DNA of 64,000 bases from Candidatus Moraniibacteriota bacterium. GTDB taxonomy: Bacteria; Patescibacteriota; Minisyncoccia; Moranbacterales; UBA1568. The notes under the pieces were generated by a model. That model searched no databases. It was not told where the DNA came from and saw nothing but the letters and a program-made list of their open reading frames with translations. Below are positions 1 through 64,000 of the stretch, piece after piece. The DNA is taken from positions 181,047 through 245,046 of the forward strand of contig JAHFOO010000001.1 of NCBI GenBank assembly GCA_023261645.1, given 5' to 3'. Positions within the stretch are counted from its first letter, which is position 1. Every line of letters begins with the position of its first letter. The position numbers and the translations under genes are program-made.

Positions 1-147
1 TCCGGATTATTACTTACGCCGTTGAACGACTGAGCGTCGTCCCGTATGCGATGCAAGAAGTATCTTTTCATCCTCTGATGCTTTTTCTCTGGTACGCTTT
101 TCTTCTTTCTGTTATTCTCCTAATGAGAAAGTATTCTATTCGAAAAT

Positions 148-996
148 ATGTCCAAACAAAAAATTTACGGTAGCTTTTTGGTACTTATTCTTTGCACTGT
201 GTGTATCTTTGCAGGTATTAGGTGGTTTGATACTTATCAAAAAACGACAGAAGTAATATTTCTCAACGTTGGAGAAGGTGATGCCATACTTTTTTCTCAA
301 GGATCAAATCAGATTCTCATCGATGGCGGACGGTCAGGCAAAGATCTCCTGGCACGTCTAGGAAGACACATACCGTTTTGGGATCGAACGATAGAGATCA
401 TAATCGCGACACATCCTGATGCCGACCATATCGGCGGTTTTGCGTCTTTGCTCTCAGCATATCGAGTGGAAAAATTCCTCTATACCGGAGCAGAGAGCAA
501 GACAGAAGTCTTTCTCCTTCTGAAGAGAGCTTTGTCGGAAAATAAAACGGATATTTTGAAAATATTCCGAGGGAGTAAAGTGGAGCTTCCTGGCGAGGGA
601 AACCTCTTTATCGAATATCCACTTTCAATACTCCCCGAAGAGATGGCAGAAACCAATACGGGCAGTATTGTCGCGCGTTTCAGTTATGGAACGACACAGA
701 TGCTTTTTACCGGAGATCTACCGAGTGAAGAGAAGGTGCTTCCGGATATACGCCCCGTTGATATTCTCAAGGTCGCCCATCATGGCTCGCATTATTCCAC
801 GAGCGCTGATTTTTTAAGCAGACTTATGCCACAGGAAGCAGTGATTTCTGTCGGGAAAAATAGTTATGGACATCCCAGTCCAGATGTCTTGAAACGTCTC
901 GAAGAAGAACATATCAAGATTCGGCGGACAGACACAGACGGGGATATTCGTTATCTCTGCACGGAAACAGTGGCGAAATGCGTTTTTGCACGATAG
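148..996 (+). CDS. MBL-fold metallo-hydrolase, ComEC/Rec2 C-terminal domain-like, with one N-terminal TM helix
   Basis: Motifs HPDADHIGG and KVAHHGS typical of the ComEC beta-lactamase-like domain; hydrophobic N-terminus. Bases 3-173 in another frame encode a TM-like tail that may be the end of an upstream ComEC membrane domain. Confidence 0.75.
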   Translation: MSKQKIYGSFLVLILCTVCIFAGIRWFDTYQKTTEVIFLNVGEGDAILFSQGSNQILIDGGRSGKDLLARLGRHIPFWDRTIEIIIATHPDADHIGGFASLLSAYRVEKFLYTGAESKTEVFLLLKRALSENKTDILKIFRGSKVELPGEGNLFIEYPLSILPEEMAETNTGSIVARFSYGTTQMLFTGDLPSEEKVLPDIRPVDILKVAHHGSHYSTSADFLSRLMPQEAVISVGKNSYGHPSPDVLKRLEEEHIKIRRTDTDGDIRYLCTETVAKCVFAR

Positions 997-1191
997 TACG
1001 GCAGAAAAAAATCACTCTGTAGCTGAGAGTCCTGATGAGTCTAGAGTAGAGCCAAAAGATTGCTTTTGGTTGTAAGATCTGAATGGCTAAAATTGCGTTT
1101 CAGATGAGAATTAAAGACATATGAGTTGCCAGTTTTGTTTTTTTGTGTCATACTCATTCGTAATAGCGTAATTGTTTAGTAAAGAAATACT

Positions 1192-1797
1192 ATGCCGACA
1201 CACCAGAAAAAGGAACGAACTCTTATCATTCTCAAGCCGGATGCCATCCAGCGCGCTCTTATGGGAGAGATTATCCGTCGTATCGAACGCACCGGACTGA
1301 AATTTACGGCGATGAAACTCGCTCTCGCAAGCGAAGACCAGTGCTGGAAACACTACAGCAAGGATGATGAGTGGTATCAGAAAAAAGGAGAACGAATGGT
1401 GGGTGACCGCAAGGAACACAATCTTCCGATAGAGAAAGAGCCGATGGAGTATGGCAAAGACATCATCCGAACGATTGTCGATTATCTGACCTGTGGACCG
1501 AGTCTCATAGCTATCGTAGAAGGACACGCTGCCACGATGATCGTGAAGAAACTCGTGGGCGGTACGGAGCCGACATCTTCTGATATCGGAACGATTCGAG
1601 GAGACTTCACTGTTGATTCATACAGTCTGTCTGCTTTGGATAATCGCGCCGTGCGTAATCTTGTGCACTGTTCGGAAGATTCGGCAGAAGCAGAAAGAGA
1701 AATCCCCATCTGGTTTCAGGAGAACGAAATCATCAATTACCGACTCGTCCAGGAACAAATTCTGTACGATGTAAACCTTGACGGTATTTTGGAATAG
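1192..1797 (+). CDS. ndk: nucleoside diphosphate kinase, unusually long (201 aa) with an internal insertion of about 50 aa
   Basis: ERTLIILKPDA start and NLVHCSEDSAEAEREIPIWF C-terminal NDK signature including the active-site His. Confidence 0.85.
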   Translation: MPTHQKKERTLIILKPDAIQRALMGEIIRRIERTGLKFTAMKLALASEDQCWKHYSKDDEWYQKKGERMVGDRKEHNLPIEKEPMEYGKDIIRTIVDYLTCGPSLIAIVEGHAATMIVKKLVGGTEPTSSDIGTIRGDFTVDSYSLSALDNRAVRNLVHCSEDSAEAEREIPIWFQENEIINYRLVQEQILYDVNLDGILE

Positions 1798-1813
1798 ACT
1801 TTCATATCAGATA

Positions 1814-1849
1814 GGCAGTCTCTCAAAAAAGACTGCCTTTTTGTTTTTT
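1814..1849 (+). terminator. rho-independent terminator after ndk
   Basis: 8-bp stem GGCAGTCT/AGACTGCC with an 8-nt loop, followed by a T-run. Confidence 0.7.
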
Positions 1850-1912
1850 GAGGTATAATGAGTATCTGAAATAGGAATCGGGCTGTAGCCTGCCTACGGC
1901 AGATAAATATAT

Positions 1913-1983
1913 CGGGGTGTCGTATAGTGGTAGTACGCAAGGCTGGGGGTCTTGTAGTCGGAGTCCGATTCTCCGCGCCCCGA
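1913..1983 (+). tRNA. tRNA-Pro (anticodon GGG)
   Basis: Hand-folded cloverleaf: acceptor CGGGGTG/CGCCCCG with the Pro-specific C1:G72 pair and discriminator A73; U8; D-stem GTAT/GTAC with loop AGTGGTA; anticodon stem CAAGG/TCTTG; loop C-U-GGG-G-G; T-stem CGGAG/CTCCG. The T-loop TCCGATT is atypical (C at 55). No encoded CCA. Confidence 0.8.
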
Positions 1984-2054
1984 CAATGAAGTTAAATTCC
2001 CTGGAGCATATAGGCTGGGTTCGATTCCCAGCAGCCCGACATCAGTTATCGCAT

Positions 2055-2213
2055 AAGGCTGGGGGGCGAAAAGTGAACTCTTGCCTACCGGCAGGCAGGG
2101 CTTCACATTTCGCGGGTGTTTCCGTAAGACGTCTCGGCTTACGAATGAGAAACACACCGGACTTGTAGTCGGAGTCCTCCTCCAGAGGCGGACAGGGATT
2201 CTCCGCGCCCCGA
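2055..2213 (+). pseudogene. degenerate duplicate of the tRNA-Pro anticodon-arm-to-3'-end segment, with insertions of about 95 nt in the anticodon loop and about 20 nt in the T-loop
   Basis: AAGGCTGGGGG, CTTGTAGTCGGAGTCC and ATTCTCCGCGCCCCGACAATGAAGTTAAATTC are repeated near-identically from the 1938-1999 region. No 5' acceptor or D-arm partner was found. Confidence 0.45.
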
Positions 2214-2293
2214 CAATGAAGTTAAATTCTCTGGAATGATAGAGACAGGGACGTCCACTATTCCGATCATTTGATCTCACCTCTGGCTTACGA

Positions 2294-2326
2294 TAAAAAA
2301 ATCCTCCGTGATGGAGGATTTTTTGT
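2294..2326. terminator. bidirectional rho-independent terminator between the tRNA locus and convergent rpmB
   Basis: A-run, stem ATCCTCC/GGAGGAT with loop GTGAT, then a T-run. Confidence 0.75.
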
Positions 2327-2347
2327 CGATAGAAGAAAAATATTTTC

Positions 2348-2524
2348 TTAATTCGTGACCTTAGCAAGAGTACGCAGAGCACGAGCAGAAACACGCAGTT
2401 TCACACCACCGATGCGTTTCGCTTGCAGGTTGATTTTGAACTTGCGACGAGTGGCGATATTGGAATGACTGCGAGCATTGCCTGATGCTGTTCCTCGTCC
2501 GGTAAGTTGGCACATTCGGCTCAT
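2348..2524 (-). CDS. rpmB: 50S ribosomal protein L28
   Basis: Manual minus-strand translation [58 protein letters not shown] matches L28. Missed by the ORF track because it is 58 aa; the listed ORF 2361..2615 is in the wrong frame. Confidence 0.85.
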
Positions 2525-2592
2525 ACGATTGTTCTTGAGATATTACCTGAAGTAATGTATCATAGACACATACTTTTGACAAGAGTCTTCTT

Positions 2593-3315
2593 ATGGCAAG
2601 TGAAATAGTTCTCATAGGGTTTTATTTATTGACGCTCGTGTACTCCGTGATCATTCACGAAGTGTCGCATGGTGTGGTGGCTCTGTGGCTCGGGGATATG
2701 ACGGCGAAATACGCCGATCGTCTGAATCTAAACCCTCTCAAACACATCGATCCATTCGGTTCGGTCATTTTGCCAGTGCTGTTATTTGTCAGTACAGGCT
2801 TCGCTTTCGGGTGGGCGAAACCAGTTCCTTACAATCCTTACAATTTGCGCGATCAGAAATGGGGACCGACCTTGGTTGCTCTGGCCGGACCGGGAATCAA
2901 TCTTCTTTTGGCTGGTATCGCGGCGCTTATCGCCAAGATTTTACCGATGACGTATCTTGCCAAAATAGACATTATGAATCGCTTTGTCGGAGTCATCGGT
3001 GGTGGAGGGAATTTCCTCGATCGCTTTACGCTCTTGGCAGAAGCGCTCTCGGGTTCGCTTGCCAATATATTCTTTGGACTGCTCCTTCTGGTGATATTTT
3101 GGAATGTCGTTCTGGCCTGTTTCAATCTACTTCCAGTGCCACCACTTGATGGTTCCAAATTGCTCTACGCTCTCGTGCCACTGCGTGAACGCACAGTGTT
3201 CTTTCTGGAACAATATGGACTATTTGTACTTATATTCGTTATTTTCTTTTTTTCCGCGCCTATCAGTATTTTCATCAACTTTGTGTTGAGTTTATTTCTG
3301 CGATTTACCCTGTAG
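2593..3315 (+). CDS. site-2 protease family zinc metalloprotease (peptidase M50), polytopic membrane protein
   Basis: HEVSH zinc-binding motif inside a TM helix; multiple hydrophobic segments; LLPVPPLDGS motif. Confidence 0.8.
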   Translation: MASEIVLIGFYLLTLVYSVIIHEVSHGVVALWLGDMTAKYADRLNLNPLKHIDPFGSVILPVLLFVSTGFAFGWAKPVPYNPYNLRDQKWGPTLVALAGPGINLLLAGIAALIAKILPMTYLAKIDIMNRFVGVIGGGGNFLDRFTLLAEALSGSLANIFFGLLLLVIFWNVVLACFNLLPVPPLDGSKLLYALVPLRERTVFFLEQYGLFVLIFVIFFFSAPISIFINFVLSLFLRFTL

Positions 3316-3363
3316 GATGTTTTTTTCTGTCGTTCATTATCCTCTTGTTCTCTCCTGTCTTGA

Positions 3364-3512
3364 CCCCGACACCAATTGAGCTTTAATTCTTGGAAGTCAG
3401 CGGTTTTTTCGTGAATATTCCTATTTTTTAGGCATGTAGAAATGCTTCATTTCTATCGTGCTGAAGCTCAATTGGTGTTGGGGTTGACAGGATTAAACCT
3501 ATTAGGTAATAT
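3364..3512 (+). promoter_or_regulatory. 20-bp inverted repeat (CCCCGACACCAATTGAGCTT ... AAGCTCAATTGGTGTTGGGG) abutting a consensus sigma-70 promoter (TTGACA, 17 bp, TAATAT) for the str operon
   Basis: Arms at 3364-3383 and 3464-3483; -35 at 3484-3489 and -10 at 3507-3512. The same architecture recurs upstream of tuf at 7442-7557. Confidence 0.65.
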
Positions 3513-3609
3513 AGATTGTACGGAAAAGCAAAGGCTTTTTCTATTTTATTGCAAGATGAATTTCGTCTTTTCCCTAGATTCTAAATTCAACATTCTAAAT
3601 TCAATTTTT

Positions 3610-4029
3610 GTGGCAACGATCAACCAGCTCATCAAACACCCTCGTACAACGGCTTCCAAGAAGTCGAAGTCTCCTGCGATGACCTATTCTATCAATAGCG
3701 TCAAAAACCGTAATACATTTCATGACAGTCCGTTCAAACGAGGTGTCTGTATCAAGGTGTCGACGACTACTCCGAAGAAGCCGAACTCAGCTTTGCGGAA
3801 AATCGCTCGTGTACGTTTGACGAACGGTATGGAAGTGACCGCGTATATCCCAGGGGAAGGTCATAACCTCCAGGAACACTCCATCGTTATGATTCGCGGT
3901 GGGCGAGTGAAGGATCTTCCAGGTGTGCGTTATCATATCGTCCGAGGTATTTTCGATGCAGCGGGTGTAGCAGCTCGAAAGCAGAGCCGATCAAAATATG
4001 GTGTGAAGAGAGACAAGAAGAAAGACTAA
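3610..4029 (+). CDS. rpsL: 30S ribosomal protein S12
   Basis: (V/M)[11 protein letters not shown] ... [59 protein letters not shown]. Start assigned to GTG 3610 to match the conserved S12 N-terminus; ATG 3556 is an alternative. The upstream part of ORF 3442 overlaps the promoter and is unlikely to be coding. Confidence 0.9.
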
Positions 4030-4136
4030 TGAAAAAGAATTTTGAATCTCAAATTTTGAATCAAGAGAGAAGAACTTTTAGAAAATTGAAACATTGGAAA
4101 TTGTTTAGAAATTGATAATTGAAAATTTATAGAATT

Positions 4137-4604
4137 ATGCCACGAAGAAAACGACAATTTACACGCGAATGGAAACCGGATACTCTCTACAGTAATCCGC
4201 TGGTTGGTCATTTCGTGGGTATGATTATGTGGAATGGCAAGAAAAGCATCGCCGAAAAAATCATCTACGATTCTTTTGATATCATTCATGAGCGTACGAA
4301 GAAAGGCGGACTGAATACTTTCGAACAAGCCATCAAGAACGTTTCTCCGCTTCTTCAATTGAAATCTCGTCGTGTCGGTGGTGCCAACTATCAGGTGCCG
4401 GTGCCGGTGTCCGGTGAACGCCGTCAGGTGCTGGCTATGCGTTGGATTCGTGATGCTTGTCGCAAGCGTAAGGGCAAGGGAATGGCAGAAAAGCTGGCCG
4501 ATGAACTTCTTGATGCTTCGAACAAACTCGGCTCTGCGATGAAGAAACGTGAAGAAACTCACCGTATGGCCGAAGCCAACAAGGCCTTTGCGCATTTTGC
4601 GTAA
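4137..4604 (+). CDS. rpsG: 30S ribosomal protein S7
   Basis: MPRRKRQFTREWKPD ... conserved S7 sequence; ATG at 4137 chosen over the upstream in-frame start. Confidence 0.92.
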   Translation: MPRRKRQFTREWKPDTLYSNPLVGHFVGMIMWNGKKSIAEKIIYDSFDIIHERTKKGGLNTFEQAIKNVSPLLQLKSRRVGGANYQVPVPVSGERRQVLAMRWIRDACRKRKGKGMAEKLADELLDASNKLGSAMKKREETHRMAEANKAFAHFA

Positions 4605-4776
4605 AGCAAAATGCAATTTCTAATCTTCAATTTCTAATTTCTAATGAATTTTCAATGTCAAAAGGCATAACGGAAATTCATTTTGATAGTGGGACATTAA
4701 TGCGTTAGAAATTCCTGCTCGCTCGGCAGACGGGGTTTAGAAATTAGTAATTAGAACTTAGAAATTAACTAAAAAT

Positions 4777-6882
4777 ATGGCCCGAAAAACTCCCATTGAA
4801 AAGTATCGCAATATCGGAATCATCGCGCATATAGATGCTGGTAAGACCACCACGACGGAGCGTATTTTGTTTTATACCGGTATCACTCACAAGATCGGTG
4901 AGGTACACGAAGGAGCGGCTACGATGGACTGGATGGAACAGGAACAGGAACGTGGTATCACTATTACGTCTGCTGCTACCACTTGTTTTTGGAAGGGATA
5001 TCATATCAATATCATCGATACTCCCGGTCACGTGGACTTTACGGTAGAAGTAGAGCGATCACTCCGTGTACTTGATGGCGGGGTAGTGGTATTTGATGGC
5101 AAAGAAGGTGTCGAACCACAATCCGAAACAGTGTGGCGTCAAGCGGAAAAGTACAATGTGCCTCGTATGTGCTTTATCAACAAGATTGACAAAGAGGGGG
5201 CGGTTTTCGAAGAAGCTCTCGATTCTATCGTGAATCGTCTCACGCCTCACGCCGTGGCTATTCAATATCCGATGGGACTGCGTGGCGATTTTTATGGTCT
5301 GATTGATCTGATGACGATGAAATCTTTCACCTTCGAAGGAGAGATGGGAGAAAAGGTGATAGAAGGAGAAATTCCGGCAGAGTATCAGGACAAAGCGAAA
5401 GAATGGCGTGAAAAAATGGTAGAAAAAATTTCTGAGACCGATGATGCTTTGACGGAGAAATATCTGAATGCAGAAGAAATCTCTACCGTGGAATTGAAAG
5501 CAGCTCTACGGAGAGCAACGATCGATGTGAAGCTTCATCCGGTACTCATCGGAACAGCTCTCCGTAACAAAGGCGTCCAGCTTATGCTTGATGCTGTTGT
5601 TGACTATTTGCCATCACCAATTGATATTCCTCCAGTAGCCTGTATTGATATGAAAACGGACAAGGAAGTGATCCGTGAAACACGTGATGATGAGAAATTT
5701 TCAGCACTGGCTTTCAAGATTGCGACGGATCCATTTGTCGGACAATTGACATTTTTCCGTGTGTATTCCGGTACGGTGAAAGCCGGGTCATATGTTTTGA
5801 ACTCAAGCAAGAATGAGAAAGAACGTATCGGACGAATTCTTCGTATGCACGCCAATCACCGTGAAGAAATCGAAGAACTGACAGCAGGTGATATCGGAGC
5901 ACTCGTCGGTATGAAAGTCACCACCACAGGCAACACACTCTGTGATCCTGAATTCCCAGTCATCCTTGAATCGATCACTTTTCCAGAACCGGTTATCGAT
6001 ATCTCTATCGAGCCGAAGACCAAAGTTGACCAAGAGAAAATGGGGATGGCTTTGAAAAAATTACTTGAAGAAGATCCGACGTTCCGTGTGCATACCGATG
6101 AAGAAACCGGTCAGACCATTATGTCGGGTATGGGAGAATTGCATCTCGATATTCTTGTCGACCGGATGAAGCGCGAATTCAAAGTGGAAGTGAATGTCGG
6201 TCGTCCTCAGGTGGCCTATCGTGAAACGATTCGTGACAAGGCGGAATCAGAAGGAAAATTCATTCGTCAGTCAGGCGGTCGTGGACAGTACGGGCATTGT
6301 TGGCTCCGTGTGGAACCACAAGCAGAACCGGGTATGGGGTATGAATTTTTGAACGAAGTGAAGGGTGGTGCCATTCCACAGGAATTTATCAAACCGATCG
6401 ACAAGGGTGTTCAGGAAGCGATGCTGACCGGTGTACTGGCAGGGTATCCGATGGTGGATATCAAAGCCACGGTATATGATGGATCGTATCATGATGTCGA
6501 CTCGTCCGAAGCAGCTTTCCGTATAGCCGGATCGATGGCGTTCAAAGATGCCTGTCGCAAAGCTCGTCCAGTGCTCCTCGAACCGATTATGAAAGTGGTG
6601 GTCATTACCCCGGAACAGTTTATGGGTGATATCGTGGGAGATATCTCTTCCAAGCGTGGTGTCATCAAAGAAATGAACGCACGTGGTGAAGGAAATTCCG
6701 CAGTGAAGGAAATTCATGCTGAAGTACCGCTGTCCTCGATGTTCGGCTATGCGACGCAGATGCGTTCGATGTCTCAGGGTCGCGCCAACTACTCTATGGA
6801 ATTCGGTCATTATGCTGAAGTTCCGAATAACGTGGCTACCGAAATCATCGGTTCGCGTACTCCAGCCGGAGAAGCAAAATAG
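4777..6882 (+). CDS. fusA: elongation factor G
   Basis: [13 protein letters not shown]-domain, 701 aa, classic EF-G sequence throughout. Confidence 0.97.
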
Positions 6883-6903
6883 ATTGGAAAAAAATCTGAA
6901 AAA

Positions 6904-6930
6904 AGAGGCTCGCAGGAGTCTCTTTTCATT
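6904..6930 (+). terminator. probable rho-independent terminator after fusA
   Basis: 8-bp stem AGAGGCTC/GAGTCTCT (one G-U), loop GCAG, short T-run. Confidence 0.55.
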
Positions 6931-7112
6931 ACCAATCCATGTTTGCTGGCAGACAGGGAAGCGAGTGGGCATAGTTGTCTTTTTTGTTGATCTCTGTTAT
7001 TTTGAAAAACTGCAACATTCCATTGTAGGTATGGTTGTTTACCAATTTTTTTGAATGGAGGTTTTCTTTGATGATGCTAGAGCCTTTTATTTTTATTGAA
7101 AAGGAGAAAGTT

Positions 7113-7337
7113 ATGACGACAATCCAGAAAGTCGGAGGCGATGGTCCATTCTCGATATCATCCTTGAAACACCAGGCGTACGGATTGAAGAGGGATCTTG
7201 TGAAGAGAAACCTGGAACCTCATACAAGAAGAAGAGCTGAAGCTACTTTATTAGGGCTTCTGATGGAGCTTAAAAAACATGGTATTTCAATTTCAAAAAG
7301 AAAGTCTCGTGTTCTGACAGCATCGAAAACAGCGTAA
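7113..7337 (+). CDS. small basic hypothetical protein (74 aa) inserted between fusA and tuf
   Basis: Strong SD AAGGAG 6 nt upstream of ATG 7113; followed by a strong terminator; no recognisable domain. Confidence 0.45.
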   Translation: MTTIQKVGGDGPFSISSLKHQAYGLKRDLVKRNLEPHTRRRAEATLLGLLMELKKHGISISKRKSRVLTASKTA

Positions 7338-7366
7338 AAATTCCAGGATGTATCAAGTGTATAATT

Positions 7367-7410
7367 GAACCGCGACAACCATATAATATGGCTTGTACGC
7401 GGTTTTTTTC
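7367..7410 (+). terminator. rho-independent terminator
   Basis: Long hairpin AACCGCGACAACCATAT/ATATGGCTTGTACGCGGTT followed by a T7 run. Confidence 0.7.
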
Positions 7411-7441
7411 TGGCTAAATTAAATATGTAGAGACGCTTGAT

Positions 7442-7557
7442 CCCCACACCAATTGAGCTTTTGTTTAGGAGGAATATGAGTTTTTTATATTATTTTTTTG
7501 TCTTGTTTAAGCTCAATTGGTGTGGGGGTTGACAGATATCAGGCAAGTTGTTATTAT
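7442..7557 (+). promoter_or_regulatory. second copy of the 20-bp inverted repeat (CCCCACACCAATTGAGCTT ... AAGCTCAATTGGTGTGGGGG) abutting a consensus promoter (TTGACA, 17 bp, TATTAT) for tuf
   Basis: Arms 7442-7460 and 7509-7528; -35 at 7529-7534, -10 at 7552-7557; 19/20 identity to the rpsL copy. Confidence 0.65.
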
Positions 7558-7709
7558 GCTCAGTGATGCTTTTACCCAAGCTTTTTTCATTTGTATTTGG
7601 AAAAAATTTGGTGAAAAAGAAACATTTGGTAATATATATAATTCGTAATTATTAGGAGGACGCAAAGCTTTACGCAAGTGAAGATGATGCTTACTCATAC
7701 GATAAGGCT

Positions 7710-8900
7710 ATGGCAGAGCAATTTGATCGCAGCAAACCACACGTAAACGTCGGTACTATCGGTCACGTCGACCATGGGAAGACCACTTTGACAGCAGCTA
7801 TCCTGCATGTCCAGCATTTTTTGGGTATGGCAGTAGAAAAAGGCATCGATGAAATTGATAAAGCTCCAGAAGAGCGCGATCGTGGTATCACTATCGCAAC
7901 AGCTCATTGTGAGTATTCGACAGAAGCTCGTCACTACGCGCACGTCGATTGTCCTGGTCACGCTGACTATATCAAGAATATGATTACCGGTGCCGCTCAG
8001 ATGGACGGTGCTATCCTCGTCGTTTCTGCGACTGATGGTCCTATGCCACAGACCCGTGAACACATTCTCTTGGCTCGCCAAGTAGGTGTTCCTGCTATCG
8101 TTGTATTCCTCAACAAGGTAGATATGGTGGATGATCCGGAATTGATCGAACTCGTCGAAGCTGAAATCCGTGAACTTCTTTCCAAATATGAATTCGATGG
8201 TGACAAAGCCGTTATCATCCGTGGCAGTGCTTTGAAAGCTTTGAACTCGAAGTCTGCTGAAGACCCAGATGCCAAATGTATCCTGGACCTTATGAAGGCA
8301 ATTGATGAAAATATCCCGCAACCAGTACGTGATTTGGACAAACCATTCCTTCTTCCGATCGAAGACATCTTCTCGATTGAAGGTCGTGGTACGGTTGTCA
8401 CCGGACGTATCGAACGCGGAGTGATCAATATCAACGAAGAAGTGGAGATTATCGGTCTTACCGATACCAAGAAGACCGTTGTGACTGGCATTGAAATGTT
8501 CAACAAATCTCTCAATCGTGGTGAATGTGGAGACAACGCCGGTATCCTGATCCGTGGTATCAAGAAGGAAGATGTCCAGCGTGGTCAAGTGTTGGCCAAA
8601 CCAGGTTCCATCACTCCTCATACTGAATTCGATGGTGAAGTGTACGTTCTCTCCAAAGAAGAAGGTGGACGACATACTCCATTTTTCAAAGGATACAAAC
8701 CACAATTTTATATTCGCACCACTGATGTGACCGGCGAAGTGGAATTGCCGGAAGGTACTGAAATGGTTATGCCTGGCGACACGGTGAAACTCAAAATCAA
8801 ACTTTTGGCACCTGTGGCTATGGAAGAGGGTATGCGTTTCGCTATTCGTGAAGGTGGACGTACTGTCGGTGCCGGTGTCGCAACAAAAATCTTGAAATAG
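7710..8900 (+). CDS. tuf: elongation factor Tu
   Basis: [25 protein letters not shown] motifs; 396 aa. Confidence 0.97.
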
Positions 8901-8999
8901 TTTTTTCAGGGAATCGAGTGGAGAGTAACTGGAAATCAGTTGCTCCCACGATCATTCTCTCAAGAAGAGGGATAGTCAAGTACTTACTAAAATGACGCA

Positions 9000-9326
9000 A
9001 TGAAAAAGACAGAAACAACGCAGGATCTGCGTGTGAGGATAAAAATCAAGGCTTACGATCACAAGGTGATCGATCAGTCTGCTCGGAAGATTGTCGAGAC
9101 AGCCGAACGTACCGGAGCCGTTATTACCGGTCCAGTACCGCTTCCGACAGAAATCCACAAGGTGACAGTCAATCGTTCGACTTTTGTCCACAAAAACTCA
9201 CGTGATCAATACGAGATGCGTGTGCACAAGAGACTCATCGATATCGTAAATCCATCAGCCAAGACTATTGAAAATCTCACCAATTTGGATTTACCGGCTG
9301 GAGTAGATGTGGAGATCAAGATGTAG
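9000..9326 (+). CDS. rpsJ: 30S ribosomal protein S10
   Basis: [28 protein letters not shown] conserved S10 core. Confidence 0.93.
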
Positions 9327-9395
9327 TAAAAATAGATATTCGTTCAAGTCTGCCTTCATTTGATAGCTATCGAGTGAGAAGTGCAGATACTAAGC

Positions 9396-9450
9396 GACCA
9401 AAAGTTTCACCGTGAAACTGGTTCGCCTGTGCAATCCAGTTTTTTGTTTT
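9396..9450 (+). promoter_or_regulatory. attenuator-like element between rpsJ and rplC: two mutually exclusive hairpins, the second being an intrinsic terminator
   Basis: Hairpin 1 GTTTC(ACCGT)GAAAC at 9404-9418. Hairpin 2 stem 9414-9421/9436-9443 (GAAACTGG...CCAGTTT) followed by TTTTTTGTTTT. They share nucleotides 9414-9418. Confidence 0.45.
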
Positions 9451-9470
9451 AACAGGTTATCTCTACAGCA

Positions 9471-10079
9471 ATGAAATTTATCTTAGGAAAAAAATTGGGG
9501 ATGACGACTCTCTTTGATGAAACGAAGGGTGCTTTGAATGTGACGATGATTTCCTGTCAGGAAAATACGGTAAAACTCAATCGTACACTCGAAAAAGATG
9601 GATATCTGGCCGTACAGCTTGAAATCGATAAAACCAGCAAGAAAACGGTTCGTAAGGAATTCCGTATCGATAAGGCTGTCACCATCCCGGGAGATCGCGC
9701 CGGACTCGCAAGTGAATTGGAAAAATATCCACTTGATGGGAAAGTAAATGTTTCTCTTTTTGAAGTAGGTGAGCTCGTAAATATCGCCGGTATTACAAAA
9801 GGTAAAGGATTTCAAGGAACAGTGAAACGATATGGATTCGCAGGAGGCCGTAAGACTCACGGTGGTAAGCACGATTTGCGTAAGCCGGGATCAATCGGCG
9901 CGACATTTCCAGAACACGTTGTCAAAGGTCGTCGTATGGCCGGACGTATGGGTGGAGCGAATATGACCGCTCTCAACCTCACTATCGTATACGTGAGCCA
10001 AGAAGAAGGACTGATTGGCGTACGAGGTGCGGTGCCGGGAGTGAACGGACGAGTTGTCAAGATAATGAGTGTGAAATAG
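9471..10079 (+). CDS. rplC: 50S ribosomal protein L3
   Basis: MKFILGKKLGMTTLFDE ... conserved L3. Confidence 0.93.
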   Translation: MKFILGKKLGMTTLFDETKGALNVTMISCQENTVKLNRTLEKDGYLAVQLEIDKTSKKTVRKEFRIDKAVTIPGDRAGLASELEKYPLDGKVNVSLFEVGELVNIAGITKGKGFQGTVKRYGFAGGRKTHGGKHDLRKPGSIGATFPEHVVKGRRMAGRMGGANMTALNLTIVYVSQEEGLIGVRGAVPGVNGRVVKIMSVK

Positions 10080-10084
10080 AGAGT

Positions 10085-10738
10085 ATGGCAAAGATTACTG
10101 TAAAAAACAGAGCTGGCAAAGATGTGAAAGAAATCGAACTGAAAGATTTTGTTTTCAATGTGCCTTCGAATGATACATTGCTTCACCAAATATACGTTGC
10201 ACAAACTGGCAACCTCCGAAAAGCCATCGCTCATACGAAAGATCGCAGTGAACGAAGTGGTTCCGGCATCAAGCCATGGCGTCAGAAAGGTACCGGACGT
10301 GCTCGCGCCGGTTCTGCTCAGAGCCCTTTGTGGCGCAAGGGTGGCGTGACTTTCGGCCCGACCAAGGATCGTAATTTTACAAAAGATACAAATCAGAAGA
10401 TGCGTCAGAAAGCGGTGATGATCGCTCTCTCTGAGAAACTGCGTTCTGGACAGATCATCGTTATTGATGAATTGAATTATCCTGAAAAGAAGACGAAATT
10501 ATTCGCTGAGACTATACAAGCTCTGGGTATCACGGGGAAAAGCATTGTCTTCTCGCTGACCGGTGATGAGCGTGCCTGTATCGTGATGAGCCGGAATATT
10601 CCAAAAGTAGAGAATACTCCGACTGAAATTCTGAACGTGATGCACCTTTTGAATCGTCAGTATTTGATCATAACGGAAGCGGGTGTCAGGAATCTCGAGG
10701 GACGTTTTGCAGCCTGGGACAAACAAGAGACGAAATAA
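10085..10738 (+). CDS. rplD: 50S ribosomal protein L4
   Basis: L4 family sequence; position between rplC and rplW. Confidence 0.92.
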   Translation: MAKITVKNRAGKDVKEIELKDFVFNVPSNDTLLHQIYVAQTGNLRKAIAHTKDRSERSGSGIKPWRQKGTGRARAGSAQSPLWRKGGVTFGPTKDRNFTKDTNQKMRQKAVMIALSEKLRSGQIIVIDELNYPEKKTKLFAETIQALGITGKSIVFSLTGDERACIVMSRNIPKVENTPTEILNVMHLLNRQYLIITEAGVRNLEGRFAAWDKQETK

Positions 10739-10747
10739 TATAACCGT

Positions 10748-11140
10748 ATGCCACTATTCAAAAGCACAACCGAAGAGAAAAAAGAGAAATCCGTAAAAAC
10801 GGTTTCTTCAAAAGTGTCTGTCTCCAAGAAAGCACTCGCGGTAAAAGAGAGTCCTCTGGCAACCAGAGTTTTGTCTCGTCCGCGCGTGACAGAAAAAGCT
10901 TATGCTCTGAACACTCTCAATCAATATGTTTTCGTAGTAGCAAAGACAGCTACCAAGAAATCAGTGAAACGAGCGGTAGAGGAGGCATACGCGGTAGCCG
11001 TGGAGAAGGTACGCATCATCCGGTTACCTGCCAAGAAACGCGTTTTCGGAAAGAATACTGGTTCCAAGAGTGCTATCAAGAAAGCCATCATCAGTGTCGC
11101 AAAAGGCCAGACTATAGAACTCTTTAAAGGCGGTATGTAA
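10748..11140 (+). CDS. rplW: 50S ribosomal protein L23 with an N-terminal Lys/Ser-rich extension of about 35 aa
   Basis: Conserved L23 core begins near VLSRPRVTEKAY. An in-frame TTG at 10871 would give a canonical-length protein, so the start is uncertain. Confidence 0.85.
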   Translation: MPLFKSTTEEKKEKSVKTVSSKVSVSKKALAVKESPLATRVLSRPRVTEKAYALNTLNQYVFVVAKTATKKSVKRAVEEAYAVAVEKVRIIRLPAKKRVFGKNTGSKSAIKKAIISVAKGQTIELFKGGM

Positions 11141-11163
11141 CCCTACTTTGGTAGAAAAACATT

Positions 11164-11991
11164 ATGGCAATCAAAATCTACAAAAAGAATAATGCGGGAC
11201 GGCGCAATATGTCAGTGGTCAAGCCGGAAGGCGTGACTGACAGGGCTCCGGAGAAATCTCTTCTCGCGCCTCTTCCGAAAAAGGCTGGCCGTTCAGGAGG
11301 GAAGATTTCCGTCCGTCATCAAGGTGGTGGCGCCAAGAGACGCTATCGTATCATTGATTTTCGTCAGGACAAATTGGGTGTTCCCGGACGTATCGCCAGT
11401 ATCGAGAAAGATCCGAATCGTTCAGCTCTTATTGCGTTGGTACACTATGCTGATGGAGAAAAACGCTATGTGTTGGCAACAGACGCTATGCGACAGGGTC
11501 AGGAAATCATTTCTGCAGAAGAAGCCCCGATCGTCAACGGCAATCGACTCCTCCTCAAAAATATTCCTGTCGGTACGACCATCTGCAATATCGAGATGAA
11601 AGTCGGCAAGGGTGGGCAGATTGTGAGAAGTGCCGGTACTCAAGCGACACTTATGGCTCTCGATGGTGCGATGGCGCAGATAAAATTGAGCTCAGGAGAA
11701 ATCCGCTTGATTAGCAAAGAATGTTATGCTACGCTCGGACAAGTAAGCAATTTTGAACACAGTGCCGAAACGATTGGAAAAGCCGGTCGCGCCCGTCATA
11801 TGAATCATCGTCCGGCGGTCCGTGGAAGCGCGATGAACCCGGTGGATCATCCTCACGGCGGAGGCGAAGGACGACAACCGATTGGTATGCATCCAAAGAC
11901 TCCTTGGGGTAAGCCGGCACTCGGTAAGAAGACTCGTAAGAAGAAGAATGTTACGAATAAATATATCGTCAAACGTCGCCAGAAGAAGTAG
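11164..11991 (+). CDS. rplB: 50S ribosomal protein L2
   Basis: Conserved L2 incl. GRNxxGxITxRHRGGGHK-like region and C-terminal basic tail. Confidence 0.95.
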   Translation: MAIKIYKKNNAGRRNMSVVKPEGVTDRAPEKSLLAPLPKKAGRSGGKISVRHQGGGAKRRYRIIDFRQDKLGVPGRIASIEKDPNRSALIALVHYADGEKRYVLATDAMRQGQEIISAEEAPIVNGNRLLLKNIPVGTTICNIEMKVGKGGQIVRSAGTQATLMALDGAMAQIKLSSGEIRLISKECYATLGQVSNFEHSAETIGKAGRARHMNHRPAVRGSAMNPVDHPHGGGEGRQPIGMHPKTPWGKPALGKKTRKKKNVTNKYIVKRRQKK

Positions 11992-12012
11992 TATCATAAT
12001 AAAGCGAAATGT

Positions 12013-12363
12013 ATGTCACGAAGTCTCAAAAAAGGTCCATATGTCGATCCTCGTGTGCTGAAGAAGCTCGAAGGAAAGAAACTCGGTGATCGCACTATCA
12101 TCAAAACATGGTCGCGCGCATGCACTATCTCTCCGGAGATGACCGGTTTCACTTTCGGAGTGCACAATGGGAAAGATTTCATTCCTGTTCTGGTGACAGA
12201 GGAAATGGTGGGTCACAAACTGGGAGAATTTTCTCCGACACGCAAGTTTACCCGTCATGGAGGGAAGATGCAGAAAGATCTCGAAACCGCTGCAAAACAA
12301 CGAGACCTCGATGCTGCCAAAGCAGCCAAAGCCACCGCTCCTGCCGCTGGCGCTAAAAAGTAG
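12013..12363 (+). CDS. rpsS: 30S ribosomal protein S19 with an Ala/Lys-rich C-terminal tail
   Basis: [12 protein letters not shown] ... [13 protein letters not shown] conserved; tail [16 protein letters not shown]. Confidence 0.93.
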
Positions 12364-12371
12364 ATATATAT

Positions 12372-12908
12372 ATGAAAGTACACGCTACACTCACAAATCT
12401 CCGTATTGCCCCGCGTAAAGTGCGTCTCGTGACACACTCTATTGTCGGTGTGGATGCGCGCGAATCCCTTCTCCAGCTTCAAAAGCAGGTGAAGAAGTCT
12501 TCTCAGCCGATCTATGATCTCTTGAAGAGTGCTATGGCCAATGCGACGAACAATAATGGACTCGATGTGGCCAACTTATATGTGTTTGAAATCCGTGTCG
12601 GCGATGGTTTGCGATTGAAGCGCTGGTTACCACGTGCTTTCGGTAGAGCGACTCCTCTCCTCCATCGCGGTTCCAATGTGACAATCATTCTGGAAGAAAA
12701 AATAGAAGGGAAGAATCGTACGACGAAGAAAGCGATAGCAGAGACCGTCACTGTCAAAGGAACGGAGATAACTGAATCACAGGATGAGAAGAAGGTTGCT
12801 CAGATTGCAAAACATACCGAAAAGATCGAACCATCGAAAACCGGAGCCACCAATAAGACAGCCAGTGGAAAAGTAATCAAGAAAGTGTTTCAGAGAAAAT
12901 CGATTTAA
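12372..12908 (+). CDS. rplV: 50S ribosomal protein L22 with a C-terminal extension of about 60 aa
   Basis: MKVHATLTNLRIAPRKVRLV ... conserved L22 core followed by a Lys-rich tail. Confidence 0.9.
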   Translation: MKVHATLTNLRIAPRKVRLVTHSIVGVDARESLLQLQKQVKKSSQPIYDLLKSAMANATNNNGLDVANLYVFEIRVGDGLRLKRWLPRAFGRATPLLHRGSNVTIILEEKIEGKNRTTKKAIAETVTVKGTEITESQDEKKVAQIAKHTEKIEPSKTGATNKTASGKVIKKVFQRKSI

Positions 12909-12929
12909 ATAAGAAAGCAATACATAGTT

Positions 12930-13595
12930 ATGGGCAATAAAGTCAATCCAACTGGTATCCGTCTCGGTATTACGACCAACTGGCAATCACGCTGGTTCGG
13001 AAGTAAGAAGACGTACAGCGCGCAGCTGCGTAAAGATATAGAAATCCGTACGCTTATTATGAGCAAATGGAAGGCTGCCGCTATCGCTTCAGTGGAGGTT
13101 GATCGTTCTGCTAATGTCGTCAAGCTGTTCATCTATACTGCCCGCCCAGGTGTGCTTATCGGACGCGGAGGTACCGGTATCGAAGATTTGACACGTGCCA
13201 TCAAAAAACAATTTTTTGCAGGGAAGAAAATAGATCTCAAAGTGGAAGTACTCGAAGTGAAGAGTCCGGAGACGAATGCGATGCTGGTCGGCCAGCAGGT
13301 AGCAGAACAACTTGAGAAGCGTATGCCATTCCGTCGAATCCTCAAAACGATGCTCGATCAAGTGGAAGGGAACAAGACAGTACAGGGTGTGAAGATAGAA
13401 ATCTGCGGTCGTTTGGGAGGTGCTGAAATGTCTCGTCGTGAATGGTTATCTCGTGGTAAGATTCCTCTCCACACGCTCCGTGCCGATATCGATTTCGCCC
13501 GTGCTGAAGCGCATACTACCTACGGTGTGATCGGAATCAAGACGTGGATTTATAAAGGCGAGAAGTTCGAAGAGGTGAAAGTAGAAACAGAATAA
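12930..13595 (+). CDS. rpsC: 30S ribosomal protein S3
   Basis: MGNKVNPTGIRLGITTNWQSRWF ... KH domain. Confidence 0.95.
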   Translation: MGNKVNPTGIRLGITTNWQSRWFGSKKTYSAQLRKDIEIRTLIMSKWKAAAIASVEVDRSANVVKLFIYTARPGVLIGRGGTGIEDLTRAIKKQFFAGKKIDLKVEVLEVKSPETNAMLVGQQVAEQLEKRMPFRRILKTMLDQVEGNKTVQGVKIEICGRLGGAEMSRREWLSRGKIPLHTLRADIDFARAEAHTTYGVIGIKTWIYKGEKFEEVKVETE

Positions 13596-13607
13596 CAGAA
13601 GTACCCT

Positions 13608-14018
13608 ATGTTAATGCCAAGAAAAGTAAAACATCGAAAAATCCATCGTGGAGGTTGGTCCGGCAGTCCGGCAACCCGTGGGGATAAAGTGAGCTTCGGA
13701 GGCTATGGCTTGAAAGCTGTAGAGGAAGGACTCGTTTCGGCTCGTCAAATCGAAGCCGCAAGACGGGCGATGACTCGCTCGATCCAGCGCGGTGGCAAGG
13801 TGTGGATACGCATATTTCCGGATAAACCGATGACCAAGAAGGGTGAACAGACTCCGATGGGTAAAGGAAAAGGAAGTGTCGACCATTTTGTTGCCAAGAT
13901 ACGCGCCGGAAAAGTTCTCTTTGAACTCGACGGCATTTCGAAGAAAGAGGCGACGGAAGCGATGCGTCTGGCATCTCATAAGCTGGCTATCAAAACAAAA
14001 TTCGTTGAACGACAGTAA
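13608..14018 (+). CDS. rplP: 50S ribosomal protein L16
   Basis: [15 protein letters not shown] conserved N-terminus. Confidence 0.93.
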
Positions 14019-14048
14019 AACAGTTTATAATGTGAGAAAGTTGAAAGT

Positions 14049-14252
14049 ATGAAAGCAAAAGAATGGCGAGAAAAATCAGAAGGTGAGCGAGAGAAGACGA
14101 TTCTCGAGCTGGCAGACAAGGCTCGCAAGCTTCGTTTCGATTTGGCGACTCGTGAGACGAAAATACACAGCGAATACAGGAAGATAAAGAAGGATATCGC
14201 CCGTCTCGAGACACTGAAACAGGAATCATTACTTTCAATTAATGGAGATTAA
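14049..14252 (+). CDS. rpmC: 50S ribosomal protein L29
   Basis: Short helical protein KAKEWREKS ... ELADKARKLRFDLATRE between rplP and rpsQ. Confidence 0.88.
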   Translation: MKAKEWREKSEGEREKTILELADKARKLRFDLATRETKIHSEYRKIKKDIARLETLKQESLLSINGD

Positions 14253-14256
14253 GTAT

Positions 14257-14520
14257 ATGGCAAAAGTGATACCGGCAATCAAAGAAGTGAAGAACACTCC
14301 CAAGTGGAGTGGTGTAGTGGTGAGCAATAAGATGGATAAAACAATTATCGTGTCCGTCGATACACTCAAAACTCACCCGAAATATCTGAAACAATACCGT
14401 TCGACCAAGAGATACAAGGTTCACGTGGAAGAAAATAAGTATGTTATCGGAGAGAAAGTAGAATTTGAAGAATGTCGTCCTATCAGTCGCGGTACGCACC
14501 ATAAGATTGTCGTCCTGTAA
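14257..14520 (+). CDS. rpsQ: 30S ribosomal protein S17
   Basis: [16 protein letters not shown] ... OB-fold S17 core; ATG 14257 preferred over the upstream in-frame start. Confidence 0.9.
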
Positions 14521-14530
14521 TCAAGATCAT

Positions 14531-14902
14531 ATGATACAAGCAGAATCAAAATTGATAGTCGCCGATAACAGCGGTGCGAAAATGATCAAGTGCTTCAAGG
14601 TGCTTGGAGGAACAAGACGGCGTTATGCCGGCCTTGGGGATATTATCGTAGCCTCTGTCAAATCTGCTGAACCGCGAGGTATTGTGAAAAAAGGTGAGAT
14701 AGTGAAAGCTGTCATTGTCCGTCAGGTCAGATCTCATCGTCGTAAAGACAATTCCTATATCCGTTTCGATGAAAATGCCGCCGTCATTCTCGATGCCAAC
14801 AATATAGATCCGAAAGGAACGCGTATTTTTGGTCCGGTCGCTCGCGAACTCCGCGAGAAAGGATTTTCCAAAATCGTTTCTCTGGCTCCGGAAGTTTTAT
14901 AA
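14531..14902 (+). CDS. rplN: 50S ribosomal protein L14
   Basis: [17 protein letters not shown] conserved L14 N-terminus; ATG 14531 chosen (the ORF track extends upstream via an alternative start). Confidence 0.93.
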
Positions 14903-14913
14903 ATATACTACCT

Positions 14914-15219
14914 ATGAAGATTAAAAAAGGCGATCAAGTTGAAATCACAGCAGGAAAAGATTCCGGTAAACGCGGAGAGGTTCTGTATGTTTTTCCGAAA
15001 TCAGAAAAAATAGTCGTCAAGGGTGCGAATATCGTGAAGCGCCATATCAAAGCGACTCGTGACGGAGAGAAGGGTCAACGTGTCGAAAAAGAAGCTCCAT
15101 TTCATGTCTCCAATGTGATGCTTGTCTGCCCTCATTCAGGAAAATTGACACGTATCGGATATACAATCGAGGGTGGAGAAAAAGTGAGAATAAGCAAGAA
15201 GTCCGGTAAAGCCATTTAA
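14914..15219 (+). CDS. rplX: 50S ribosomal protein L24
   Basis: MKIKKGDQVEITAGKDSGKRGEV KOW motif. Confidence 0.92.
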   Translation: MKIKKGDQVEITAGKDSGKRGEVLYVFPKSEKIVVKGANIVKRHIKATRDGEKGQRVEKEAPFHVSNVMLVCPHSGKLTRIGYTIEGGEKVRISKKSGKAI

Positions 15220-15249
15220 TTCAAGTCAGTATAGAGCAGAAGATTTCGT

Positions 15250-15816
15250 ATGAAAATGTTACCAAAGAAACAATTATATAATGAAAAGGTGATTCCTGCC
15301 TTGAAGAAAGAACTCGGTATCAAAAACCTGATGGCTGTTCCTCGTGTCGGAAAAATCGTTGTGAATATCGGTACGGGCAAGATTTTGAAAGATGCGAAAC
15401 GAGTAGAAGATGCCATCGCTTCTTTGGGAGTGATCACCGGACAGAAAGTCATAGCGACAAAAGCTCGCAAAGCCATCGCTGGTTTCAAGACTCGTGAAGG
15501 ATTGGAAGTAGGTGCTCGTGTGACACTTCACGGAAAACGTATGTGGGACTTTCTGGATCGTTTGATCAATGTGGCTCTCCCACGTGTACGCGATTTCCAA
15601 GGTATTCCGAGAAGCGCTATCGATCAGAGCGGGAATTGCAATATCGGCATCAAGGAACATCTTGTTTTCCCGGAAATCGTCGCAGAAAAAGTACAAAATA
15701 TATTCAGTTTTCAGATAAATATCGTCACGACAGCGAAGAACAAACAAGAAGGGGAAGCGTTGTTTCGTCTCCTCGGATTGCCACTCGAACAGGTAGAAGT
15801 AAAACGAGAGAAATAA
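15250..15816 (+). CDS. rplE: 50S ribosomal protein L5
   Basis: Conserved L5 sequence incl. VPRVGKIVVNIGTG. Confidence 0.93.
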   Translation: MKMLPKKQLYNEKVIPALKKELGIKNLMAVPRVGKIVVNIGTGKILKDAKRVEDAIASLGVITGQKVIATKARKAIAGFKTREGLEVGARVTLHGKRMWDFLDRLINVALPRVRDFQGIPRSAIDQSGNCNIGIKEHLVFPEIVAEKVQNIFSFQINIVTTAKNKQEGEALFRLLGLPLEQVEVKREK

Positions 15817-15831
15817 TACATCGAAATTCAT

Positions 15832-16017
15832 ATGGCAAAGACATCTACAGCAGCAAGAGCACTCAAAACCCCGAAATTTTCAACCCGTATTGTGAATCGG
15901 TGTTGGAAATGTGGTCGTAAACACGGGTATCTGCGAAAATATGATGTGTGTCGTATTTGTTTCCGCGAACTTGCCAACAGTGGCCAGATTCCTGGAGTAA
16001 AAAAATCATCCTGGTAA
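15832..16017 (+). CDS. rpsZ: 30S ribosomal protein S14 type Z (zinc-binding, 61 aa)
   Basis: [23 protein letters not shown] with four Cys. Confidence 0.93.
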
Positions 16018-16033
16018 ACTTAAGCTAGACATT

Positions 16034-16441
16034 ATGTTAGATCCAATTGCAGACATGTTGACAAGAATTCGAAACGCGCAGGCTGCCGGCCACGCGAAGG
16101 TTTCTATGCACGCTTCGAAAATCAAATTTGTTCTCGCCTCCATTCTTGAACACGAAGGATTTGTAGGTCGTGTCGAGAAGCAGACAGATGAAGATGCTCA
16201 TGAGAATTTGTGTATCTGGCTTAAATATACAGAGGTTTCTCCTACGAAAAAAGTTCCTGCCATTCAAGAATTGACGCGTGTCAGCAAACAAGGATGTCGT
16301 ATCTATGTCAAAAAGAGTGAAATAAAGAAAGTGAAGAATGGCTATGGTATTGCGATTGTCTCTACTTCCCAAGGAGTGATGACGGGAACAGAAGCTTTCA
16401 GACGTGGTTTGGGCGGCGAATATATCTGTCGAGTGTGGTAA
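16034..16441 (+). CDS. rpsH: 30S ribosomal protein S8
   Basis: MLDPIADMLTRIRNA conserved S8. Confidence 0.94.
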   Translation: MLDPIADMLTRIRNAQAAGHAKVSMHASKIKFVLASILEHEGFVGRVEKQTDEDAHENLCIWLKYTEVSPTKKVPAIQELTRVSKQGCRIYVKKSEIKKVKNGYGIAIVSTSQGVMTGTEAFRRGLGGEYICRVW

Positions 16442-16555
16442 TATGAATAGCTTCACTAGCTTCTTAGCTTCACTAGCTTGTTCGTAAAATAACGGCTGAT
16501 GAAATTAGGAAGCTAAAGAAGCTGAAAGTTAACGAAGCTATAAGCTATTGAAATT
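16442..16555 (+). repeat. 114-nt structured spacer between rpsH and rplF with AGCTTC-based direct and inverted repeats
   Basis: AGCTTCACTAGCTTCTTAGCTTCACTAGCTTG at 16450-16481 is roughly complementary to GGAAGCTAAAGAAGCTGAAAG...GAAGCTATAAGCT at 16508-16548. Confidence 0.5.
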
Positions 16556-17092
16556 ATGAGTAGAATTGGAAAAAAACCGGTGAGTATCCCAAGCGGAGTA
16601 GAAGTAACACTCTCTGCCAATGTGGTTGCTGTCAAAGGACCGAAAGGAACACTCGAATTCGCTCATTCTCGCGAATCGAAAGTGGCCGTAGTCGAGAACG
16701 AAGTTCTGGTTACGAAAGTCGGGGAAACCAAGAAAGCACGAGCGATCTGGGGAACGACCGCCAAATTGATCGCCAATATGATTGCTGGTGTGACCAATGG
16801 TTTTCAGAAACAACTTGAATTGAATGGTGTCGGTTTCCGTATGGTATCCTCAGGAAAGAAACTGACTCTGGCACTGGGATTCTCTCATCCGGTAGAACGG
16901 ATACTCCCGGATGGTTTGGAGGCAAGAATTGAAAATAACATTCTGACAATTTCCGGTATTGATAAACAAAAAGTAGGTGAGTTTGCCGCAGTGATAAGGA
17001 AACTCAAGCCGGTTGAGCCATACAAGGGGAAAGGCTTCCGTTATGTGGATGAAGTCGTGCGCCGTAAAGAGGGCAAGAAAGCAGCAGCCTAA
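16556..17092 (+). CDS. rplF: 50S ribosomal protein L6
   Basis: MSRIGKKPVSIPSGVEV conserved L6. Confidence 0.94.
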   Translation: MSRIGKKPVSIPSGVEVTLSANVVAVKGPKGTLEFAHSRESKVAVVENEVLVTKVGETKKARAIWGTTAKLIANMIAGVTNGFQKQLELNGVGFRMVSSGKKLTLALGFSHPVERILPDGLEARIENNILTISGIDKQKVGEFAAVIRKLKPVEPYKGKGFRYVDEVVRRKEGKKAAA

Positions 17093-17117
17093 TGAATTTT
17101 TGTAAACACTTTCGAGT

Positions 17118-17474
17118 ATGTTGAAGCGAGAAATGAAAAAAGTGAAACGATTTGAGCGGAAGCGCCGCGTTCGTGCCAAGCTTGTCGGTACGGCTGTCTG
17201 TCCGCGTCTTTCAGTGTTCCGTAGTTTGAAAAATATTTCCGTTCAAGCGATCGATGACGTAGCAGGAAGGACTCTTGCTCAGGCAAGTCTGGCTCTTCTC
17301 GGGAAAGACGTCAAACACACAGTAGATGGGGCGGCGTTGGTAGGAAAAGAGATAGCGACGCAATTGATCAAACTTGATATAAAAAAAGCAATTTTTGACC
17401 GATCGGGATATCGATATCATGGTAAAGTGAAAGCACTCGCAGATGGTGCTCGAGCGAACGGACTCATATTTTAA
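17118..17474 (+). CDS. rplR: 50S ribosomal protein L18
   Basis: L18 family sequence; position in the spc cluster. Confidence 0.9.
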   Translation: MLKREMKKVKRFERKRRVRAKLVGTAVCPRLSVFRSLKNISVQAIDDVAGRTLAQASLALLGKDVKHTVDGAALVGKEIATQLIKLDIKKAIFDRSGYRYHGKVKALADGARANGLIF

Positions 17475-17506
17475 GTGATGTAAATAATCGAGAACATACG
17501 TATTTT

Positions 17507-18049
17507 ATGGTAAAGCAAGGAAAAAAAATGGGGAGACGCGAAAAGCCAGAGTTTGATCAGAAACTCCTCAATTTGGCTCGTGTCACACGTGTCGTGAAGG
17601 GTGGTCGCCGTTTCCGTTTTCGTGCTACTCTCGTTATCGGAAATCGCAAAGGCAAGGTAGGTGTGGGTGTCGCGAAAGGATCAGATGTTTCTGATGCTAT
17701 CCAGAAAGCTTTCAATGATGCGAAAAAGAATATGGTAACCATCGAGCTTTCCGGTTCCACCATTTCTCATGATGTGTTGGCGAAACTCGGGAGTGCTCGG
17801 GTACTTCTCAAACCAGCTTCCGAAGGACGGGGTATCATCGCCGGAGGAGCTGTCCGTTCTGTAGTGAACTTACTTGGTGTGAAAGATATCGTTTCCAAAT
17901 CTCTCGGTGCTTCCAATCCTCTCAATGTCGCACGCGTTACTGTGAAAGCGCTCCTTATGCTGAAAGCTCCTCGTGTTCCGAAGGCAGTCAAAGCGACATC
18001 AGAAAATGTCGTCTCAAGCGAAGTCGAAGGAGCTCACAGTACTAAATAA
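17507..18049 (+). CDS. rpsE: 30S ribosomal protein S5
   Basis: VTRVVKGGRRFRFRATLVIGN ... conserved S5 dsRBD and C-terminal domain. Confidence 0.94.
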   Translation: MVKQGKKMGRREKPEFDQKLLNLARVTRVVKGGRRFRFRATLVIGNRKGKVGVGVAKGSDVSDAIQKAFNDAKKNMVTIELSGSTISHDVLAKLGSARVLLKPASEGRGIIAGGAVRSVVNLLGVKDIVSKSLGASNPLNVARVTVKALLMLKAPRVPKAVKATSENVVSSEVEGAHSTK

Positions 18050-18067
18050 ACTCTTGAAAGATCGATT

Positions 18068-18493
18068 ATGCAAATTCATCAACTCACTGTTACGAAGAAG
18101 AAATCACGTAAGCGTATCGGACGCGGTGGTAAGCGTGGTACGACCGCCGGTCGCGGAAGCAATGGACAGAAATCACGTTCGGGTGCTTCTGTTGATCCTC
18201 TTTTCGAAGGTGGTCGTTCGACATTTCTCGAGCGTTTGAAAAAAGTACGCGGATTCAAATCGATCCATCAGAAGAAATGCGTTATCAAACTTTCAGCGAT
18301 TGAGAATGCTTACACGAACGGTGAAACTGTTTCGATTGTTACTCTGATCGAGAAAAAACTCGCACCGAAGACAGCGCTTGCTCGCGGTGTGAAAATCGTC
18401 GCTACAGGGGAACTCAAGAAAAAACTTACTTTGGACAAAGATGTCACCGCTTCAGAGAAGGCACGGGTTTCCTTCCAAAAAATCACCGAATAA
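18068..18493 (+). CDS. rplO: 50S ribosomal protein L15
   Basis: Gly/Arg-rich N-terminus (KRIGRGGKRGTTAGRGSNGQ) typical of L15. It follows rpsE after an 18-nt gap, leaving no room for an L30 gene. Confidence 0.92.
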   Translation: MQIHQLTVTKKKSRKRIGRGGKRGTTAGRGSNGQKSRSGASVDPLFEGGRSTFLERLKKVRGFKSIHQKKCVIKLSAIENAYTNGETVSIVTLIEKKLAPKTALARGVKIVATGELKKKLTLDKDVTASEKARVSFQKITE

Positions 18494-18687
18494 GATGTAT
18501 TTTGAAATGTGTTTTTGTGGTAGCATTCAAGCACAAGCACACCTGTTGTGAAATGTATTCCGATTGGATATACTGCTTATTATCGAATGCGGTGCTGGCT
18601 CGTTTTGAATCGAGGCGAGTAAAATCGGGTAGATGGCCCTTATTATCAGGATTGCAGAGCGTCTAAAGAAAATTATTTTTTTCTGCC

Positions 18688-19959
18688 ATGCGTGAAACCT
18701 TTTTGAATATTTTTCGAATAAAGGACCTTCGGAACAAGATATTTTTTATTCTTGGTCTGCTGGTTGTTTATCGGATAGCTGCCAATATCCCTCTTCCAGG
18801 AGTGGATGTTTTGGCTTTAAAAAAACTTTTCGAGGAGAATGCTTTTCTCGGCCTACTCAATGTTTTCTCTGGTGGCGGGCTTTCGAATATTTCTATTGTT
18901 CTCTTGGGTGTCGCTCCATATATCACCGCTTCTATCATTATGCAGCTTCTGACGACGATTGTTCCGACACTGGAGCGTTTGTACAAAGAGGAGGGGGAAC
19001 AAGGACGGCAGAAATTCAATATGTGGACACGCTGGATCACGCTTCCTCTGGCAGCCCTTCAATCTTTCAGTATGCTTTCCCTTCTTCGCTCACAGAATAT
19101 TCTGGGTGATATCACACCGTTCAATATGGCAGTGATCATCATCAGTGCGACAGCCGGAACTATTTTTCTTATGTGGCTCGGTGAACTTATTACTGAGAAG
19201 GGCTTGGGAAACGGAGTCTCTATCATTATTTTTGCCGGTATCGTTTCAAGTATGCCGACAGGCATTTCACGTTTCATAGCGACGTGGGATCCAGCGCAGA
19301 TTTTCACGTATTTTCTTTTTGTTCTCGTCGCTGCCATCACTGTCGCCGGTGTGATTTTTGTGAATGAGGGTCAGCGAACCATACCTGTCGCGTATGCGAA
19401 ACGTGTTCATGGAGCGCAGTCGTACGGTGGCTCAGCCACTCATCTGCCACTTCGAGTGAATCAGGCAGGTGTCATTCCTATTATTTTTGCGGTATCCCTT
19501 ATCCTTATTCCGACAATGGTAGCCAACTTTCTCGCACAAAGCAGTCACACAAAAATTGCCGGTATGGCACTTTCTGTGAGTGCCTGGCTTCAGAATCAGT
19601 GGGTATACGGATTACTTTATTTTTTCTTAGTGGTCATTTTCACCTATTTTTATACTGCAGTGGTGTTTGATCCGGTGAAGATTTCAGAGAATCTCCAAAA
19701 ACAAGGCGGGTATATCCCCGGTATTCGTCCCGGCAATACGACAGCGGAATATCTTTACCATATCATCAATCGCATCACTTTGGCCGGTGCTTTCTTTTTG
19801 GGTTCTATCGCTGTATTACCTTTCATCATAAAGGGAATAACCGGTATTCAATCTTTCTCTATCGGTGGCGTGAGTATTCTCATCGTCGTATCAGTAGTCC
19901 TTGAAACGGTGAAGCATATTCAGAGCCAACTGACGATGCGAAGTTATGAATCGTTCTAA
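18688..19959 (+). CDS. secY: preprotein translocase subunit SecY
   Basis: 423 aa, 10 TM segments, conserved SecY sequence. Confidence 0.95.
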   Translation: MRETFLNIFRIKDLRNKIFFILGLLVVYRIAANIPLPGVDVLALKKLFEENAFLGLLNVFSGGGLSNISIVLLGVAPYITASIIMQLLTTIVPTLERLYKEEGEQGRQKFNMWTRWITLPLAALQSFSMLSLLRSQNILGDITPFNMAVIIISATAGTIFLMWLGELITEKGLGNGVSIIIFAGIVSSMPTGISRFIATWDPAQIFTYFLFVLVAAITVAGVIFVNEGQRTIPVAYAKRVHGAQSYGGSATHLPLRVNQAGVIPIIFAVSLILIPTMVANFLAQSSHTKIAGMALSVSAWLQNQWVYGLLYFFLVVIFTYFYTAVVFDPVKISENLQKQGGYIPGIRPGNTTAEYLYHIINRITLAGAFFLGSIAVLPFIIKGITGIQSFSIGGVSILIVVSVVLETVKHIQSQLTMRSYESF

Positions 19960-19970
19960 CAGAAAAAACA

Positions 19971-20633
19971 ATGCCTCTCAAAGATACATATATCCTTCTT
20001 GGTTCAGCTGGTAGCGGGAAAAGCACTCAAGCCGAGCTTTTGAAAAGTTCGCTCCATCTCTCCCATATCGATATTGGTGGAGAACTGCGAGCAGTGGCTT
20101 CTCAGAACACATCTCTCGGTCGTCAAGTAAACGATATCATCAATATAAAACACGAATTCGTACCGGATGATGTCGTTTTTGCCGTTTTGACCGATGCTGT
20201 TTTATCTGTTCCTGAAACAGTCGGACTTTTGATTGACGGTATCCCTCGAAGAGAAAGTCAAATAGAAAAAGTACTAGATGTACTGGAAAAATCAAATCGA
20301 TCACTCAATAAGGTTATTTTTATTGATGTGCCTGCGACTGTATCAGTGGAACGTATTTCGAAACGATATGCCTGTCAGGGGTGCAAACGGACATATATTT
20401 TGGGAAAAAATCTGATTGATGCAGAGAAACCGTGTCGTTATTGCAGTGGACATATCGCTCAACGAGCGGATGATACCGAAGAGGGTGTAAGAAAGCGTCA
20501 TCAGATTTTTCAGGAAGAAACATTGCCCGTAGTGAAATATTTCGAAGAAACAGGCCAATTGCTTCGTATCGATGGTGATCAAGAAACATACAAAGTTTTT
20601 CAAGCTATTCTCAAATATGTCCGCCCCGAATAA
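19971..20633 (+). CDS. adk: adenylate kinase with a zinc-finger LID (four Cys)
   Basis: GSAGSGKSTQ P-loop; CQGCKRTY ... CRYCSGH. Confidence 0.93.
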   Translation: MPLKDTYILLGSAGSGKSTQAELLKSSLHLSHIDIGGELRAVASQNTSLGRQVNDIINIKHEFVPDDVVFAVLTDAVLSVPETVGLLIDGIPRRESQIEKVLDVLEKSNRSLNKVIFIDVPATVSVERISKRYACQGCKRTYILGKNLIDAEKPCRYCSGHIAQRADDTEEGVRKRHQIFQEETLPVVKYFEETGQLLRIDGDQETYKVFQAILKYVRPE

Positions 20634-20645
20634 CGAAGCATCCGT

Positions 20646-21440
20646 ATGAAGCAGAGACACGAAATGACAGAAAAGGATTGGATCAAGACCCCGGATGAAA
20701 TAAGGCGTCTCCGCCTCTCGTGTCAGAATATGGCGCGTATTTTGGAGACGGTTATAGAGACAGTCAAACCAGGAGTGACTACGTTTGATGTTGATGCTCT
20801 TGCTGAACGTCTCATTCGTGAAATCGGGGGTACCCCCATTTTCAAAGGATATAATCCCGGAGGAGGGCGTCCATTTCCTGCTACGCTTTGTGCTTCTCTT
20901 AACAACGAAGTTGTCCATGGTATTCCAAGCAAAGAACGGATCATCAAAGAAGGTGATTTGTTCAAAATAGATATCGGAATGCGGTTTGAAGGAATGGTTT
21001 CTGATATGGCCCGTACTTTGATGGTTGGTACCGTTTCTTCATTGGCGGAAAAATTGACGGCGGTTACAAAAGAGTCTTTGGAAAGGGGTATAGCAGAACT
21101 TCGTCCCGGTGCGCATATCTCGGCCTATGCCAAAGCGGTACAAGGGTTCGTCGAAGAAAGTGGCTTCTCTGTCGTGCGTGATCTTGTCGGTCATGGTGTC
21201 GGTCGAGAACTCCACGAAGATCCGCAGGTGCCGAATTATGTTTCTCGCCGTATGGATGACTTCATCTTGAAAAAAGGAATGACACTGGCTCTCGAACCGA
21301 TGATCAATGCAGGAACATTCGCCGTCTCTATCGATTCTGATGATTGGACATTCATTACAGCCGATGGCAATCTCTCTGCTCACTTCGAAGACACGGTAGT
21401 CATCACGGATAATGGTGCGGAGATACTGACGAGAATATAA
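20646..21440 (+). CDS. map: type I methionine aminopeptidase
   Basis: Conserved metal ligands in pita-bread fold context (VVHGIP, DIGMRFEGMVSDMART, GHGVGRELHE). Confidence 0.93.
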   Translation: MKQRHEMTEKDWIKTPDEIRRLRLSCQNMARILETVIETVKPGVTTFDVDALAERLIREIGGTPIFKGYNPGGGRPFPATLCASLNNEVVHGIPSKERIIKEGDLFKIDIGMRFEGMVSDMARTLMVGTVSSLAEKLTAVTKESLERGIAELRPGAHISAYAKAVQGFVEESGFSVVRDLVGHGVGRELHEDPQVPNYVSRRMDDFILKKGMTLALEPMINAGTFAVSIDSDDWTFITADGNLSAHFEDTVVITDNGAEILTRI

Positions 21441-21509
21441 TTTTCTGGAGTATTTTTTGTAATTTTGAGGAATTGTTTCTTTCATCCGGTTTCTCTCGGC
21501 CACATATCT

Positions 21510-21914
21510 ATGGATAAAAAAAATTATTTAGGGATAGATTGGGGTGCCACGAATATCGGGGTAGCTTTGGCGCATAATGAAACAGGTGTAGCCCTTCCAT
21601 ACGCTACGTTTCCGAATAACAGAGATATCGTGACCGCTTTAGGGAAAATTATTACGACCGAAGGTATCGGTACGGTAGTTATTGGAGTGCCGAATTATCA
21701 TCATAAAGAAGAAGCTGAACATCCTGGAGGAACGCTTGGTAAGCTTCTGGCGGAGCATTTTTCGGTACGCGTAGAATATCAAAACGAGATGTTCACTACC
21801 AAAATAGCTCAGACTAATCTTCTTGAACAAGGAATCAGGCATTCTTCGAAGAATAACGATGAAGAGGCAGCACGGATAATTCTGCAGGAATGGCTGGCGA
21901 AAAAGGAACAGTAG
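21510..21914 (+). CDS. ruvX: Holliday junction resolvase-like protein RuvX/YqgF
   Basis: YLGIDWGATNIGVALAH RNase H-like N-terminus; ATG 21510 preferred over the upstream extension. Confidence 0.85.
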   Translation: MDKKNYLGIDWGATNIGVALAHNETGVALPYATFPNNRDIVTALGKIITTEGIGTVVIGVPNYHHKEEAEHPGGTLGKLLAEHFSVRVEYQNEMFTTKIAQTNLLEQGIRHSSKNNDEEAARIILQEWLAKKEQ

Positions 21915-22015
21915 ATGGTGGTAGAAAACATTGAAGAAGTATACTCTTTTAGGTGTGTGTGATTTCTGTTGTTTTGTGTTACAATAATGGTGTAATTCGT
22001 GAATTTTCGTGCCGT

Positions 22016-22780
22016 ATGGAGCAACTGTTTCTCTCGGTGGTTATCCCTGCTTATAAAGAGGGGGAACGCATCGGACGCAATCTATTGGAAATAGATCAAT
22101 ACCTCAAAGGAAAGAATTATACATACGAAATCATCATTGTTGTTGACGGATCTCCGGACAATACTGCAGAAGTGGCTCGCAACTATGCTTTGCAAATTCC
22201 TCATGTGCGTGTCATTGAAAACAAGGAAAATCACGGAAAGGGGTATGTTGTACGTCAGGGATTACTTGAAGCGACCGGAAAATGGAGACTGTTTCTTGAT
22301 GCGGATGGATCGACATCTATCACTCACCTCGATTCTTTTTCGGCAGAGCTTGAATCCGGTTATGACGTCATCATCGGTTCACGGAAGATTGAGGGCTCGT
22401 TCCTTCAGGTGCACCAACCGAAATATCGCGAGATTATGGGCGAGGGTGGGAATTGGCTCATTCGTATCATTCTCGGATTGTGGAGTTATCCTGATACGCA
22501 GTGCGGATTCAAAGTGCTGTCAGGTGTTGCTGCAGAAGAGGTGGCGAGCAGGATGGTAGTTGATCGTTTCGGGTTCGATTTCGAGCTTGTCGTTCTTTCT
22601 TTGAAACTCGGTTTCAAGGTGAAACAGATGCCGGTACGTTGGATGAATGAAGAGGGGTCTACGGTGAAATTGACGGGACCGAATGGTTTCATTCAAGTGC
22701 TGATTGATTTGTTCAAAACAAAATGGCGTCTCATTACCGGGGTATATCATATTGGTGAATATACGAAAAGAAAGCAATAG
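22016..22780 (+). CDS. family 2 glycosyltransferase (polyprenyl-phosphate hexosyltransferase-like, DPM1/GtrB-like)
   Basis: LSVVIPAYKEGERI ... IIIVVDGSPDNT ... DADGS motif set of GT2. Confidence 0.82.
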   Translation: MEQLFLSVVIPAYKEGERIGRNLLEIDQYLKGKNYTYEIIIVVDGSPDNTAEVARNYALQIPHVRVIENKENHGKGYVVRQGLLEATGKWRLFLDADGSTSITHLDSFSAELESGYDVIIGSRKIEGSFLQVHQPKYREIMGEGGNWLIRIILGLWSYPDTQCGFKVLSGVAAEEVASRMVVDRFGFDFELVVLSLKLGFKVKQMPVRWMNEEGSTVKLTGPNGFIQVLIDLFKTKWRLITGVYHIGEYTKRKQ

Positions 22781-22842
22781 TGACAAAAGATGCGATTGTA
22801 TTTTATTGTATCTCCCATAACAAACAGAAAAATTCAAAACAA

Positions 22843-23874
22843 ATGTCTTCAAGTGAAATTGAAAAAAAGAAGAAAGCTCTTTCATATGGATCAGAACTCC
22901 GTCAGGATATCGTGACGGGCGACTGGGTGGTGATCGCAACTGGACGAGCGAAACGTCCGCAAGAATTTGCGCAGTCTGAACGTGCTATCTCGGATGAGAC
23001 CAATGACCCGTTTGAGAATCCAGCAGAAAGCGGTCAGGAACCGGATACTCTTATTTATCGTCGCCAAGACGGAGAGTGGAGTTTGCGTGTTTTCCCAAAC
23101 AAATACCCCGCATTCTCATCCGGCCGAAAGGTGCGTGAAATCTCAGACGGGCCATATTTTGCTATGACAAGCACTGGCTATCATGAAATCATCGTCACGC
23201 GGGATGCCAAGAAATCACTAGGGTTGCTTTCTGTTTGGCAAGTGGCTGAAGTATTCGATGCCTACCAGGAACGTTACTTGGAGCTGATGAACAAGAAAAG
23301 TGTCAACTATATTCAGATATTTCATAATCACGGGAAAGAATCTGGCGCATCGATCTCTCATCCTCATTCGCAGTTGTTGGCGATCCCGGTGATTTCCCCG
23401 TACATACAGTTGGAGCTCCAGGGAGCAAAACGATATTATCGTAGCAACAAGCAAAAGGTATACGGTATCATGACAGAATACGAAGGTGAATCAAAGAAAA
23501 GAGTATTGTATGAGAACGAACATTTTATCGCATTTTGCCCCTTCGCATCGAGAGTGGCTTTTGAGATTTGGGTGGTAGGAAAACGAGCCAATCCCTATTT
23601 TGAACGGATTACCGACGAGGAAAAATTTGCTCTTGCGGAAGTGATGCAAAAGGCTCTCTTCGCACTGTATCAGGGGTTGAACAATCCTCCTTATAATTTT
23701 TATATACATACGGCGCCCTGCGATGGAAAGGATTATCCTGAGTATCAATGGCATATCGAAATCCTACCACACACGGCTACGTGGGGTGGTTTCGAATTTT
23801 CGACCGGCATAGAAATCTCCACCATAGAGCCGGAAACAGCAGCCCTTTATCTACGGGAACAACTTGATAAATAA
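22843..23874 (+). CDS. galT: galactose-1-phosphate uridylyltransferase (HIT family)
   Basis: GDWVVIATGRAKRPQ and SISHPHSQLLAIP (HxHxQ) motifs. ATG 22843 chosen; the ORF track starts at a GTG at 22780. Confidence 0.85.
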   Translation: MSSSEIEKKKKALSYGSELRQDIVTGDWVVIATGRAKRPQEFAQSERAISDETNDPFENPAESGQEPDTLIYRRQDGEWSLRVFPNKYPAFSSGRKVREISDGPYFAMTSTGYHEIIVTRDAKKSLGLLSVWQVAEVFDAYQERYLELMNKKSVNYIQIFHNHGKESGASISHPHSQLLAIPVISPYIQLELQGAKRYYRSNKQKVYGIMTEYEGESKKRVLYENEHFIAFCPFASRVAFEIWVVGKRANPYFERITDEEKFALAEVMQKALFALYQGLNNPPYNFYIHTAPCDGKDYPEYQWHIEILPHTATWGGFEFSTGIEISTIEPETAALYLREQLDK

Positions 23875-23892
23875 ATTGCGAAAGAGCGGAAT

Positions 23893-24684
23893 ATGCAGAA
23901 ATTTTATGTCGTGGGGAATTTGAAAATGAATATGTCGTCACGCGAAGAAGTGTCGCAGTATCTGACAGTCCTTCATCGTGAGGCAGGACAGAAAGCATAT
24001 GAACACGTACTCGGTATCATCTGCCCGTCATTCGTGTATTTGGCACAATTTGACGCCTTACCAAAGGGTATAAAAAAAGGAGCACAAAATCTTTTCCCGG
24101 AAAAGATAGGTGCGTACACGGGGGAGATTTCTCCGGTGATGCTGAAGGATGATGGAGTAGAATATGTCATTGTCGGTCACAGTGAGCGGAGACGATATGC
24201 AGGTGAGACTGACGAGATAGTCTGTGAGAAGACTCTGGCCACTCTCAAATATTATATGACACCCATCGTGTGTATAGGAGAGACAGAAGAGAAACGGCAA
24301 GCAGGAGAGACAGAGGATGTTCTTTCTTCACAGCTTCGCACGATTTTCTCGGATCTTTCAAAATTACAGGCGGAAAAAATTATCATAGCTTATGAACCGC
24401 TCTGGGCAATCGGAACGGACGTCGTACCGACTACGGAGGAACTTTTCCGAGTGAGGGTGTTTTTGAGAAAATTTTTCACAGAAATGTTTGATTCGCAGAC
24501 AGCAGAAAGGATTGCCGTTCTTTATGGAGGATCAGTGAAAAGTACTCTTCTCGGATCGGTTTCATGGGAAGCTGAGATGGATGGAGTATTAGTTGGAAGG
24601 GAAAGTCTTTTTCCGTATGAATTGATAAAAATGATGGGACTTTTCGAAGAAGAGGCCAAACGAAAACAAAACGAAAGAGAATAA
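23893..24684 (+). CDS. tpiA: triosephosphate isomerase
   Basis: VVGNLKMN, IVGHSERR, catalytic Glu region YEPLWAIGT. Confidence 0.93.
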   Translation: MQKFYVVGNLKMNMSSREEVSQYLTVLHREAGQKAYEHVLGIICPSFVYLAQFDALPKGIKKGAQNLFPEKIGAYTGEISPVMLKDDGVEYVIVGHSERRRYAGETDEIVCEKTLATLKYYMTPIVCIGETEEKRQAGETEDVLSSQLRTIFSDLSKLQAEKIIIAYEPLWAIGTDVVPTTEELFRVRVFLRKFFTEMFDSQTAERIAVLYGGSVKSTLLGSVSWEAEMDGVLVGRESLFPYELIKMMGLFEEEAKRKQNERE

Positions 24685-24724
24685 TTTTTTGGAGAAGATA
24701 ATTTCGTATAATACACTTTCTGAT

Positions 24725-25582
24725 ATGTTGGTGAATGTAAAAACAATGCTCGAAGAAGCGAAGGAAGGAAAGTACGCCGTGGGAGCTTTTAATACAGTAA
24801 ATTTGGAAACAACGCGTGCTATTATCGAGGCTGCCAAAGAACTCTCCTCTCCCGTCATCGTTCAGCTGACGGAAAAAACATTTGATTATGCCGGAGGTCG
24901 GGCGATTTTCCATCTGATCAAGAATATTGCAGAATTTTACGCGAAAGATATTCCAATTGGAATTCATCTCGATCATGGCAAAAATTTTGAAATCGTGGAA
25001 CGTGCTATGGATATCGGATTCACATCAGTGATGTATGACGGGTCACGCAAAGAATATGCTGATAACCTCGCTGCAACCAAGAAGATCGTCAAAATTGCTC
25101 ACGGACGCGGTGTCGTCGTACAAGCAGAATTGGGCAATGTACCTTATTTGGGCGAGGTGCAGATGGAGAACATCGATTGGGAGAAATATATGACAAATCC
25201 AGATCAGGCAGTGCAGTTCACAGAAGAAACAGGTATTGATACGCTCGCTGTAGCCATCGGCAATGCTCATGGGTTCTTCCGTGAACGTGGTGAACCGGAT
25301 TATGAGCGGTTATCTTCCATTGCAGAACGTGTACACATACCGCTTGTGATGCATGGAGCCTCTGATTGGCATAACGGTCGCGTGGTAGAAGTGATTGGTC
25401 GAGGAATCAGCTGTTTCAATGTCGATACGGCTCTCCGTATGGCATTTATCGGTGGGTTACGCGGAGCTCTTCTTTCCGAAGAAGAGACGGATTTACGGAA
25501 GATACTGACCCAAGCCAAAGAACGTACCAAGGTAGCCGTCAAGGAGAAAATTCTCGCCTTCGGAAGCGCGGGAAAAGCGTAA
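24725..25582 (+). CDS. fba: class II fructose-bisphosphate aldolase
   Basis: GKYAVGAFN, IHLDHG, MHGASD motifs; ATG 24725 preferred (the ORF track starts at a TTG at 24689). Confidence 0.9.
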   Translation: MLVNVKTMLEEAKEGKYAVGAFNTVNLETTRAIIEAAKELSSPVIVQLTEKTFDYAGGRAIFHLIKNIAEFYAKDIPIGIHLDHGKNFEIVERAMDIGFTSVMYDGSRKEYADNLAATKKIVKIAHGRGVVVQAELGNVPYLGEVQMENIDWEKYMTNPDQAVQFTEETGIDTLAVAIGNAHGFFRERGEPDYERLSSIAERVHIPLVMHGASDWHNGRVVEVIGRGISCFNVDTALRMAFIGGLRGALLSEEETDLRKILTQAKERTKVAVKEKILAFGSAGKA

Positions 25583-25602
25583 ATCAAAAATAAAAAAAGA
25601 AT

Positions 25603-26601
25603 ATGAAAAGAATAGCGATAAATGGGTTTGGACGGATCGGTCGGGCGGCTTTCAAAATCGCCCTTGAAAAAGAAGACATCGAGATAGTGGCCATCAACGA
25701 TCTCACTCGTGCGGATATTCTTGCACATCTTTTGAAATATGACACCGCATATGGACGTTATCGGAAATCAGTGACTGTGGATGATGGGGAACTGATTGTT
25801 GAAGGAAAAGCATTTCCCGTGTATGCACAGGCAGATCCCAAGAAACTTCCTTGGGGAGAACTTTCGGTAGATGTAGTGCTCGAGTGTACAGGACGCTTCA
25901 CTGACAAAGCATCTGCTGGGCAACATATCGAGGCTGGGGCAAAGAGAGTGATTCTTTCCGCTCCATCAAAAGGGGATGATGATGCTGTGCCGACATTCCT
26001 TATGGGTGTCAATGAGGATCAATACGTAAGCGAAGGAGTCGTCTCAAATGCTTCATGCACGACCAATTCATTAGCTCCTGTGGCACAGGTACTGGACGAG
26101 AATTTTGGCATCAAGAAGGCTCTTATGACAACCGTCCACTCGTATACGAGCGATCAGAATATCCAGGATGGTCCGCACAATGATTTGCGTCGTGCTAGGG
26201 CTGCTGCACAAAATATCGTACCGACGACGACTGGAGCTGCACGAGCGGTGACACAAGTGATTCCGAAACTCGAGGGTCTTTTCGATGGTATTTCTATACG
26301 TGTGCCAACGATCGTCGTGTCGCTCTCGGATTGTACTTTCCTCCTGAAACGCAAAACGACGAAAGAAGAGATCAATCAGGTATTGAAAGATGCGGCACAA
26401 TCGGGACGGTATCGAAGAGTCCTGGCTGTTTCGGAAGAACCACTTGTATCGTCGGATTTTATTGGTGATCCTCATTCGAGCACCGTCGATCTCTCACTGA
26501 CCAAAGTGGTGGATGGCGATCTCGTGAAAGTCATCGCGTGGTATGATAACGAATGGGGTTACTCGAATCGTCTTGTAGAAATGGCAGAGCTTATCGGATA
26601 A
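25603..26601 (+). CDS. gap: glyceraldehyde-3-phosphate dehydrogenase
   Basis: INGFGRIGR Rossmann N-terminus; ASCTTNSLAP catalytic Cys region. Confidence 0.95.
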   Translation: MKRIAINGFGRIGRAAFKIALEKEDIEIVAINDLTRADILAHLLKYDTAYGRYRKSVTVDDGELIVEGKAFPVYAQADPKKLPWGELSVDVVLECTGRFTDKASAGQHIEAGAKRVILSAPSKGDDDAVPTFLMGVNEDQYVSEGVVSNASCTTNSLAPVAQVLDENFGIKKALMTTVHSYTSDQNIQDGPHNDLRRARAAAQNIVPTTTGAARAVTQVIPKLEGLFDGISIRVPTIVVSLSDCTFLLKRKTTKEEINQVLKDAAQSGRYRRVLAVSEEPLVSSDFIGDPHSSTVDLSLTKVVDGDLVKVIAWYDNEWGYSNRLVEMAELIG

Positions 26602-26620
26602 TCTATTTTTCGAAAGAAGT

Positions 26621-27700
26621 ATGGAAAAAACAATACAGACACAAAATGGCCCTGAAGAAAATAAGAAGCGATTGCAAGAAATCGCCGGTATGCAGTTCGG
26701 CGCTCTTTCAGATGATGAAATTCTCCGTTTTTTGGCTGAACGTAAGCATCTTTTTGACAGAGAACGGGAGTATGAAAAAATACAGGAAGAAGAGGCTATC
26801 CGTTTGGAACAAAAAAAGAAAGAAGAAGAAAATCTGAAAAGAGCGGAAAAAAAGAAATCGGCGATAATGCAGAAAATCGATGGACTGAATGAATCCATTT
26901 CCCCCGACAAAAAAGATGATGACCTCTTGAATTTGATTGCAGAGCGGAAAGCGCTGGAGAAGGAATTGGAGGCACTTGAAAAGAAAACCGTTTTAACGGA
27001 AGAAAAAGACACATCAGTGGCTTATCCACATCCGCAAATTGAGAGAGAAGCCTCTCTCAAACAGAATACTCCAGAAAAAGAGTTACCGACGGGCATTCCT
27101 GAAGAGAAGAAGAATAGCGTCTCAAGTGTTGAACAAAAAAGAAAGATATTTGTTCCAGAGGATCGAGGAGTGGAGGGGATAAATGATGCTGGGATTGAAG
27201 AAAATAGCGAATTTCAGACATATCTGAGCCAACTGCGAGGTAATACTGGTTCTCTAGGAGAACTTCTCCAGGGGATGCCTCTTCGTGCCAAGAAAAATAA
27301 AGCTTTTATGCTCAAGGTGGCGGAGATAGATCCGGCTTATGCTATGCATTATGCAGACAATGAGACACTCAAGCACGATGAAGATTTCAATTTCCGTATC
27401 GCTTCTCTTGATAATCCACGCAATTCCGGAAATCCTCTCGTTGAGATGTTGCCTGAAGGAAGGACGTCAAAAGTACTTTTGGCAGCCGTGAAGCGGGATT
27501 ATCACAATGTCAGATTCATTCAGCCTGCTCTGGAAAATTACGATGAGATACTTGCTCTTGCAAAAAAGTCAGTATTGGAGAGAGTGAAAGATCTCAAAGA
27601 GGCGGTAGATGTTACCGTTATTGTTCCAAGATTACTCCAGCAGGACAAGCAATTTATGCTTCAGGTCAGTGAAATGATCGAACCGAAGAAAGAAAAATAA
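26621..27700 (+). CDS. hypothetical protein, N-terminal charged coiled-coil plus C-terminal DUF4116-like repeats
   Basis: EE/KK-rich coiled-coil region; C-terminal segments of the form LLAAVKRDYHNVRFIQPALENYDEIL resembling DUF4116 repeats (recognition from memory only). Confidence 0.6.
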   Translation: MEKTIQTQNGPEENKKRLQEIAGMQFGALSDDEILRFLAERKHLFDREREYEKIQEEEAIRLEQKKKEEENLKRAEKKKSAIMQKIDGLNESISPDKKDDDLLNLIAERKALEKELEALEKKTVLTEEKDTSVAYPHPQIEREASLKQNTPEKELPTGIPEEKKNSVSSVEQKRKIFVPEDRGVEGINDAGIEENSEFQTYLSQLRGNTGSLGELLQGMPLRAKKNKAFMLKVAEIDPAYAMHYADNETLKHDEDFNFRIASLDNPRNSGNPLVEMLPEGRTSKVLLAAVKRDYHNVRFIQPALENYDEILALAKKSVLERVKDLKEAVDVTVIVPRLLQQDKQFMLQVSEMIEPKKEK

Positions 27701-27725
27701 GCTCTTTAACAGATACGCGGAAGCT

Positions 27726-29321
27726 ATGTATGATATCGTGATAAAAAATGGAATGATTATCGATGGCAGTGGTCGTCCGATGTATCGTTCCGATATCGCC
27801 ATAAAAGAAGGCCGTATCGCTTCGATCGGTGATTTGGCGCATACGGAAGCACACAGAGTGATAGATGCGCAAGGGCAATATGTCGCCCCTGGATTTATCG
27901 ATGTCAACAATCACTCCGATACGTATTGGCAACTTTTCACAGAGCCTGGTATGGAGAGTCTTCTCTATCAGGGTGTGACCACTATCATCGGTGGAAATTC
28001 TGGAGCATCGCTTGCTCCGCTCGCGAATCCTGATATCATCCGTTCCATTCAAAAATGGACCGATGTAGAAAAAATCAATTTCAACTGGCTTTCGATGAAA
28101 GACTTCCTTCAGGAAGTGAGGCGACGCAGATTGGCGGTCAATTTCGCCACCCTCGTGGGACACGGTACGATCCGTCGCGGTGCTATGCAGGATAAGACTC
28201 GTACGATCACGCCTGATGAAATCGAGGTGATGCAAAAAATGCTGAAGAAAAGCATAAAAGAAGGTGCTATCGGATTGTCCACCGGACTCGTGTATACACA
28301 TGCGCGCGGAGCGAGGACACGAGAACTTGCCACGCTTGCGAGAACAGCAGTGTCTCTCGGCGGGGTGTATGCGACGTATGTACGTGATGAAGGTGAAGAT
28401 CTCGTCAAATCGGTGGAAGAAGCCATTCTTGTGGCCCGGGATGCCGACATACCGCTTCATGTTTCACATCTCAAGGCTGTCGGGAAGAATAACTGGCATT
28501 TGATGGATGAAGCCTTCAATCTCATAGAGACGGCGGCTCTTGATGAAATAAATATTACATTCGATGTGTATCCATATACTACGACAGGATCAGTCTTGTA
28601 TACGCTTCTGCCGGAATGGGTAACAGCGGAAGGACGGAAGATGATGCTTGAACGTCTGAAAGATCCCGGAGTGAGAAATACCGTGCTCCGCGATATGCGT
28701 CAGAATGAAATAGACTATTCGCAGATCCTCATCTCATCATCACATCTGAGCAAGATGCTGTCTCGGCGGAAAATTTCGGATATCGCCGTTCTGCAAGGAA
28801 AACCTCCGGAAGAGACCGTTCTCGATTTTCTCATTGCCAGTCAGGGTCAGGCTATCGTTTCTTTTGAAGCTCTTTCAGAGAAGAATGTTTTGAAAGCTAT
28901 CCAGCACCCGTTCTCGATCATCAGTAGCAATGGTGCCGGGTATTCGATAGCGCATGCAAAGACGGGAGAATTGGTTCATCCGCGTAATTTTGGCACTTTT
29001 CCGAAAGTATTTTCTGAATATGTACGCAAACAAAAAGCTTTGAGCTGGGAAGAAGCGGTGCACAAGATGAGTGGCAAGCCGGCTGTCAAATTTCAACTTG
29101 AAGAAAGAGGACTCTTGCAACAGGGATATTTCGCTGATATAGTAGTGTTCCAACCAGAGACAATCACTGATCGTGCCACGATGGAAGATCCCTATCAATA
29201 TGCGACTGGTATGTCTTTCGTGATTGTCAACGGATCCTTTGCTATCGAAAATGGTGCACTCACCTCTGATGAACGATATGGTGTAGTACTTGAGAAGAGC
29301 AAGGGTTGGTTTGAATGGTAA
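27726..29321 (+). CDS. amidohydrolase-family D-aminoacylase (N-acyl-D-amino-acid deacylase)
   Basis: MYDIVIKNGMIIDGSG ... PGFIDVNNHSD metal-binding HxH region; 531 aa typical of the family. Confidence 0.8.
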   Translation: MYDIVIKNGMIIDGSGRPMYRSDIAIKEGRIASIGDLAHTEAHRVIDAQGQYVAPGFIDVNNHSDTYWQLFTEPGMESLLYQGVTTIIGGNSGASLAPLANPDIIRSIQKWTDVEKINFNWLSMKDFLQEVRRRRLAVNFATLVGHGTIRRGAMQDKTRTITPDEIEVMQKMLKKSIKEGAIGLSTGLVYTHARGARTRELATLARTAVSLGGVYATYVRDEGEDLVKSVEEAILVARDADIPLHVSHLKAVGKNNWHLMDEAFNLIETAALDEINITFDVYPYTTTGSVLYTLLPEWVTAEGRKMMLERLKDPGVRNTVLRDMRQNEIDYSQILISSSHLSKMLSRRKISDIAVLQGKPPEETVLDFLIASQGQAIVSFEALSEKNVLKAIQHPFSIISSNGAGYSIAHAKTGELVHPRNFGTFPKVFSEYVRKQKALSWEEAVHKMSGKPAVKFQLEERGLLQQGYFADIVVFQPETITDRATMEDPYQYATGMSFVIVNGSFAIENGALTSDERYGVVLEKSKGWFEW

Positions 29322-30733
29322 GTCCACATATGATTCAAGAATCTTTTTTCAAGAATAAACGTATCACTGTGTTCGGCCTGGGAATGAATATGGGTGGTAT
29401 CGGAACGGTGAAATTTCTCATAGAGCAGGGAGTACGCGAAGTGATCGTGACCGATATAAAGAAACGCGAAGAACTCGGATCCGCTCTGGAGAAATTGGCG
29501 AAATACAAGAATGTGACATATATTCTCGGACAACATCGGCCGGAGGATTTTGTCCGTGTAGATATGGTTATCAAAAATCCGGTGATTCCATGGACCAATG
29601 AGTACGTGAAGTTGGCAGAAAAAAATGATGTTCCTGTCGTAATGGACTCAAGTATTTTTTTCTCCCTTTGTAAAGCGCCGATTATCGGAGTGACCGGAAC
29701 AAAAGGCAAGACGACGACAGCGACATTGATTGCACACATATTGGAAAAATCCGGTAAGAAGGTGGTGCGGGTCGGCATCGGTCAAGTCGGTGTTCTTTCT
29801 CTGCTCGGAAAAATCACGCCTGAGAGCGTCGTCGTTTTTGAGCTTTCTTCGTGGCGTCTTTCCGCATTGAAATATATACAGAAGAGTCCTCATATAGCGG
29901 TTTTCACCAATATTTACCCCGATCACCTCAACTATTACAAATCGATGGAGAGTTATATGGCTGATAAGAGGAACATTTTTCTTTTTCAGAAGAAGAATGA
30001 TATAGTCATTGCCAATGCTGAGAATGAAGCTGTTCGCAATCTCGTGCAAGATGCACCAGGTCAGATTGTCTGGTTTGGATCAAGTGATGAAGTCTATGGT
30101 GACAGTGTCTGGCGGGAAGATGAGACGCTTTTCATCCGTCAGAAAGGGAAACAGAGCATCCTTATTCCTCTCGAACAGGTACCACTCAAAGGAGAACATA
30201 ATATCGGAAATGTTTTGGCCTCTACACTCGCTGGTTTGGCCTCCGGATTATCCGTGGAACAGATAAGAAGCGGGATCAAGAGTTTTTCGGGAGTGGAGCA
30301 TCGTCTTGAGATGATACGGGAAAAGAACGGCATACGCTATTACAACGATACGGCTGCCACCATTCCGGAAGCGACTATTGCCGCACTGCGTTCATTTCCA
30401 GAACCGGTCATTCTCATCGCAGGAGGGAGTGATAAGAATCTGCAATTCGATTCATTGGCAGAGGAGATTTTGAATCATTCGAAAGGACTGATTCTTCTCA
30501 ATGGAAGTGCCACTGAAAAATTGATCATAGCGCTCCGGAAGCAGTTTCCGGAATTGGAGAAAAATCGATCGATTACTGTCGTGGGAACTATGGCGAAAGC
30601 AGTGGAGATGGCTTCACGTGGCGCTCACCCGGGAGACGTCGTTCTTCTCTCTCCGGGCGCGACGAGTTTCGGGATTTTCAAAAACGAATTCGATCGTGGC
30701 GAACAGTTTCGTAAGGCGGTAGAAGAGCTGTGA
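29315..30733 (+). CDS. murD: UDP-N-acetylmuramoylalanine--D-glutamate ligase
   Basis: GVTGTKGKTTTATLIAHIL Mur ligase P-loop. The N-terminal Rossmann-like domain fits MurD rather than MurC/E/F. ATGGTAA overlap with the upstream stop. Confidence 0.85.
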   Translation: MVSPHMIQESFFKNKRITVFGLGMNMGGIGTVKFLIEQGVREVIVTDIKKREELGSALEKLAKYKNVTYILGQHRPEDFVRVDMVIKNPVIPWTNEYVKLAEKNDVPVVMDSSIFFSLCKAPIIGVTGTKGKTTTATLIAHILEKSGKKVVRVGIGQVGVLSLLGKITPESVVVFELSSWRLSALKYIQKSPHIAVFTNIYPDHLNYYKSMESYMADKRNIFLFQKKNDIVIANAENEAVRNLVQDAPGQIVWFGSSDEVYGDSVWREDETLFIRQKGKQSILIPLEQVPLKGEHNIGNVLASTLAGLASGLSVEQIRSGIKSFSGVEHRLEMIREKNGIRYYNDTAATIPEATIAALRSFPEPVILIAGGSDKNLQFDSLAEEILNHSKGLILLNGSATEKLIIALRKQFPELEKNRSITVVGTMAKAVEMASRGAHPGDVVLLSPGATSFGIFKNEFDRGEQFRKAVEEL

Positions 30734-30784
30734 TGAACATTTCTTCGCAGGAGAAGTCGATCTGAACCGTTTATTTTTGTGCCC

Positions 30785-30831
30785 TTGACGTTTCAAACAA
30801 GAGGGTGTACTGTATACCCATAGAGGGTATA
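30785..30831 (+). promoter_or_regulatory. putative promoter (-35 TTGACG) overlapped by a perfect inverted repeat TATACCC-ATAGA-GGGTATA and a second near-palindrome GGGTGTAC/GTATACCC: candidate operator for the downstream CsoR-family repressor
   Basis: Perfect 7-bp inverted repeat at 30813-30831, 19 bp upstream of the repressor ATG. CsoR-family operators are GC-containing pseudo-palindromes. Confidence 0.55.
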
Positions 30832-30849
30832 TTTTTTTGTTCTATTTAT

Positions 30850-31107
30850 ATGGCAGTCACCAAAAAATCAGTGAAAGTATCGCCTATTCTTTCGCGCATC
30901 GCACGTATCGAAGGGCAATTGAGAGGTGTACGCCGTATGATAGAAGAGAAGAATGATTGTCTTTCAGTCATCACTCAAATCACAGCTATCCGTGAAGCGG
31001 TGGCTATGCTCGGGGTGGAGCTTCTCAAAGATGATATTTCCTGTAAGTGGGACGGCAAGAAGAAAATTGATGAGGCCTATCTCAAATCTCTTTTCAAAAT
31101 GCAGTAG
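30850..31107 (+). CDS. CsoR/RcnR/FrmR-family (DUF156) metal- or persulfide-sensing transcriptional repressor, 85 aa
   Basis: RIEGQLRGVRRMIEE..DC..VITQI signature of the CsoR family. The sensing positions appear to be Cys-Asp-Cys rather than the Cu(I) Cys-His-Cys triad. ATG at 30850 chosen. Confidence 0.8.
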   Translation: MAVTKKSVKVSPILSRIARIEGQLRGVRRMIEEKNDCLSVITQITAIREAVAMLGVELLKDDISCKWDGKKKIDEAYLKSLFKMQ

Positions 31108-31143
31108 TCCTTGAGTAAATGGTAACCAAAAGGAGAAACAAAT

Positions 31144-31959
31144 ATGAATAAGTACCTTGCCAATATTGATTCTCATTCGCATGCGCTCGTTTTGGGCGGG
31201 AGCGGTGGTATCGGATCGGAAATTGCCCGTGCTCTTGTCGCGAATGGTATCAAGAAATTGACCATTACCTATAGTGGCAATCAGGCCAAAGCGGAAGAAG
31301 TTGCGAATAAGCTCAAAGCTTCCGGTGCGGAGGTGTATGTGGCCCATGTCTCGGAGCGTACCGATGAGACTGAAGACGATTTCAAACGGATGCTTGAAGA
31401 CGCTGTCTTGGCACTCGGTGAAGAGATCACTCTTTTGGTCGACAGTATTGGTATTTCACCGAATACCGATTTGAGAGACCAAACACTCAACACCGGCGTT
31501 TCTGCTGATGGGAAGAAAATTCCCGGATGGAATGAAGTCTATGCGGTTAATGTATTCGGCTCTTTCATTTCAACACGAGCGGTTCTTGAACGGATGCGGG
31601 AAAAAAATATCAAAGGTTCTGTAGTGCTCATCACTTCGACCAATGGTATCAATTCTTGGGCGGCCTATTCGATGCACTATGATTCATCCAAAGCAGCGAT
31701 GGCGATGCAGATACTTGGATTCGCTTCTGAATATGCTAAGTATGGTATCAGAGTGAACGGTATCGCACCAGGCTGGATCAATACGGGTATGAATGACTCG
31801 TTACCGAATGGGGAGTATGAAAGCGAATGTGCTAAAATCTGGCTCGGTCGTTTCGCTGAACCATCTGAGGTGGCGACAGTTGTCGTATTCCTTGCCGGCT
31901 CAGGAGCTTCATATATCACCGGTCAGAACATTATGGTTGACGGTGGTTATCGAGGATAG
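31144..31959 (+). CDS. short-chain dehydrogenase/reductase (SDR) family oxidoreductase
   Basis: GGSGGIGSEIA cofactor motif; YxxxK catalytic region (YSMHYDSSKAA). Confidence 0.85.
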   Translation: MNKYLANIDSHSHALVLGGSGGIGSEIARALVANGIKKLTITYSGNQAKAEEVANKLKASGAEVYVAHVSERTDETEDDFKRMLEDAVLALGEEITLLVDSIGISPNTDLRDQTLNTGVSADGKKIPGWNEVYAVNVFGSFISTRAVLERMREKNIKGSVVLITSTNGINSWAAYSMHYDSSKAAMAMQILGFASEYAKYGIRVNGIAPGWINTGMNDSLPNGEYESECAKIWLGRFAEPSEVATVVVFLAGSGASYITGQNIMVDGGYRG

Positions 31960-31967
31960 TTCAAAGA

Positions 31968-32011
31968 AAGGAGATACATTATAACAATAGTGTCGTCTCC
32001 TCCTTTTTTTC
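31968..32011 (+). terminator. probable terminator after the SDR gene
   Basis: Imperfect hairpin GGAGATACA...TGTCGTCTCC followed by a T7 run. Confidence 0.5.
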
Positions 32012-32040
32012 AAGAAATAATATTTTTTTCATAAAATTGT

Positions 32041-32961
32041 ATGTACGATGTAGTGATTATCGGTGGAGGCCCGGGAGGTGTGGCGGCAGGAGTGTATTCA
32101 GCTCGCAAGCAGATGAAGACACTTTTTTTGACAGAGAATTTTCAGAGTCAGTCAGCTGTGTCGGCGAGTATCGAGAATTGGATCGGTACAGTGACTATAC
32201 CTGGTTTTGAATTCGCACAATCGTTGGAGAAACATTTACGTGCACAAGAGGGAATTGAAATCGTTACCGGTATACGGGCGACAGGTGTCACCGAACAGGA
32301 TGGACATTACATTGTGGCTGTTTCCGACGGGAAAGAATATGAAACAAAAACCATCATCATCGCTACGGGCGGACGGCATCGTCATTTGGATATCTCGGGC
32401 GAGGAAAAGTTTATCGGCAAGGGTGTCGTTTTTTGCTCGACGTGTGACGCTCCGTTTTTCCGTAACAAAAATGTTGCCGTGGTAGGCGGTGGCAATGCCG
32501 GACTGGAGGCGGTGGAAGATTTGCTTCCGTATGCATCTCTTATCACACTTCTTATCCGTTCGGAGATTTTGAAGGGAGATCCGATAACACAGAAAAAAGT
32601 GCTTGCTTCAGAAAAAGTGAATGTTCTCTATAATGCCGTGCCACAATCGATTCTCGGTGAAACGAGTGTCGCCGGGGTTGTTTACAAAGATGCGGTGACA
32701 AGCGAGGAGAAAGTACTGGAAGTCAACGGAGTTTTTGTAGAAATCGGAATGATACCGAATACAGAATTTGTGAAAGGGCTGGTCACTTTGAATGAACGGG
32801 AGGAGATCGTTCTTGATCACCGGACGAAAGAGACATCCAAGCCGGGAATCTTCGCGACCGGGGACGCCACTGATGCTCCTTACAAACAAAACAACATCTC
32901 TGCCGGCGATGGTGTCGTAGCCGCTCTTTCAGCGTATGACTATTTGAGAAAACGAAAATGA
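32041..32961 (+). CDS. trxB: thioredoxin-disulfide reductase
   Basis: VVIIGGGPGG FAD motif; redox-active CSTC; GGGNAG NADPH motif. Confidence 0.9.
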   Translation: MYDVVIIGGGPGGVAAGVYSARKQMKTLFLTENFQSQSAVSASIENWIGTVTIPGFEFAQSLEKHLRAQEGIEIVTGIRATGVTEQDGHYIVAVSDGKEYETKTIIIATGGRHRHLDISGEEKFIGKGVVFCSTCDAPFFRNKNVAVVGGGNAGLEAVEDLLPYASLITLLIRSEILKGDPITQKKVLASEKVNVLYNAVPQSILGETSVAGVVYKDAVTSEEKVLEVNGVFVEIGMIPNTEFVKGLVTLNEREEIVLDHRTKETSKPGIFATGDATDAPYKQNNISAGDGVVAALSAYDYLRKRK

Positions 32962-33010
32962 TTCCCGTTCTTATCGCACGGAGTCTTTTCTTCCAATACG
33001 AACGATGTGG

Positions 33011-33039
33011 TTGACAAGAGAGTAAAAAAGTGCTATACT
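33011..33039 (+). promoter_or_regulatory. consensus sigma-70 promoter (TTGACA, 17 bp, TATACT)
   Basis: -35 at 33011-33016 and -10 at 33034-33039. Confidence 0.6.
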
Positions 33040-33045
33040 GGAAAA

Positions 33046-33092
33046 GTAATGAAAGCGGGTGTTTCCTTCAGGAAGACACCCGTTTTCTTTTT
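33046..33092 (+). ncRNA. candidate small RNA or leader: the promoter is followed within about 10 nt by a strong hairpin plus U-run
   Basis: Hairpin CGGGTGT-TTCCT...AGGAA-G-ACACCCG at 33056-33082 and T-run at 33083-33092. Further hairpins up to 33350 precede murA. Confidence 0.35.
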
Positions 33093-33375
33093 CCAAGCGA
33101 GAACAAGATGAGATGTTGTTTTCTCTTGGGGAAAAGTTCTTTGAAAATCAAAACCTGTCTGCCGACAGGCAGGTAAAAATAAAAAACAAGAAACCTTGTT
33201 TTCAAAAAAAATAAGACAAATTCCTTTGTCTTCGCCTTTCGAAAGAGAGGCCAGAGAGGCCGTATCGATAACATATTATCCGTACGGTCTTTTCGTTTTT
33301 TTTATGGAACAGACTCTGATTTTTCCAGTTGGCGCAGTATTGATTTAAAGCTTGTTCTGGGCTATACTCATCTAT

Positions 33376-34665
33376 ATGGAAGTTTTTGAAATCGAAGGGG
33401 GAAAACGGCTTAAAGGTGAGATTCCAGTCAGCGGATCCAAGAACGCAACGACACCGATCCTGGCAGCCACTCTCCTGACGAAAGAAACCTGTGTGCTTTC
33501 CAACTTGCCTCTTATTGAGGATGTTTTCTGTATGCTTGAGATTTTACAGAGTATGGGGGCGAAGGTGGAATGGCGTGGTAAACGGACGGTAGCTATCACA
33601 GCCAAAGATATCGATCCGACTAAGATAAATGTTTCTGCAGTGAAAAAAATTCGTTCATCTATCCTGTTGCTTGGATCACTTTCGGCTCGTTTTGAACTTT
33701 TCTCATTCTATCATCCTGGCGGTTGCGTAATCGGAGCGAGGCCGGTAGGTACTCATTTTGATGCACTCCAAAAACTCGGGGTAAAAATATCTTCTCGCGG
33801 GAAGAAGTATGTGGTAGACGCCAGCGGTCGGAAAGCAGCTCGGATTGTTTTGCAGGAAATGTCAGTGACAGCGACAGAGAACGCGATGATGCTTGCGGCC
33901 GGTATCCCGGGGAAAACGATTATCAAAATCGCTGCCACCGAACCGCACGTAGAAGATCTCGGAAAATTTCTTGTGATGATAGGTGCGAAGATCAAGGGTC
34001 TCGGAACACATACTCTCGAAATAGAAGGTTCGAATGCGCTCTGTGGCGGGAAGCACACCATCATTCCTGATGCCAATGAAGCTGCAACATTTCTCATTCT
34101 GGGTGCGGCCACAGGAAGTACTCTCACTGTCAAGAATGCTCGCGAAGAGCATCTCGATCTTGTGTTGGAAAAAATGCGTGAATACGGTGTGCGTTTTCTG
34201 GTAGAAAAGAATAGGATCACTGTTCTCCCGGCAAAAAAATTAAGAGCAGTCGCCAAAATCGATACTCGTACATATCCTGGTGTACCGACCGATGTGCAGG
34301 CGCCTTTTGGAGTTCTTGCGACGCAAGCAGAGGGGGAGACGCTCATACATGACTCACTCTTTGAAGGACGCTTCAATTATGTGCCCGAATTGCTGAAGAT
34401 GGGCGCGCAGGCTACGGTACTCAATCCTCATCAAGTGGTGGTACACGGCAAAACGGAGCTTCATGGTACCGTGATAAAGAGTTATGACTTACGTGCAGGG
34501 GCAGCTCTCATCATCGCAGCATTGTGCGCGAACGGGAAAACAATCATCGAAGATATCTATCAGGTAGATCGTGGTTATGAGAGGATAGAAGATCGTTTGC
34601 AAGAAATCGGTGCGCGGATCAGAAGAGTCGAGGCAGAAGAGATATGTAGAGTGACAGAACCATAA
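33376..34665 (+). CDS. murA: UDP-N-acetylglucosamine 1-carboxyvinyltransferase
   Basis: FEIEGGKRLKGEIPVSGSKNA conserved MurA N-terminus; active-site Cys region present. ATG 33376 chosen. Confidence 0.93.
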   Translation: MEVFEIEGGKRLKGEIPVSGSKNATTPILAATLLTKETCVLSNLPLIEDVFCMLEILQSMGAKVEWRGKRTVAITAKDIDPTKINVSAVKKIRSSILLLGSLSARFELFSFYHPGGCVIGARPVGTHFDALQKLGVKISSRGKKYVVDASGRKAARIVLQEMSVTATENAMMLAAGIPGKTIIKIAATEPHVEDLGKFLVMIGAKIKGLGTHTLEIEGSNALCGGKHTIIPDANEAATFLILGAATGSTLTVKNAREEHLDLVLEKMREYGVRFLVEKNRITVLPAKKLRAVAKIDTRTYPGVPTDVQAPFGVLATQAEGETLIHDSLFEGRFNYVPELLKMGAQATVLNPHQVVVHGKTELHGTVIKSYDLRAGAALIIAALCANGKTIIEDIYQVDRGYERIEDRLQEIGARIRRVEAEEICRVTEP

Positions 34666-34714
34666 AGAGAATCGATTCGAAGTTGAGAAGTATCATAATA
34701 TTTCACTGTCAGAT

Positions 34715-35731
34715 ATGAAAGCGATGTTTTTACGAAAAATCGGCATTGATCTCGGAACGACAAATACACTGGTCTTTGTTCCGGGTCAAGGCGTGGTGAT
34801 CAATGAGCCTTCTGTTGTGGCGATTTCTTTGCTTGAGAATAAAGTGATTGCTGTCGGAAATGAAGCCAAAGAAATGCTTGGACGCACTCCGGATACGATT
34901 GTAGCCAGCCAGCCACTCAAAGATGGAGCTATCGCTGACTATCGCGTCACGGAAGCGATGTTGAAATATTTTTTGAATCGAGTGAGTGGGCGGTTGCGTT
35001 TTTTTCGTCCGGAAGTCGTCCTTTCTATCCCTGCAGGAGTGACATCGACGGAGCGTCGTGCTGTTATCGATGCCGCTCTCAAAGCCGGTGCCAAAACAGC
35101 TTATGTCGTAAAAGAGCCGATTTTGGCAGCTATCGGAGCGGGTATTCCTATTCACGCAGCACAAGGGAATATGATCATCAACATCGGCGGAGGAACGTCG
35201 GAAATTGCCATCATCTCATTGGGAGGAATTGTTGCAGCTCACAGTGCCCGTGTCGGTGGCAATCGTATCGATCAGGCGATTTCTGATTATATAAAACGTA
35301 AGTACAGTCTTGCTATCGGAGATCGGACGGCTGAGGAGATCAAGATCAAGATTGGTTCTGCCATCGCACAGGTGAAAGAAGATCATATCGAAGTGCGTGG
35401 ACGTGATCTGATGGGAGGGTTGCCGAAAACAGTCGCTATTTCTTCGAATGAAGTGACCGAGGCTATCCAGGATGAATTGCGCGAGATCGTCAATGTGATC
35501 AAACAAGTCTTGCAGGAGACGCCACCGGAGCTTGCGGCTGATATTATGGACAAGGGTATGGTGCTTTCCGGCGGAACGGCACAGCTGAAATATCTGGATC
35601 AGCTCATATCAAAGACCATCAATGTACCGTGTTATGTGGCTGACGATCCTGCATTCTGTGTCGTGAAGGGTACCGGTATCGTACTTGAGAATTTGGAAGT
35701 GTATAAGCGAAGCATTATGCTGGCAAAATAA
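34715..35731 (+). CDS. mreB: rod shape-determining protein MreB (actin homologue)
   Basis: IGIDLGTTNTLVFV phosphate-1 motif; full-length actin-like ATPase. Confidence 0.93.
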   Translation: MKAMFLRKIGIDLGTTNTLVFVPGQGVVINEPSVVAISLLENKVIAVGNEAKEMLGRTPDTIVASQPLKDGAIADYRVTEAMLKYFLNRVSGRLRFFRPEVVLSIPAGVTSTERRAVIDAALKAGAKTAYVVKEPILAAIGAGIPIHAAQGNMIINIGGGTSEIAIISLGGIVAAHSARVGGNRIDQAISDYIKRKYSLAIGDRTAEEIKIKIGSAIAQVKEDHIEVRGRDLMGGLPKTVAISSNEVTEAIQDELREIVNVIKQVLQETPPELAADIMDKGMVLSGGTAQLKYLDQLISKTINVPCYVADDPAFCVVKGTGIVLENLEVYKRSIMLAK

Positions 35732-35805
35732 TCAGCTAACAACTGACAGCTAACAGTCGGCGGTGAAGATTGAGTTTTTGTTAATTGTTTTTTGTTAACT
35801 GTTCT

Positions 35806-36918
35806 ATGATCATAGGTATCGATGCATCCAGGGCATTTCTGAAACGACGGACGGGGATTGAAGAATATGCCTATCAAACGATAAAGCATTTACGCAGTGT
35901 CGTCGCTGAGACAGACACTGTTGTTTTGTATGTAAGACAGGAAATTTCTTGGGAGAACAGAAGAATAAAATTTGTTTTTCCGGAGATTGATTTTTCTCTC
36001 CCTTCGAACTGGAGCATACGAGGAATCTGGGCGCCACGATTTTGGACTCAGATAGCGCTTTCTATCGAAATGATACGCAACCGGCCGGACGTGTTGTTCA
36101 TTCCGGCACATACGATGCCAATCATTCATCCGAAGAAGACGCTTGTGACTGTTCATGGTTTGGAATATGAGTTTTGTAAAGGCAGCTATTCATTTTTGGA
36201 TCGTCTGTATATGCGGTTGTCTATCCGTTTCTCGTGTTTTGCTTCAGAGACAGTTATTTGCGTTTCAGAAAATACGAAGAAAGATGTCATACGTTTGTAT
36301 GCCGTCCCGGAGGACAAGATCCACGTGATATATGAGGGGTATGAAAAACAGTTAACAGATAATAGTCAACAGTTAACGGAGAAACAAGAAAAGCCTTACT
36401 TGTTATTTATTGGCAGATTGGAGGAACGGAAGAATATCGTTCGAATCATCGAAGCGTTTGATGTTTTGAAGAGAAAATATGATATCCCTCATCGGTTGAT
36501 ACTGATTGGGAAACCAGGATACGGCTATGAGAGAATAGCATTCTCCATCCTGCACTCTCCATCTTCTATTTACATTACAGAAATGGGATATGTAAGCGAA
36601 GAAGAGAAGTGGAAGTTGCTCAGAGGCGCGGATATCTTTTTGTTTCCATCGCTTTATGAGGGATTTGGTATCCCTGTTCTGGAAGCACAGAGTGTTCGTG
36701 TGCCGGTGGTGACGTCGGACGTTTCGTCTCTTCCGGAAGTGGGTGGCGAAGGGGCGGTATATGTGGATCCGGAGAGTGTGGAAAGTATCGTGGAAGGCGT
36801 TCGGATGGTGCTTTCGGATAAGGAGTTCCGAGATGGTATAATAGAAAAAGCTACCAAAAATGTGAGTCGTTTCAGTTGGTCACAGTGTGCAGAAGAAATT
36901 ACTCATCTTTTCGTATAG
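35806..36918 (+). CDS. family 4 glycosyltransferase
   Basis: EGFGIPVLEAQSVRVPVVTSDVSSLPEVGGEGAVYVDP GT4 C-terminal motif; ATG 35806 chosen. Confidence 0.85.
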   Translation: MIIGIDASRAFLKRRTGIEEYAYQTIKHLRSVVAETDTVVLYVRQEISWENRRIKFVFPEIDFSLPSNWSIRGIWAPRFWTQIALSIEMIRNRPDVLFIPAHTMPIIHPKKTLVTVHGLEYEFCKGSYSFLDRLYMRLSIRFSCFASETVICVSENTKKDVIRLYAVPEDKIHVIYEGYEKQLTDNSQQLTEKQEKPYLLFIGRLEERKNIVRIIEAFDVLKRKYDIPHRLILIGKPGYGYERIAFSILHSPSSIYITEMGYVSEEEKWKLLRGADIFLFPSLYEGFGIPVLEAQSVRVPVVTSDVSSLPEVGGEGAVYVDPESVESIVEGVRMVLSDKEFRDGIIEKATKNVSRFSWSQCAEEITHLFV

Positions 36919-36940
36919 TATGGAAATACAACAAAAGGAG

Positions 36941-38083
36941 ATGAATGTGAGAAGCGGAAAAAAGGTGGCGTTGGTACACGATTTTTTGGTGGCGTATGGA
37001 GGAGCGGAGCGGGTACTCGAGGCGATAGCGGAGATATTTCCCGATGCGCCTATTTATACGCTTCTCTATGATAAAGAACGCATGAGGGAGCATTTCAAAG
37101 GGAGAGATATCCGTGTATCATGGCTCTCGAAACTTCCAAATTTTTTGAAGAAACGCTATCGATTCTTTTTGCCATTTTTTCCTGTTGCGGTTGAATCATT
37201 CGATTTACGAGATTTTGATTTGGTGATATCTTCTTCCGGAGCCTGGAGCAAAGGTATTATTACACGCCTCAATACGAAACATATCGCGTATCTGCATTCC
37301 CCGATGCGTTATGCATGGGATTATCACGAGCAGTATCTGGAGGAACTCCATGCACGCGGGAAGAGGAAAATCCTTATACGTATGCTTATGAGTTATCTCC
37401 GTGTGTGGGACAGACAGGCAGCGGAACGTCCAGATGTTCTTTTGGTGAATTCGAAATTTACAGAGGATCGAGTGAAAAAGTACTATCGGCGCAAAAGCAC
37501 GGTAGTATATCCCGGTGCTTTGGGTTTGTTTGAATCCCTGTCGCAAGAGGATATTCGGTATGTTCGAGAAAACCAGAAGATGAGAACTCATTTTTTGGTC
37601 GTTTCCAGACTGACCCGATCCAAGAAGATTGATACGATCATTTCAGCCTTCAATAAACTGGAACTTCCGTTGATCATTGTTGGCGATGGTCCGGAAAAGA
37701 AAGCTCTCGAGCAAGTGGCAGAAAAGAATATTATTTTCAGGGGGTTTGTCGAAGACAGTGAGCTTGTCAAACTTTATGACGGTGCACGAGCCGTTCTTTT
37801 TCCTTCAGAAGAAGATTTCGGTATGGTGGCGGCCGAAGCTCTTTCTTTCGGCGCACCAGTCATCGCTTATGCATATGGTGGTGTGAGAGAAATCATACAG
37901 CAGGGAAAGACAGGAGAGTTATTCTATGCGTCGACGCCGGAAATCATCGCCGAAGGAGTATTGCGTTTTCTACAGAATGAAGGCAAATATGACGAGACCT
38001 TGATGAAACAATCGGTCGCTCATCTGACAAAAGAAAATTTTCAGGAAAGTGTAAGAAAATTTATAGAGGCACATATTGATTGA
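36941..38083 (+). CDS. family 4 glycosyltransferase
   Basis: KVALVHDFL..GGAERV N-terminus; EDFGMVAAEALSFGAPVIAYAYGGVREII motif. ATG 36941 has SD AAAAGGAG immediately upstream; the ORF track starts earlier at a GTG. Confidence 0.85.
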   Translation: MNVRSGKKVALVHDFLVAYGGAERVLEAIAEIFPDAPIYTLLYDKERMREHFKGRDIRVSWLSKLPNFLKKRYRFFLPFFPVAVESFDLRDFDLVISSSGAWSKGIITRLNTKHIAYLHSPMRYAWDYHEQYLEELHARGKRKILIRMLMSYLRVWDRQAAERPDVLLVNSKFTEDRVKKYYRRKSTVVYPGALGLFESLSQEDIRYVRENQKMRTHFLVVSRLTRSKKIDTIISAFNKLELPLIIVGDGPEKKALEQVAEKNIIFRGFVEDSELVKLYDGARAVLFPSEEDFGMVAAEALSFGAPVIAYAYGGVREIIQQGKTGELFYASTPEIIAEGVLRFLQNEGKYDETLMKQSVAHLTKENFQESVRKFIEAHID

Positions 38084-38168
38084 AATCGTATGATTATTTT
38101 TGAAGAGAAGTGTGATTTTCCATCTTAAAAAATTCAAAACATAAAGAATTGAGAAAAAACCGTAGAGT

Positions 38169-39074
38169 ATGAACATCATCGGTCATCACAAAGAAAGAGA
38201 GCGACTGAAGAAGTTGGTTCGGGAAAATAAAATTTCTCAGGGATATCTTTTTGTCGGACCACAGAGCGTAGGGAAAAGCCTGTGTGCTTTGGAATTCGCG
38301 ATGGAGCTCGTTTCTGAGTCTTCCTTTGAGCCGAACGAAAACAAACCGTACCCTTTTGATGTGCTTGTCGTGAAGCCGGAAGAAGAGACGAAACATGGTG
38401 TGACGAAGCAAAAAAGTATCGGGGTAGAAGTGATGCGTGATGTACTCTCTTTTCTTGCTCGATTTCCTGCAGTGGGGCGTTTTCGGGTGGCAATCATAGA
38501 GGATGCACAGAAACTTTCTCTTGCCGCACAGAATGTCATCTTGAAAACTCTTGAAGAGCCGAACCCATCCGCGGTGATGATTCTCATCACTCATGAGGTG
38601 GGGAGTATCATACCGACCATTCTTTCTCGTGTCGAACGTATCCGTTTCGACTATGTCCCAGAGGGAGAAATAAAGAGCGATATGAATGCTCTCCTTGCGG
38701 AAAAAAATGAACACCCTATCGCCTCCTTTTTCTTTTCGCTCGGAAGACCGGGGATGATCATTCGTGCGGTGCTCAATCCGCAAAGCTTCACGAAAGAACA
38801 AGAGAAACTTGGGCGACTGTTCCGTCTTTCTTCATTGACACTCGGTGAGCGATTGGGACTGGCTGAAGAATTGGCAAAAAATGTTCCTGAATCAATACGC
38901 CTCCTGGAATGGTGGTTGCCGGGACTGCATACGCAGGCCCTCAAAGAGACTGATATTCGTCGCACAGCACGTTTCTTCGGATTGCTCGAGGAAGCAGAAC
39001 AGACACTGATACTGCTCAAAACGACACAGAGTAATGCACGGTTGCTGTTAGAGAAATTATTCTTTTCAATATGA
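38169..39074 (+). CDS. holB: DNA polymerase III delta-prime subunit (AAA+ clamp-loader)
   Basis: GYLFVGPQSVGKSLCALEFA P-loop-like; SRVERIRF sensor region. Confidence 0.8.
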   Translation: MNIIGHHKERERLKKLVRENKISQGYLFVGPQSVGKSLCALEFAMELVSESSFEPNENKPYPFDVLVVKPEEETKHGVTKQKSIGVEVMRDVLSFLARFPAVGRFRVAIIEDAQKLSLAAQNVILKTLEEPNPSAVMILITHEVGSIIPTILSRVERIRFDYVPEGEIKSDMNALLAEKNEHPIASFFFSLGRPGMIIRAVLNPQSFTKEQEKLGRLFRLSSLTLGERLGLAEELAKNVPESIRLLEWWLPGLHTQALKETDIRRTARFFGLLEEAEQTLILLKTTQSNARLLLEKLFFSI

Positions 39075-39174
39075 CCTCTGCGTTTGGCAAACTTCTTTGT
39101 TACGAAGCCTCTGTGTCGCCACTTTCTCCGCGTCTTGAATTTCGCTCAAACACATAAGTCATACCAAATTTTGT

Positions 39175-40149
39175 ATGTGGTCTCCATTCAAACAAATCAG
39201 ATTGAAACGTCAAAAGAAAAAATCTTTTCATTTTTTGCGGAAAGCTTTGCCGGAGCATCGGGATTCTCGGACACTCAAAAAGAAACAAAATGGAAACGGA
39301 AGAAGGATAGCACTTTTTTCTCTGTGGATTATTTTTTTCGGAACACTCTTCTATCTCTCTTTTTTTTCGTCATTCGTATTGATCGAAAAAGTAGAGGTTT
39401 CAGGCACAAGCGTGATTTCAGAAACATCATTACAAGAATTCGTAGCAGATCAATTGGCAGGAAAATACTGGGGTATCTTTCCCAAACGTGCGTATTTTTT
39501 CGTACGACCGCACATTTTGGAAGAACGTTTGCAGAGGGAATATCCATTGCTTGCAACCATTTCCGTACAGTGTCTATTTCCGAACAAACTGAGTCTCCTC
39601 GTGACGGAAAGAAAGAAGATTATCATCTGGCATTCGCTTGACTCATCCTATCTCGTAGACGAGGACGGCATCACGCATGATAGTACTCGAGCGGTATCTC
39701 CGGAAAATGAGGCGTTTGTAATCACTGTTACCGATACGAGCGACAAACCCGTGACAATCGGAGAGAAAGTTTTTGATGCGGAATATGGAGCATTTGTTAT
39801 CGGAATGAATGAGCTTTTCCCGGAACGGTTGGGACTAACGCTTCTGCCACAATATACTACCGTCTCTCGTTTTGCAGAAGAATTACGGGCAAAAACGGAT
39901 GAAGGGTGGGAGGTATATTTTGATACAAGTATTCCGATTGAAACGTCTTTGAACACACTCGGACTGCTCTTTGAGAAAGAATTGCCGAAAGAGAAACGAT
40001 CAAAACTCGCCTATATCGACTTGCGGGCAGAAAATCGGGCATATTATGTTTTCCGTGATGGAACAAATATAGAAACCGTTCCTCTCGATGCCGATACGAA
40101 GAAACAAAGTGACAACAAAGACGTGCCTGAGAAGAAAAAGAAGAAGTAG
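39175..40149 (+). CDS. ftsQ: cell-division protein FtsQ/DivIB-like (basic N-terminus, one TM helix, POTRA-like domain)
   Basis: Topology and the IEKVEVSGTSVISETSLQEF POTRA-like start. Homology is weak, so the assignment is tentative. Confidence 0.55.
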   Translation: MWSPFKQIRLKRQKKKSFHFLRKALPEHRDSRTLKKKQNGNGRRIALFSLWIIFFGTLFYLSFFSSFVLIEKVEVSGTSVISETSLQEFVADQLAGKYWGIFPKRAYFFVRPHILEERLQREYPLLATISVQCLFPNKLSLLVTERKKIIIWHSLDSSYLVDEDGITHDSTRAVSPENEAFVITVTDTSDKPVTIGEKVFDAEYGAFVIGMNELFPERLGLTLLPQYTTVSRFAEELRAKTDEGWEVYFDTSIPIETSLNTLGLLFEKELPKEKRSKLAYIDLRAENRAYYVFRDGTNIETVPLDADTKKQSDNKDVPEKKKKK

Positions 40150-40403
40150 TTTCAGTGTTTTTTCGAGTTATTTATCCAAAAGTAATCTTTTGTCTCTGCT
40201 CCAGACTCAAGAGTTTTTCTTTGTTAACGAAAAATATTCCCTCACTCTACGGCATCCCCGCCCGCAACGCATTCACGTAGCGATTCGGGCAGGCATAAGA
40301 AATTTTTCGAACAAAGAAAGCTGTCTCAGACAAGTGGAGCAACCAACAAAAAATTCTTTTGGAATAAATACCTTTTTATTTTGTATCAATTATCCCTTGT
40401 CTA

Positions 40404-42287
40404 CTAAGGGATATAGTAGATGAAGATGGAATCTCCGGCACGGGTGACTGGTTGGACGTTTTGCAACCAAGAATAATCTTGTTGACCGGCAGGTTTCTGT
40501 TTATAGAGGCTTTCTTGATAAAAGAATGATGAGATAGCATACCAGCCCGGTTCTGGTTCTCTTGTATCCCACCAGGAAATGTATTTTTCTCCGAGCAAAG
40601 TAGAAGGATTGGCACCACCGAAATAATCGACACGTATTTTGTCGATAGGAGGATAGTCTTTTGTGAGAGTACATTCTTTTTCTTCACTGAAATTTTCTGT
40701 TCCGGATTGACATCGATTGTGTGTCTCGATGAACGAACTGAGTCTTTTCAAATCTTGTCCCCAATCGTAATTGGAATCACTGACATATTTGTATCCATTG
40801 CTATGTCCGCCGGAAGCGATATTAAAATACGAGAGATAATTCGGATATGCCAGGATGGGAATGGCCATAACAGAAAGAGTGATGCCTCCAAGGAAAAATG
40901 AAAATATTTTCTTCGTCGTTTTGTCGGTGTCGAAACGTTTGAAAGAATCAAAAGCAGTTTTTGCAATGAGCATATAGAGGAATGGGAGCATCGGGAAGAG
41001 ATGTCGGAAACCGATGTTCAATTTCCCTGTGATACTGACATAACTATACAAGAGAATAAAGAAGAAGATGAGATACTGGGTGGTTTTATTTTGGAAAGAG
41101 CTGGAGAAGAAAGCGGAGAAGCTTGTTTTTTTCTCTTGGATGAGAACTTTACCGATGCGATACACGGTAAAGGATGTCGTAAGGAGGAGAAGAAAAAGAA
41201 AAGGCACTGTTTCTTTCAATAAGAAAACAGTCGGAAAATACCAGACTGAGGGAGCCATCGTCACTTCACCGAGGAAGTAATGAGGATTACCGCTTTCGAC
41301 ACGGGCGAATATCATAGCGACACCGAGGAAATATTGACTGAAGGGTTTGAGAAGAGGATTCCCACTTGTGTTTACGATGAGGGCGTGGGCAAATTCCGCT
41401 GGAATATTCTTCTGAGAAAGATATGCGTCGGCAGAGTTGATAATTTTCTGTCCGGGCATATTGATGGTATTCCAGGCATAGAGAGACCAGATGATGGCGA
41501 AACAGACGAGCACGCTTCCGGCGAATTTCAGACTGTATGCAAGGAGTGTACGAAGTTTGAAGGAGAAAAGACTTCGTCGATCACTCAAAGATTTCTGTTT
41601 GGTGAGAGCATACAGGATAACCGTTAATCCAAACAAAGGGAAGAGGAGTATGGCAGAGACTTTGGCGAGCTCTGCGAGGCCGAGAAAAATGCCGGCAGTG
41701 ATGACATTTTTGAGATTTGGATTTTTTAGAAAGCGGACGAAAAAATAGAATGCGAAAAAAAGAAATGCAGCAATACCGATATCAGTCGTCACGTAATGAC
41801 TGTGTGCGATGATATTGGGATCGAAAGCGTAGAGTGTGACAGCGAAAAGTCCAGCAAGCGTTCCTCCAAGTTCTTTTGTCCAGAGAAAGATAGCAATACC
41901 CAAGATGACGGCCACAATCGAGATGGGCAGACGAGACCAGAAAAGAATTTTGTCAGAATCGTTGCAACCCATATCAGGTTTCGAGCAATTGACGAACATA
42001 TCTCCGATTGACCACTGCTCATTTGTTCCTGATTGCCATTCTGGAGATTCAAGAGGGAAAGAAAGATTCATAGCCAGAAGAGGAAGTCCCGCAAGGTCTT
42101 TGAGGAGTGGCGGGTGTTCTGGGTTGAGTCGCATATCACCGTAGCGGACGTAGCTATAGGCAGCCGGAATATGAGCACGTTCGTCATAAATCATTGATTC
42201 CTGACTGGATATCACGAGAGCGAGGATAAAATGCAAAGAAAGAATCCCTGCAACGATGAGATAAGCGTGTTTTTTCAAAAAATCCAT
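40404..42287 (-). CDS. GT-C fold glycosyltransferase of the ArnT/PMT (GT39/GT83) family with a C-terminal extracytoplasmic domain
   Basis: YDERAHIPAAYSY ... multiple TM helices; characteristic DE/R-containing first-loop motif. Confidence 0.8.
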   Translation of the reverse strand: MDFLKKHAYLIVAGILSLHFILALVISSQESMIYDERAHIPAAYSYVRYGDMRLNPEHPPLLKDLAGLPLLAMNLSFPLESPEWQSGTNEQWSIGDMFVNCSKPDMGCNDSDKILFWSRLPISIVAVILGIAIFLWTKELGGTLAGLFAVTLYAFDPNIIAHSHYVTTDIGIAAFLFFAFYFFVRFLKNPNLKNVITAGIFLGLAELAKVSAILLFPLFGLTVILYALTKQKSLSDRRSLFSFKLRTLLAYSLKFAGSVLVCFAIIWSLYAWNTINMPGQKIINSADAYLSQKNIPAEFAHALIVNTSGNPLLKPFSQYFLGVAMIFARVESGNPHYFLGEVTMAPSVWYFPTVFLLKETVPFLFLLLLTTSFTVYRIGKVLIQEKKTSFSAFFSSSFQNKTTQYLIFFFILLYSYVSITGKLNIGFRHLFPMLPFLYMLIAKTAFDSFKRFDTDKTTKKIFSFFLGGITLSVMAIPILAYPNYLSYFNIASGGHSNGYKYVSDSNYDWGQDLKRLSSFIETHNRCQSGTENFSEEKECTLTKDYPPIDKIRVDYFGGANPSTLLGEKYISWWDTREPEPGWYAISSFFYQESLYKQKPAGQQDYSWLQNVQPVTRAGDSIFIYYIP

Positions 42288-42476
42288 AGTTATTTTTTTA
42301 ACAAGGACATATTTTGTAAAGGATTTTCAGGGAGGCTTGAAATTTTTTCGAGCATGGTTCCGTCGTCTCGACGGATCGAAAAGGTTTCAGGAATCCATTC
42401 GTCGCTGGACGAATGGATGTCTCAATGGAAATTTTTTACAGAATATGTTAATGATGCTTTTTTAATGAGGTGATTA

Positions 42477-44099
42477 TTATTTGTTCCCTGGCAAGAGAAT
42501 GATATTGAAATCTCCGCCTGGACGATCAGGTCCGTTCATATCGATACGTTCTATGGATGCTCCGGGAGAAAATTTCTCGATTTTTTTCGCAATTTCATCA
42601 TTATAGTTTATCATCAAGAAGAGAGCAGGGCCGTGAATAACGGTATCACTCCTGACGATTTCCATATTGGCGACACGTCCGTAGGTGAGGAAATAAATAG
42701 GATGAGCATAGACAGGGAGATTGAGATGATTGTCATTTCCTTTTTCATCGAAGAGTACATATTTTTTCGTGTCTGCAGGGAGAGAGAGGAGATAACGACC
42801 CATATTGGTGTAGTTCTCATTGAAAGAGCCTGCTGCTGCAGGACTATTTGCGAAGAAAACAAAGTATTTTGTCAGATTGAAAATAGCACTACCACAAAGA
42901 GCGATGATCAGAATGGAGAAAAATGCGATACGTGCTCCTGTCTGTGAGTGCATCGCTTTCTGTAAGATCCAAGATACCGCAAGAGTAGCCATCAAAAAAA
43001 CAGGTAACTGCGTCCCGATGGAGCGAAGTGCGTGAGGGAGACCTTCTCCAGTGAGAAATTCAGGGATGAGCATAACGAAGAAAGAACCGAGCAAGAGAAA
43101 GTCGATTACGAGACGGACATCCCGATCCTTATTTCGGATACGCCGACCGATGAGGGTGACGGCCTGCCAGAGAGTGAAGAGGAATCCGGCGAGAAAGAAT
43201 GTGCCAACAAATGGATCGAGAATCGGGTACGGCGGATAGTTGTGCCGCCAATTCTGATCACCGAAGAAATTGTATTTGATGAGAGAAAGAGAGAATGTTC
43301 TTGCCAGAGTTCCAATCACATCCCCGTGATTTATCTCCGGTGAAAAAATAGAAATCTGAGCCGAGCGTGATTCGAAATCTTCCGGATGCAGGATGAAGAA
43401 ATTATAAAACATCGGCAGAGCAGTGATGAAAGCCCCGAGGAAGAAAAAGAGAGCGTGTTTGTAGTAGCGTTTGAGAAAATTCTCATACGAAAGGATGAGT
43501 GCGGGGAGGAGGAGGATGAAGATGATCGGTGCGACACGAAAAGCGATGTAGGTATGGAGACCAACGCCGAAGATAGCGCCGGAGATGAGAAAGTCATGAA
43601 ATTTCTTGGTGCGTAGGCCTCGAAAGAAGAAATAGAATGAGAAGGAAAGAATGAAGGTGACCAGAATGGCACGAAAAGCGATACGAGAAAAATTGATCGC
43701 CCAGTAGGAAGTGGCGAGCATAAATGCCGAGAGAATGCCGGCTGATCGTCTATGGAAAAGTTCTTTGCTCAGAAGATAAATGCCAAGGACCGAGAATGTG
43801 CCGAAGAGAACTGACCAGAGTTTCAGGCCGAGAATAGTGTTGCCAAAGAGTCTGATGGAGAGTGTCTGAAGGTTTATATAAAGACCTTCTCGGCCATAAT
43901 TGGCTGGGTAGAAGAGTTTGTAATCGCCGGTTTCTATGGCGTTCAAGGCGTCGACACCATTGGCAGCTTCATCAGGGTAGATGCCGGCAGGGACACTGTC
44001 TATGTGATAGATTCTCACCGTGAAAGCGAATACCAGAATAAGAGTGAGGATGATCCACGTTGCGATATGATGAGGACGATGCACTGGGTGTTTGAACAT
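42477..44099 (-). CDS. GT-C fold glycosyltransferase of the ArnT/PMT (GT39/GT83) family
   Basis: YPDEAANGVDALNAIETGDYKLFYPANYGREGLYINLQ first periplasmic loop; at least 10 TM helices. Confidence 0.82.
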   Translation of the reverse strand: MFKHPVHRPHHIATWIILTLILVFAFTVRIYHIDSVPAGIYPDEAANGVDALNAIETGDYKLFYPANYGREGLYINLQTLSIRLFGNTILGLKLWSVLFGTFSVLGIYLLSKELFHRRSAGILSAFMLATSYWAINFSRIAFRAILVTFILSFSFYFFFRGLRTKKFHDFLISGAIFGVGLHTYIAFRVAPIIFILLLPALILSYENFLKRYYKHALFFFLGAFITALPMFYNFFILHPEDFESRSAQISIFSPEINHGDVIGTLARTFSLSLIKYNFFGDQNWRHNYPPYPILDPFVGTFFLAGFLFTLWQAVTLIGRRIRNKDRDVRLVIDFLLLGSFFVMLIPEFLTGEGLPHALRSIGTQLPVFLMATLAVSWILQKAMHSQTGARIAFFSILIIALCGSAIFNLTKYFVFFANSPAAAGSFNENYTNMGRYLLSLPADTKKYVLFDEKGNDNHLNLPVYAHPIYFLTYGRVANMEIVRSDTVIHGPALFLMINYNDEIAKKIEKFSPGASIERIDMNGPDRPGGDFNIILLPGNK

Positions 44100-44159
44100 A
44101 TATTTTTTTTGTTTTCTATGATAGAATTATAGCAAAGATAAGTTGAAAAGAAAAATGAA

Positions 44160-45143
44160 ATGAACCTTTTTGAGGGCATACGTGGTGGCCGTTTGATGAA
44201 GGCTACTGAAAGTGAAAAAACTTTCGGCGGTTCCGAGCCGTCTGTCTCCGAACAATCCGCCGAAGAAGGCAGTATCACCTTTACTGATAGACGTGGGGAT
44301 TCAGGAGAGAAGCCTGCTGTCGAGAAACCAAATGAACAGTCTCGTCCGGTAATGACAGATACGGCTCTGCGTGATTTCTTGGAAGTGGATGAAACGCAAC
44401 TGAAAGAGTTGGAAACCTCCATTGTTCGAGAATTTTTGATAATTTCTGAAGAACTGGATAAATGGAGTGAGACTCTCGAGAAAAAGGATGAGAGAACTCT
44501 TTACAATAAACTCTATGAGGAGATTGAAAGAAAGAGAATCGAATGGAATACTCTCAATGACAAGCCTCTTGAACCAGGAGAACAGAAAGACGCCGTGACC
44601 GAAAAGATTCGTTTACTTAGCGTGTTCGAAGATCTTCGCTTGATTGTAAACACGATGCCTCCTGTTTTGCGAGAAGCCATCACGAAGGCACAGGGAAAAG
44701 ATATGACCGAAGCACCGAATATGGATTCCGGGACTCCTCTTGTAGAAAAAAAGGAAACAGTCGTTGGAACGACCGAGGAAAATGATCATCTATCCGACGA
44801 GGCAATCGATGGCGCGAGAGAGAAGAAAGAACTGTATGATTTTTTGAATCAGCCGAAAGGACGAGAGACGGTTGATATGCTTGGAGATTTGATTACTGCT
44901 GAATGGCAGGCATTTGATCAGAAGGTCTCTGGAGAAGTATTGGATAAAGATGTCTTTGTTTCACGAAATGAGAGAGCCAGACTATGGCGGATGTTTTTTT
45001 TGCCACAAATGAAAGCAATGGTGACGGAGTATCTGGAGAGGTATTCTGCGGTACCGAGAGGGGACAGCAACAAGATATTCAGGGCGCTCATAATGAATCT
45101 GGAGGAATCAGCTGCCAGGGATACAATAAAAAAATATGACTGA
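44160..45143 (+). CDS. hypothetical acidic soluble protein (327 aa), first gene of a five-gene operon
   Basis: Long ORF with no TM segment and no recognisable motif; 8-nt overlap (ATGACTGA) with the next gene. Confidence 0.6.
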   Translation: MNLFEGIRGGRLMKATESEKTFGGSEPSVSEQSAEEGSITFTDRRGDSGEKPAVEKPNEQSRPVMTDTALRDFLEVDETQLKELETSIVREFLIISEELDKWSETLEKKDERTLYNKLYEEIERKRIEWNTLNDKPLEPGEQKDAVTEKIRLLSVFEDLRLIVNTMPPVLREAITKAQGKDMTEAPNMDSGTPLVEKKETVVGTTEENDHLSDEAIDGAREKKELYDFLNQPKGRETVDMLGDLITAEWQAFDQKVSGEVLDKDVFVSRNERARLWRMFFLPQMKAMVTEYLERYSAVPRGDSNKIFRALIMNLEESAARDTIKKYD

Positions 45144-48100
45144 ACCAAAGAAACCACTACCGTATTTGGATAGGGCTGAGGGTGAAAAAATCGCTCAGAG
45201 ATTGGTGGCGCCTATGGTAAAGCGTGTCAGACATCAGCTCGGTCTCGATATACCTCGGGAGGAACTGCCAAAAAAGCAGGGGCTCGTCGAGAAAACAACT
45301 GTTGCTACGGAAACACGGACAGTACACTCTCAAACACCGGCAGTCAAGGTTGAGGTGACAACAAAAATTACTCAGAACTTTCCGGCAGGCAAAGATGTTG
45401 ATGATAGCCGTATAAGAAGCCCTTTCAATTCGAAAAGAAGCAATGATAAGAATACGCTCAAAACGCAACAAGAAGAAGAGAACAAACGAGCCGGAGCAGT
45501 TACTCCGGTCGATACAGAACAAAGGATCGATCCTGTGAGAGTCACTGAATCGGAACGAAAGCAGATACCGATACAAGAGGAATCAGAAGATCACCGAATG
45601 AAAGCGTTCGTGGAGAGTGTCTCCGACGGAGAACTCCTGATCTTGATGAATGAGAACGGAAACAAAGCGTATTATAGACGGAGTGGTGGTGATCTGGTGG
45701 GAAGAAATGACAGTACTGTGAAGACAGCATCCGCTTGGAAAAGACATCAGAATGGATGGACATTGGCAGAGAGCGATGTCAAGATCGTGCCGAAAGAAAT
45801 TCCAACAAAGCAAGATGTAAAAGCGCCTTTTTCGGTTGCTCATAGTGCTGACGGTGCTTATGATGAAAATACCGAAGAAGACTATGCTTCTGGAAAAGTT
45901 TTCGCCGATCAATATTTGGAGCTCAATCCACCTCGAGCCGAGGCGGGAATGAAACGAGATAACGTTGCAGAAGAAGTAAAAACGATTGATGAGAAAACTT
46001 CCGAACAGTACGAAGAACTTTTTCTGGGAGATATGTGGGTTGCCAAAAATTCAGATGGGAGTGAAAAACGGATCTTAATCACTGCTTTCCTGGGATATGG
46101 AATGGTAGATATACGAAAAGGTGCCGATGTTTCGAAGTTACGCGAGGAATTGCAGGGGGACAGGATTGCGGATAATATCACTGCCGGAACTATTGACCTG
46201 GAGGTACTGCGAAATACTTTGCGTGAAGACGGATACACTCGTGAAGATCGTGGTAGCAAGAGTGAAAGAGATTTTTCCGAAACGCAGGAAGTTGATCGAG
46301 TGCATCTACCAGAGGATCCTGAACAGCAAAAAATAGATGATCTTCGTATTTTGGTGGGAGAGTTTCGTTCTGCGTATGTCAAAGAAGATATCGAAAGGAC
46401 GACTACCTGGAAGAAGCTAAGGAGCATACTCGGCATAGAAAGGGACAAAAAAAAAGGTGAATATCAGATAGCGTATGAAGAAGCATTACAAAATCTTCGA
46501 GATGCTGAGATGGAGGCATTACGAAATGAGGTGTCTCCCAATCAGGAACAGCAACGAGGGAAAGCTGAACAATTATTGCGTTATTATAAATTGGACGAGG
46601 CAGTCAATCTTATCGGTGAACGTACTCAATATAAGGCAGAAAATCAGAGTTTTCCTGAGAAAATAATAGATTCATTGGGTGCTTTGGGTCGTGCTTATAA
46701 CCGTATTCCATTGAAGCAAAAACTTCTGATAGCAGGGGCATTGGCAGGCGTTACGATTGCGACAGCACTGTCTGGTGGGAGCGGAACAGCTCTTGGAGCG
46801 ATGACTTTTGTTTCTGTGATACGGAAAGTCGCCAGTGGAGCGGGGACGGCAGTCGGTACAGAGGCACTTTTGGAAAGTTTCGGAGAGAGAGGTCGGATAA
46901 CAAAGGCAGAAAAAGAAATACAAGAACAACTCGAGACACTACCAAATCTTGATGCTTTGAGCGCCTTTCTCGAAAAAGATATCGCTTCACTCAATGGAAA
47001 ATTACAGAATGAAAAACGAGCCAAGACATGGCGTAAAATGGGGGCTGTAGGAGTCGGTTGGCTGGTCGGTTCTGGCTGGCTGACGCAGGTAGCGATGGAT
47101 CACTTCGGCGGGAATGAGGCAGTCGACTGGACGAAGAGTCATATTGTGGATGCTCTTCATGGATCTGAAGTCCACCCTGTAAATATTCCGATACCAGCTG
47201 AACCGAACCCTTTCATACCCATTGAGACCCAACCGATAGTGAAGCCGGATATGATAAGTGATATGATTGGTCAGGATTATGTGGTCCAAAAGGGCGATTC
47301 AGTATGGAAAATAGCAGGGAGAGTGGCGGACACGATGAAACTCGAAGGAGCGGAGAAAACACATTTCATCGATGCCTTGAAAGATCAATATGGAGATGTT
47401 CGGTTGAAAGCGGGAGAAACTATCAATTTCTCAGATCATGGAATAAACAAAGAATTCGTCGAAGGGGCTCTTGCGAATACCAAAGTGTTATCGCCGGAAC
47501 AACTCGCTTCCATCGCTTCTCATGATGTGAAAATAGCGGAATATATCACAGGACATCCTAATGTTACACTTACGGATGCCAAAGTAGATGAAATTCTGCA
47601 GAGCAGTCTTACAAACCAATCTGACACGATTGGAACAACGGATGGAGGCGGTTTTTCGGGAACTGATACCACGATAGATCAAGGAATGAACCTATCTTCA
47701 AGTGCAGAGCAAGCGATACAAGAGAATATCGCTTTGACGGATCCGAAAGCCTACCTGATGGAGCATCCGGAAGATTTCAGTAGATTCAATACGACTTTGG
47801 GACGAATCCGGATGAATATCTTCACAATGAACGGAGGAGAAACCGGTGTACCAACAGAATATGATTATACCGTCAGTGGGCAGAAACTCGGTGCGACAAA
47901 AATATCCGATGTATTGAGAGATATGAATGGTTTCAAAAATGAAAATCTGCGTTATGGGTATGACAGAACGCTGAATCCGCTCCATTATGATCAGATGAAA
48001 GAACTAGTGAGATTTACCGAAGCCTCCGAGAAAGCTTTTGGTGTACAATTTTCTCAGGTAGAAGCCTCCGAGAGCATCGATCATTATACCAGGCGGATGG

Positions 48101-48153
48101 CGACAGCGGTTCTTCGTACAGGCAAAGAGATAAAAGGATTCTTTAAACCATAA
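45136..48153 (+). CDS. large hypothetical protein (1005 aa) with central Gly/Ala-rich membrane-embedded segments and a LysM-like domain near residue 715
   Basis: YVVQKGDSVWKIAG....LKAGETINF resembles the LysM peptidoglycan-binding fold. Hydrophobic segments LLIAGALAGVTIATALSGG and AVGVGWLVGSGWLTQVAM. Confidence 0.65.
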   Translation: MTEPKKPLPYLDRAEGEKIAQRLVAPMVKRVRHQLGLDIPREELPKKQGLVEKTTVATETRTVHSQTPAVKVEVTTKITQNFPAGKDVDDSRIRSPFNSKRSNDKNTLKTQQEEENKRAGAVTPVDTEQRIDPVRVTESERKQIPIQEESEDHRMKAFVESVSDGELLILMNENGNKAYYRRSGGDLVGRNDSTVKTASAWKRHQNGWTLAESDVKIVPKEIPTKQDVKAPFSVAHSADGAYDENTEEDYASGKVFADQYLELNPPRAEAGMKRDNVAEEVKTIDEKTSEQYEELFLGDMWVAKNSDGSEKRILITAFLGYGMVDIRKGADVSKLREELQGDRIADNITAGTIDLEVLRNTLREDGYTREDRGSKSERDFSETQEVDRVHLPEDPEQQKIDDLRILVGEFRSAYVKEDIERTTTWKKLRSILGIERDKKKGEYQIAYEEALQNLRDAEMEALRNEVSPNQEQQRGKAEQLLRYYKLDEAVNLIGERTQYKAENQSFPEKIIDSLGALGRAYNRIPLKQKLLIAGALAGVTIATALSGGSGTALGAMTFVSVIRKVASGAGTAVGTEALLESFGERGRITKAEKEIQEQLETLPNLDALSAFLEKDIASLNGKLQNEKRAKTWRKMGAVGVGWLVGSGWLTQVAMDHFGGNEAVDWTKSHIVDALHGSEVHPVNIPIPAEPNPFIPIETQPIVKPDMISDMIGQDYVVQKGDSVWKIAGRVADTMKLEGAEKTHFIDALKDQYGDVRLKAGETINFSDHGINKEFVEGALANTKVLSPEQLASIASHDVKIAEYITGHPNVTLTDAKVDEILQSSLTNQSDTIGTTDGGGFSGTDTTIDQGMNLSSSAEQAIQENIALTDPKAYLMEHPEDFSRFNTTLGRIRMNIFTMNGGETGVPTEYDYTVSGQKLGATKISDVLRDMNGFKNENLRYGYDRTLNPLHYDQMKELVRFTEASEKAFGVQFSQVEASESIDHYTRRMATAVLRTGKEIKGFFKP

Positions 48154-48173
48154 TTTTTTTATACAGAACGACT

Positions 48174-48479
48174 ATGGCACTTGATCAAGAAGCACTCAAA
48201 AAAGAACTTATCGAAGCGTTTCATTTGGAAGGTGTTCCGGCAGACAAGCAAGAAGAGCTTCTTTCCAAGATAGGAGAAGCACTTCTTAAGCGGATTTTTC
48301 TCGAAACGATGGAAAAAATGGGGGACGAAAATGTGAAAGAGTATGAAGAACTGCTCGACAAAGAAGCGAAGCAAGAGGAACTGGAAGCGTTTTTCGAAAG
48401 CAAGATTCCAGGGTACAATATCTTTGTTCGTGGTGTGGTGACGAAATTCAAAGAAGAGTTGGCAGAAGGAGCGATGTAA
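48174..48479 (+). CDS. small acidic helical hypothetical protein (101 aa)
   Basis: ORF in operon context; short gaps to both neighbours. Confidence 0.5.
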   Translation: MALDQEALKKELIEAFHLEGVPADKQEELLSKIGEALLKRIFLETMEKMGDENVKEYEELLDKEAKQEELEAFFESKIPGYNIFVRGVVTKFKEELAEGAM

Positions 48480-48498
48480 TCAATTATCTTTCAGCATT

Positions 48499-48933
48499 AT
48501 GGCGGATGAAAAAATTGTAGGAGGAGAAGGCGGTGGTATTGTCGGTCAAGAAAGTATCTCCCCGATACAGGAAGAGAACGAGAGGCAATCAGGAATCTCT
48601 CCAGAACAAGGAGGGGAAGTGAAAGTCGAAGGGGCACAAGAACATATTGAAGGAAAATACAATGAAATTCTTTCAAAAGTGATACCTCAAACGACACCGA
48701 CTGACCAGTCTTCCGATGATCATCTTCTTGATGCGAAGAATATCGGCGCCACCTTAGATGAGGAGAGCAAGATTCAGAAGCTCGTCAATCTGGCCGAAGT
48801 CAGAGGTGTCGTCTATGCCGTCAAAGTCGCCCGTTCTTTGCAGGACTATTATGCACTTGATCGGATGCATGATGAATTGGTGGACAGACTGTATGATGGA
48901 CTTTTGGCGAAAGGTCTTATCAAAAAAGACTGA
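48499..48933 (+). CDS. hypothetical protein (144 aa)
   Basis: ORF in operon context. Confidence 0.5.
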   Translation: MADEKIVGGEGGGIVGQESISPIQEENERQSGISPEQGGEVKVEGAQEHIEGKYNEILSKVIPQTTPTDQSSDDHLLDAKNIGATLDEESKIQKLVNLAEVRGVVYAVKVARSLQDYYALDRMHDELVDRLYDGLLAKGLIKKD

Positions 48934-48975
48934 TATTCCCAAGAGAAAAATAAAACACACGATACCAATAAAAAA

Positions 48976-51474
48976 ATGATAGACTTCGATTTCAATGCTA
49001 TTTTTGTCCCGCTCACCTGGATGTTCGCGTCCGTTTCGATTTTGAGCGGGGTGTTTCTTGTCATTCGGAGTTTCCTCCGTTTTCGTTATCAGGTGAATCA
49101 ATCCGTAAATATGGATTTGGAAATGATTCGTGTGACACGGAAAGATGTTTCCGAAGGAGGACAACAGCAACAATCAAGTGCGGAAGTATGGAAGGAAGAG
49201 ATATTGGCGATGGAGCAATTGCTCTCATCTCTCACAACACTCAAACCGAGAGGCAATTTTTTGAGAAGTCTTTTTTTTGATACACCGACTATCGTCTTTG
49301 AAATCGCCAATCCGTCTTCGAGTGAAGAGATCTTTTTTTATCTTTCCATTCCGAAGCGTTTCCGTGAAAATGCAGAGAAACAGGTGCACAGCTTCTTCCC
49401 TCACGCGGTAATCGAGAAAGTAACGGATTACACTATTTTCTCTCCGGCGAGTCATACAGCCGTATCGGTGCTGGATCTGGCACACGGATACGCTCTTCCT
49501 CTTCGTACATATCGTACGGTGGATATTGATCCATTGAATGAAATATCGAATGCTCTCAGTAAATTGAATACCATTGAAGAAGGTGCTGCTATCCAAATTC
49601 TCCTTGCGCGGACGAATACGAGTTGGCGCAGTGAAGGAAAACGTATCGCTCAGAAGATGCAGGAAGGGAAACGCTTGAAGGATGCGAAGAATAATTCAGT
49701 TCTCTATGAAGTTTTTTCTACCATAGGAAAAGGTATGCTTGATATTTTGAGAGGCTCAAAGAAGGACAATAATATTTCGGATGAGAAAAAACAAGTGAAT
49801 CTGACTCCAGAAGAGCAGGAATTGGTGAAATCTATCGATCAGAAAGCCAATAAAGGGGCTTTTCGAGCCAATATTCGTCTGATCGCATCGGGAGCGACAC
49901 AGGAACGGGCGGAAGAGATTCTCGGACAAATGGAGAATGCGTTCGGGCAGTTTGAAAATCCTGAAGTGAATAATTTTCGTATTAAAAGACGTATCAAGGA
50001 AAAACAGTCTGTGTATGATTTCATCTTTCGAAATTTTGATGATGAAACGCAGATGATACTTACAGTGGAAGAGCTGGCGAGTATTTTTCATTTCCCGATA
50101 TCGACAACTGCTACACCAAAAATAAAGTGGTTGAAATCCGGAGCAGCTCCGCCACCGGTAAATATTCCGAAAGACGGTTTGCTTCTCGGATACAATGATT
50201 ATCGTGGAATGAAGACAGACATCCGTATCACGGAGAACGATCGGAGGCGACATATGTATGTCATCGGACAAACGGGAGTAGGGAAATCGGTCTTCTTGCA
50301 AGAGATGGCCAAAAAAGATGCCGCCTCAGGGAAAGGTTTCTGTTTCATCGATCCGCACGGTGATGCTATCGAAGATATTCTGACGTCCATTCCGAAAGAG
50401 CGTGCAGAGGACGTGATTTTGTTCGATCCGTCTGATACCGAGCGTCCGATCGGGCTCAATATGCTCGAATACGATCCAGCTCATCCGGAGCAGAAAACAT
50501 TTGTTATCAATGAAATGATCGGTATCTTCGATCAACTGTATGATTTGAAAGCAACCGGAGGTCCGATGTTCGAGCAGTATATGCGTAATGCGATGCTTCT
50601 TATAATGGAAGATCCTGACAGCGGATCGACCTTGATGGAAATTTCTAAGGTATTGGCAGATGAAGATTTCCGTAAATACAAGCTTTCCAAATGCAACAAC
50701 CCGATTGCCTACGATTTCTGGACGAAAGAAGCGGAGAAGGCAGGTGGTGAAGCCGCTCTTGCCAATATGGTGCCATACATCACATCTAAGCTCACGACGT
50801 TCATCTCAAACGATATGATGCGTCCGATTATCGCTCAGCAGAAGAGCACGCTCAACTTCCGTGAGATTATGGATGGAAAAAAGATCCTTCTTGTCAATCT
50901 CTCGAAAGGCAAGATTGGTGAAATCAATGCAAGACTTCTCGGAATGGTGATTGTCGGGAAAATCTTGATGGCAGCTCTTTCTCGTACGGACACGCCGGAA
51001 GATGAACGGACGGACTTCTATCTCTATATGGACGAATTCCAGAATGTCACGACGAACTCTATCGCGCAGATTCTCTCGGAGGCTCGCAAGTATCGGTTGG
51101 TACTGACGATGGCACATCAATTCATTGCCCAATTGAAAGAGGAGATTGCCAAAGCAGTATTCGGCAATGTCGGATCACTGGTATCTTTTCGTGTCGGTTC
51201 AGAAGACGCTGAATTTTTGGAAAAACAGTTTCTGCCGGTGTTTACTGCGCGTGACCTGATAAATGTGGACAATCGAAATTGTTTTGCTCGACTTTTGTTG
51301 AACAATGAACTCACCAAGCCGTTCAATATGAAAACCTATGCCCCGACCCACGGGAGCCAGGAGGTGGCCAATGCCCTCAAAGAACTCTCACGTCTTCGAT
51401 ATGGTCGTGATTCTGCCATCGTCAATCGCGAGATTATGAGCAGGATGAAACTTGCTGAGAAGCCCACTTTATAG
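48976..51474 (+). CDS. membrane-anchored P-loop ATPase resembling type IV secretion/conjugation ATPases (VirB4/TrbE or VirD4/TraG; AAA-like DUF87/TraG-D_C)
   Basis: N-terminal TM helix; Walker A VIGQTGVGKS at about residue 425; Walker B-like YLYMDEFQN followed by ARKYRLVLTMAHQFIAQL, the pattern seen in the VirB4/VirD4 families. Confidence 0.65.
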   Translation: MIDFDFNAIFVPLTWMFASVSILSGVFLVIRSFLRFRYQVNQSVNMDLEMIRVTRKDVSEGGQQQQSSAEVWKEEILAMEQLLSSLTTLKPRGNFLRSLFFDTPTIVFEIANPSSSEEIFFYLSIPKRFRENAEKQVHSFFPHAVIEKVTDYTIFSPASHTAVSVLDLAHGYALPLRTYRTVDIDPLNEISNALSKLNTIEEGAAIQILLARTNTSWRSEGKRIAQKMQEGKRLKDAKNNSVLYEVFSTIGKGMLDILRGSKKDNNISDEKKQVNLTPEEQELVKSIDQKANKGAFRANIRLIASGATQERAEEILGQMENAFGQFENPEVNNFRIKRRIKEKQSVYDFIFRNFDDETQMILTVEELASIFHFPISTTATPKIKWLKSGAAPPPVNIPKDGLLLGYNDYRGMKTDIRITENDRRRHMYVIGQTGVGKSVFLQEMAKKDAASGKGFCFIDPHGDAIEDILTSIPKERAEDVILFDPSDTERPIGLNMLEYDPAHPEQKTFVINEMIGIFDQLYDLKATGGPMFEQYMRNAMLLIMEDPDSGSTLMEISKVLADEDFRKYKLSKCNNPIAYDFWTKEAEKAGGEAALANMVPYITSKLTTFISNDMMRPIIAQQKSTLNFREIMDGKKILLVNLSKGKIGEINARLLGMVIVGKILMAALSRTDTPEDERTDFYLYMDEFQNVTTNSIAQILSEARKYRLVLTMAHQFIAQLKEEIAKAVFGNVGSLVSFRVGSEDAEFLEKQFLPVFTARDLINVDNRNCFARLLLNNELTKPFNMKTYAPTHGSQEVANALKELSRLRYGRDSAIVNREIMSRMKLAEKPTL

Positions 51475-51486
51475 AGGAATTTTGAA

Positions 51487-51513
51487 AAAGAACCTTTCTT
51501 GAGAGGTTTTTTT
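51487..51513. terminator. bidirectional terminator between convergent genes
   Basis: A-run, stem AACCT/AGGTT, T-run. Confidence 0.5.
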
Positions 51514-54006
51514 CTATGGTTCGAGATTGAATTTGAAAGAGAGGAGAGAATCTGACGTTGTCAGTAAGAATTCGCTTGTTTTCTCGTTTACGGTAATGCT
51601 TTTGGCCGAAGCGAATTGTTCGGAGAAATATTGAGCCAAGAGCATGCCATCTTGATTCCAGATGAGAACACGTTTGTTCTCCGCATCGAGAGCGTAGACA
51701 TTCGTGAGTCCGGGGTGAGTGAAAAGGCTTGTCAGAGAAAGTGGCGTAGTCGGAGATTCGAAATTTTTTATGAATTGGCCACGGAAGAATGCTGAAACAG
51801 TCGCTTTGTTCGGAGCGAGAAAAAGAGTTTCATTGATAGCCATCTGAGCCGTGTCTTCGATATCTACCGTATTTTTGAGCCAGGCTGATCCTGATTTGAA
51901 TCCACCCTCTGCTCGAGGAAAGCGATAAATCTGATCGGTGACGCTATCGAGGACATAGAGATAAGTGAGATAGGTGCCGATATCTTTCACGGTGGCATTT
52001 TCGGGCAACGAGAGGGTATTTTTCGTGAATGTATGATTGACAGGAGCGAATGCAAAAAGTTCATTTGTATCAGTATAGACAAAGATGAGACGTAAATCAT
52101 CCATCGGAGAAGCAAACTGTATTGTTCCGGCTTCGGGCGGTAACGAATAACGTTTGTTATCGTTTGTGTTTTGAATGGAGGTGGCGGTGACGAGGTATGT
52201 TTCATTGCCAAGAAGTATGGAAGTGACAAGAGCATCCTGCTCGGTGGCGATGACGAGAGGTGATGTTTCGAATACGTGAGCATTCTTTTCAGTTTCCAGG
52301 GGGAACGCTGATGTTTCAATCGAAGGTTGAGACGTTTCTGTAAGCGGAGGAGTATTTTTCGAAAATGATCGTGTCAATAGGACAAATCCTGTGATGAAAA
52401 GAACAAAAGAGAGGAAACTCAAGATGAGCGTGCGTCTTTGATAGCGTGAAGAAAGTGTTCTCAAAAAGGAAAAGAATGACTTGGTGACGGTTTTTGTTTG
52501 AGATGCTATGACATCCCAAACCATATGAAAGGAAGAGGGTATTTTTTTGGATACTTTTTGGGCAAGAGCAGATATGTTTGAATTTTCCGTCTGAAATCGC
52601 TTGATAGGAGAGGTTTCGACAGTGACTTGTGTTACGGTCGTGGCATTTTTTCGGTAGAAACGAGCGAGTTTCTCTTTCATAAAATCAGGGATATCTTCGT
52701 TCTTCTCTTCTGGGAGAGAAGAAACAGTTTCCGTTCTTTTCTCTGTGAAGGTCAATCGGGATTCGATGGTTTCTTCATATGGGGATGTCATAATCGCATC
52801 GGGGAGGACTTCCTTTTTGGTCTTCTGTGATATTTTCACCGAGCGAAGAGAAAAAAGAAGAGAAGAGACTTTGGATGCCGATGCGGTTGTTCCTTTCTGC
52901 CATTGCTTACGGAGAAGACGTGTTGTTTTTCGTGTTATGACAGCGCTCTTCTCTGCCAGAGTGTCAGAAAGGAGTAGTCCGTATTTTTTTCCTTTCCGTA
53001 TAAGTTTTTCTTGAGATGCAAAAAATGAGCTGAAAATATGGAGTAAATCCTGAGCTGAAAGTTTTGCTCGTTCGAGAATATGATGTTCAGGCGCTTCTCC
53101 TCTTGTCTCTCCCTGGATGAAAATATGTCCGGTTTTGGGGTCGACATACTCCTTCGGCTTTGAATGTTCTTCCTCTCTTTTTGGCAGTTGATCCGTATCC
53201 TTTGGTTCGACGTGCGAATCGAAAGCTTCCTTGCTGAAGATATTCTCGATGACTGCAGCGACTCTTCTTGTCTCTTTGTGCGGTTCTGGCATCGGAGCGC
53301 TTTCTTTGAGATCGACGATGAGAGAGCCTCCCATATTGAGTTCATTTACGAGGACTGTCCGTAGGAATTGAGCGAATTGATCCTTGTCCATACGGAGTGC
53401 GTTTTTTTCGAGGGCCTCGATTGAGAGCAGGTCGAGAAGTTCCGGTGAAGTGAGAATGATCTTATCTTCCAGCATCAGATGACCGCTTGAAATTTCAACG
53501 AATGTTTTGATGGGATGGATATTGGATTCAGGAGAGGCCAAGCCAGTGCTGATTTCTGAGATTTTTCCGCCTCGCAAGAGAAGAATCTCTGATTTTCCGG
53601 TGACAGAGAAATGAAGGTTATTTTTCTCCAGTACGCCAAGTGCTCCGTGGAAATTGCCCAGCCATGCGATATTGCCGTGTCTGACAAGTTCTGCGAGAGC
53701 GAGATTGACTTTGTGCAGAGCTGCTTCGAAACTCTCGATAGCGCCACGTCGTCCGTTGCTGAAGTACTCCTTTTTTGCGACAGATGCCAGGAAGTTGACG
53801 ATATAAGCTGAATCTTCACTTTGCTCCGCAATTTCAAAAACACCGATCAGAGAGCCAAGCGGACTTTTGGCGATGTTTTCACCACTGTAATTGAAAACCT
53901 TGACGAACGGTTCCACAGCACGTCCGTTTGCCACAAGAATTTCTGTTATGATCTTTTCCAATTCAACAGATCCCTTGATTTTTTCTTGGCGTTTTTTGTC
54001 CAGCAT
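51514..54006 (-). CDS. large membrane protein (830 aa): N-terminal cytoplasmic PP2C/SpoIIE-like domain (apparently catalytically degenerate), one TM helix near residue 530, C-terminal extracytoplasmic domain
   Basis: GVFEIAEQSEDSAY, GKSEILLLRGGKISEIS and EDKIILTSPELLDLL segments parallel PP2C motifs but lack the metal-binding Asp/Gly residues; TM RTLILSFLSFVLFITGFVLLT. Confidence 0.6.
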   Translation of the reverse strand: MLDKKRQEKIKGSVELEKIITEILVANGRAVEPFVKVFNYSGENIAKSPLGSLIGVFEIAEQSEDSAYIVNFLASVAKKEYFSNGRRGAIESFEAALHKVNLALAELVRHGNIAWLGNFHGALGVLEKNNLHFSVTGKSEILLLRGGKISEISTGLASPESNIHPIKTFVEISSGHLMLEDKIILTSPELLDLLSIEALEKNALRMDKDQFAQFLRTVLVNELNMGGSLIVDLKESAPMPEPHKETRRVAAVIENIFSKEAFDSHVEPKDTDQLPKREEEHSKPKEYVDPKTGHIFIQGETRGEAPEHHILERAKLSAQDLLHIFSSFFASQEKLIRKGKKYGLLLSDTLAEKSAVITRKTTRLLRKQWQKGTTASASKVSSLLFSLRSVKISQKTKKEVLPDAIMTSPYEETIESRLTFTEKRTETVSSLPEEKNEDIPDFMKEKLARFYRKNATTVTQVTVETSPIKRFQTENSNISALAQKVSKKIPSSFHMVWDVIASQTKTVTKSFFSFLRTLSSRYQRRTLILSFLSFVLFITGFVLLTRSFSKNTPPLTETSQPSIETSAFPLETEKNAHVFETSPLVIATEQDALVTSILLGNETYLVTATSIQNTNDNKRYSLPPEAGTIQFASPMDDLRLIFVYTDTNELFAFAPVNHTFTKNTLSLPENATVKDIGTYLTYLYVLDSVTDQIYRFPRAEGGFKSGSAWLKNTVDIEDTAQMAINETLFLAPNKATVSAFFRGQFIKNFESPTTPLSLTSLFTHPGLTNVYALDAENKRVLIWNQDGMLLAQYFSEQFASAKSITVNEKTSEFLLTTSDSLLSFKFNLEP

Positions 54007-54267
54007 ACTTTTTTGTTACCAAACCTTGTGCATCAGCGGATAAAGGAATAAATGAAGCAAACACCCGCATCTGTCCGAAGCCTCCGGAAAAGGTGAATAT
54101 GCTTTATTATACCACATCTACGGCCAGGAAGCTTTCTTCAAAACCAGGTGGTATTCCGTGCGAAAATGCTTGGGCAAGCGCTTTTGACTTTTCTTTCCTT
54201 TTTTCCTATACTTGAGGGAAGATGGAATGTCTTCATTGTTGGTATATTTCGTAACGATTGTAATCCT

Positions 54268-54873
54268 ATGTCCTTAGTTCTCTTTGATTCCTTGTTCGGA
54301 TCGAAAGCTCGTGCCCGTCTCATCCGTTTTTTTCTTCTCAATCCCGGGGTAGAATTTGGAACAGCGACTGTCGCCGAAAAGACGCTTATCTCAAAAATAG
54401 AAACGACACGCGAACTCGCCCGTCTTGCCAAGATGAGATTTGTCATTGAACACTCTCGTAAAGGGAGGAAACATTTTATTGTGAATGAGGATTTCCCTTT
54501 TCATACGGAGTTGAAAAGTCTTGTTTCGAAACTCAATGTACACGCGCAATCACAGGTATTTCGTAAGGTGAAAGTGATCGGAGAGGTGAAACTGATTCTT
54601 ATCAGTGGACTGTTCATCAACTACGCGAAAAGCAAAGTAGATATGATTCTCGTCGTGAATAATCTCAATCGGACCAAACTCAAGCATGCTATCACGCTTT
54701 TGGAAGCGGAAGTAGGCAAAGAGATCCGATTTGTATTGATGAACAGCGAAGAATTGCACTATCGTTTGAATATGCTTGATCGTTTCTTCATAGAATTCCT
54801 TGAGGGGCCATATGAAGAAGTATCAAATAAGGTGCCCGAACTCAAACGTTTCATTTCCGGATTGAAGAAGTAG
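54268..54873 (+). CDS. hypothetical protein with N-terminal winged-helix-like segment, possible C-terminal nucleotidyltransferase-like fold
   Basis: [18 protein letters not shown] resembles the recognition-helix regions of small wHTH regulators. ATG 54268 chosen over the upstream TM-like extension. Assignment is weak. Confidence 0.45.
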
Positions 54874-54896
54874 CCGTTCGTAACAAGAAAAAGCCT

Positions 54897-55982
54897 ATGA
54901 CTTCGTGGATAATGATCATTCTTCTGTTTTTGGTAGCCAGTCTCGTCTTGTGGCTGGTTTTTTCTTTGCGTGGACGAGAATCATCCGGAGAGGCTTCCAA
55001 ACTAGAAATGGAAAATATGAGCCGGCGTTTCGATACGGAACTTCATTCAGTTGCACATGCTTTCAATCAGCAACTCGCGAATTTTCAGCACACGCTGGAT
55101 AACCGTTTGGCGGATAATGGCAAGCGTCTCGATGATCGTCTCGATACGGCTGCCCGATCATATGCGGATGTACAGAAAGGGTTGGAGCAGATGCGCCATT
55201 CGAGCGAAAAAATACTTGAAGTCGGCAAAGAGGTTGCGTCGCTTCAAGAAATTTTGAAGGCTCCGAAAATCCGTGGCGGTTTCGGCGAATTGATGCTTCA
55301 GGATCTGCTTTCTCAGATGTTGCCCAAAGAGAACTTTGCCTTGCAGTATATGTTCAAGAGCGGTGAAGTCGTAGATGCTATTATCAAGCTCAAAGGAGGT
55401 ATGGTGAGCGTCGATTCAAAATTCCCTTTGGAAAATTTCAAGAAAATCATCACTGCCAAAACTGATGACGAGAAACGCATAGCACGGAAGCAATTCTATG
55501 CTGATGTGAAAAAACATGTCGATGCCATCGCCAACAAATACATCGTTCCCGAAGAAGGAACGCTTGATTTCGCGCTTATGTATATCCCGGCCGAGAATGT
55601 TTATTATGAGATTATCATCAAGGATGATGATGAACAGGGCCTGCTCGATTATCTGACACAGAAGCGCATTATGCCGGTATCACCGAATTCCTTTTACGCA
55701 TATATGAGAACGATCCTTTTTGGATTGCAGGGATTACAGATCGAGAAGAGAGCAAAAGAAATCATGGGGCAATTGGAGAAATTGGCTCGTGAACACGAGA
55801 AGTTCGAACAGGAATTCGACATACTTGGAAGTCATATCGGCAATGCTCATAAGAAATATGATGAAGCAGAAAAGCGTTTATTCAAAGTAACGAATCAACT
55901 CGAACACGCGCGTCTCGGAGTAGAACATGAAACCCCTGAATCTCTGCCAGCTCCTTTGGAGAAAGATTTTTCTTCTGTGTAA
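54897..55982 (+). CDS. rmuC: DNA recombination protein RmuC
   Basis: N-terminal TM, long coiled-coil, C-terminal [13 protein letters not shown] RmuC-domain motif. Confidence 0.8.
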
Positions 55983-55988
55983 CGAAAT

Positions 55989-56396
55989 ATGATGGATACA
56001 AAAGACATACAGAGAGTGGATTGGGATATCACTATTGCCCAATCAGAGGGAGGGGTATCTTTCTTTGAAAACATGATCGTTCGAACACTTCTTGGAGTGA
56101 ATGCTTTCTTTTGCCTGGTGAGTTTCGGGTTACTCGGATATTTTATCAAGCCGACTGAAAATATCATCGTACTTCATTATAATATATATTTCGGAGTGGA
56201 TATTCAGGGTGTTTGGTGGCAGGTATTTATTCTTCCGATAGCAGGAATACTCTTTTTGATCGGACATACCTTCTTCGCACGCCGTTTTTATGATAGCTCT
56301 GAACGCATCGCTGCATATCTGATGCTTTTTGGCTCAGGATTGCTCAGTATCGGCATCGTACTGGCAAGTGTCAGTATTGTCTTCATTAATTATTGA
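55989..56396 (+). CDS. hypothetical small membrane protein (4 predicted TM helices)
   Basis: Hydrophobicity pattern only. Confidence 0.5.
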   Translation: MMDTKDIQRVDWDITIAQSEGGVSFFENMIVRTLLGVNAFFCLVSFGLLGYFIKPTENIIVLHYNIYFGVDIQGVWWQVFILPIAGILFLIGHTFFARRFYDSSERIAAYLMLFGSGLLSIGIVLASVSIVFINY

Positions 56397-56411
56397 TTTC
56401 TCTCAATACGT

Positions 56412-57455
56412 ATGTGGACAGAACTTTTTCTCACTCCGCTTGTCATCGCATTTACATTGACGACGGGATTCATACTTCTTTTTCTTCTCACGCCTCTTTT
56501 CAGGCGATCTGTTTGGAGGAAAGAGAAACGGCATGGTTATAAGAAAGCCATTTCTCGTCTTGGAGGCGTGGCAATGTTGATTGCTTTTTCATTTACTCTC
56601 TTCTTCGATACGCATCTCGTTTTGACACGGGAATTCTATGGATTGTTATTTGGGAGTGTATTCATATTCATTTTTGGATTATGGGACGATTTGAAGGAAC
56701 TTGGTTGGAAAATCCAGGTTTTTTTTCAAGTGGCTTTGACAGTATTCATCTTTATTTTCGGTATGCGTATCAGCTCCCTTCCTAATCCTTTCGGAGGCGT
56801 CTGGATCATCCCTCCCGATACTTTTATATTGCCGGGATTTCTTCTTCTCTTCGTATGGGTTTTTCTCGTAATGAACGCTATGAATTGGCTCGACGGACTT
56901 GATGGGCTTTGTGGGGGAGTTTCTCTTATTACTCTCGTGACCATCTTCTTGCTCAGTTTGAAACCGGAAGTCTATCAGCCTCCCATCGCTATTCTTGCGG
57001 TTATCGGCATAGGTGTCGTTATTGGATTTCTCTTTTTCAATATATATCCGGCACGTATTCTCGCAGGAACGGTCGGGTCGATGTTTCTGGGTTTTCTCGT
57101 CGCCACGCTCGCGGTCATCGCAGGTACGAAGATCGCCACAGCACTCCTTGTTTTATCGCTTCCTATCGTTGATGCGATGTTTGTCCTTTGGCAACGGTTA
57201 CGGGAAGGAACATCTCTGTTTCAACCGGACAAGCGTCATCTTCACTTCAAACTCTTAGAACTCGGCTGGTCTGAGCGACGTATTGCTTGGTTTTTCTTTC
57301 TTGTAACTGCTCTCATCGCGGTTATCGCTCTCTCTACGCAAGCCTTGGGGAAATTTGTCGCCTTGCTTCTGGTATCTTGTATCATTTTCGCTTTACTCTT
57401 CTTCGTGGATCGGAAAATACGCCTGAAAGAAAGACAGACGACTCTCAAACAATAA
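56412..57455 (+). CDS. polyprenyl-phosphate N-acetylhexosamine-1-phosphate transferase of the MraY/WecA (GT4 PNPT) family
   Basis: GLWDDLKEL and NAMNWLDGLDGL signature motifs; about 10 TM helices. Confidence 0.85.
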   Translation: MWTELFLTPLVIAFTLTTGFILLFLLTPLFRRSVWRKEKRHGYKKAISRLGGVAMLIAFSFTLFFDTHLVLTREFYGLLFGSVFIFIFGLWDDLKELGWKIQVFFQVALTVFIFIFGMRISSLPNPFGGVWIIPPDTFILPGFLLLFVWVFLVMNAMNWLDGLDGLCGGVSLITLVTIFLLSLKPEVYQPPIAILAVIGIGVVIGFLFFNIYPARILAGTVGSMFLGFLVATLAVIAGTKIATALLVLSLPIVDAMFVLWQRLREGTSLFQPDKRHLHFKLLELGWSERRIAWFFFLVTALIAVIALSTQALGKFVALLLVSCIIFALLFFVDRKIRLKERQTTLKQ

Positions 57456-57467
57456 AACCCCGCCGTT

Positions 57468-57487
57468 GCGGGGTTTTATGATATTTT
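57468..57487. terminator. rho-independent terminator (CCCCGC-CGTT-GCGGGG plus T-run)
   Basis: Perfect 6-bp GC stem flanked by an A-run and T-run; serves the convergent genes. Confidence 0.75.
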
Positions 57488-57525
57488 TCAATGAAAGGAA
57501 CGGTTCTTCTGTATTTCGGTTTGTG

Positions 57526-58125
57526 TTAGCGATAAGCGCTGACACGCGCAGAGTACTTCTTGAGATTTTGCAATTGTCTGTCATTGAGTGTTTTTGATTT
57601 CTCAATGCCTTGTTTGATGAGATCTTTCGAGAATTCAATCGATGTTTTCGTCGTTACTGCACCCTGAAAGCTAACATTTTTCTGGAGGTAGTCTTCAATA
57701 TACACCTTGTGTTCAGCAGTCAAAGATGAGTCAGTATTCTTTTCGAGGTAATGAGCGAGTGCACGGCGTGCCAAATGTGTTTTTCCGTTTCCACGTTCAG
57801 CCTGTTCGATAAAGGAAGTTTCGGTTTCACGACTCAATTCTGCGGTTACGATAACGTTGTTTTTTACTTCTGCCTTCACCGCATCTTGTGAACTCTTGTT
57901 TTCGACTTGAGTGGCATTATTTTCGCCACCCTTTGTTTCGAGAAGAATATTTGCATTGTTATCAGAGTTTATCGGCGTGCGCTGTGAATATGAGTAGATA
58001 CCCAGGGCAATCGCCGCAACAATGAATACACTCACGATGATACGGAGATTCTCCTGAACCCAAGCTTTTGCCTGATCAGAAGAAGATTCTTCGAATATAG
58101 GATCTTGTTGTTCCATTATTTTCAC
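57526..58125 (-). CDS. hypothetical bitopic membrane protein (199 aa)
   Basis: One TM helix (IIVSVFIVAAIALGIY); Asn/Lys-rich extracytoplasmic part. Confidence 0.5.
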   Translation of the reverse strand: MKIMEQQDPIFEESSSDQAKAWVQENLRIIVSVFIVAAIALGIYSYSQRTPINSDNNANILLETKGGENNATQVENKSSQDAVKAEVKNNVIVTAELSRETETSFIEQAERGNGKTHLARRALAHYLEKNTDSSLTAEHKVYIEDYLQKNVSFQGAVTTKTSIEFSKDLIKQGIEKSKTLNDRQLQNLKKYSARVSAYR

Positions 58126-58783
58126 CTCTCTTTCTAGCTTATAATTAAGATTGTGAAAGTGCTTGCTTACGTTGAAGCTTCGCTTAGCTTGTCAGGGCTA
58201 TCTTTTGTATCGTTGACAAACTAATCGACCTCCTGCCTTTTTATACTACGTCTTTGAAAAACAGCTGTCAACTGGACAGAATGGCCTATTTTCAGCTTAA
58301 TGTAGGGATTTTTAGTATTTAAAAAGAGAAGTATTTTCCTGCAAATTGATTCTTTCTATCATCACAGAGCATATCTATATATGAAAATGGAGATGGCATA
58401 TGAAAATTTAAGAGTATGAGACAGAAAGTTTCTTATTGTTGACTGGGAAGAGCAGCACTCTTTTTTATATCACGGAAGAAGTATGATGCTTGAAGAATAA
58501 CGATCCAATATTTTTCTTCGATTGAAAATTTTATTTCGTGTTGTCATTTTTATTTCTGATATTTTTTTGATTCTGCTCGTTACCCTTGACAGATATTTTT
58601 TCTCTCTATGCAATTCGTAAAAAAAGAGTATAATAAAAGTGTACAGGAAAATTTTTTCTGTATCACGCACAAAATAAATATTTGTTGTGTGAAATAAAAA
58701 TAAATAATTCCATATTTTCTCTCTCTGTCTCATAAACTTATGAAACACGGGAAGAGAAAGTGGTATAGAAGGAGGTGACTATT

Positions 58784-58903
58784 ATGGCAGCCAAGAAAAA
58801 AGTAACCAAGAAGAAGGCAACAAAGAAAGTAACCAAGAAGAAAGTAGCTAAGAAGGCAACCAAGAAAGTAACCAAGAAGAAAGCTACTAAGAAACGAAAA
58901 TAG
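58784..58903 (+). CDS. 39-aa lysine-rich repeat protein (KK(K)V/A-TKK repeats), histone H1/Hc1-like tail composition
   Basis: Strong SD GGAGGTGA 6 nt upstream; six near-identical 18-nt codon repeats; followed by a strong terminator. Confidence 0.65.
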   Translation: MAAKKKVTKKKATKKVTKKKVAKKATKKVTKKKATKKRK

Positions 58904-58939
58904 TTTAAACGTTTTCTGTTCTTTTGGTTCAACAAAACA

Positions 58940-58975
58940 AAAACCCCGTAAATCGGGGTTTTTTGTTTTGTTTTC
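58940..58975 (+). terminator. rho-independent terminator
   Basis: AAAAACCCCG-TAAAT-CGGGGTTTTTTGTTTTGTTTT. Confidence 0.8.
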
Positions 58976-58990
58976 AACAGAGAGTGTTCC

Positions 58991-59884
58991 CTATAATATG
59001 ATTTCTACGATGCGGTCTTTCTTCGCAAGGTCTGTGTGTATATGCACTTTCGCATATGAGAAAAGCGAAAGGACGAAGTGTTTGAGAATCGGTGCCTGTT
59101 CCGGACTGATCTCGAGAAAAATGATCAGAGGGTTTTTTGGATAAAGAAACCTTTTGATGTATCGGAGCAGACGGTAATAATGAGAGAGACCAGACTCTCC
59201 ACTTACGAGTGCGCTTATCGGTTCGAAGTTACGGACATCCGGTAAAGTATCTTCATAGATGGATTCTGACAAATAGGGAAGGTTGGCTACGATGATGACT
59301 GCATCCTTTGAAGATATTTCCACTTTTATCGATTCGAGAAGATCACTTTCATGGAATTGGATAAGACTGTCAACATTCTGTCGTCTGGAATTCTCTATCG
59401 CGATAGCGAGTGCTCCTGTCGAAATATCGGTGGCATAATAGGCGATATCTGATGGCAGATTATTTGTTGTGATTTCTTTTGCAAGAGAGATGATGATATT
59501 TCCGCTTCCTGTTCCGACATCGACGATGGCAATTTTCTGTTTTCTATCGACGGTGAGCTGTTTGTTTATCGATTTTATTGCCAATTCGACAAGTACCTCT
59601 GTTTCTGGTCGAGGAATCAGCGTATTGCGAGTGACGATGAAATCATATCCATAGAATTCTTTGTGTCCTACGATAGAGGCTACTGATTCGTGCTGTAGGC
59701 GACGAGCCAGAGAATCTCGTACTATCGCTTCGTCTGATGCACTGAGAGAGTATTCCGGGTGAGCGAGCAGGAAAGCCCTCTCTTTTTTGGTTATATGAGC
59801 GAGCAGAATGAAAAAATCAGCCGGAGCGACACGCACCTCGGAAGACGATGGAAGGTAAATTTTTTGCAGTTCGTCGACAGTCAT
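58991..59884 (-). CDS. prmC: release-factor glutamine N5-methyltransferase PrmC/HemK
   Basis: VDVGTGSGNI SAM motif and NLPY (NPPY-class) motif; adjacent to prfA. Confidence 0.85.
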   Translation of the reverse strand: MTVDELQKIYLPSSSEVRVAPADFFILLAHITKKERAFLLAHPEYSLSASDEAIVRDSLARRLQHESVASIVGHKEFYGYDFIVTRNTLIPRPETEVLVELAIKSINKQLTVDRKQKIAIVDVGTGSGNIIISLAKEITTNNLPSDIAYYATDISTGALAIAIENSRRQNVDSLIQFHESDLLESIKVEISSKDAVIIVANLPYLSESIYEDTLPDVRNFEPISALVSGESGLSHYYRLLRYIKRFLYPKNPLIIFLEISPEQAPILKHFVLSLFSYAKVHIHTDLAKKDRIVEIIL

Positions 59885-59977
59885 AATCGATCAATGAACC
59901 CGCCTACCGAACAGGCAAGCAGAGAGCAAATAATAAAAAGCAATGCACGCTTTTATTTTGAGATTCTTCATTTACTG

Positions 59978-61069
59978 TCAACCGTTATTCGTTGACTGTC
60001 GTTCAAGTTTGAGCCGCATATCTTCTGTTTCGAGAGCATCTATGATCGGCTCGAAATTTCCGTCGAGGACTTGAGGGATGTTGCTCCAGGACATCTTGAT
60101 ACGATGATCAGTGATCCGATCCTGAGGAAAATTGTAGGTACGAATCTTCTCGCTTCGATCACCGGTACCAATCTGGGTACGTCGTGCATCGCCTTGTTCC
60201 TTGTTTCGTTTTTCTTCTTCGAGCTGGAAAAGACGAGAGCGGAGGACTTTGAGTGCCTTCTCTTTATTCTTTATCTGTGATTTTTCGTCCTGACAAGAGA
60301 CAACCGTATTGGTAGGGAGATGCGTGATACGCACGGCACTGTATGTGGTATTGACCGACTGTCCTCCGGGTCCGGATGAACAGAATGTATCGATACGGAG
60401 ATCTTCAGTACGGATAGTAATCTCCACTTCTTCGACTTGAGGAAGGACGACCACTGTCGCTGTCGATGTGTGGATACGCCCGGACTTTTCCGTTTCCGGG
60501 ATACGTTGTACCCGATGAACTCCGGATTCATATTTCATCTTTTGATAGACAGGAATGCTGCCTACGCCACGATTGAGTTCAAAGACGACTTCTTTGAAAC
60601 CGCCAACTTCCGTTTGATTTGAGTGGAGCATCACTATGCGCCAGTTTTGTTTTTCAGCATAGTGTGAATACATACGGAAAAGTTCTGCAGCAAAAAGACT
60701 TGATTCATCACCACCCGCTCCACCGCGAATTTCAACAATGACATCTTTCTCATCAGCAGGATCTTTTGGCAGAAGCAAATGCTTCAGCTCTTCTTCAAGT
60801 TTTGTTTTTTCTTCGGCCAAAGTAAGATTTTCTTCCATTGCCATATTCTTGAGCTCTTCTTCTTCATCGCTCTGTGTCAACCCGGCATTATTACGCATAT
60901 TTTTTTCGATGGTTCGTAGGTGCTCGATGCGTTCGATGATGATATCCAGTTCAGTTTTTCTTTTTCCCAGAGTGGCGAGTTTTTTCTGATCACGCATCGT
61001 TTCGGGCGCACTCAAAAGCTCCATAATTTCTTGGTGTTCACATTCGATTTCCTTGAAGAGATTCTGCAT
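59978..61069 (-). CDS. prfA: peptide chain release factor 1
   Basis: GGQ motif ([11 protein letters not shown]) and PET tripeptide at the RF1 PxT position. Confidence 0.9.
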
Positions 61070-61242
61070 AGGTATGTGTTTGGTTTATTCGAAGACTAGC
61101 ACAAATGACGGTAGAAAAGCAAAAAATCCCATCTCCTTTCCGCCGGGTCCGGAATGGTATGGGGGATGTATACGCTTTCTCTCGATCAAATACGGTAGTG
61201 AATATATCCTCAAAAACTTGAGAGAAAGCGTCTGGGAAATCG

Positions 61243-61530
61243 CTATTTGTTGCTCGCGGGTTTCTCTTCTTTTTTCGTTTCAGCCTTTTTGGCCTTGGAA
61301 GCTTTGAGAATGAGAGACTGTTTGGCAATGGATTTCTCTGAAAGTTTCTTAAAGCGATCGACACGGCCGGTCGCATCGATGAATTTTTTCTTACCGGTAT
61401 AGAATGGATGGCACTCCGAACAGATTTCCGTATGCATCGTTTCTACAGTCGAACCGGTTTCAAGAACAGTACCACAAGAACAGGTGATGGTCGCCTCTTT
61501 GAAATAGGTTGGGTGGATTCCTTGCTTCAT
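61243..61530 (-). CDS. rpmE: 50S ribosomal protein L31 (zinc-ribbon type) with a Lys-rich C-terminal extension
   Basis: MKQGIHPTY ... CSCG ... [13 protein letters not shown] conserved. Confidence 0.9.
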
Positions 61531-61857
61531 AGAAAGTAATTTTATATATGGAGTAATGTAAGATAGAGTGTAACACGGGTCGAAGGAATTGACAAGTCCC
61601 AGTTCGTATTCGTGAGGAATATCGTCAAAAAGCGGAGGAAAAGAGTCTTTTTGAAGAAAGATACTCAGGGGCTTGCCAGGCTTCCTTTATTCTGTTACGC
61701 TTATAACTGTATTTTCCTCTTATCTTTCTTTTGTAGTGAGTAAGAGTGTCGAAATCAAACATATTTTTCCAAGGAGCCTGTTCCTGGCCTGTACTTACAG
61801 TGCTTTCAAGGCTTGTATAAGGGAAAGTAGGTGTAATTATTGTAAGGAAGTAACATT

Positions 61858-62691
61858 ATGTCAGAGATGACTACAGCAGTAGCCGAAGAGAGTATCGTGC
61901 CGAAGTCAAAGTCAGAAGAAGCAAGTGAACATTATTTTGCTTCATTTGATTTTGCAAAGATAGACGTCAGCCTGGAAGGCTTGCTCAAAGCGGGTGTCCA
62001 TTTTGGTCATTTGAAATCGCGCCGTCATCCGAAAATGGATGAATACATCTATACGACACGCAAGAACATCAATATTTTAAACCTTGAGAAGACAGCAGAG
62101 AAACTGAAAACAGCCGGGAAATTCTTGGCTGAAGTGACGAGAAACGGTAAACCGATTCTTTTTGTCGGGATGAAAAAGCAGACACAGGATACCGTGCAAT
62201 CACTGGCTATGAGATTGGGGGAGTCGTATGTGATCGATCGTTGGCTTGGAGGAACCTTGACGAACTTTTCCTGTATCAACTCCCGTGCGAAGTATTTAAA
62301 CGAAACACAGGATAAGCTCTCACAGGGCGAATTCAAGAAGTATACGAAGTTCGAACAGGCAAAGAAGAGCGAAGAAGTTGAGAAACTTGAAAGAAAAGTC
62401 GGTGGTATCAAACATATGGGTCAATTGCCGGGAGCTATCGTGATAGCTGATGTCAAAGAAGCGACACTTGTCCTTCATGAAGCAAGAAAAATGAATATTC
62501 CTGTTATCGGCATCACTGATACAAATACCGATCCGAGTCTTGTTGATTACCCTATTCCAGGAAATGATGACGCTCTTTCATCACTGCGTCTCCTTCTGGG
62601 ATATTTGGGAAAAACAATTCTCGAAACCAAAGAGAAAGTCGCTGAAGCCAAGGTCGCATCGAAAGAAACAGTGAAAGAAAAGGTAGTATAG
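61858..62691 (+). CDS. rpsB: 30S ribosomal protein S2
   Basis: LLKAGVHFGHLKSRRHPKM conserved S2 start; 277 aa. Confidence 0.93.
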   Translation: MSEMTTAVAEESIVPKSKSEEASEHYFASFDFAKIDVSLEGLLKAGVHFGHLKSRRHPKMDEYIYTTRKNINILNLEKTAEKLKTAGKFLAEVTRNGKPILFVGMKKQTQDTVQSLAMRLGESYVIDRWLGGTLTNFSCINSRAKYLNETQDKLSQGEFKKYTKFEQAKKSEEVEKLERKVGGIKHMGQLPGAIVIADVKEATLVLHEARKMNIPVIGITDTNTDPSLVDYPIPGNDDALSSLRLLLGYLGKTILETKEKVAEAKVASKETVKEKVV

Positions 62692-62834
62692 TGATTTTTT
62701 TGTAGGGTATTGAATGAACTGTTTGAGTGCGGATTAAGTGCGGAAAATTAAAAAGTAAACTTGTCACAATTGCTTATCACTGTCGTTTAGGGACGATGTG
62801 ATGAATGAGCAACGGTGATGAATGAGACAAAATT

Positions 62835-63419
62835 ATGAATTCAATGGAACAGGTGAAGATGTTACGTGAGAAAACTGGTGCTGGCGTCGTAGACGTGAAG
62901 AAAGCTTTGGATGAAGCAAAAGGTGACGAAGCTCAGGCTATTCTCATTCTTCGTAAACGCGGTCAGGATAAAGCCTTGAAAAAAGGCGAACGTGAAGCTC
63001 ATGAGGGCATCATCGTTTCCTATGTTCATTCCAATGATCACATCGGCGTTTTGGTGAAACTTTTTTGTGAGACGGATTTTGTGGCTTTGAATGAAGACTT
63101 CCGTGAACTCGGTCGCGATATCGCTTTGCATATCGCCGCATCCGCTCCACAATATGTGAAGCCGGAGGAAGTGCCGGAAGAATTGGTAGAAAAAGAACGT
63201 GAGATCTGGCGTGAACAACTTGTCAAAGAAAACAAGCCGAAAGAGATAATGGACAAGATCATGGCAGGTAAAGAAGAAAAATTCCGTAATGAAAATGCTC
63301 TTCTGACACAGATTTTCGTCAAAGATCCAAGTAAGACCGTCGGAGGATTGCTTGCTGAAAAAATCCAAAAAATCGGAGAAAATATTCAGGTAGGCAGTTT
63401 CGTACGTTACGAAATGTAA
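62835..63419 (+). CDS. tsf: elongation factor Ts
   Basis: VKMLREKTGAGVVDVKKALDEA UBA-like N-terminus; follows rpsB. Confidence 0.9.
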   Translation: MNSMEQVKMLREKTGAGVVDVKKALDEAKGDEAQAILILRKRGQDKALKKGEREAHEGIIVSYVHSNDHIGVLVKLFCETDFVALNEDFRELGRDIALHIAASAPQYVKPEEVPEELVEKEREIWREQLVKENKPKEIMDKIMAGKEEKFRNENALLTQIFVKDPSKTVGGLLAEKIQKIGENIQVGSFVRYEM

Positions 63420-63441
63420 TCAGTTTTCTCACTCAAGTTTC

Positions 63442-64000
63442 ATGTGGTATCTCATCTTTCCACCAATCATCGTTATCGCGAGTCTGCTCTTCGTATTGTG
63501 GTATCTTTCTCGCAAAGGAGCTGATCCGTTTATTGCCAGAAAGATTTCCCAATTGGAAGATGGTGTGGAACAGAGAGTGCCTTTTCTCCGTACAAAAAAG
63601 TTTTTTCTGCGTATTCTTGAAAGGATGGCGCATCGTTTCAAGGTTCTGTCACTTCAGATGCACAATGCCTTGAATGATCTGACACAGACACTGAAAGAAC
63701 GACGGAAACGTTTCCAAGACAGTGATGTAAAAATGATATCGAAAGACTTGGATGAAGAAAAACATACAGACACCATTGTTTCTTCGCGTGAAATAATTTC
63801 TCCAGATTCTCATCTTCGTACGCTAGAGACGAGGGAGATTTCTCGAGAGCGCCGTGATGCACGACTGACACAGTCTGAAACATCAGAAACCATCCCTCGA
63901 CCGATGGTGAGCGAGAGGATTGTTCACCCGGAAGTACCCTACAGGAAGACAGCAACAGATATTTCCCGCGAAGAAGATTTGATTACTCGTATCGCCGTGA
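63442..64000 (+). CDS. partial CDS (3' end beyond window): hypothetical membrane-anchored protein
   Basis: ATG 63442 then an open frame to the window end, not in the ORF track. N-terminal TM helix MWYLIFPPIIVIASLLFVLWYL followed by a charged region. Confidence 0.45.
   Translation, partial: MWYLIFPPIIVIASLLFVLWYLSRKGADPFIARKISQLEDGVEQRVPFLRTKKFFLRILERMAHRFKVLSLQMHNALNDLTQTLKERRKRFQDSDVKMISKDLDEEKHTDTIVSSREIISPDSHLRTLETREISRERRDARLTQSETSETIPRPMVSERIVHPEVPYRKTATDISREEDLITRIAV

Follow-up and report, generated by a model that had tools for sequence, protein, structure and literature searches.

The identity blocks of tRNA attachment (att) sites typically run from the anticodon stem past the 3′ end of the tRNA, and att-type tRNA fragments are direct repeats that start in the anticodon arm or T loop, stop shortly beyond the 3′ end, are found downstream of an intact tRNA and can occur in arrays. 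The tRNA-Pro locus described here lies between ndk and rpmB in a 64-kb stretch of a Moranbacteria (CPR) genome, hereafter the window, and it resembles att-type fragments in these respects. Unlike them, it lacks an integrase, its repeats are interrupted and have hardly any DNA separating them, and the halves of another tRNA enclose 5′ fragments and whole tRNAs. Very small dispersed repeats were reportedly found in cyanobacteria by Elhai and coworkers in 2008. Miniature palindromic mobile repeats are also represented by the REP/REPIN elements (PMC3116915) and the GC clusters of yeast mitochondria (PMC4478555). The elements at our locus are comparable to these in being short (19–96 nt), non-coding, hairpin-forming, nested in one another, multi-copy in some genomes and patchy at otherwise homologous sites, with apparent horizontal transfer. 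Two of them depart from REPs: the 19-nt hairpin hp is nearly identical across more than 10 phyla, whereas REPs are species-specific, and it appears to target existing hairpin loops 5′ of GATT, notably tRNA T loops; element E is so far known only from anticodon loops of tRNA-Pro, and a complete tRNA gene can sit inside it.

In archaea, tRNA genes are disrupted in the form of multiple-intron, split and tri-split genes, and tRNA introns of Thermoproteales transpose (PMC4033280; summarised in PMC10714607). Similarly, the interruptions at our locus and its relatives affect the anticodon loop, T loop and D arm, the two halves are linked by helices, and the inserts seem to act as mobile units between tRNA genes; in contrast, the host is a bacterium and no bulge-helix-bulge was seen in the predicted folds. 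To our knowledge, no archaeal tRNA intron carries another tRNA gene. Bacterial group I introns likewise interrupt bacterial tRNA genes at the anticodon loop, but E is 76–96 nt long, consists of two simple hairpins and has no group I core (RF00028 gave no match at E-value ≤ 10). In a literature search, no precedent emerged for tRNA introns in CPR bacteria, for nested tRNAs or for the insertion of hairpins into T loops.

The tRNA transcription unit is bounded upstream by the intrinsic terminator of ndk (1813–1848, + strand; terminator scan and inverted repeat I3), and a TATAAT at 1854–1859 (+), read from the sequence and kept in the related loci L001–L004, may be its −10 box; the promoter scan made no call there. 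Downstream, the strong bidirectional terminator recognised in an earlier note on this DNA was confirmed as a perfect 12-bp hairpin at 2296–2324 (inverted repeat I4; 12-nt arms, 100% complementary) between an A run and a T run, common to the tRNA unit (+) and rpmB (−). In L004, a relative whose Ndk is 95% identical, the orthologous terminator hairpin directly follows the tRNA. Since all of the extra sequence downstream lies between the tRNA and this terminator, it is probably transcribed as a long trailer and discarded. The neighbours of the locus (comEC/MBL, ndk, rpmB and an M50 protease, according to the window ORFs and the Pfam annotation of the relatives' genes) are housekeeping genes, so no integrase adjoins the locus, and no gene for a transposase, an integrase, a RAYT-like partner or any other mobilising function was recognised among them.

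ARAGORN and Rfam both identified exactly one tRNA in the 64-kb window, tRNA-Pro(GGG) at 1913–1983 (+), with a score of 50.3 bits for RF00005 (cut-off 29), which bears out the canonical tRNA-Pro of the earlier note. This sole intact gene, which we call S-type, has the allele CGGGGTG/CGCCCCG, also intact in L012/L016, and its proline features (GGG anticodon, C1:G72 and A73) are common to all 54 collected alleles; its T loop, UCCGAUU, has C55 in place of U55, a variant frequent among those alleles. Neither 1879–2039 nor 2055–2213 was called as a tRNA, even at an E-value of 10, and Rfam reported nothing but tRNA at the gathering score for the whole window and at E-value ≤ 10 for 1700–2450. Weak matches to Phe_leader, STnc370 and RNAI all corresponded to the terminator hairpin and were rejected, as was a tmRNA, for which ARAGORN gave no call, Rfam tmRNA_permuted reached 13.2 bits against a cut-off of 47, and other tmRNA-type matches were far below threshold.

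Directly 5′ of the working tRNA is the conserved leader ATAAATATAT (1903–1912, +); (A/G)TAAATATAT is found upstream of tRNA-Pro in the window, L001–L004, L061, L120 and L136. The trailer CAATGAAGTT follows the gene, and then AAATTCCC and TGGA (together 1984–2005, +); by comparison with relatives, AAATTCCC and TGGA are what is left of an E-type cassette helix, its right arm and right end, the left arm having been lost in the window. The trailer and right arm are as in the window in L044, L120 and L136, where GGGAATTT pairs with AAATTCCC around a whole tRNA. No piece of the locus was found again elsewhere in the 64-kb window.

The working gene is enclosed by the remains of another. The sequence CGGGCTGTAG (1879–1888, +) corresponds to positions 1–10 of an M-type tRNA-Pro(GGG) gene and is identical to the intact L136 tRNA at 10/10 positions, and 2006–2039 (+) matches positions 38–71 of that tRNA at 31/34, comprising the 3′ strand of the anticodon stem (GCATA), the variable region TAGG, the T arm (2015–2031), the 3′ acceptor strand (2032–2038) and A73. 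Two of the three differences form a compensatory pair, and exact versions of this T-arm and acceptor allele are intact elsewhere. The earlier note had pointed to CGGGCTG (1879–1885, then TA) and CAGCCCG-A (2032–2039) as an acceptor-like pair bracketing the tRNA, next to a textbook T arm CTGGG-TTCGATT-CCCAG (2015–2031); the complementarity is indeed perfect, and judged from the match to L136 the outer fragments represent both ends of another type of tRNA-Pro(GGG) gene and do not resemble one by chance. Positions 11–37 of this gene are missing, and its middle is replaced by the working tRNA and its flanks. A nested second tRNA-Pro, which had been one suggestion, is thus present in the DNA sense, with the working tRNA inside two ends of an older gene.

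At the break in the old gene, folding revealed a small hairpin CCTGCC-TAC-GGCAG (1889–1902, +), a CTGCC/GGCAG variant of the mini-hairpin family that also occurs in T loops and repeats elsewhere (L020; L154); at the homologous position, L120 and L061 carry CCAGAGGCGG and CCTAAGGCGG, respectively. The module of 5′ relic, hairpin and leader is also found in L001–L004, L061 and L120. Because it is kept in genomes where the 3′ partner is missing, we rejected a functional pairing of 1879–1885 with 2032–2038, and the 7-bp complementarity would reflect origin from one gene. A spacer without a match elsewhere in the window (2040–2054, +) follows the 3′ half.

Beyond the spacer, 71 nt from the working tRNA, 2055–2235 (+) duplicates that tRNA from the anticodon stem to 22 nt beyond its 3′ end, with 65/67 columns identical once two inserts are removed. 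This second copy lacks positions 1–26 (the 5′ acceptor strand and D arm) and linear position 38. It consists of positions 27–37 (5′ strand of the anticodon stem and the loop; 2055–2065, 11/11 identical to 1939–1949), 39–54 (3′ strand of the anticodon stem, variable loop, 5′ strand of the T stem and the first 3 nt of the T loop; 2162–2177, 16/16 identical to 1951–1966) and 55–71 (remaining T loop, T stem, 3′ acceptor strand and A73; 2197–2213, identical to 1967–1983), followed by a second trailer, h2 right arm and TGGA (2214–2235, 21/22 identical to 1984–2005); over the continuous stretch, 1967–2005 and 2197–2235 agree at 38/39 positions. The two insertions proposed earlier were therefore verified, at 96 nt (2066–2161) and 19 nt (2178–2196), and the identity of the flanks was found as claimed, except that it extends about 22 nt past the tRNA end and not 16. 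The remainder, 2236–2295 (+), is decayed, and given a weak colinear similarity of 2214–2275 to 1984–2045 (43/66 columns), it probably derives from the M-type 3′ half behind the first trailer, as a degenerate copy of it. The extra copies are both unable to yield a tRNA, since the outer gene lacks 11–37 and the second copy lacks 1–26.

The larger insert, element E (2066–2161, +), folds into two plain hairpins, h1 (2066–2113) and h2 (2114–2158), followed by GGA, and lies at the 3′ edge of the anticodon loop, where it replaces T38 in linear numbering, which is standard position 39. No group I/II intron, ribozyme or tmRNA model matched it at E-value ≤ 10 in the search of 1700–2450. The E of the window, which sits in an S-type relic, is 86% identical (66/77) to the E of L040, which sits in the anticodon loop of an M-type relic, and the neighbouring M50 protease of the same two loci has a lower identity, 83% at the protein level. 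Further homologues occur at L136, L044, L120 and L020, and in relatives the second hairpin holds a whole tRNA-Pro gene; so far E is known only from tRNA-Pro loci of six lineages, in anticodon loops, at lengths of 76–96 nt. Six of the 12 pairs of h1 are changed on both sides, and 0/500 shuffles reached the observed covariation score. Within the h1 loop is nested a 20-nt mini-hairpin, CTTGCC-TACC-GGCAG-GCAGG (2080–2099, +), for which L040 provides the empty site: its h1 loop is CTGC, and deleting 2080–2099 restores exactly CTGC. This is the one comparison of filled and empty sites at a homologous position, hp and E having been compared with a paralogue, the intact tRNA of the same locus.

The smaller insert, hp (TCCTCCAGAGGCGGACAGG; 2178–2196, +), lies between C56 and G57 of the T loop and is the sole copy in the window. 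A degenerate hp motif followed by GATT had 55 exact matches in genome_contigs, from more than 10 phyla, compared with about 0.5 expected by our own estimate. It is often found in T loops, those of partial Pro, Arg, Val, Gly, Glu and Ala tRNA copies, there always in the same orientation and with an intact copy adjacent. In other phyla it also turns up in contexts that have nothing to do with tRNA, and a 21-nt version occupies an in-frame position within an fmt gene. Some genomes carry it in multiple copies, at least 10–15 in the parts examined of single MAGs. On six hp-bearing loci, Rfam found only tRNAs. A search of 2.9 million viral contigs for the tRNA 3′ part, the S- and M-type cores, E, and hp with GATT found none of them; a looser hp pattern gave 29 viral matches, about the number expected by chance (a rough estimate of our own), all in GC-rich ORFs and 0 with T...GATT flanks. 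Both E and hp thus behave as elements in sequence comparison, although no target-site duplication was visible at their junctions and no classical terminal inverted repeats were seen. For the earlier note, the flanking copies would be degenerate duplication debris if covariance models found only the single tRNA-Pro and no structure or conservation in those copies. The covariance models do find only the single tRNA, but the flanking copies are not bare of structure, since the inserts are both structured and conserved as elements.

Fragments of tRNA-Pro outside called tRNAs were present at 17 of 84 unique loci, about 20% of the related tRNA-Pro(GGG) loci. The nested architecture recurs with other sequences in L044, L120, L020, L059 (three levels), L112, L053, L069 and L074, and orthologous loci range from clean (L025, L023 and L004) to heavily nested. 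The outer copies in relatives are chimeric or have mismatched stems. In L059 the outer genes retain pairing in every stem. The flanks of L044 and L136 are 91–100% identical, but their tRNA cassettes are completely different, so that close relatives differ by whole-cassette exchange. Since most relatives represent orthologous loci, some shared features may be inherited and not independently inserted.

We consider it probable, with some reservation, that the locus holds one functional tRNA-Pro(GGG) amid non-functional debris left at a hypervariable site by successive rounds of insertion, duplication and recombination. In the order of events proposed from comparison with relatives, a helix-bounded cassette with a complete S-type tRNA-Pro would have entered the anticodon loop of a resident M-type gene, leaving its halves on either side, and the left half would then have been trimmed to 10 nt, the small hairpin and the AT-rich leader. 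A tandem duplication of the unit of S-type tRNA, trailer, right cassette arm and old 3′ half may have followed, after which the redundant downstream copy would have lost its first 26 nt and two small hairpin elements would have struck the loops of its own hairpins: E the anticodon loop, with the 20-nt mini-hairpin later entering the loop of E itself, and the 19-nt hp the T loop. E and hp would have moved as DNA, and interrupted copies would survive only beside an intact one; the targeting of hairpin loops suggests a mechanism acting on single-stranded DNA.

A few observations sit less easily with debris. Compensatory changes maintain the pairing of h1, of h2 and of the helices on either side of nested tRNAs, which would also fit selection on RNA structure. 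The tRNA-like parts of the broken copy match the working gene at 100% identity, and constraint could account for this instead of a recent duplication or gene conversion. An ordinary selfish repeat does not readily explain why hp is nearly identical in different phyla.

On the reading of one working gene amid debris, the extra tRNA-like pieces are not genes; short-read assemblies are broken at loci of this kind, which can also be mistaken for introns or pseudogenes. CPR genomes are streamlined, and in them a tRNA gene that is essential and single-copy would then be a site where nested insertions, duplications and cassette replacements concentrate; the turnover of tRNA-Pro would involve two gene types that can replace each other and dozens of alleles of the acceptor and T stem. 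The hairpin hp is common to many uncultivated phyla almost unchanged and is drawn to tRNA T loops; if it and E are truly mobile, an undescribed insertion mechanism that targets hairpins would be implied. More tentatively, we propose that Moranbacteria and other CPR bacteria harbour a new kind of tiny, gene-less mobile cassette that homes to the tRNA-Pro anticodon loop and carries a replacement tRNA-Pro in its own hairpin, together with hp, a 19-nt element of more than 10 phyla that enters the loops of DNA hairpins in one orientation, 5′ of GATT; this would imply a widely shared hairpin-acting machinery, perhaps an HUH-type single-stranded DNA enzyme, and a hypervariable tRNA-Pro locus. Since the cassette brings a complete replacement tRNA-Pro, an insertion that kills the gene would compensate for itself.

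Classical att scars, in which the partial copies are attL/attR duplications of tyrosine-integrase elements that entered the anticodon or T loop of tRNA-Pro and were then almost entirely lost, with the hairpins as unrelated later additions, seem to us unlikely. The span of the second copy, from the anticodon stem to beyond the 3′ end, is that of a typical att identity block, and both interruptions coincide with the two classical crossover sublocations; in L142, two tRNA-Ala relics of this kind bracket an 800-nt segment with an ORF, and in L160 the relic is about 150 nt downstream; fragment arrays occur in L093, L142 and L041. Against this, the space between the working tRNA and the second copy is only the 71 nt given above, the housekeeping neighbours include no integrase, and none of the sought pieces appeared in the viral contigs. 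Integration that supplies a 3′ half cannot give upstream 5′ relics such as 1879–1888 and those of L044, L120, L059 and L141, and whole tRNAs nested between the halves of another are left unexplained. The att-like scars of small insertions raised in the earlier note nonetheless come closest to the evidence, in that both interruptions are recurrent small hairpin elements with comparable filled and empty states; it is the classical att form, with integrase and cargo and uninterrupted repeats, that fails.

Somewhat less probable still is that 2055–2235 and/or the shell 1879–2039 is a functional tRNA-derived RNA or cis element, such as a processing scaffold, a nuclease or integrase decoy, or a reservoir of silent cassettes for switching acceptor and T-stem alleles. 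The order of anticodon-arm piece, E, T-arm piece, hp, 3′ acceptor strand and trailer is the same in the window, L040 and L136, the hairpins covary, the locus folds better than shuffles (z = −3.8), and the module is probably inside a transcription unit; moreover, relic alleles of one genome are working alleles of a relative, the A3 3′ end being a relic in L016 and functional in L004. However, the module is missing from many orthologous loci, the closest relative included, its parts are chimeric and variably truncated, no Rfam family matches, and hp is found in unrelated contexts in other phyla, even inside a coding gene. For a tRNA-derived ncRNA, another of the earlier suggestions, we thus found no positive support, with the module so patchy among orthologous loci.

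We regard it as highly improbable that the interrupted copies are true tRNA genes, split or bearing introns, that are spliced in the archaeal manner or by group I self-splicing. The insert positions (the edge of the anticodon loop, T loop 56/57, and the D arm in L112) are archaeal tRNA intron positions, helices join the two halves, and the outer-gene stems of L059 all pair, but the candidates in the window lack essential parts (1–26 or 11–37), removal of E leaves a 1-nt defect at position 39, and no 3-4-3 bulge-helix-bulge was seen at the junctions in predicted folds. No group I/II intron, ribozyme or tmRNA model matched even at an E-value of 10, and the literature search turned up nothing on tRNA introns in CPR bacteria. 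Every such locus contains an uninterrupted tRNA with an identical anticodon; since the interrupted copies in the window are incomplete and stand beside an intact one, splicing is neither needed nor possible there. The intron-bearing second tRNA-Pro of the earlier note accordingly falls away, its exons missing and the copies in relatives chimeric or mismatched.

Least credible of all is an assembly chimera in which strain variants of one tRNA locus were concatenated: Logan contigs do end within the tRNA and where the 3′ flank is repeated, and related samples contain several alleles side by side, but an ENA contig from another sample (L188, megahit) is an exact copy of 2013–2340, Logan contigs from three other runs cover both sides (two runs the right, two the left), and the shared 11- and 16-nt segments are too short for an assembler to be misled, so the independent contigs rule out an artefact. 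In the exact-protein look-up of the L28 ORF, matches were obtained with the 55-aa start.

The window derives from a chromosome of Moranbacteria (Candidate Phyla Radiation), and most of the source-named database homologues of its Ndk bear the label Moranbacteria or Moraniibacteriota. Based on the ORFs of the window and the Pfam annotation of genes in relatives, the gene order is comEC/MBL, ndk (1192-1797), the tRNA locus, rpmB (minus strand, 2348-2515), M50 protease, rpsL, rpsG, fusA and tuf. The nucleoside-diphosphate kinase encoded by ndk, upstream of the tRNA locus, has 201 aa, longer than the roughly 140-150 aa typical of bacteria, and this long form is common to thousands of database homologues of the same group. 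Within the 64 kb, ARAGORN and Rfam each found a single tRNA, a tRNA-Pro(GGG) at 1913-1983 (50.3 bits), whose gene type is referred to as S-type. Its T loop (1964-1970) reads UCCGAUU, with C at position 55; U55 is almost universally conserved in tRNAs. The same loop occurs in a large share of the approximately 54 tRNA-Pro alleles collected from related genomes (many loci of L013-L129), while the others have UUCGAUU or UUCAAUU.

All of the elements that the earlier note named around this tRNA are present in the sequence, and the locus is indeed unusual. The bracketing pair, CGGGCTG-TA (1879-1887) and CAGCCCG-A (2032-2039), is perfectly complementary, and a canonical T arm (2015-2031) lies directly before its right half. 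The second copy of the tRNA and its 3′ flank shares blocks of 11/11, 16/16 and 38/39 nt with the original, interrupted by two inserts of 96 nt (2066-2161) and 19 nt (2178-2196), and the region ends in a terminator with a perfect 12-bp hairpin between an A run and a T run (2296-2324). An assembly artefact was excluded by an independent ENA contig identical to 2013-2340. On both sides the locus is also covered by Logan contigs of other runs, which stop inside the repeats, the usual behaviour of short-k assemblies at true repeats.

To place these fragments, metagenome contigs were scanned with the invariant 37-nt core of the window tRNA, which yielded 117 loci. Covarying exchanges in the acceptor stem and T stem are all that distinguishes the tRNA-Pro alleles among them. 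A second gene type with the same anticodon was also found, designated M-type (anticodon arm CATGC-AUGGGGU-GCATG, variable loop TAGG), which is intact in locus L136. Positions 1-10 of the L136 gene match window 1879-1888 (10/10), and positions 38-71 match 2006-2039 (31/34, two of the differences forming a compensatory T-stem pair). Given that both ends match an intact gene, the bracketing pair is, by alignment, the two ends of one former M-type tRNA-Pro gene. Its positions 11-37 are gone, and its middle is occupied by a small hairpin (1889-1902), the conserved leader ATAAATATAT, the working S-type tRNA with its trailer CAATGAAGTT, and then the motif AAATTCCC-TGGA.

With both inserts removed, the second copy is identical to the working tRNA and flank in 65 of 67 columns, and its positions 1-26 and position 38 are gone. 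With these gaps (positions 11-37 in one, 1-26 and 38 in the other), neither extra copy can give a tRNA. Equivalent copies in relatives are often chimeric or have mismatched stems, and an uninterrupted tRNA with the same anticodon always lies alongside. We therefore consider it reasonably probable that the locus consists of one working gene plus the debris of DNA-level events, the extra tRNA-like pieces most likely being non-functional relics. The extra region is probably a transcribed trailer of the tRNA, because it lies between the tRNA and the terminator, and in the closest relative, L004, the terminator directly follows the tRNA.

The 96-nt insert was identified by comparison with L044 and L120, where AAATTCCC pairs, as the right arm, with GGGAATTT to form a helix. 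This helix, preceded by a first hairpin (h1), encloses a whole tRNA-Pro gene, and the unit is inserted into the anticodon loop of a different tRNA-Pro gene. We defined h1 plus this helix as the two-hairpin element E; the window insert is E without the tRNA inside. In 66 of 77 columns (86%) it matches the E of L040, which interrupts an M-type relic in its anticodon loop. The h1 loop of that copy is a plain CTGC in place of the 20-nt mini-hairpin of the window (2080-2099), giving a filled/empty pair. The h1 pairing is kept across six lineages, with 6 of 12 pairs changed on both sides (0/500 shuffles reach the observed score).

Such remains recur in relatives, tRNA-Pro fragments outside called tRNAs being present at 17 of the 84 unique tRNA-Pro(GGG) loci with enough flank. 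A tRNA lies between two halves of another in L044, L120, L020, L059 (three levels), L112, L053 and L069, and for tRNA-Pro(CGG) in L074; the helix flanking the nested tRNA differs in sequence in each lineage. Synteny with the window (ndk ... M50 protease) extends to several of these loci, with Ndk identity from 95% down to 68%. L025 and L023 are free of such remains. L004 retains just the 5′ relic with its hairpin and leader and uses a third allele, which also forms the 3′ end of a relic bearing the 19-nt hairpin in L016. The flanks of L044 and L136 are 91-100% identical, yet L044 carries an S-in-S nest and L136 has S-type relics downstream of an intact M-type gene, a contrast that shows whole-cassette exchange by recombination between close relatives. 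The relics thus reveal that tRNA-Pro genes of Moranbacteria have repeatedly been replaced by nested ones. Classical integrase scars would account for the extent of the 3′ repeats and for cases such as L142, but they leave the 5′ relics and nested whole tRNAs unexplained, and the locus has no integrase or cargo; we regard this explanation as unlikely. In L142 (4440-5440), a relic of the 3′ part of tRNA-Ala(CGC), with a different T-loop hairpin, lies after that gene; then come an approximately 800-nt segment inside a long ORF and a second relic with the 19-nt hairpin, a layout resembling a small islet between att-like repeats.

The relics also reveal a second small hairpin element, common to several phyla. 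This 19-nt hairpin, hp (TCCTCCAGAGGCGGACAGG, 2178-2196), occurs once in the window, and its degenerate motif plus GATT has 55 exact matches in a species-representative genome collection (approximately 0.5 expected by chance, by our own estimate), in MAGs whose labels include several CPR phyla, Elusimicrobia, Ignavibacteria, Bacteroidota and Chloroflexota. hp matched no Rfam family and was not found in viral contigs. Two contexts recur, namely multi-copy intergenic repeats of the form GATTACACAGATT-n7-hp-GATTACACAGATT, sometimes with other hairpins nested, and tRNA loci, in which an intact Pro, Arg, Val, Gly, Glu or Ala tRNA is followed 7-150 nt downstream by a partial 3′ copy with hp between C56 and G57 of the T loop, always in the same orientation. 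In the Flavobacteriales contig L141, an intact tRNA-Met is preceded by two 5′ partial copies that end at positions 9 and 38, each with hp after it. The stretch (~4390-4620, reverse strand) reads positions 1-9, hp, a 23-nt leader, positions 1-38, hp, that leader again and the full tRNA-Met, in 80-nt tandem units that all open with hp. In L131 (2322-2342), a 21-nt version lies in frame inside an fmt (methionyl-tRNA formyltransferase-like) ORF, adding SARGGQG between ...TLEALNEA and FLSIKAVVTQPDK.

A functional tRNA-derived RNA or a reservoir of silent cassettes would fit hairpins that covary and tRNA-like parts that are perfectly identical, but the patchy distribution and the presence of hp in unrelated contexts speak against it, and we rate it slightly below integrase scars. 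The intron-bearing second tRNA-Pro proposed in the earlier note, or a split tRNA, is very improbable, as exons are missing and an Rfam search found no intron signature.

Under the favored reading of one working gene plus debris, a tRNA-bearing cassette would have entered a resident gene, the resulting unit would have been duplicated in tandem, the redundant copy shortened, and small hairpin elements would then have invaded its hairpin loops. The elements sit in loops of pre-existing hairpins (the T loop, the anticodon loop, the h1 loop and another hairpin in L159), which suggests a mechanism that uses single-stranded DNA in its folded state. Insertion and partial duplication may be coupled, or the duplication may be just the only survivable outcome in an essential gene. 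For CPR bacteria, our literature search turned up neither tRNA introns nor nested tRNA genes. Archaeal disrupted tRNAs with mobile introns (PMC4033280, PMC10714607) come nearest, as do miniature palindromic mobile repeats, for example REPINs and yeast mitochondrial GC clusters (PMC3116915, PMC4478555).

The GATTACACAGATT motifs form a multi-copy intergenic family, direct and inverted, in MAGs of Elusimicrobia UBA6262 (L134, L135, L137, L140, L145, L154, L157, L174, L176), of 'Clostridia' binchicken_co220_96 (L132, L148, L155-L184) and of STB_115 / STB_132. The family, within which the 19-nt hairpin, a CCCGCC...GGCGGG hairpin and larger palindromes lie one inside another, resembles REP/BIME-type mosaics. 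In L093 (7350-7500), an intact tRNA-Pro(CGG) is followed by two more tandem copies of ~57 nt (variable loop, T arm, acceptor and trailer) with no hairpin insert, and then by a 5′ fragment of tRNA-Pro(GGG) interrupted after the D arm. In the more GC-rich relatives L041, L027 and L119, the T loop of a relic downstream of tRNA-Pro(GGG) is split by a structured insert of ~100-130 nt. The insert opens with T-loop and T-stem sequence in reverse complement (GGGAATCGAA / GGGAGAATCGGA), and its shared motifs include CGCGAG(C/G)TGGGGC and GAGCGGCGGCGAG.

Follow-up and report, generated by a model that had tools for sequence, protein, structure and literature searches.

The window, that is, the whole 64-kb stretch of DNA analysed here, carries, in this order, genes for an S2P protease, rpsL, rpsG, fusA, a small ORF and tuf, followed by the S10 operon (Table 1). 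The str operon and the tuf/S10 operon are each preceded by a promoter with a TTGACA -35 hexamer, and immediately upstream of each of these hexamers, both of which lie outside the repeat, ends an inverted repeat with 20-nt arms; arms and loop included, the element is 120 bp long upstream of rpsL (copy 1) and 88 bp long upstream of tuf (copy 2). The original prediction had described the arms of copy 1 with their 80-nt spacer and the right arm directly before TTGACA-N17-TAATAT, along with a similar arrangement upstream of tuf, in the same register to the -35 box and with a different loop, and all these details were confirmed.

Table 1. Copies of the palindromic element, promoters and adjacent genes in the window
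Feature	Position	Strand	Remark
Left TTGA duplication, copy 1	3360-3363		direct repeat of 3484-3487, adjoins the arms
Left terminal inverted repeat, copy 1, CCCCGACACCAATTGAGCTT	3364-3383	+	1 mismatch to the family consensus CCCCCACACCAATTGAGCTT
Loop of copy 1, 80 nt, gene-less	3384-3463		internal 8-bp hairpin TAGAAATG/CATTTCTA
Right terminal inverted repeat, copy 1, AAGCTCAATTGGTGTTGGGG	3464-3483	-	complementary to the left arm at 19 of 20 positions
Promoter of the str operon, apparently native	3484-3512	+	TTGACA (3484-3489), 17-nt spacer, TAATAT (3507-3512)
Hairpin and T-run in the rpsL leader	3522-3541	+	kept in relatives; outside the element
rpsL (ribosomal protein S12)	3610-4029	+	GTG start; first gene after copy 1
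Canonical terminator	~7370-7410		upstream of copy 2
Left TTGA duplication, copy 2	7437-7440		direct repeat of 7529-7532
Left terminal inverted repeat, copy 2, TCCCCACACCAATTGAGCTT	7441/7442-7460	+	
Loop of copy 2, 48 nt, AT-rich, gene-less	7461-7508		
Right terminal inverted repeat, copy 2, AAGCTCAATTGGTGTGGGGG	7509-7528	-	identical to the family consensus
Promoter of the tuf/S10 operon, apparently native	7529-7557	+	TTGACA (7529-7534), 17-nt spacer, TATTAT (7552-7557); TG before the -10 box
tuf (EF-Tu)	7710-8900	+	first gene after copy 2

The arms of both copies conform to a 20-bp consensus shared by a wider family of elements (CCCCCACACCAATTGAGCTT; written as a search string, CCCNACACCAATTGAGYTT) and are complementary to each other at 19-20 of the 20 positions, the sole mismatch of copy 1 (19/20) being G:T. 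With up to 3 mismatches allowed, the 20-mer has exactly 4 matches in the 64-kb window versus none in 100 shuffles, and the 12-nt core of the arm, with up to 1 mismatch, likewise has 4 matches versus 0.35 expected; the two arm pairs rank second and third among the longest inverted repeats in the 64 kb. The loops of the two copies are unrelated to each other. Folding bore out the predicted hairpin, with a 20-bp stem forming on both strands far better than in shuffled sequences (z-scores of -6.6 to -9.3 for DNA); for the RNA of the + strand, the folding energies of copies 1 and 2 are -67 and -45 kcal/mol, with z-scores of -9.1 and -7.9, respectively. Among the Rfam 15 covariance models, only tRNA-Pro was detected in the window, and in 13 related loci the arms are not covered by any family; ARAGORN found no tRNA-like element at the arms.

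A TTGA direct repeat flanks each of the two copies, and in each case the right-hand TTGA is identical with the first four bases of the -35 hexamer. These direct repeats had escaped the original prediction and proved to be the key detail.

EF-G homologues, which place the window in Candidatus Moranbacteria (CPR/Patescibacteria), led to relatives of this bacterium, and in four of them (L116, L119, L120 and L121, with EF-G identities of 97%, 94%, 92% and 92%, respectively), the tuf promoter and leader are uninterrupted. The empty sites, of which aaggcTTGACAgaattg is an example, follow the pattern nnTTGACA-N17-TATCAT/TAGTAT/TATTAT, with the leader as in the window (agcgagtgatgcttttNcccaagctttttt), and no arm within 5 mismatches was detected at the tuf promoter of these four genomes; in L116, the terminator flank upstream of the site is orthologous as well. 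Copy 2 itself was found only in strains that are 99-100% identical (L001 and L128). It appears, therefore, given that the tuf sites are empty in the relatives and filled only in near-identical strains, that copy 2 is a clean, recent insertion into a pre-existing tuf promoter.

The history of the rpsL site seems to be less simple than that of the tuf site. Six relatives were compared at the rpsL promoter (L116, L119, L120, L121, L126 and L129); all lack intact arms there and have kept this promoter (TTGACA, 17 nt, TAGTAT or TACTAT) together with the leader; the rpsL orthologues of the relatives are annotated as Pfam Ribosom_S12_S23. Upstream of rpsL in L126, there is a significant 33-nt match to positions 16-49 of the element (3379-3411 of the window; score 39 versus a null maximum of 31), which covers the inner 5 nt of the left arm of copy 1 and the first 28 nt of the loop and is bordered on both sides by degenerate arm-like sequence. 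In four relatives, GGGG stands immediately before the TTGACA of rpsL; in L116, the site is occupied by another, perfect 36-bp palindrome, and in L120, by a TTGACC...TTGACA duplication. The gene preceding rpsL varies between the relatives, and the region thus seems to rearrange often. Judging by these comparisons, copy 1 does not appear to be a clean, recent insertion: either an ancestral insertion has decayed elsewhere, or this site is a recurrent target. The insertion may be an old one that is intact here alone, and its preservation could then hint at selection acting on the hairpin. At both loci, the str and tuf promoters themselves seem to predate the insertions and do not appear to have been brought by the element.

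The same arms occur well outside this genome. A scan for the exact pattern in one genome per species yielded 13 loci, with paired arms in two Moranbacteria genomes (L004 and L006) and in one other genome of Patescibacteria (L012), whereas a scan of metagenomes yielded 74 loci. Combined with the earlier loci, these amount to 34 arm pairs, and after removal of repeated loci, 27 pairs from the window, genomes and metagenomes were analysed, which corresponds to approximately 25 independent pairs in other genomes. The copy number is low, with one exact pair per matched GTDB species genome and 1-2 copies per genome overall. More distant occurrences include a single exact arm at the 5' end of tRNA-Leu in Saccharibacteria (L003); an RNase P RNA gene of Bdellovibrionales (L013) with one arm at the expected position of P3 and a full arm pair immediately before the 3' strand of P4; and Planctomycetes, where the arm forms the right half of compact hairpins.

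Exact direct repeats of 4-5 bp flank 17 of the 27 pairs, versus 0.9% in a control in which flanks were paired between different loci; an exact duplication is absent in the other 10 pairs, some of which have near-matches. Across the family, conservation is far higher in the arms than in the loops, the lengths of which are distributed bimodally, 261-268 nt versus 29-122 nt, the shorter ones being devoid of genes, as in both copies in the window.

Eight independent insertions are flanked by TTGA/TCAA (copies 1 and 2 in the window, L006, L048, L060, L067, L071 and L108), and C precedes TTGA in 7 of these 8 sites. At the right end of all eight, GGGGG is followed directly by TTGA(CA/CC/TG), then by 15-17 nt, and then by TAnnnT; the downstream genes are rpsL, tuf, rpsP, dnaB, greA (twice), a zinc-ribbon ORF and one more. 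Given that all eight TTGA-flanked copies sit on -35 boxes, the element apparently integrates into the -35 hexamer. The other flanking targets are CAAA, TCCG, CGAG, TGAA and CTTTG, and further copies adjoin the ends of tRNA genes or overlap them by 1-3 nt, with the terminal G-run of the arm standing in for the first G's of the tRNA (GG-CCCTG, GG-CCCTA, GGG-CGAG and GGG-CCAG); the copies at these other targets and at tRNA ends lack TTGACA.

The members of the family with long loops are approximately 305 bp in length (301-308 bp) and contain one gene, which encodes an 86-90-residue, single-domain GIY-YIG nuclease. This gene is intact between arms that are identical or differ by 1 nt in L012, L022/L111, L045, L049, L058, L074, L087, L103 and L113, and in all eight of the 261-268-nt loops examined, the intact ORF fills the loop exactly. 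In L012, for example, the 265 nt between the arms represent the gene for an 86-residue protein, with the ATG located 6 nt past the left arm and the stop codon overlapping the right arm, which itself reaches into the initial bases of tRNA-Glu; residues 1-71 of the protein match Pfam GIY-YIG (E=2.4e-15). The nuclease gene and the neighbouring tRNA are co-oriented in 7 of 7 cases. The L012 protein has 78 homologues in CPR genomes, mostly of 83-94 residues, and in all those inspected the gene is bracketed by an inverted repeat. The bracketing repeat differs among four lineages, changing on both sides together; these are represented by L012 (Patescibacteria group; arm ...AATTGAGCTT, also written ...CCAATTGAGCTT), L022 (an uncultured organism known from a metagenome contig; arm ...AATTGAGTTT, also written ...CCAATTGAGTTT), L015 (Moranbacteria; arm CCCCCACACCTAATCAAATT) and L032 (Yanofskybacteria; arm CCCCTCACCCAGGAAGC). 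The element has no consistent link to any other gene. The nearest solved structures to the nuclease are those of UPF0213 proteins, 1ZG2 (E=8e-9) and 1YWL, and no NCBIfam family scored above its cut-off.

Elements with the same arms and an intact GIY-YIG gene are thus present in other CPR genomes, and there are none in the 64-kb window, where searches with the GIY-YIG profile and tblastn recovered neither a gene nor a remnant of one, in either loop or elsewhere. When the short loops were compared with the long elements using blastn-short, L114 showed significant similarity to them (E=3e-6), and L048 and L054 weak similarity; an origin by internal deletion is, accordingly, suggested for the former and, weakly, for the latter two. 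The loops in the window show no significant similarity to the nuclease-gene elements in this comparison, which leaves an internal-deletion origin of copies 1 and 2 unsupported, and the idea that these loops are decayed nuclease genes was abandoned. A further candidate that we considered and dropped is the pair L113/L065 as one and the same site with and without the gene; the flank that they have in common is a conserved tRNA-Glu gene and therefore attests to the same target without proving orthology. GIY-YIG genes are among the predicted transfers from Patescibacteria to other bacteria (PMC12455944), which fits the spread of the arms across phyla.

Inverted repeats combined with flanking duplications are the signature of a transposable element, and both palindromes are very probably gene-less, MITE-like copies of a mobile hairpin element that reside in the -35 TTGA of native promoters. 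We assign them to the MITE-like class because they are small and gene-less, have terminal inverted repeats and 4-bp target duplications, show presence/absence polymorphism, with empty sites in relatives, and have gene-carrying relatives with the same arms. Under the mechanism that we propose, the element would integrate with a 4-5-bp target duplication and a strong preference for C-TTGA-C(A), that is, the sigma-70 -35 hexamer. Insertion into TTGACA would duplicate TTGA and hence rebuild an intact TTGACA right after the right arm, such that the host promoter would survive; the fixed register between the arm and the -35 box would be a consequence of this duplication. The element would be moved by the GIY-YIG protein, which would probably recognise the hairpin in single-stranded DNA in the manner of Ssn nucleases, and the copies in the window would rely on a nuclease of this kind provided in trans. 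Any effects on transcription would then be side effects, namely, displacement of the upstream promoter DNA by 92 bp (tuf) and 124 bp (rpsL) and the appearance of a very stable 20-bp stem in the read-through RNA.

The original prediction had offered two explanations for the palindromes, a binding site for a common regulator and a promoter-carrying, MITE-like cassette. The first, in the form of operator sites through which a transcription factor or nucleoid protein would co-regulate the str and tuf/S10 operons, with the arms bridged by DNA looping, has a certain appeal: both copies precede translation operons in the same -35 register, each arm contains CAATTG, the conservation of the arms far exceeds that of the loops, copy 1 is better preserved than the relic in L126, and the arm-to-arm spacing differs by 32 bp, or about three helical turns, so that the relative phasing is kept. 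It is, nonetheless, highly improbable, because these promoters lack the arms in relatives whose EF-G is 92-97% identical (at tuf in four relatives, and in intact form at rpsL in all six), only the 6-bp CAATTG is palindromic within an arm, the flanking duplications signal insertion, and the same arms surround nuclease genes and occur at tRNA ends, in the RNase P RNA gene, and at unrelated promoters in other lineages and phyla. Conservation in related genomes was the very test to which the original prediction had tied this idea, and the orthologous promoters there lack intact arms. The second explanation survives in its MITE-like half, to which the repeats, the duplications, the empty sites and the gene-carrying kin all point, and fails in its promoter-carrying half. 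That the element would have created or boosted the rpsL and tuf promoters with an outward-facing -35 box or a whole promoter of its own could be suspected from the presence of a good promoter after every TTGA-flanked copy and from the precedent of the Correia elements of Neisseria, bacterial MITEs known to create promoters at their ends. There is, however, very little probability in this, given that TTGACA is located outside the inverted repeat with TTGA duplicated on the other side, that the relatives without the element have an identical TTGACA-N17-TAnnAT promoter and leader, and that copies at tRNA ends and other targets come without TTGACA.

Two further alternatives concern what the hairpin does and what moves it. 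A role at the RNA level, with the 20-bp stem in read-through transcripts serving as an RNase III site, a terminator or an insulator between the upstream genes and the translation operons, would agree with the strong folding of the + strand, with the G:U compatibility, on that strand, of the single mismatches of both copies in the window, and with the existence of copies in the RNase P RNA gene and in tRNA leaders, where a hairpin in the RNA has to be tolerated. Yet there is no U-run after the stem, copy 2 already has a canonical terminator upstream, Rfam provides no match, and mismatches elsewhere are not consistently biased towards one strand (C:A in L060 and L071, T:T in L087, G:G in L058); such a role, moreover, leaves the flanking duplications, the empty sites and the nuclease gene unexplained and might be a side effect of insertion, all of which makes it quite improbable as the explanation of the palindromes. 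With respect to mobility, the proposition that the GIY-YIG protein is the mobilising enzyme is, in our estimate, evenly balanced; it derives from the covariation of the arms with the protein lineage, the fit of the gene between the arms and the precedent of Ssn. We know of no GIY-YIG transposase and, specifically, of no GIY-YIG enzyme that transposes with flanking duplications. GIY-YIG proteins are classic homing endonucleases, and the 86-residue protein could be the product of a passenger homing-endonuclease gene lodged in some of the loops, with the hairpin moved by another enzyme, of the host or of an element; most copies are gene-less, with loops that resemble neither the nuclease gene nor one another, as one would then expect. 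Such a passenger is unlikely all the same, considering that the arms change in step with the nuclease across four lineages, that the gene, the stop codon of which overlaps the right arm, takes up exactly the whole loop in all eight long copies, and that no other gene accompanies the element consistently. If the MITE-like reading of the window copies is combined with mobilisation by the nuclease, the family may, although we hold this tentatively and a little short of even confidence, represent a hitherto undescribed type of minimal DNA transposon, autonomous and approximately 305 bp long, in which the gene for an 86-residue, Ssn-like GIY-YIG nuclease is nested within a hairpin with a 20-bp stem. 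Such transposons would move with 4-5-bp duplications, would target the -35 boxes of strong promoters and the starts of tRNA genes, at points where the host signal is rebuilt by the duplication together with the terminal G-run, and would leave gene-less copies behind, like the two in the window. The relation of the gene-less copies to the gene-carrying ones parallels that of MITEs to insertion sequences.

Among known systems, Ssn/NTS comes closest. Ssn nucleases are GIY-YIG proteins of ~94 residues that cut single-stranded DNA site-specifically beside a cognate hairpin (PMC11893778), and their genes are flanked by cognate hairpin repeats, an organisation in which the authors noted a resemblance to insertion sequences and which they called identical to that of the latter (Chenal et al. 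2025; PMC11893778). The elements described here and Ssn/NTS-SRM (dRS3/NTS in Neisseria) have in common a single-domain GIY-YIG gene of ~90 residues bracketed by inverted hairpin repeats and the scattering of the same repeat, without the gene, near important genes; the size typical of Ssn (~90-100 residues) is found in the full-length relatives only, the copies in the window being gene-less. Here, however, the gene is nested inside one long hairpin, whereas an Ssn gene lies between two self-contained hairpins of 20-50 nt, and there are 1-2 copies per genome as opposed to hundreds of Ssn repeats. The flanking duplications, the empty sites and the targeting of -35 boxes and tRNA ends that we observe are not mentioned in PMC11893778. 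The SRM pattern HGTCWYN(0-2)YYVSBRHN(0-5)WNVSBRGN(0-2)RNCYNB has no match on the arms or flanks of L012, L022, L015, L032, L008 and L010; its sole match in the window, at 20808-20837, is unrelated.

Other systems appear to be functional analogues only. The Correia elements are MITEs of 90-160 bp with terminal repeats of ~20-26 bp, short duplications and long RNA hairpins, often located beside promoters, and the elements in the window resemble them in being small and promoter-adjacent, with terminal inverted repeats, short duplications and RNA hairpins. Correia elements have 26-bp terminal repeats, a TA duplication, a conserved interior and promoter hexamers contributed by their own ends, in contrast to the 20-nt arms, the 4-5-bp (mostly TTGA) duplication, the unrelated interiors, the use of the host promoter and the existence of gene-carrying copies here; we take the arm sequence to differ from the Correia repeat and know of no cognate enzyme of Correia elements. 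Rickettsia palindromic elements (RPEs), which are often in-frame insertions in protein-coding genes, offer a parallel in that palindromes are tolerated in structural RNA genes (the RNase P RNA gene in our case) and near essential genes in reduced genomes, but there is no relation in sequence, and in-frame coding insertions were not seen here. In the REP/REPIN-RAYT system, the enzyme is a Y1 HUH transposase, and the REPs carry GTAG and number in the hundreds, whereas IS200/IS605 elements insert without flanking duplication. What these have in common with the present family is a small nuclease gene flanked by inverted hairpins that are thought to be dispersed by its product and to be read in single-stranded DNA; the enzyme here is, unlike that of REP/RAYT, a GIY-YIG protein and not Y1 HUH. 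A comparison with REP/REPIN-RAYT and IS200/IS605 is also discussed for Ssn (PMC11893778). GIY-YIG elements with flanking duplications, MITEs targeting -35 boxes and GIY-YIG elements in CPR were looked for in full-text literature searches, which returned no description of any of these, and the combination of flanking duplications, a nested gene and -35 targeting is undescribed in the literature searched.

For this genome, the immediate implication is that a false lead, a regulatory site for the translation apparatus, is removed. The element seems to exemplify a strategy suited to a parasite of a tiny, gene-dense genome, namely, to insert where its own duplication repairs the interrupted promoter or tRNA, and the strictness of the CTTGACA preference could make it useful as a natural promoter-targeting insertion system. 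If the GIY-YIG protein indeed moves the element, the latter would be, to our knowledge, among the smallest gene-carrying mobile elements and the first GIY-YIG-based bacterial element with flanking duplications, and Ssn nucleases would gain an evolutionary origin as mobile elements. The minimal-transposon reading, if true, would provide direct genomic evidence that hairpin systems of the Ssn type are, or descend from, true mobile elements.

Several other matches and motifs were set aside. The single-arm matches in L002, L009, L014 and the AAACTCAATTGGTGTAGGGC group are located within coding sequence and seem attributable to chance or gene homology, and the one solitary match in a scan of viral contigs, also inside coding sequence, looks like chance. 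The ATTCTAAAT motif of the rpsL leader shows no enrichment across the window. A small peptide common to both loops was rejected, because the frame in which the arm is read differs between copies 1 and 2. Copy 2 has, for its part, AGGAGG-N3-ATG with an 18-codon ORF after it that continues into the right arm.

In the rpsL promoters of two relatives, L116 and L120, the -35 hexamer, which in the window directly follows the right arm of the element, is the site of other palindromes, and the genes upstream of rpsL are not the same among relatives. The rpsL -35 therefore appears to be an insertion and rearrangement hot spot. In the window, a short hairpin and then a T-run stand at the start of both the rpsL and the tuf leader, an arrangement that is kept in every relative examined and that looks like an attenuator or another regulatory structure of the leader.

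The interval between fusA and tuf differs in gene content between close relatives: in the window, it holds an unannotated ORF of 74-100 residues, in L116, a GFA-domain gene, in L125, NUDIX and GFA genes, and in L126, two small ORFs, and it is empty of genes in L119 and L120. Closely 5' of the rpsL, rpsG, and fusA start codons lie TTCTAAAT/ATTTCTAA-like units, in direct as well as inverted orientation; similar units are found 5' of dnaB in locus L048 and of rpsL in L120, and a search across the whole window showed no enrichment of the motif.

Coordinates of features in the window and in other loci
Feature	Position	Sequence	Remark
Perfect 36-bp palindrome	within L116:1330-1370	CCCGCCCGCAACGCTTCG/CGAAGCGTTGCGGGCGGG	ends one base 5' of TTGACA
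rpsL promoter	L120:1480-1560	TTGACC, 54 nt, TTGACA	
Hairpin, then T-run	window 3522-3541	GGAAAAGCAAAGGCTTTTTC	start of rpsL leader
Hairpin, then T-run	window about 7563-7590	GCTTTTACCCAAGCTTTTTT	start of tuf leader
Unannotated ORF	window 7035-7337		between fusA and tuf
Repeat units	window 3567-3609, 4039-4061, 4615-4766	TTCTAAAT/ATTTCTAA-like	
30-nt inverted repeat	window 4615-4644 and 4737-4766		between rpsG and fusA
23S rRNA intervening-sequence protein gene (PF05635)	L025:703-1071; L027:253-621		
Single arm, RNase P RNA gene	L013	adjoins GGAGGAAAGUCCGG	at P3 position
Complete arm pair, RNase P RNA gene	L013:293-312 and 404-423	TCCGCACACCAATTGAGCTT	immediately 5' of P4 3' strand
SRM-pattern match and overlapping palindrome	window 20808-20844	CGTCTCATTCGTGAAATCGGGGGTACCCCC; TGAAATCGGGGGTACCC/GGGTACCCCCATTTTCA	

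Where the arms bracket a GIY-YIG nuclease gene, that gene is co-oriented with the adjacent tRNA gene in all seven gene-carrying elements (7/7: L012, L045, L049, L074, L087, L103, and L113) and usually lies directly upstream of it, which suggests that the nuclease is expressed via co-transcription with the tRNA. In L025 and L027, a PF05635 gene adjoins the GIY-YIG element and tRNA-Trp, a second small gene of selfish appearance at this spot.

The arms are also found inside a bacterial type A RNase P RNA gene (L013:1-455, contig CAYOIM010000004.1 of a Bdellovibrionales MAG), as a single arm and as a complete pair; these insertions are probably the reason why the gene scores below the Rfam gathering cut-off.

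The published SRM pattern for the hairpin repeats of Ssn GIY-YIG nucleases has a sole match in the window, overlapping a 17-nt palindrome; since chance alone would give about 0.45 matches, this one may be without meaning. Compact hairpins of the form GGCCCCGCACCAATT-AGNCGT-GAGC-(CTAA)-GCTC-AATTGGTGTGGGG occur in Planctomycetes and similar metagenome contigs (L005, L008, L010, L011, L046, L055, L057, L069, L079, L102, L106, and L110). Their right half is the same arm as in the window element, the left half of every one contains a 6-nt bulge (AGGCGT, AGTCGT, or AGACGT), and together they look like a related, oriented repeat family.

Follow-up and report, generated by a model that had tools for sequence, protein, structure and literature searches.

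A probable orphan coupling-protein ATPase with a DUF8128 N-domain on a Moranbacteria chromosome

Coupling proteins and their orphan homologues in Patescibacteria

In canonical coupling proteins (T4CPs) the membrane domain consists of two helices, and there is no VirB4-like N-domain. Among related motors, HerA combines a HAS-barrel with HerA_C, and FtsK is built from alpha, beta and gamma domains and a 4-TM region. Much of bacterial diversity belongs to the Patescibacteria (CPR), which depend on host cells. Nearly every Patescibacteria genome carries orphan VirD4-like genes (PMC12102498, PMC10633639). VirD4-type homologues number 5,713 in 2,918 of 3,035 genomes, and only 148 are located near virB4 (Quinonero-Coronel et al. 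2025, PMC12102498). VirB4 was found in fewer genomes (2,417 compared with 2,918) and forms a clade of its own, for which VirB3-VirB4 fusions were not reported; the authors raised exaptation of the T4CP homologues (PMC12102498). In the single species examined so far, the Patescibacteria T4SS is essential; its gene cluster contains no recognisable coupling protein or relaxase (PMC12102498, PMC10633639). It is common for T4CPs to act together with accessory factors (PMC12857230).

The ATPase gene described here is encoded in a 64-kb stretch of Moranbacteria DNA (the window); coordinates are positions within it, and all features given are on its forward (+) strand. We consider the gene to be probably a chromosomal 'orphan' member of a long T4CP ATPase family (VirD4/TrwB/TraG-type) that is near-universal in CPR/Patescibacteria. 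As in the published orphans (PMC12102498), a T4CP gene of the same phylum is found far from virB4. The N-domain, its predicted VirB4-like fold and the partner gene reported below do not feature in the descriptions of either study (PMC12102498, PMC10633639). Two genes of S. epibionticum are similar: in SEML1_0293 the three Pfam families of our ATPase recur at corresponding positions, and a 139-aa ORF lies ahead of SEML1_0142, much as the small gene u144 lies ahead of our ATPase gene (Wang et al. 2023, PMC10633639).

Anatomy and classification of the ATPase

The gene (48976..51474) starts with ATG and encodes a 'long' T4CP-type ATPase of 832 aa, composed of a DUF8128 N-domain and a TrwB-like motor, as judged by the ORF, its homologues, an AF2 model (full length, pLDDT 85.8) and Pfam and NCBIfam matches. 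A sequence-only reading of this DNA had proposed the same 832-aa ORF with an N-terminal TM helix, a Walker A near residue 425, a DEFQ Walker B and a QFIAQL motif. Thousands of homologues, up to 90% identical, put the ORF far beyond chance. The helix corresponds to a hydrophobic segment at residues 8-36 (48997..49083; Kyte-Doolittle 1.9), a predicted single membrane anchor that AF2 models within one long helix (residues 6-44). It is followed by the alpha/beta N-domain (residues 45-400, 49108..50175; DUF8128/PF26449, defined by homologue annotation, a domain model and Foldseek), the P-loop nucleotide-binding motor of T4CP type (residues 402-790, 50179..51345; defined by Pfam, hhalign and Foldseek) and, at the C-terminus, two further helices.

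All three motifs are in the motor. The Walker A, GQTGVGKS, is indeed present, but at residues 431-438 (50266..50289) rather than exactly at 425; its G431, G434, G436 and K437 are invariant. DEFQ (686-689) closes the Walker B, YLYMDEFQ (residues 682-689, 51019..51042), and QFIAQL lies within AHQFIAQL (residues 713-720, 51112..51135), which aligns with GLQSTSQL of TrwB. In an alignment of 65 sequences with identity down to 39%, K437, D686, E687, R704, K705, Q715 and Q719 are invariant, which establishes the conservation of the catalytic residues. The motor model also contains an all-alpha insertion (residues about 506-610, 50491..50805) of six helices between the core strands 480-483 and 637-641. 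It sits where TrwB has its all-alpha domain, and the hhalign alignment of the family to TrwB passes through that region of TrwB, so that the motor is predicted to carry a T4CP-style insertion.

Profile searches establish the family to which the motor belongs. The ATPase scores above the Pfam cut-offs for TraG-D_C (PF12696; 28.1, cut-off 22), TrwB_AAD_bind (PF10412; 27.2, cut-off 20.5) and T4SS-DNA_transf (PF02534; 22.7, cut-off 20.1), and the same models match 33, 33 and 19 of 34 diverse members respectively. The motor thus falls, by its T4CP profiles, within the FtsK/HerA superfamily. Its best NCBIfam matches, to TraD/VirD4-like models, all fall well short of the cut-offs. The family profile finds TrwB (5e-8), DotL (4e-5) and HerA (0.03) among PDB sequences, and no VirB4 at E ≤ 1. 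Against the single TrwB sequence hhalign gives 96% (E 3e-9) over 270 columns, covering ATPase residues 417-719. The motor therefore shares with TrwB/VirD4/TraG/TraD (R388 TrwB, 1E9R/1E9S; DotL; Cag-beta) an FtsK/HerA-superfamily P-loop core with an all-alpha insertion, and with TrwB an alignable Walker A, Walker B, R/K motif and Q motif. Foldseek superposes the motor on TrwB with a TM of 0.66 and an rmsd of 4.8, and Cag-beta/CagZ is among the structural matches of the motor. Unlike T4CPs with their two-helix membrane domain, members of the family have one TM helix or none, and the ATPase carries an additional N-domain of 355 aa.

Membership of the T4SS ATPase superfamily, as the sequence-only reading had proposed, is supported by best matches to TrwB, DotL, Cag-beta and TrwK/VirB4, with HerA ranking behind them; best matches outside the T4SS ATPases, for example to FtsK or HerA, were looked for and did not occur. 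HerA is present among the structural matches of the full-length model (4d2i, E 9e-12), but HerA_C (14 bits, cut-off 22) and FtsK_SpoIIIE (13.4, cut-off 24) both remain below threshold, and the ATPase lacks the defining domain features of either HerA or FtsK-SpoIIIE.

The N-domain was assigned to PF26449/DUF8128 through the precomputed annotation of homologues. Full-length homologues with 71-90% identity combine PF26449 with PF10412/PF12696/PF01935 in ~830 aa, so that by homology the ATPase has the architecture of the DUF8128-containing ATPases of Patescibacteria. The statement that residues 40-400 hold no placeable motif is correct at the sequence level, where a search of the region with a Pfam copy lacking PF26449 was empty; our literature search found no paper on PF26449/DUF8128. 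Modelled in isolation, the N-domain gave a pLDDT of 82.8 and a pTM of 0.82. Foldseek against the PDB returned 14 chains at E ≤ 1e-3, all of them TrwK/VirB4. The best match was the N-terminal half of TrwK (E 1.2e-6, TM 0.44), the next match beyond these chains had an E of 0.026, and there was no match to HerA or FtsK-SpoIIIE. In BFVD the domain matched Bacillus phage G gp156 (E 1e-18). A relation to the VirB4 N-terminal domain was not detected in sequence (hhalign 1.5%); nor did hhalign link the N-domain to the single TrwK, to an alignment of 41 VirB4 sequences or to a Gram-positive VirB4-like protein. The predicted fold resembles the N-terminal domain of VirB4 at a TM of 0.44, effectively to one PDB protein, TrwK.

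The sequence-only reading had favoured VirB4, possibly as a VirB3-VirB4 fusion, over VirD4. The protein would then be a T4SS assembly or pilus-biogenesis ATPase anchored by a fused VirB3-like helix. The part of this proposal that concerns layout has stood. VirB4 (R388 TrwK, 7O42/7O43/8RTD) likewise consists of an N-domain of ~400 aa followed by a motor of ~400 aa, the full-length model retrieves TrwK/VirB4 first (E 1.3e-15), and the N-domain alone matches nothing else in the PDB at E ≤ 1e-3. The motor, however, is of the T4CP kind. CagE_TrbE_VirB (PF03135), which the true VirB4s carry along with PF19044 and PF27097, was found in none of the 34 diverse members; AAA_10 was matched weakly by seven and P-loop_TraG by two. 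The proposed profile check turned out in favour of TraG-D_C; in the proposed structural comparison with VirB4 and TrwB, the N-domain pointed to VirB4. Compared with the 96% for TrwB, hhalign gave 11% for TrwK, 83% for a VirB4 family profile (motor domain only) and 3.9% for the Gram-positive VirB4-like protein, which suggests a motor nearer to T4CPs than to VirB4. The absence of detectable N-domain sequence similarity also speaks against a VirB4, as does a plasmid homologue (NZ_CP154917, below) that coexists with a separate VirB4-like ATPase. Patescibacteria possess their own VirB4 clade, without reported VirB3 fusions (PMC12102498), and such a fusion does not fit here, because the roughly 45 residues ahead of the N-domain are too few for VirB3. 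Genes of the VirB3, VirB6 and VirB8 type, expected company for a VirB4, were found neither in the window nor in 81 related CPR loci. We regard an identity as VirB4 as very improbable and already refuted for the most part.

Partner gene and neighbourhood

The u144 gene (48499..48933), 42 nt upstream of the ATPase gene, encodes 144 aa with a disordered N-terminal half and a conserved C-terminal helical module, in which KG..., D121, H124 and L127 stand out. A search with its profile, based on domain envelopes since fused forms contain the ATPase, detected it in 55 of 82 loci. In some it is a gene of its own immediately ahead of the ATPase gene, in others it is joined to the N-terminus of the ATPase. 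Both the partner and its fusion are thereby established. The TM helix is present in all 46 unfused CPR relatives and absent in all 29 with a fused partner domain. Fusion and helix swap strictly, the fused domain replacing the helix. By analogy, u144 may be compared with the small proteins that accompany other T4CPs (CagZ with Cag-beta, 8DOL; DotM/DotN/IcmSW with DotL; TraM with TraD), although it has no detectable similarity to CagZ, DotM/DotN/IcmSW or TraM and no match in Pfam or the PDB. A second upstream partner family, 'up2', was rejected as a homologue of u144 (hhalign 0.1%), and one locus (L113) has a third type that matches neither.

In the window, u144 and the ATPase gene belong to a tight string. 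The first gene encodes a lineage-specific 327-aa protein (44160..45143) and overlaps the next by 8 nt; this encodes a lineage-specific, single-pass membrane protein of 1005 aa with a weak LysM-like motif (45136..48153), and a DUF5663 gene (48174..48479) follows, the spacing here being 20 and 19 nt. These three neighbours, and two of 830 and 241 aa, are conserved beside the ATPase gene only in Moranbacteria-type loci, and none has a Pfam or PDB match tying it to secretion. Promoter and terminator scans remained at background level.

Relaxase, VirB4 and T4SS channel genes were looked for throughout the 64 kb of the window and, in the 81 related CPR loci, out to about 10 kb, and none was found. 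This counts against the T4CP reading, and a coupling role of the ATPase is putative. The genes nearby include holB, ftsQ and rmuC, and elsewhere in CPR the neighbourhood is again of a housekeeping kind that depends on lineage: secY-adk-map before and ndk after, or dnaX after, or gyrB-gyrA after.

The existence of relatives on plasmids of Bacillus, actinomycetes and haloarchaea, in Bacillus phages and on IMG/VR contigs could suggest that the ATPase is the working coupling protein of a mobile element (ICE, prophage or plasmid remnant) integrated in the window. The locus itself does not look like one. Besides the missing relaxase and VirB4 genes, the window contains no integrase or Tcp-type genes, the GC content around the gene is 0.43-0.45 without a shift in composition, and there is a single tRNA gene, at a distance of 47 kb. 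A complete 1.2-Mb Moranbacteria chromosome has this gene string conserved as well, and across the CPR classes the family keeps to housekeeping surroundings, with identities of 40-90%. The mobile element is hardly credible and, for practical purposes, already refuted.

Such contexts would also suit a T4SS-independent DNA motor, merely descended from T4CPs and acting like FtsK or HerA in chromosome handling, repair or uptake. T4CP homologues occur in more genomes than VirB4 (2,918 vs 2,417), with exaptation having been raised (PMC12102498), and HerA is among the structural matches. However, T4CP profiles match better than those of HerA and FtsK, neighbourhood is weak functional evidence in the tiny genomes of CPR, and the gene has no conserved neighbour of the nuclease or recombinase kind. 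S. epibionticum has a canonical, essential FtsK (SEML1_0096), and the ATPase was rejected as a simple replacement of FtsK for that reason. We hold a housekeeping motor of this sort to be unlikely.

Distant relatives and a proposed mechanism

The family comprises 5,621 clusters at 50% identity (E < 1e-30). It was found at no fewer than 599 GTDB loci; among the best 80, nearly every title names a Patescibacteria lineage or else a MAG that is generic or evidently mislabelled. Beyond CPR, the closest parallels in architecture are long DUF87/T4CP-like ATPases of Bacillaceae plasmids and phages (WP_345805471.1, CP-51 gp91, phage G gp156), for which our search found no published study. The 885-aa protein WP_345805471.1 of the B. 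subtilis plasmid NZ_CP154917 aligns with the family at 100% (hhalign, E 4e-45) over 653 columns spanning both domains, and PHROG 5156 (phrog_5156) matches ATPase residues 102-827 (E 4e-89). The Bacillaceae N-domains superpose with a TM of 0.62-0.63. These proteins are only about 21-24% identical to the Patescibacteria ATPase, have no TM helix and are encoded beside a Replic_Relax gene.

On NZ_CP154917 the ATPase gene is followed by genes for Replic_Relax, TcpC, TcpE and a separate AAA_10 VirB4-like ATPase in one operon; in phage CP-51 (gp91) and Thrax4 it is preceded by ParM-type partition genes and followed by Replic_Relax. The chromosomal gene studied here, unlinked to relaxase or T4SS genes, differs in this from its plasmid and phage relatives. 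A relative on a Sulfitobacter plasmid consists of the ATPase domain only, and its gene context is uninformative.

For the probable orphan coupling-protein ATPase we propose the following mechanism. The protein would form a ring on the cytoplasmic side of the membrane, as do other T4SS ATPases of the FtsK/HerA superfamily. Its own helix would tether it there; in relatives without one, the fused partner domain would do so. Hydrolysis of ATP, involving Walker A/B, R704/K705 and Q715, could serve to take in a polymer substrate and drive it towards a membrane channel, with u144 acting as an adaptor or regulator in the manner of the small accessory proteins of other T4CPs. The ancestral substrate was most likely DNA or nucleoprotein, because the Bacillus plasmid and phage relatives sit directly upstream of Replic_Relax. 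In CPR, the ATPase may either feed a T4SS encoded elsewhere or serve another use. In Tn-seq, SEML1_0293 was dispensable (Wang et al. 2023, PMC10633639); should it be orthologous to the ATPase gene, the family would be an unlikely motor for the essential T4SS.

A bolder and distinctly unlikely proposal is that the DUF8128 long T4CPs are a surviving VirB4-VirD4 intermediate with a VirB4 docking domain. CPR would have acquired it from a mobile element of monoderms and domesticated it as a housekeeping translocase, near-universal and with a fast-evolving adaptor, serving either as the missing substrate receptor of the essential relaxase-less T4SS or as a motor for the uptake of host polymers. Our findings bear on the divergence of VirB4 and VirD4. 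They provide a working annotation for DUF8128 and PHROG 5156, and the VirB4-like N-domain, the fused-or-separate partner and the full-length relatives beside Replic_Relax are handles for work on the role of these orphan motors.

Some relatives reach 1,200-2,000 aa. Their C-terminal extensions, in which no domains were found, consist of Pro/Ala-rich disorder and resemble the long disordered C-terminal tails of T4CPs.

Sequence conservation and motor domain

The 832-aa ORF at 48976-51474 (+) picked out by the sequence-only reading begins with ATG and is a real and strongly conserved gene. Among the best 120 of more than 3,600 homologues, the nearest is 90% identical; these 120 share 71-90% identity, are about 830 aa long and, where the source is named, are mostly labelled Moranbacteria. 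When cluster representatives (50% identity) were scanned exhaustively with HMMER, 5,621 clusters scored below 1e-30, and full-length matches were 33-55% identical. The ATPase is typical of a very large family in Patescibacteria (CPR) that is already catalogued in databases but uncharacterised. The expected N-terminal TM helix corresponds to the sole N-terminal hydrophobic segment, residues 8-36 (AIFVPLTWMFASVSILSGVFLVIRSFLRF). Walker A, which had been placed near residue 425, reads GQTGVGKS and lies at 431-438; the DEFQ Walker B and QFIAQL motifs are both present, within YLYMDEFQ (682-689) and AHQFIAQL (713-720). K437, D686, E687, R704, K705, Q715 and Q719 are invariant in a 65-sequence alignment (identities down to 39%), the pattern that an active ATPase under selection would show.

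Residues 416-748 match TraG-D_C, TrwB_AAD_bind and T4SS-DNA_transf, all above the Pfam gathering cut-offs; DUF87, HerA_C and FtsK_SpoIIIE were sub-threshold and CagE_TrbE_VirB was absent. Across 34 diverse family members, TrwB_AAD_bind and TraG-D_C were each found in 33, DUF87 in 32, T4SS-DNA_transf in 19, AAA_10 in seven and CagE_TrbE_VirB in none. The top NCBIfam matches were TraD/VirD4-like models, every one far under its cut-off. Searched against PDB sequences, the family profile matched TrwB, the type IV coupling protein (T4CP) of R388 (5e-8), DotL (4e-5) and HerA (0.03); VirB4 gave no match at E ≤ 1, although the R388 VirB4, TrwK, is present in the PDB. hhalign gave 96% against the single R388 TrwB sequence (E 3e-9, 270 columns, starting ahead of Walker A and ending at the Q motif), 83% against a 41-sequence VirB4 alignment (E 1e-5, motor domain only), 11% against TrwK (61 columns, P-loop region only) and 3.9% against a Gram-positive AAA_10 VirB4-like protein (P-loop region only).

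Predicted fold and relatives on plasmids and phages

The AlphaFold2 model of the ATPase (65-sequence alignment; mean pLDDT 85.8, pTM 0.71) consists of a long helix (residues 6-44, enclosing the hydrophobic segment), an alpha/beta domain (46-400), a P-loop domain (402-790) and two C-terminal helices. Six helices (506-610) are predicted to be inserted in the P-loop domain at the place of the TrwB all-alpha domain. VirB4 had been preferred to VirD4 in the sequence-only reading, and the predicted shape of the N-terminal domain agrees with it. The top Foldseek match of the full-length model in the PDB is full-length TrwK/VirB4 (E 1.3e-15, TM 0.29). Since the alignment spans about 940 columns, both domains align to TrwK, and the low TM score reflects a different domain orientation. 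TrwB is second (E 3.5e-12, TM 0.66 normalised to TrwB, rmsd 4.8), followed by HerA and Cag-beta. Residues 45-400 (DUF8128), modelled alone (pLDDT 82.8, pTM 0.82), matched 14 PDB chains at E ≤ 1e-3, all of them TrwK/VirB4 (best 1.2e-6, TM 0.44, probability 1.0); the next match had E 0.026 and probability 0.15. The VirB4 reading thus holds for the modelled shape of the N-terminal domain, for which TrwK/VirB4 is the only PDB counterpart at E ≤ 1e-3, but not for family membership, where the T4CP profiles and the lack of CagE_TrbE_VirB in all 34 members speak against it.

The question of VirB4 versus VirD4 was decided by relatives outside CPR. PHROG 5156 (‘unknown function’) matches residues 102-827 (E 4e-89). 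By tblastn, phage homologues were found in 58 records, 54 of them Bacillus phages (carriers include CP-51, JL, Shanette, SP-10, Goe26, Tsamsa, Thrax4 and phage G), with 22 matches spanning at least 80% of the protein; homologues also occur on 238 plasmids, the full-length ones chiefly from Bacillaceae and some from actinomycetes and haloarchaea, and many other plasmids matching in the motor domain alone. Among BFVD models, phage G gp156 (E 1e-18) and a phage JL protein (7e-16) match the N-terminal domain (TM 0.62-0.63). An 885-aa homologue on a 27.5-kb B. subtilis plasmid aligns over both domains (hhalign 100%, E 4e-45, 653 columns). Its operon continues with Replic_Relax, TcpC, TcpE, an 847-aa AAA_10 VirB4-like ATPase and a 743-aa conjugal transfer protein, and in phages CP-51 and Thrax4 ParM-type partition genes are followed by the homologue and then directly by a Replic_Relax gene. 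Proteins of this architecture therefore take the place of a coupling protein next to a putative relaxase, and the plasmid encodes a distinct VirB4-like ATPase as well. This makes the architecture a ‘long T4CP’ rather than a VirB4.

The large Bacillus phages (CP-51, locus L110, 60745-76955; Thrax4, L111) carry the partition gene, long T4CP-like ATPase and Replic_Relax as a plasmid-like module, to which Thrax4 adds an M23 peptidase. On small B. subtilis plasmids (L112, NZ_CP154917), which MOB-suite classes as non-mobilizable, the ATPase and Replic_Relax pair comes first in a Tcp-type conjugation operon. Proteins of about 390-580 aa from IMG/VR contigs (L083-L104) and a Sulfitobacter plasmid (L115) are essentially the motor domain alone, with Walker A at residues 14-116 and no N-terminal TM helix; they are 29-41% identical to residues about 400-830, nearer than the full-length Bacillus relatives.

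Chromosomal setting in CPR bacteria

The whole window belongs to the core chromosome of a CPR bacterium. It has flat GC content, a single tRNA gene (1913-1984), rpsL, fusA, tuf, rplC, rplD and rplB followed by secY, adk and map, then tpi, fba, gap, murD, murA, mreB, holB, ftsQ, rmuC, prfA, prmC, a MraY-like gene and glycosyltransferases, two PMT_2 members among them. Within these 64 kb there is neither a VirB4, relaxase or integrase gene nor any other gene of a T4SS. If translation is taken to begin at the first start codon, the rpsL ORF (3442-4029) has 195 aa and its best Pfam match begins at residue 89; the ndk ORF (1192-1797) has 201 aa and its best match begins at residue 88 and at profile position 53 of 135, a second stretch also being reported. 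The N-terminal regions outside these best matches may reflect wrongly placed starts or extensions specific to CPR.

A tight plus-strand string (327-aa ORF, 1005-aa ORF, DUF5663, 144-aa ORF, ATPase; gaps of -8, 20, 19 and 42 nt) ends with the ATPase and recurs on a complete 1.2-Mb Moranbacteria chromosome; apart from the ATPase and the 144-aa ORF, its genes are kept only in Moranbacteria-type loci. The first three ORFs (44160-48479, +; DUF5663 has 101 aa) gave no function-indicating Pfam or PDB match; the 1005-aa ORF has one TM helix (530-548) and a weak LysM-like motif. A convergent 830-aa ORF (51514-54006, -), with one TM helix (524-549) and no Pfam or PDB match, a 241-aa ORF (54148-54873) and rmuC (54897-55982) stay near the ATPase in Moranbacteria-type loci.

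At least 599 loci were recovered from GTDB species genomes. Nearly all of the best 80 bear the names of Patescibacteria lineages (Moran-, Uhr-, Falkow-, Komeili-, Nomura-, Taylor- and Wolfebacteria, Paceibacterota and others) or are generic or evidently mislabelled MAGs. Several MAGs titled ‘uncultured Bdellovibrionales’, ‘Gammaproteobacteria’ or ‘Candidatus Saccharibacteria’ (e.g. L002-L005, L016, L018) encode an ATPase 47-78% identical to the Moranbacteria-type protein; their titles look unreliable. Neighbourhoods vary by lineage and are housekeeping in every case: secY-adk-map before the ATPase with ndk and a beta-CASP nuclease after it, a small ORF before and dnaX after, or, in an abundant lineage, gyrB-gyrA directly after. 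When Replic_Relax, VirB4-like, TcpC and TcpE proteins from the plasmid and phages were used as queries, phmmer found nothing in the window or in 81 CPR loci (about 10 kb flank); the plasmid T4CP-slot protein matched 79 ORFs, CPR ATPases included. This orphan setting fits the survey by Quinonero-Coronel et al. (PMC12102498): VirD4-type homologues numbered 5,713 and occurred in 2,918 of 3,035 Patescibacteria genomes, just 148 of these homologues lay near virB4, and VirB4 was found in 2,417 genomes; the authors raised exaptation as a possibility. ‘Orphan long T4CP’ is the most fitting description of the ATPase.

The gyrB-gyrA type (L113/L114; P0513, 994 aa) belongs to a 336-member cluster from a lineage very often sampled in ENA metagenomes; upstream of it are genes for a polytopic membrane protein (121 aa) and a soluble protein (210 aa). 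Some members (P0170, P0179, P0183, P0185, P0190, P0195, P0196) reach 1,200-2,000 aa through long, disordered-looking C-terminal tails, Pro/Ala-rich or Ser/Gln-rich, in which no Pfam domains were found.

The upstream partner and possible function

The 144-aa ORF directly upstream of the ATPase (48499-48933, +) has no Pfam or PDB match; its family combines a disordered N-half with a conserved helical module (about 55 residues) in the C-terminal part. The family profile matched in 55 of 82 loci. In about half of these it marks an independent gene of 112-150 aa whose end lies just ahead of the ATPase (two matches are fragments at contig edges); the others are fusions to the ATPase N-terminus (proteins of about 910-970 aa). 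The N-terminal hydrophobic helix is present in 46/46 unfused and absent from 29/29 fused ATPases among the loci; among independently gene-called cluster representatives it is present in 83 unfused proteins and absent from 17/17 fused ones. Fusion and TM helix are a strict swap. Because the protein is small, fast-evolving and fused in some genomes, there is good evidence that it is a physical partner of the ATPase; by analogy with accessory proteins of other T4CPs, it may act as an adaptor or regulator. Together these facts point to a T4CP-type motor that is membrane-associated and catalytically competent, has an N-terminal domain of VirB4-like predicted fold and works with a dedicated partner.

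Other lineages have a different small gene in this position. One family of 150-195 aa, with 13 mutually homologous members in 13 loci, occurs in Uhr-, Falkow- and Komeilibacteria-type loci (L016-L029, L055, L076, L078; e.g. L025:782-1288, L017:9459-9974) and has a Pro/Glu-rich N-half, a conserved C-terminal ‘WL..IPGVN.FFLEQEAKIKT’ motif and no Pfam match; by hhalign it is unrelated to the 144-aa family. L113 has a third type.

Judged from its family, the ATPase would form a ring and translocate a polymer; its substrate may be DNA or nucleoprotein, a suggestion that leans on the Replic_Relax-linked relatives. It may serve a CPR T4SS encoded elsewhere or work independently. The Tn-seq tables for S. 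epibionticum (PMC10633639, Table S1/S2) list two long T4CP-like genes. SEML1_0293 (921 aa; PF10412, PF12696, PF01935) is non-essential, and its tabulated Pfam positions match those of the window ATPase; these coordinates favour it as the orthologue. SEML1_0142, a 1,019-aa ‘TraM recognition domain’ ATPase without Pfam matches, is essential at all time points, and a 139-aa ORF 13 nt upstream of it (SEML1_0141) is also listed as essential; the paper's main text names neither of these two locus tags. The small upstream ORF favours SEML1_0142 instead. S. epibionticum also has a canonical essential FtsK, which argues against a simple FtsK-replacement role for the ATPase.
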